From Octopus sinensis (Eukaryota), in assembly GCF_006345805.1 (NCBI RefSeq), contig NW_021828922.1, forward strand, positions 1 to 7,222: a stretch of 7,222 bases of DNA, read 5' to 3'. Shown piece by piece: positions 1-7,222 of this stretch (within the stretch, counting starts at the first letter, position 1; each line of letters begins with the position of its first letter). The translations under genes were made by a program, and so were the position numbers. The notes under the pieces were generated by a model. That model had not been told where the DNA came from and did not search any database. It saw only the letters and a list, made by a program, of their open reading frames with translations.

Positions 1-50
1 AATACCACTTTCCCAAAATTTCAGCCTTGTGCCTAGAGTAGAAAGAATTA
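1..50 (+). mobile_element. Possible 3' tail fragment of a SINE, cut by the window edge
   Basis: CCCAAAATTTCAGCCTTGTGCCTAGAGTAGAAAGAATTA resembles octopus SINE 3' ends as I recall them. Short, and supported by recall only. Confidence 0.35.
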
Positions 51-173
51 TATATCCGTTTCACAGATTCAATGTAACTGAAAACGACATTTGCGAATAG
101 GTATACTAACTTTGGATCACTGACTGGAGTATGTGCCTGTGTATATGCGTGTCTGTGTTATTCTCTCGTCGTC

Positions 174-190
174 TATGTGTATATATATGC

Positions 191-245
<55 letters not shown>

Positions 246-388
246 AATAAAATAGAATATATGCATAATATAAACATATATGTACGTACCTACCTCTACA
301 TGTACATATACACGCATATATATAATATATTTATATATATAGATATATAATATTATAATATATATATATATACAGTATATATATATAT
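174..388. repeat. (TA)n microsatellite and AT-rich low-complexity tract
   Basis: Pure TA run at about 196-242 with degenerate TA-rich flanks. Confidence 0.9.
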
Positions 389-461
389 CGTAATCCGTGT
401 TTGACATAGCAAGCTCATACCGATGTATATACGTGCATATATGTATGTGAGGATGTGCGTT

Positions 462-485
462 TGTGTGTGTGTGTGTGTGTGTGTG

Positions 486-529
<44 letters not shown>

Positions 530-539
530 GTGTGTGTGT
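462..539. repeat. (TG)n microsatellite
   Basis: Near-perfect TG run. Confidence 0.97.
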
Positions 540-689
540 AGGCTGACAATTCTTCATTGGCTTAGATTAGAAGTTTATATCAGATTCCATGTTGGTTTTT
601 TTTTTTTTCCGAATTTCTAAATGACAATAAAACTGCATCCATCAAATTAGACATTTATATCCATAAAGATTTTATATTAATGCTTTTAG

Positions 690-810
690 ACACACACACA
701 CACACACACACACACTCTCACACACACACACTCACACACACACACACACACTCTCACACACACACACACTCACACAGACACACATACATATATATACACA
801 CACACACACA
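690..810. repeat. (CA)n microsatellite with CT interruptions
   Basis: CA run with periodic CTCTCA/CTCA interruptions. Confidence 0.95.
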
Positions 811-829
811 GAAATACGTATATACATGT

Positions 830-968
830 ATATATTTTACGTGGAACTAGTTCATGTGTGTATATATATATATATATTCTATATACGTTTATATATATAT
901 ATATATATTTGACGTGAGACTAATTCATATATATATATATACATATATATATTCTATATTCTATATAT
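830..968. repeat. (TA)n-rich region made of two degenerate ~73-75 bp units
   Basis: TTTTACGTGGAACTAGTTCAT at about 835-855 and TTTGACGTGAGACTAATTCAT at about 908-928, each followed by (TA)n and ATTCTATA. Confidence 0.7.
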
Positions 969-1150
969 TGTGTTGTGAATATATAAAAAAGGTTTTACAA
1001 CGTTATATACAGTTGCACACACCTTGTTGAATATGGTCGTATGCAACCACCATTTGAATTGTTATATGAAGAAACCAATTTCAATTTTCATATAAATTTT
1101 AAGCTTTATACAGTATTTGGTCTGCCTTTACCGAAAAAGATGATGATATA

Positions 1151-1436
1151 GGCCAGGAGTGGCTGTGGTTGTAAGTAGCTTGCTACAACCACAGGTTCCG
1201 GGTTCAGTCCCACTGCGTGGCATCTTGGAAGTGTCTTCTGCTATAGCCCCGGCCGACCATGTCTTGTGAGTGGATTTGGTAGACGGAAACTGAAAGAAGT
1301 CTGTCGTATATATTATATATATAAGTGTGTGTGTATATGTTTGTGTGTCTGTGTTTGTCCCCCTAGCGTTGCTTACCACCGATGCTGGTGTGTTTACGTC
1401 CCCGTCACTTAGCGGTTCGCAAAGAGACCGATAGAA
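1151..1436 (+). mobile_element. tRNA-derived SINE (family A, CORE-like centre), 3'-truncated
   Basis: A-box-like TGGCTGTGGTTG, B-box-like GGTTCAGTCCC, CORE-like CATCTTGGAAGTGTCTT and an internal (TA)/(TG) tract. A reverse-complement copy lies at 1437-1675. Confidence 0.85.
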
Positions 1437-1675
1437 CAAACCACAAACATACACACACACACCCACACATATATATATATAAGATATATATATATATATA
1501 TATATACTATATCGACGGGCTTCTTTCAGTTTCCGTCTACCAAATCCACTCACAAGGCATTGGTCGGCCCGGGGCTATAACAGAAGACACTTGCCCAAGG
1601 CGCCACGCAGTGGGGCTGAACCCGGAACCATGTGGTTGGTAAACAAGCTACTTACCACACAGCCACTCCTGCGCC
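1437..1675 (-). mobile_element. tRNA-derived SINE (family A), inverted and 3'-truncated
   Basis: Reverse complement reads GGCGCAGGAGTGGCTGTGTGGTAAGTAGCTTG...GGTTCAGCCCCACTGCGTGGCGCCTTGGGCAAGTGTCTT...GAAGCCCGTCG, which aligns with 1151-1306. Confidence 0.88.
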
Positions 1676-1859
1676 TATAATGTCTTAGTTTGGTTTTAAA
1701 ATATTTGAGAATGCTAAGCGGTCTAACATCATCTTTTTAGTCCATGAAATGTGGACACATTTGAAATCTTCACTTTGTTCATCATCACTGCACATAGGGA
1801 ATCGATGTTGTGCAAGATATGCACAAGAAAGGAAAAAAATCTGCTTCGGGTTCCCACGA

Positions 1860-2052
1860 CTCATGGCTGCTTACCCGGTTTCCATGGCGTATGAATGAAC
1901 AAGATTAGTCCGTTGCAGAGTTAATTATTTACACCTGAGTGAATTGGAGTAACGGGAAATACGCTTCGTTCAAGAACACAACCTCGTTCAGGAATCGAAA
2001 CTGCGATCTTGAGATCGTGAATGCAGCAGAGTAACCACTAAGCCACGCGCCT
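1860..2052 (-). mobile_element. Diverged tRNA-derived SINE (family B)
   Basis: Minus strand reads GGCGCGTGGCTTAGTGGTTA (A box) ... GTTTCGATTCC (B box) ... GTTGTGTTCTTGA. Colinear with the copy at 2113-2347. Confidence 0.8.
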
Positions 2053-2112
2053 TTGCTACACGTGCACAAGCTTGTCTTTAAAGTTTTGAGTGGTTCTCAA
2101 CTATTTCTTTTA

Positions 2113-2347
2113 TAGCCTAGCCAGGCTCATGGGCCCGGTTTCCCGGTTTCTATGGCGTATGTGTTCCCCAGCTGGACGGGTCGCCAGTCCGTCGCAGCGT
2201 TACTCATTTTTGCCAGCTGAGTGGACTGGAGCAACGTGAAATGAAGTGTTTTGCTCAAGAACACAACGTGTCGCCCGGTCCAGGAATCGAAACCACAATC
2301 TTACGATCATGGTGCTGACACCCTAACCACTAAGCCACGCGCCGCCA
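2113..2347 (-). mobile_element. tRNA-derived SINE (family B, CORE-like centre), near full length
   Basis: Minus strand has the A box TGGCTTAGTGG, the B box GGTTTCGATTCC, CORE-like TGTGTTCTTGAGCAAAACACTT...AAAAATGAGT and a 3' region GACTGGCGACCCGTCCAG...AGAAACCGGG. Confidence 0.87.
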
Positions 2348-2423
2348 TTCAAGAAAGTGGTGGTAGCGGACAAATGCAAACTCGCGTGCGCGCTCACGAA
2401 GAACTTCAGAGCAGTTTCTGTTT

Positions 2424-2512
2424 GCAAAAGACACTTGCTCAAGGTTCCACGCGGTGGAACTGAACCCGGATCCACTTAGCTACAAACTGGGCTTCTTTAC
2501 CACATAGCCATC
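2424..2512 (-). mobile_element. Old head fragment of SINE family A
   Basis: Minus strand TGGCTATGTGGTAA...CCGGGTTCAGTTCCACCGCGTGGAACCTTGAGCAAGTGTCTT matches the heads at 1151 and 1675. Confidence 0.75.
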
Positions 2513-2716
2513 ACTGGACTTCGAGATCCCTGTTAGCAAAATAAATCAGCATTAATGTACATATACCGGTGTACTTGCGGATTTAAGAACAACGAGAACG
2601 CAGGCTTTTACCTCCCGCAAATTTCGGGGGCTGGTTGTATTAGAACTACCCAACTCAGTTAAGGAGTTCTTGTGCTTCCCAGTCCTTAAATTCGGCCTCT
2701 CATCAACTGAAGCAAG

Positions 2717-3120
2717 TGGAGACGCAATGGCCCAGTAGTTAGGACAGCGGACTCGTGGCCGGAGGATCGCGGTTTCGATTCCCAGACCGGGCGTTGTGTG
2801 TGTTTATTGTGCGAAAACACCTAAAGCTCCACGAGGTTCTGGCAAGGGGTTGTAGCGATCCCTGTTGTTCTCTTTCGCTCCAACTTTTCTCTCACTCTTT
2901 CTTCCTGTTTCTTGACCCGACTTCCTACGCAACCGCTCAGCCTGGATGCGCATTCATCCATCCGTCGATGTTCTCGGTGTCGGCGGGGGTTGACCCGCTT
3001 TCTCTTCTGCGGGTCTTACGAATAGCAAAGGACCTCGTATCGGACTTCTCCCACTACAGAGGCGCGATCTTGCGAGCTCTGGGACGAAGACCGCCACGCT
3101 CAACAGCAACAGCAACAACA
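2717..3120 (+). mobile_element. tRNA-derived SINE (family C), apparently full length with (CAA)-like tail
   Basis: A box TGGCCCAGTAG, B box GGTTTCGATTCCC, a pyrimidine-rich central module at 2865-2912, a GC-rich 3' region and a CAACAGCAACAGCAACAACA tail. Confidence 0.8.
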
Positions 3121-3206
3121 ATCGTAAGAAGAGCCATAGACATAATAACGTCCTCGACAAGCTACAACTACATCAACAACAATAACAGCTGCTGCAGATG
3201 ATGATG

Positions 3207-3557
3207 ATACTGCTACTACTACTACTACTACTACTACAACTACTACTTCTACAATTACTACTACCACTACTACTACTACTACCATTACTACTACTACAAT
3301 GACTACTACAATGACTACTACATGACTACTACAACTACTACTACTACCACTACTACTACTACTGCTACTACTACAACTACTACCACTACTACTACCACTA
3401 CTACTACTACAACTACTACTGCTACCACTACAACTACTACTTCTACCACCACTACCACCACCACTACTACTACCACTACTACTACTACAACTGCTACTAC
3501 TGCTACCACTACTACTACTACTACTTCTACCACCACTACCACCACCACTACTACTAC
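3207..3557. repeat. (CTA)n/(CCA)n trinucleotide microsatellite
   Basis: About 350 bp of ACT/ACC/ACA triplets. Source of the poly-Thr and poly-Val ORFs. Confidence 0.97.
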
Positions 3558-3625
3558 GAATAGCAAAGGACCGCGTTTTGGACTTCTCTCACTACTGGGA
3601 CGAAGACCGCTTCGCCCAACAAACA
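3555..3625 (+). mobile_element. Second, internally deleted copy of the family C 3' tail
   Basis: TACGAATAGCAAAGGACC...GGACTTCTC.CACTAC/TGGGACGAAGACCGC matches 3017-3105 minus the 22 bp at 3058-3079. Confidence 0.85.
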
Positions 3626-3657
3626 AGCAAGCCAATCAGCTGCAGCAAACATTTTCC

Positions 3658-3669
3658 TAGACCAGTAAC
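3658..3669. repeat. Left target-site duplication TAGACCAGTAAC
   Basis: Identical 12-mer at 4612-4623. Confidence 0.9.
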
Positions 3670-4611
3670 TATTTCTTAGAGGGGACAAACAAGGACAGAC
3701 AAAGGGATTAAGTCAATTACATCGACCCCAGTGCGTAACTGGTACTTATTTAATCGACCCCGAAAGGATGAAAGGCAAAGTCGACCCCGGCGGAATTTGA
3801 ACTCAGAACGTAGCGGCAGACGAAATACCTATTTCTTTACTACCCACGAGGCTAAACTAGAGGGGACAAACAAGGACAGACAAGGGATTAAGTCAATTAC
3901 ATCGACCCCAGTGCGTAACGGTACTTATTTAATCGACCCCGAAAGGATGAAAGGCAAAGTCGACCTCGGCGGAATTTGAACTCAGAACGTAGCGGCAGAC
4001 GAAATACCTATTTCTTTACTACCCACAAGGGGCTAAACATAGAGGGGACAAACAAGGACAGACAAAGGGATTAGGTCAATTACATCGACCCCAGTGCGTA
4101 ACTGGTACTTATTTAATCGACCCCGAAAGGATGAAAGGCAAAGTCGACCTCGGCGGAATTTGAACTCAGAACGTGGCGGCAGACGAAATACCTATTTCTT
4201 TACTACCCACAAGGGGCTAAACACAGAGGGGACAAACACGGACAGACAAAGGGATTAAGTCAATTACATCGACCCCAGTGCGTAACTGGTACTTATTTAA
4301 TCGACCCCGAAAGGATGAAAGGCAAAGTCGACCTCGGCGGAATTTGAACTCAGAACGTAGCGGCAGACGAAATACCTACTTCTTTACTACCCACAAGGGG
4401 CTAAACACAGAGGGGACAAACACGGACAGACAAAGGGATTAAGTCAATTACATCGACCCCAGTGCGTAACTGGTACTTATTTAATCGACCCCCGAAAGGA
4501 TGAAAGGCAAAGTCGACCTCGGCGGAATTTGAACTCAGAACGTAGCGGCAGACGAAATACGGCTACACATTTCGCCCGGCGTGCTAACGGTTCTGCCAGC
4601 TCGCCGCCTTT
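3669..4611 (-). mobile_element. Concatemeric tRNA-derived SINE (family D): one head plus five tandem ~184-bp bodies
   Basis: Units start at 3669, 3829, 4008, 4192 and 4376 (160, 179, 184, 184 and 185 bp). The head at 4561-4610 reads GGCGGCGAGCTGGCAGAACCGTTAGC on the minus strand. Each unit has a B-box-like GAGTTCAAATTCC. Confidence 0.92.
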
Positions 4612-4623
4612 TAGACCAGTAAC
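4612..4623. repeat. Right target-site duplication TAGACCAGTAAC
   Basis: Identical 12-mer at 3658-3669. Confidence 0.9.
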
Positions 4624-4872
4624 ACCAGACCAACAAACACTTCGTTGGCATTATATACACTAGTTTGGTTATTAAATTTTCATTAACGATGATCTTTGCA
4701 ACCTGAGCCATAGATCTGTCGCTTGCTTTATGACCAGCAAACACCTTGTCACGGGAAATATTTAAATATTCAATACTGTAGCTTTACCTAAAGTTTATTA
4801 ACCAACATCTTGAATATTTACAAATATCTTTCATATGCAGTTCTTACTGTCGGGGTGGTCAACGTTTTACCT

Positions 4873-5191
4873 TTTCAACAGGGTCAACGTTTTACAGTGA
4901 AAAACGACTTCACATGTGCTTCGGAACGCCTGATAAATGTGTTAACTTGCTCAGGGTTTCGAGAGCAATAAATGAGTCAAACTAGAATGAGTCTGCGCCA
5001 AAGGATGACCAAGATTAAAAAATTGGAATACAGAAGAATAGTATTAAGTGAAAGCATCGACATTTGCGCCTCTAATGAACAACCCAACTTTAGAATTTTT
5101 CCCTTTCTATAAATTTTCGGACGATGCAAACCATACTCAGCGCATGAGCAAAGAATCATATTTTATCGCAAAATATAAACCTTTTTTGAAT
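4873..5191 (+). pseudogene. Decayed GIY-YIG endonuclease domain of a Penelope-like retroelement
   Basis: Manual translation gives FQQGQRFTVKNDFTCASERLINVLTCSGFREQ*MSQTRMSLRQRMTKIKKLEYRRIVLSESIDICASNEQPNFRIFPF/YKFSDDANHTQRMSKESYFIAKYKPFLN. This fits the Penelope pattern FTC.S.N.IY...C..C...YIG.T...LR.R...KE..I....P.LN. Stop codon at 4969-4971 and a +1 frameshift near 5100. Confidence 0.85.
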
Positions 5192-5605
5192 GCTTCCACC
5201 ACAGATGATACTACTACAAAGATCGTAGAAGAATTCCCACGATAAATATATTAAGAACAGTCGTTACCCATAAATTTATTTAGAACAGTTCCTACTACTA
5301 CTGCTGCCACCACAACAGGTCACTTTTAGGTCACATGGCCATTAGATTCCATTGTCAGCCTCTAATACTGGGTCATACCAATCTCGTCTTTTTCCTTTTT
5401 CTTCTTCCCCTTCTTCATCTTTACTTTCTCCTTCCTCGGCTGCTGCTGTTTAAACCACCAAACTTCAGAACCAAATATTTCTCTGCACCCATGAAAGCTA
5501 TTTTTTCAGAACTACTACTACCTACTGGGACTTCACAAAGGAAAAGAAAGACAGAAAAAAGGAAAATGTCCTACCTATTTGAAGACTATGGAAATATTTA
5601 CAAAA

Positions 5606-6092
5606 CATACATACACACATACATACATACATACATGCATACATACATACATACATACATACATACATACACATACATACATACATACATACATACATAC
5701 ATACATACATACATACATACATACATACATACATACATACACACATACATACATACATACATACATACATACATACACATACATACATACATACATACAT
5801 ACATACACATACATACATACATACATACATACATACATACATGCATACATACATACATACATACATACACACATATATACATACATACATACATACATTC
5901 ATACATATATGCATACATACATACACACACATACATACACACATACATACATACATACATACATAAATACATACACACACACAAGCATACATACACACAT
6001 ACATACATACATACATACATACATACATACACACATACATACATACATACATACATACATACATACATACATACATACATACATACATACAT
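5606..6092. repeat. (TACA)n tetranucleotide microsatellite
   Basis: About 490 bp of CATA repeats with CA interruptions. Source of the HTYI and MYVC ORFs. Confidence 0.98.
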
Positions 6093-6464
6093 AAAATCAC
6101 GAAATTAAACTGCATTATATACACATACAGGCTGCTCACACACTGTTCATCAACATGAACCGTAAATCACTCGATAGACACTGTTTAGAAATACGCTGTT
6201 AATAACATCTAAATACCTGTGGAATATCAATAATTAATTATAATTTATTATAATTAACTTCCAGACGGTTTAACTGATTAGAGATTGCTGCAGTGGTTGA
6301 AAAAGTTTTACTCTGAGTGATGTCTTGAAGAATTAATGTCTGTCGCAACTGTGAGAATTTGTGCTCTTTATTACGAAGAAGATAACCACAGCGAAGTTCA
6401 ATTATACTTGACAATTATTTTGAGCTTATCTAGCCATCCGTCATCCACACGTACATACGTATAT

Positions 6465-6698
6465 GGAATGGAAGCACTCCGTCGGTTACGACGACGAGGG
6501 TTCCGGTTGATCCGAATCAACGGAACAGCCTGCTCGTGAAATTAACGTGTAAGTGGCTGAGCACTCCACAGACACATGTACCCTTAGCGTTGTTCTCGGG
6601 GATATTCAGCGTGACACAGAGAGTGACAAGGCCGGCCCTTTGAAATACAGGTACAGCAGAAACAGGAAGTAAGAGTGAGAGAAAGTTGTGGTGAAAGA
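6465..6698 (-). mobile_element. 5'-truncated SINE (family C-related, alternative 3' tail) with 14-bp TSD
   Basis: Flanked by GTACATACGTATAT at 6451-6464 and 6699-6712. The minus strand starts with the module seen at 2865-2912 and ends in stem-loops plus a TTCCATTCC tail. Confidence 0.85.
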
Positions 6699-6910
6699 GT
6701 ACATACGTATATACATATAAACGCACACACATACGTACGTATACATGCGTACACAACTGTCGGTGGAGTGGAAAAACATGCAAGTTTCAAATGTGACGTT
6801 GTTTTTGTCATCTGCAGTCCAAAGATGAAGTTTTGTATCTTTCTTTGAAATCAGGTCTTTTCACAAAGGAAGAATTTTAAATAATTGAAAGTGGAACAGA
6901 AAACACATGC

Positions 6911-6997
6911 ATATACATACAAACATTCATACATTCATACATACATACATACATACATACATACATACATACATACATACATACATACATACATACA
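6911..6997. repeat. (CATA)n microsatellite
   Basis: Direct tandem CATA, with CATT variants at the left end. Confidence 0.95.
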
Positions 6998-7141
6998 AAT
7001 ATGGTGGCTGCCCCCTCGTTATCGAGTATGGCTATTGCACGAAGCTTAATCAATGTTGTTATCGTGCAATGCCTGTGCAAGAAGATTTTTTTTAAAGAGT
7101 GGAAAGGCTGTGCACTGAATCAATCCCACTCACTAAGCAAC

Positions 7142-7219
7142 AGATAGATAGATAGATAGGTAGGTAGGTAGGTAGGTAGGTAGGTAGGTAGGTAGGTAGG
7201 TAGGTAGGTAGGTAGGTAG
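7142..7219. repeat. Compound (AGAT)n-(AGGT)n microsatellite
   Basis: (AGAT)4 switching to a long AGGT run. Confidence 0.96.
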
Positions 7220-7222
7220 TAT

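What the first reader, a model, noticed from the sequence alone, without database searches (positions are those of the whole stretch)
3658..4623. One head, five bodies: a SINE concatemer bracketed by a single 12-bp TSD
Seen: on the minus strand a single tRNA-like head (4561-4610) is followed by five near-identical head-less units. Every unit ends at the same terminus (...AAGAAATAG, one variant AAGAAGTAG), which joins directly to GTATTTCGTCTG of the next unit. The last unit ends at that terminus against the TSD TAGACCAGTAAC. Each unit keeps a B box, only the first has the A box, and no TTTT Pol III terminator occurs on the minus strand inside the array. Established: a TSD of this size is typical of LINE-driven target-primed reverse transcription. 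Inference: the ~940-bp multimer may have inserted as one event, from a multimeric Pol III transcript, from repeated RT template jumps to the 3' end, or from rolling-circle copying of a ~184-nt circular RNA. The last would resemble non-LTR retrozyme arrays, but no hammerhead core is visible here.
Basis: partly seen in the sequence, partly recalled or inferred. Interest (0 to 1): 0.75.

Follow-up and report, generated by a model that had tools for sequence, protein, structure and literature searches.

The report
SINE array built by self-insertion
This five-unit stack of a short jumping repeat (SINE) shares one exact joint with about 31,000 other places in the genome, and it likely grew in place, with new copies landing at one fixed spot inside an older copy and the stack then duplicating locally, rather than arriving in one jump.

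Summary
The array is real: one head, five head-less bodies, a 12-bp TSD. The last unit lacks 24 nt, and its final G belongs to the TSD. The junction is a family trait, with 31,246 exact matches. One-step insertion is not the main route genome-wide. Only one tail type sits inside arrays (306 of 306 flush junctions). Last units are older than first units. TSDs around arrays are twice as decayed as those of young monomers, and no dimer masters were found. The junction is an insertion hot spot: headed SINE copies (89 vs 4 at a control site) and two full-length L1/Tx1-like LINEs with a related tail sit there inside fresh 14-20-bp TSDs. Best reading: sequential self-targeted insertion with homology-led 5' joining, then local duplication. 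This locus is too young to date, so one-step insertion stays possible here (about 25%). No ribozyme was found. This scan reported the same phenomenon before on other DNA of this genome, and similar arrays are published for a clam.

The parts
4612..4623 (-). 5' copy of the 12-bp target-site duplication (GTTACTGGTCTA on the minus strand)
   Evidence: two occurrences in the window
4562..4611 (-). SINE head with the single A-box-like motif (4598-4588); young sub-subfamily 'S' (GCAGAACCG, TGTGTAGC)
   Evidence: 17 exact copies of this head variant in the genome
4377..4561 (-). Unit 1 (185 nt): S-type core, TAG-type tail, rare CCGTG variant shared with unit 2
4193..4376 (-). Unit 2 (184 nt), begins at the hot-spot sequence GGTATTTCG
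4009..4192 (-). Unit 3 (184 nt): CCTTG + TCTATG block, TAG-type tail
3830..4008 (-). Unit 4 (179 nt): same block as unit 3, five scattered missing bases
3670..3829 (-). Unit 5 (160 nt): likely the original S-type monomer body; 24-nt deletion in the tail; ends AAGAAATA at the TSD
   Evidence: that it is the original is inferred from its TSD start GTTA, as in S monomers
3658..3669 (-). 3' copy of the 12-bp target-site duplication

Best explanation
The array likely grew in place: a SINE monomer likely inserted first and made the 12-bp TSD, at least one later copy likely inserted at the fixed site C^GGTATTTCG inside it, and local duplication likely brought it to five units. Shown: the site is an insertion hot spot for headed SINE copies and for an L1/Tx1-like LINE whose 3' end resembles the SINE tail. 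Shown across the family: arrays are polar, with the oldest or a foreign unit last and an old enclosing TSD. Inferred: the LINE's endonuclease nicks the site, and SINE RNAs that end in read-through GGUAUUU pair with the nicked strand. Inferred: the cDNA then joins through its own head sequence to the old head upstream, so no second head and no new TSD appear, as proposed for R1 elements that carry upstream target sequence. When the top strand is cut downstream instead, a nested headed copy with a 14-20-bp TSD results. Inferred: unequal exchange then expands and homogenises long arrays.
For: Hot spot: a head follows GGTATTTCGTCTG within 12 nt 89 times, vs 4 after a control 13-mer. In 14 of 24 loci read the nested copy is followed by the duplicated site and the old body (12 by script after dropping one false call, 2 more by eye). 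L153 duplicates a private variant of the target. Two full-length LINE copies (98.9% identical; APE, RT and CCHC domains) sit at this base with 16-bp TSDs; LINE ends match tail A (scores 56 and 71, shuffle maxima 32.5 and 39) but not tail B. Polarity: the upstream unit has tail A in 306 of 306 flush junctions (sample partly chosen on that junction), and B tail + site occurs once genome-wide. Internal units are TAG/TAA 226, CAA/CAG 7; terminal units are 30 vs 110 CAA/CAG/B/C (17 unclassified dropped). Age: last vs first unit 8.5 vs 4.2% (65 B/C-terminal arrays, p=3e-8) and 4.8 vs 3.7% (61 A-terminal, p=0.03). TSD mismatch 3.8% in A monomers, 7.5-7.6% in arrays (p=0.003, 0.002); matched B monomers 11/155 and B-terminal arrays 23/322, both 7.1%. 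Monomer TSDs begin GGTA in 18 of 39 TAG/TAA copies and 0 of 14 CAA/CAG copies. Adjacent units share private variants in 22 of 41 pairs in arrays of 5 or more vs 3 of 39 in dimers (null 1.5%). In the window, units 1-2 share CCGTG (0 of 407 unselected units), and units 1-4 carry a tail type absent from 9 of 9 S-core monomers seen. L289 shows S head + foreign unit + S terminal unit.
Against: This locus cannot be dated: the TSD is perfect and units differ at 0-4 sites. All five cores are S-type, which needs homogenisation or an S-core/TAG-tail donor; two other dimers (L174, L294) show the same pairing, as a multimer transcript would also give. The simplest version (old head and first ~16 nt kept) failed: unit 1 starts A-type in 13 of 15 arrays with a B-type last unit, and 3 of 42 start variants are shared. 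Heads of B-terminal arrays are younger than matched B heads (7.2 vs 11.1%, p=0.02), and 8 of 65 are of an A-only type (0 of 52 B/C monomers), so head replacement has to be assumed. The B-type start follows an A tail 1,495 times but a head only 620 times, a very high occupancy for DNA targeting. Ten of 24 'nested' loci do not show simple nesting; in L128 and L141 an outer TSD encloses a partial head plus a full copy. TSDs were found in only 172 of 282 elements scored. Within arrays TSD decay did not correlate with either unit (n=54), and among very young first units the A-terminal difference was small (8/178 vs 19/528). Both LINE copies sit at the CGTATTT form of the site, so RNA pairing with GG is not required for them.
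Confidence: 0.62

Rival explanations
1. One-step insertion of a read-through multimeric Pol III transcript from a source array. It may hold for this locus even if it is not the main route in the family.
For: No TTTT in the array. Perfect TSD and near-identical S-type cores. S-core/TAG-tail + S-terminal pairing also at L174 and L294. Most exact B-type starts follow an A tail (1,495 vs 620). Heads of arrays look young.
Against: No shared masters among 80 A-B arrays: 29 pairs share 3 or more B variants vs 45.9 +/- 7.9 in a load-preserving null, and 1 of those 29 pairs has a like A unit vs 11.5% background (a column-shuffle null gave an excess, 29 vs 16). Array TSDs are old. Five arrays that begin with a 5'-truncated unit show no enclosing TSD (0 of 5). 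The source array would itself need an origin.
Confidence: 0.2
2. RT template jumps during one insertion: RT stalls at the head/body hairpin of one SINE RNA, and the cDNA end anneals to the GGUAUUU end of another RNA.
For: Explains polarity, unrelated haplotypes in dimers, young heads and loci such as L128 and L141. The junction lies in a predicted hairpin.
Against: Predicts a TSD as young as unit 1; the observed decay equals that of B monomers (7.1 vs 7.1%) and is twice that of A monomers. It does not explain LINEs and headed SINEs inside fresh TSDs at the same base.
Confidence: 0.1
3. Ectopic gene conversion or recombinational repair copies a ready-made junction from another array into a monomer, with no new TPRT.
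For: Would give an old TSD, a young head and an old terminal unit; SINE haplotypes are highly mosaic.
Against: The terminal unit shows no clear young 5' part (7.1, 8.3, 9.0% along the core). B-type core letters appear in 0 of 65 units upstream of B. It gives no reason why only TAG/TAA tails are internal.
Confidence: 0.05
4. Rolling-circle reverse transcription of a ~184-nt circular RNA, as in retrozymes.
For: The ends of a unit can pair (GAAAUA/UAUUUC closes the predicted fold); long arrays are homogeneous.
Against: No ribozyme. The fold is no more stable than shuffles (z 0.16). Terminal units are mostly of another type. The window's units form two haplotype blocks, not a star. All arrays would need a separate jump to gain a head.
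Confidence: 0.03

Closest known systems
TSD1-(SINE)n-TSD1 arrays of the blood clam Scapharca broughtonii (PMC11481361; passages of sections 9, 15, 16 seen)
   Same: A first SINE with a full head, head-truncated repeats, one enclosing TSD.
   Different: There the internal units have truncated tails and the authors suggest unequal recombination. Here internal tails are complete, the junction recurs 31,246 times and coincides with an insertion hot spot.
SINEU / Tx1-Mar of crocodilians (PMC4494074; abstract and passages seen)
   Same: SINE and L1/Tx1-type LINE share a preferred target inside a repeat; tandem SINEU-3 copies are ascribed to sequential insertion.
   Different: There the target is a Mariner transposon and tandem copies sandwich a TSD. 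Here the target is the SINE itself and most tandem copies are flush and head-less.
R1 elements of the Drosophila melanogaster group (PMC2718515; passages of sections 9, 10, 15, 18 seen)
   Same: RNA with flanking target sequence is proposed to anneal at both junctions: an upstream cut gives a precise junction without TSD, a downstream cut gives TSD plus duplicated upstream sequence, like the flush and nested forms here.
   Different: R1 is autonomous and targets 28S rDNA; the parallel is an analogy and was not tested biochemically.
SINE-derived satellites (sSat) of squamates (PMC10702118; passages seen)
   Same: Tandem repeats of part of a SINE; long arrays are more uniform.
   Different: The initial duplication is ascribed mainly to unequal recombination; no fixed insertion-born junction appeared in the passages seen.
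Non-LTR retrozymes
   Same: Tandem arrays of short units.
   Different: No hammerhead; A/B-box head; LINE-derived tail.

Membership tests
SINE (SINEBase definition, PMC3531059) | Short (<1 kb) interspersed repeat, at least 100 copies | tested here: met
   233-nt monomer; 38,721 exact head matches; 65 of 82 head-anchored elements have one body
SINE (SINEBase definition, PMC3531059) | Head derived from a Pol III RNA (tRNA) | tested here: inconclusive
   A- and B-box-like motifs present (consensus recalled); ARAGORN and Rfam find no tRNA
SINE (SINEBase definition, PMC3531059) | Retrotransposed (TSDs) | tested here: met
   TSD in 67 of 104 A monomers; null 3 of 300
SINE (SINEBase definition, PMC3531059) | Transcribed by Pol III | not testable with these tools
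   Only contigs were on offer for RNA runs
Stringent SINE/LINE pair | 3' tail shared with a LINE | tested here: met
   Tail A aligns to two LINE 3' ends far above shuffles; tail B does not
Stringent SINE/LINE pair | Mobilisation by that LINE's proteins | not testable with these tools
   Needs a retrotransposition assay; a related LINE with a closer tail (L069) sits elsewhere, so the partner family is not fixed
Target-specific Tx1-clade LINE (partner) | APE endonuclease + RT of the L1/Tx1 group | tested here: met
   PF03372, PF00078, PF00098; best solved match human L1 ORF2p E 5e-56 vs R2 1e-20
Target-specific Tx1-clade LINE (partner) | Placement in the Tx1 clade by RT phylogeny | not tested
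   No tree built; the label Tx1 comes from earlier scan notes
Target-specific Tx1-clade LINE (partner) | Recurrent insertion at one site | tested here: inconclusive
   2 of 2 full-length copies at the same base, both found through SINE-anchored loci; a 66%-identical relative is not at the site
TSD1-(SINE)n-TSD1 arrays (PMC11481361) | First unit headed, others head-truncated at one position, one enclosing TSD | tested here: met
TSD1-(SINE)n-TSD1 arrays (PMC11481361) | Internal units with truncated 3' tails | tested here: not met
   Internal units end at the same AAGAAATA as monomers
Retrozyme | Hammerhead ribozyme in each unit | tested here: not met
   No Rfam hit at E<=10; no CTGANGA..GAAA core on either strand
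Retrozyme | Circular RNA intermediate | not testable with these tools
   No raw RNA reads available
MetaSINE / Deu(Nin) superfamily or octopus OK/OR SINEs | Homology to the published central domain or consensus | not tested
   Resemblance of the core is recalled only; alignments are in figures not held; four motifs were not found in any text

The most novel reading that the evidence does not exclude
A self-reinforcing loop: each SINE-in-SINE insertion creates a source whose read-through RNA ends in the target sequence itself (GGUAUUU), so the RNA guides the partner L1/Tx1-like enzyme back to the same base of other SINE copies and overwrites the old head. The SINE thus supplies its own landing pads and those of its LINE, and seeds satellites by RNA-guided homing.
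Probability: 0.3. Interest if true: 0.8.

Novelty: new variant of a known kind. Interest (0 to 1): 0.52.

Why it matters
It gives a countable route from a dispersed SINE to tandem repeats: a retrotransposition hot spot makes the first dimer in exact register, and recombination expands it. A single TSD around an array then does not mean a single insertion event, which matters for dating and annotating repeats. Tens of thousands of natural junctions, with subfamilies that differ in target start, make it testable whether target choice comes from the LINE endonuclease or from the RNA's 3' end, and how the 5' junction of TPRT is completed.

Tried and rejected
Second allele or empty site in the assembly: none, the 5' flank 4624-4870 is single-copy. 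Sequencing runs: contigs of X1, X3 and X4 carry the same 5' junction (4585-4900, no differences) but none spans the array; X21 had too few reads. X4, X5 and X7 gave no cover of the 3' flank, which proves nothing. No RNA test was possible. 'Cryptic TSD' (start of unit 1 equals start of last unit): tested, not supported. AATTGAC and TGTGTAGC as private mutations of this locus: rejected, they mark a small young subfamily. Dimer masters: no excess in 65 arrays (9 vs 7.1), an excess in 80 under a column shuffle (29 vs 16), none once mutation load was kept (29 vs 46). A pattern for non-SINE tails at the site gave 5 hits: four SINE-derived and one short tail remnant. Folding: no unusual stability (z -0.49 and 0.16). 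Head age did not correlate with first or last unit. Literature: searches found no description of this self-targeted array in cephalopods (84 was for the R1/R2 precedent). Ohshima and Okada 1994 was not read, Albertin 2015 is not held, no supplements were read, and repeat databases were not available; these may hold the family. PMC13282606 (part 1 of 3 and passages read) does not mention such arrays in what was seen. The Atlas look-up of the LINE protein gave no result.

Full report
Observation. The array is as described: on the minus strand a 49-nt head, five bodies of 185, 184, 184, 179 and 160 nt, and the 12-mer TAGACCAGTAAC on both sides. The true terminus is AAGAAATA. The following G is the first base of the TSD at the array's end and the first G of GGTATTTCG at junctions. 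Unit 5 carries a 24-nt tail deletion unique in the genome and confirmed by one contig of run X1. No tRNA, Rfam family or hammerhead core was found. The window is a whole 7,222-base contig of a 2.7-Gb genome, and its 5' flank has no second copy. That the animal is an octopus is recalled from the repeat and stated in earlier scan notes; it was not tested.

The junction is a family trait. AAAGAAATAGGTATTTCGTCTG has 31,246 exact matches, control 0; the head 18-mer has 38,721. Of 82 elements picked by an exact head on contig C1, 17 have two or more bodies. I annotated 512 elements in 376 sequences (1.75 Mb) and dropped 34 at locus edges; earlier steps used 244 and 373 elements. The sample is enriched on purpose for arrays, nested copies, B-type starts and the window's variants, so only the head-anchored set gives a rate. 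The shared head and core carry three tails: A (as here, with sub-types TAG, TAA, CAA, CAG), and the older B and C.

Arrays are polar. The upstream unit has tail A in 306 of 306 flush junctions, and a B tail followed by the site occurs once in the genome. Internal units are TAG/TAA in 226 and CAA/CAG in 7; terminal units are TAG/TAA in 30 and CAA/CAG/B/C in 110, with 17 unclassified units left out. Last units are more diverged than first units: 8.5 vs 4.2% in 65 B/C-terminal arrays, 4.8 vs 3.7% in 61 A-terminal arrays. Adjacent units of A-A dimers have like haplotypes in 6 of 41 pairs (random 10%), but in 30 of 45 pairs in arrays of five or more, where 22 of 41 pairs share private variants (random 1.5%). 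So dimers join unrelated copies, and long arrays were likely expanded locally.

The enclosing TSD is old. TSDs were found in 67 of 104 A monomers, 31 of 52 B/C monomers, 33 of 61 A-terminal and 41 of 65 B/C-terminal arrays (null 3 of 300). Mismatch between the two copies is 35/927 in A monomers, 37/495 and 43/563 in arrays (p 0.003 and 0.002) and 43/449 in B/C monomers. With the same exact B start, monomers give 11/155 and arrays 23/322. With first-unit divergence held at 2-7% the gap stays (24/589 vs 24/316 and 24/353). Among very young first units it is small for A-terminal arrays (8/178 vs 19/528), and within arrays TSD decay did not correlate with either unit. Dimer masters were not found: among 80 A-B arrays, 29 pairs share three or more B variants against 46 expected when mutation load is kept, and 1 of these 29 pairs has a like A unit. 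A cruder null had shown an excess.

The junction is an insertion hot spot. A head follows GGTATTTCGTCTG within 12 nt 89 times, against 4 after a control 13-mer; some of the 89 are repeats within one array. In 14 of 24 distinct loci the new headed copy is followed by the duplicated site and the old body, and L153 duplicates a private variant of the target. The other 10 do not show simple nesting, and two (L128, L141) fit a one-step template jump or a later collapse. After earlier scan notes pointed to a LINE at this site, I found two full-length 5.3-kb copies, 98.9% identical, at the same base with 16-bp TSDs (L310, L316). They have APE, RT and CCHC domains, are closest to L1 ORF2p among solved structures and have broken frames. 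Their 3' end, and more closely that of a 66%-identical relative (L069) inserted elsewhere, aligns with tail A and not tail B. At ordinary sites, monomer TSDs begin GGTA in 18 of 39 TAG/TAA copies and in 0 of 14 CAA/CAG copies, which prefer AGAA or GATA. A tail-specific target start fits pairing of the RNA's 3' extension with the primer strand (inference). Both LINE copies sit at the CGTATTT form of the site, which leaves room for endonuclease specificity.

How the head is lost is inferred. The simple model, in which the old head and about 16 nt of the old body are kept, failed. Heads of B-terminal arrays are intermediate in age (7.2% vs 11.1% in matched B monomers and 4.7% in A monomers, the last biased young by selection), and 8 of 65 are of an A-only type. 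L289 keeps the target's head. Arrays that begin with a 5'-truncated unit lack both old head and TSD (0 of 5). This fits cDNA joining to upstream DNA by homology, with variable replacement of the old head. PMC2718515 (passages seen) proposes the same two outcomes for R1: a precise TSD-less junction after an upstream cut, and TSD plus duplicated upstream sequence after a downstream cut.

This locus. Head and cores belong to a small young sub-subfamily S (17 exact heads; 45 exact core 63-mers). The nine S-core monomers seen have CAA tails and are followed by GATA, GATG, GTTA or CATA; one is followed by GTTACT, like the window (one search displayed 8 of the 16 other loci). Unit 5 and the TSD therefore likely record an S monomer insertion. 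Units 1-4 have TAG tails, so they cannot be plain copies of such a monomer. Units 1-2 share CCGTG (0 of 407 unselected units) and TCTGTG, units 3-4 have CCTTG and TCTATG: two blocks, as expected from insertion followed by unequal exchange, and not from one circle. The uniform S cores and two similar dimers (L174, L294) keep a one-step multimer or template-jump origin open for this locus. Contigs from runs of two other organism labels carry the same 5' junction but do not show the unit number.

Comparison. Head-plus-bodies arrays in one TSD are published for a clam (PMC11481361, passages), SINE-derived satellites for reptiles (PMC10702118, passages), and shared SINE/Tx1 targeting with sequential tandem insertion for crocodilians (PMC4494074, abstract and passages). 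PMC4758252, PMC4824008 and PMC3531059 (passages) did not let me name the family. A SINE whose preferred target is itself, at this scale, was not found in searches, but key octopus papers and repeat databases were out of reach. This scan has reported the same system from several other windows of this genome; those notes are not independent support.

Verdict. A real feature and a new variant of known kinds. Sequential self-targeted insertion plus local expansion 0.62; one-step multimeric transcript 0.20; template jumps 0.10; conversion 0.05; rolling circle 0.03. Interest 0.52.

Noticed in passing
L310:4052-9428 and L316 (G000:C1, about 829-834 kb and 11.523-11.528 Mb): Two near-identical full-length L1/Tx1-like LINEs (broken frames) inserted at the SINE hot spot with 16-bp TSDs; the first is followed by further SINE units.
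   Followed up: partly
L069:about 5700-9060: A related LINE (66% identity) whose 3' end matches SINE tail A more closely (score 71) but is inserted outside the SINE.
   Followed up: partly
L009, L010, L076, L127, L150, L152 (head position 17): A second hot spot, AGAAACGTTAGC in the head, that leaves 33-nt spacers between units; CAA/CAG tails are frequent there.
   Followed up: partly
L129, L131, L136; G000:C3430 and C7:15.32 Mb: Tandem arrays of the 65-67-nt head + duplicated site unit, the mirror image of the head-less arrays.
   Followed up: no
window 1147-1679: Inverted pair of another abundant SINE-like repeat around an (AT)n tract (76% arms; about 200 hits each in fetched loci).
   Followed up: no
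window 1907-2345, 2700-3110, 6460-6720: Further interspersed repeats, about 75 hits each in fetched loci.
   Followed up: no
window 4870-5250: Old interspersed repeat, 78-82% identical to at least 39 other loci.
   Followed up: no
window 3017-3057 and 3555-3595: A 41-bp direct repeat on either side of the (TAC)n tract 3208-3557, just 3' of the array.
   Followed up: no
window 10-47: Fragment of a B-type tail of the same SINE family at the contig start.
   Followed up: no
L043: A SINE monomer inserted at GGTAAG inside what looks like the repeat family of window 1147-1679, consistent with the GGTA preference.
   Followed up: no
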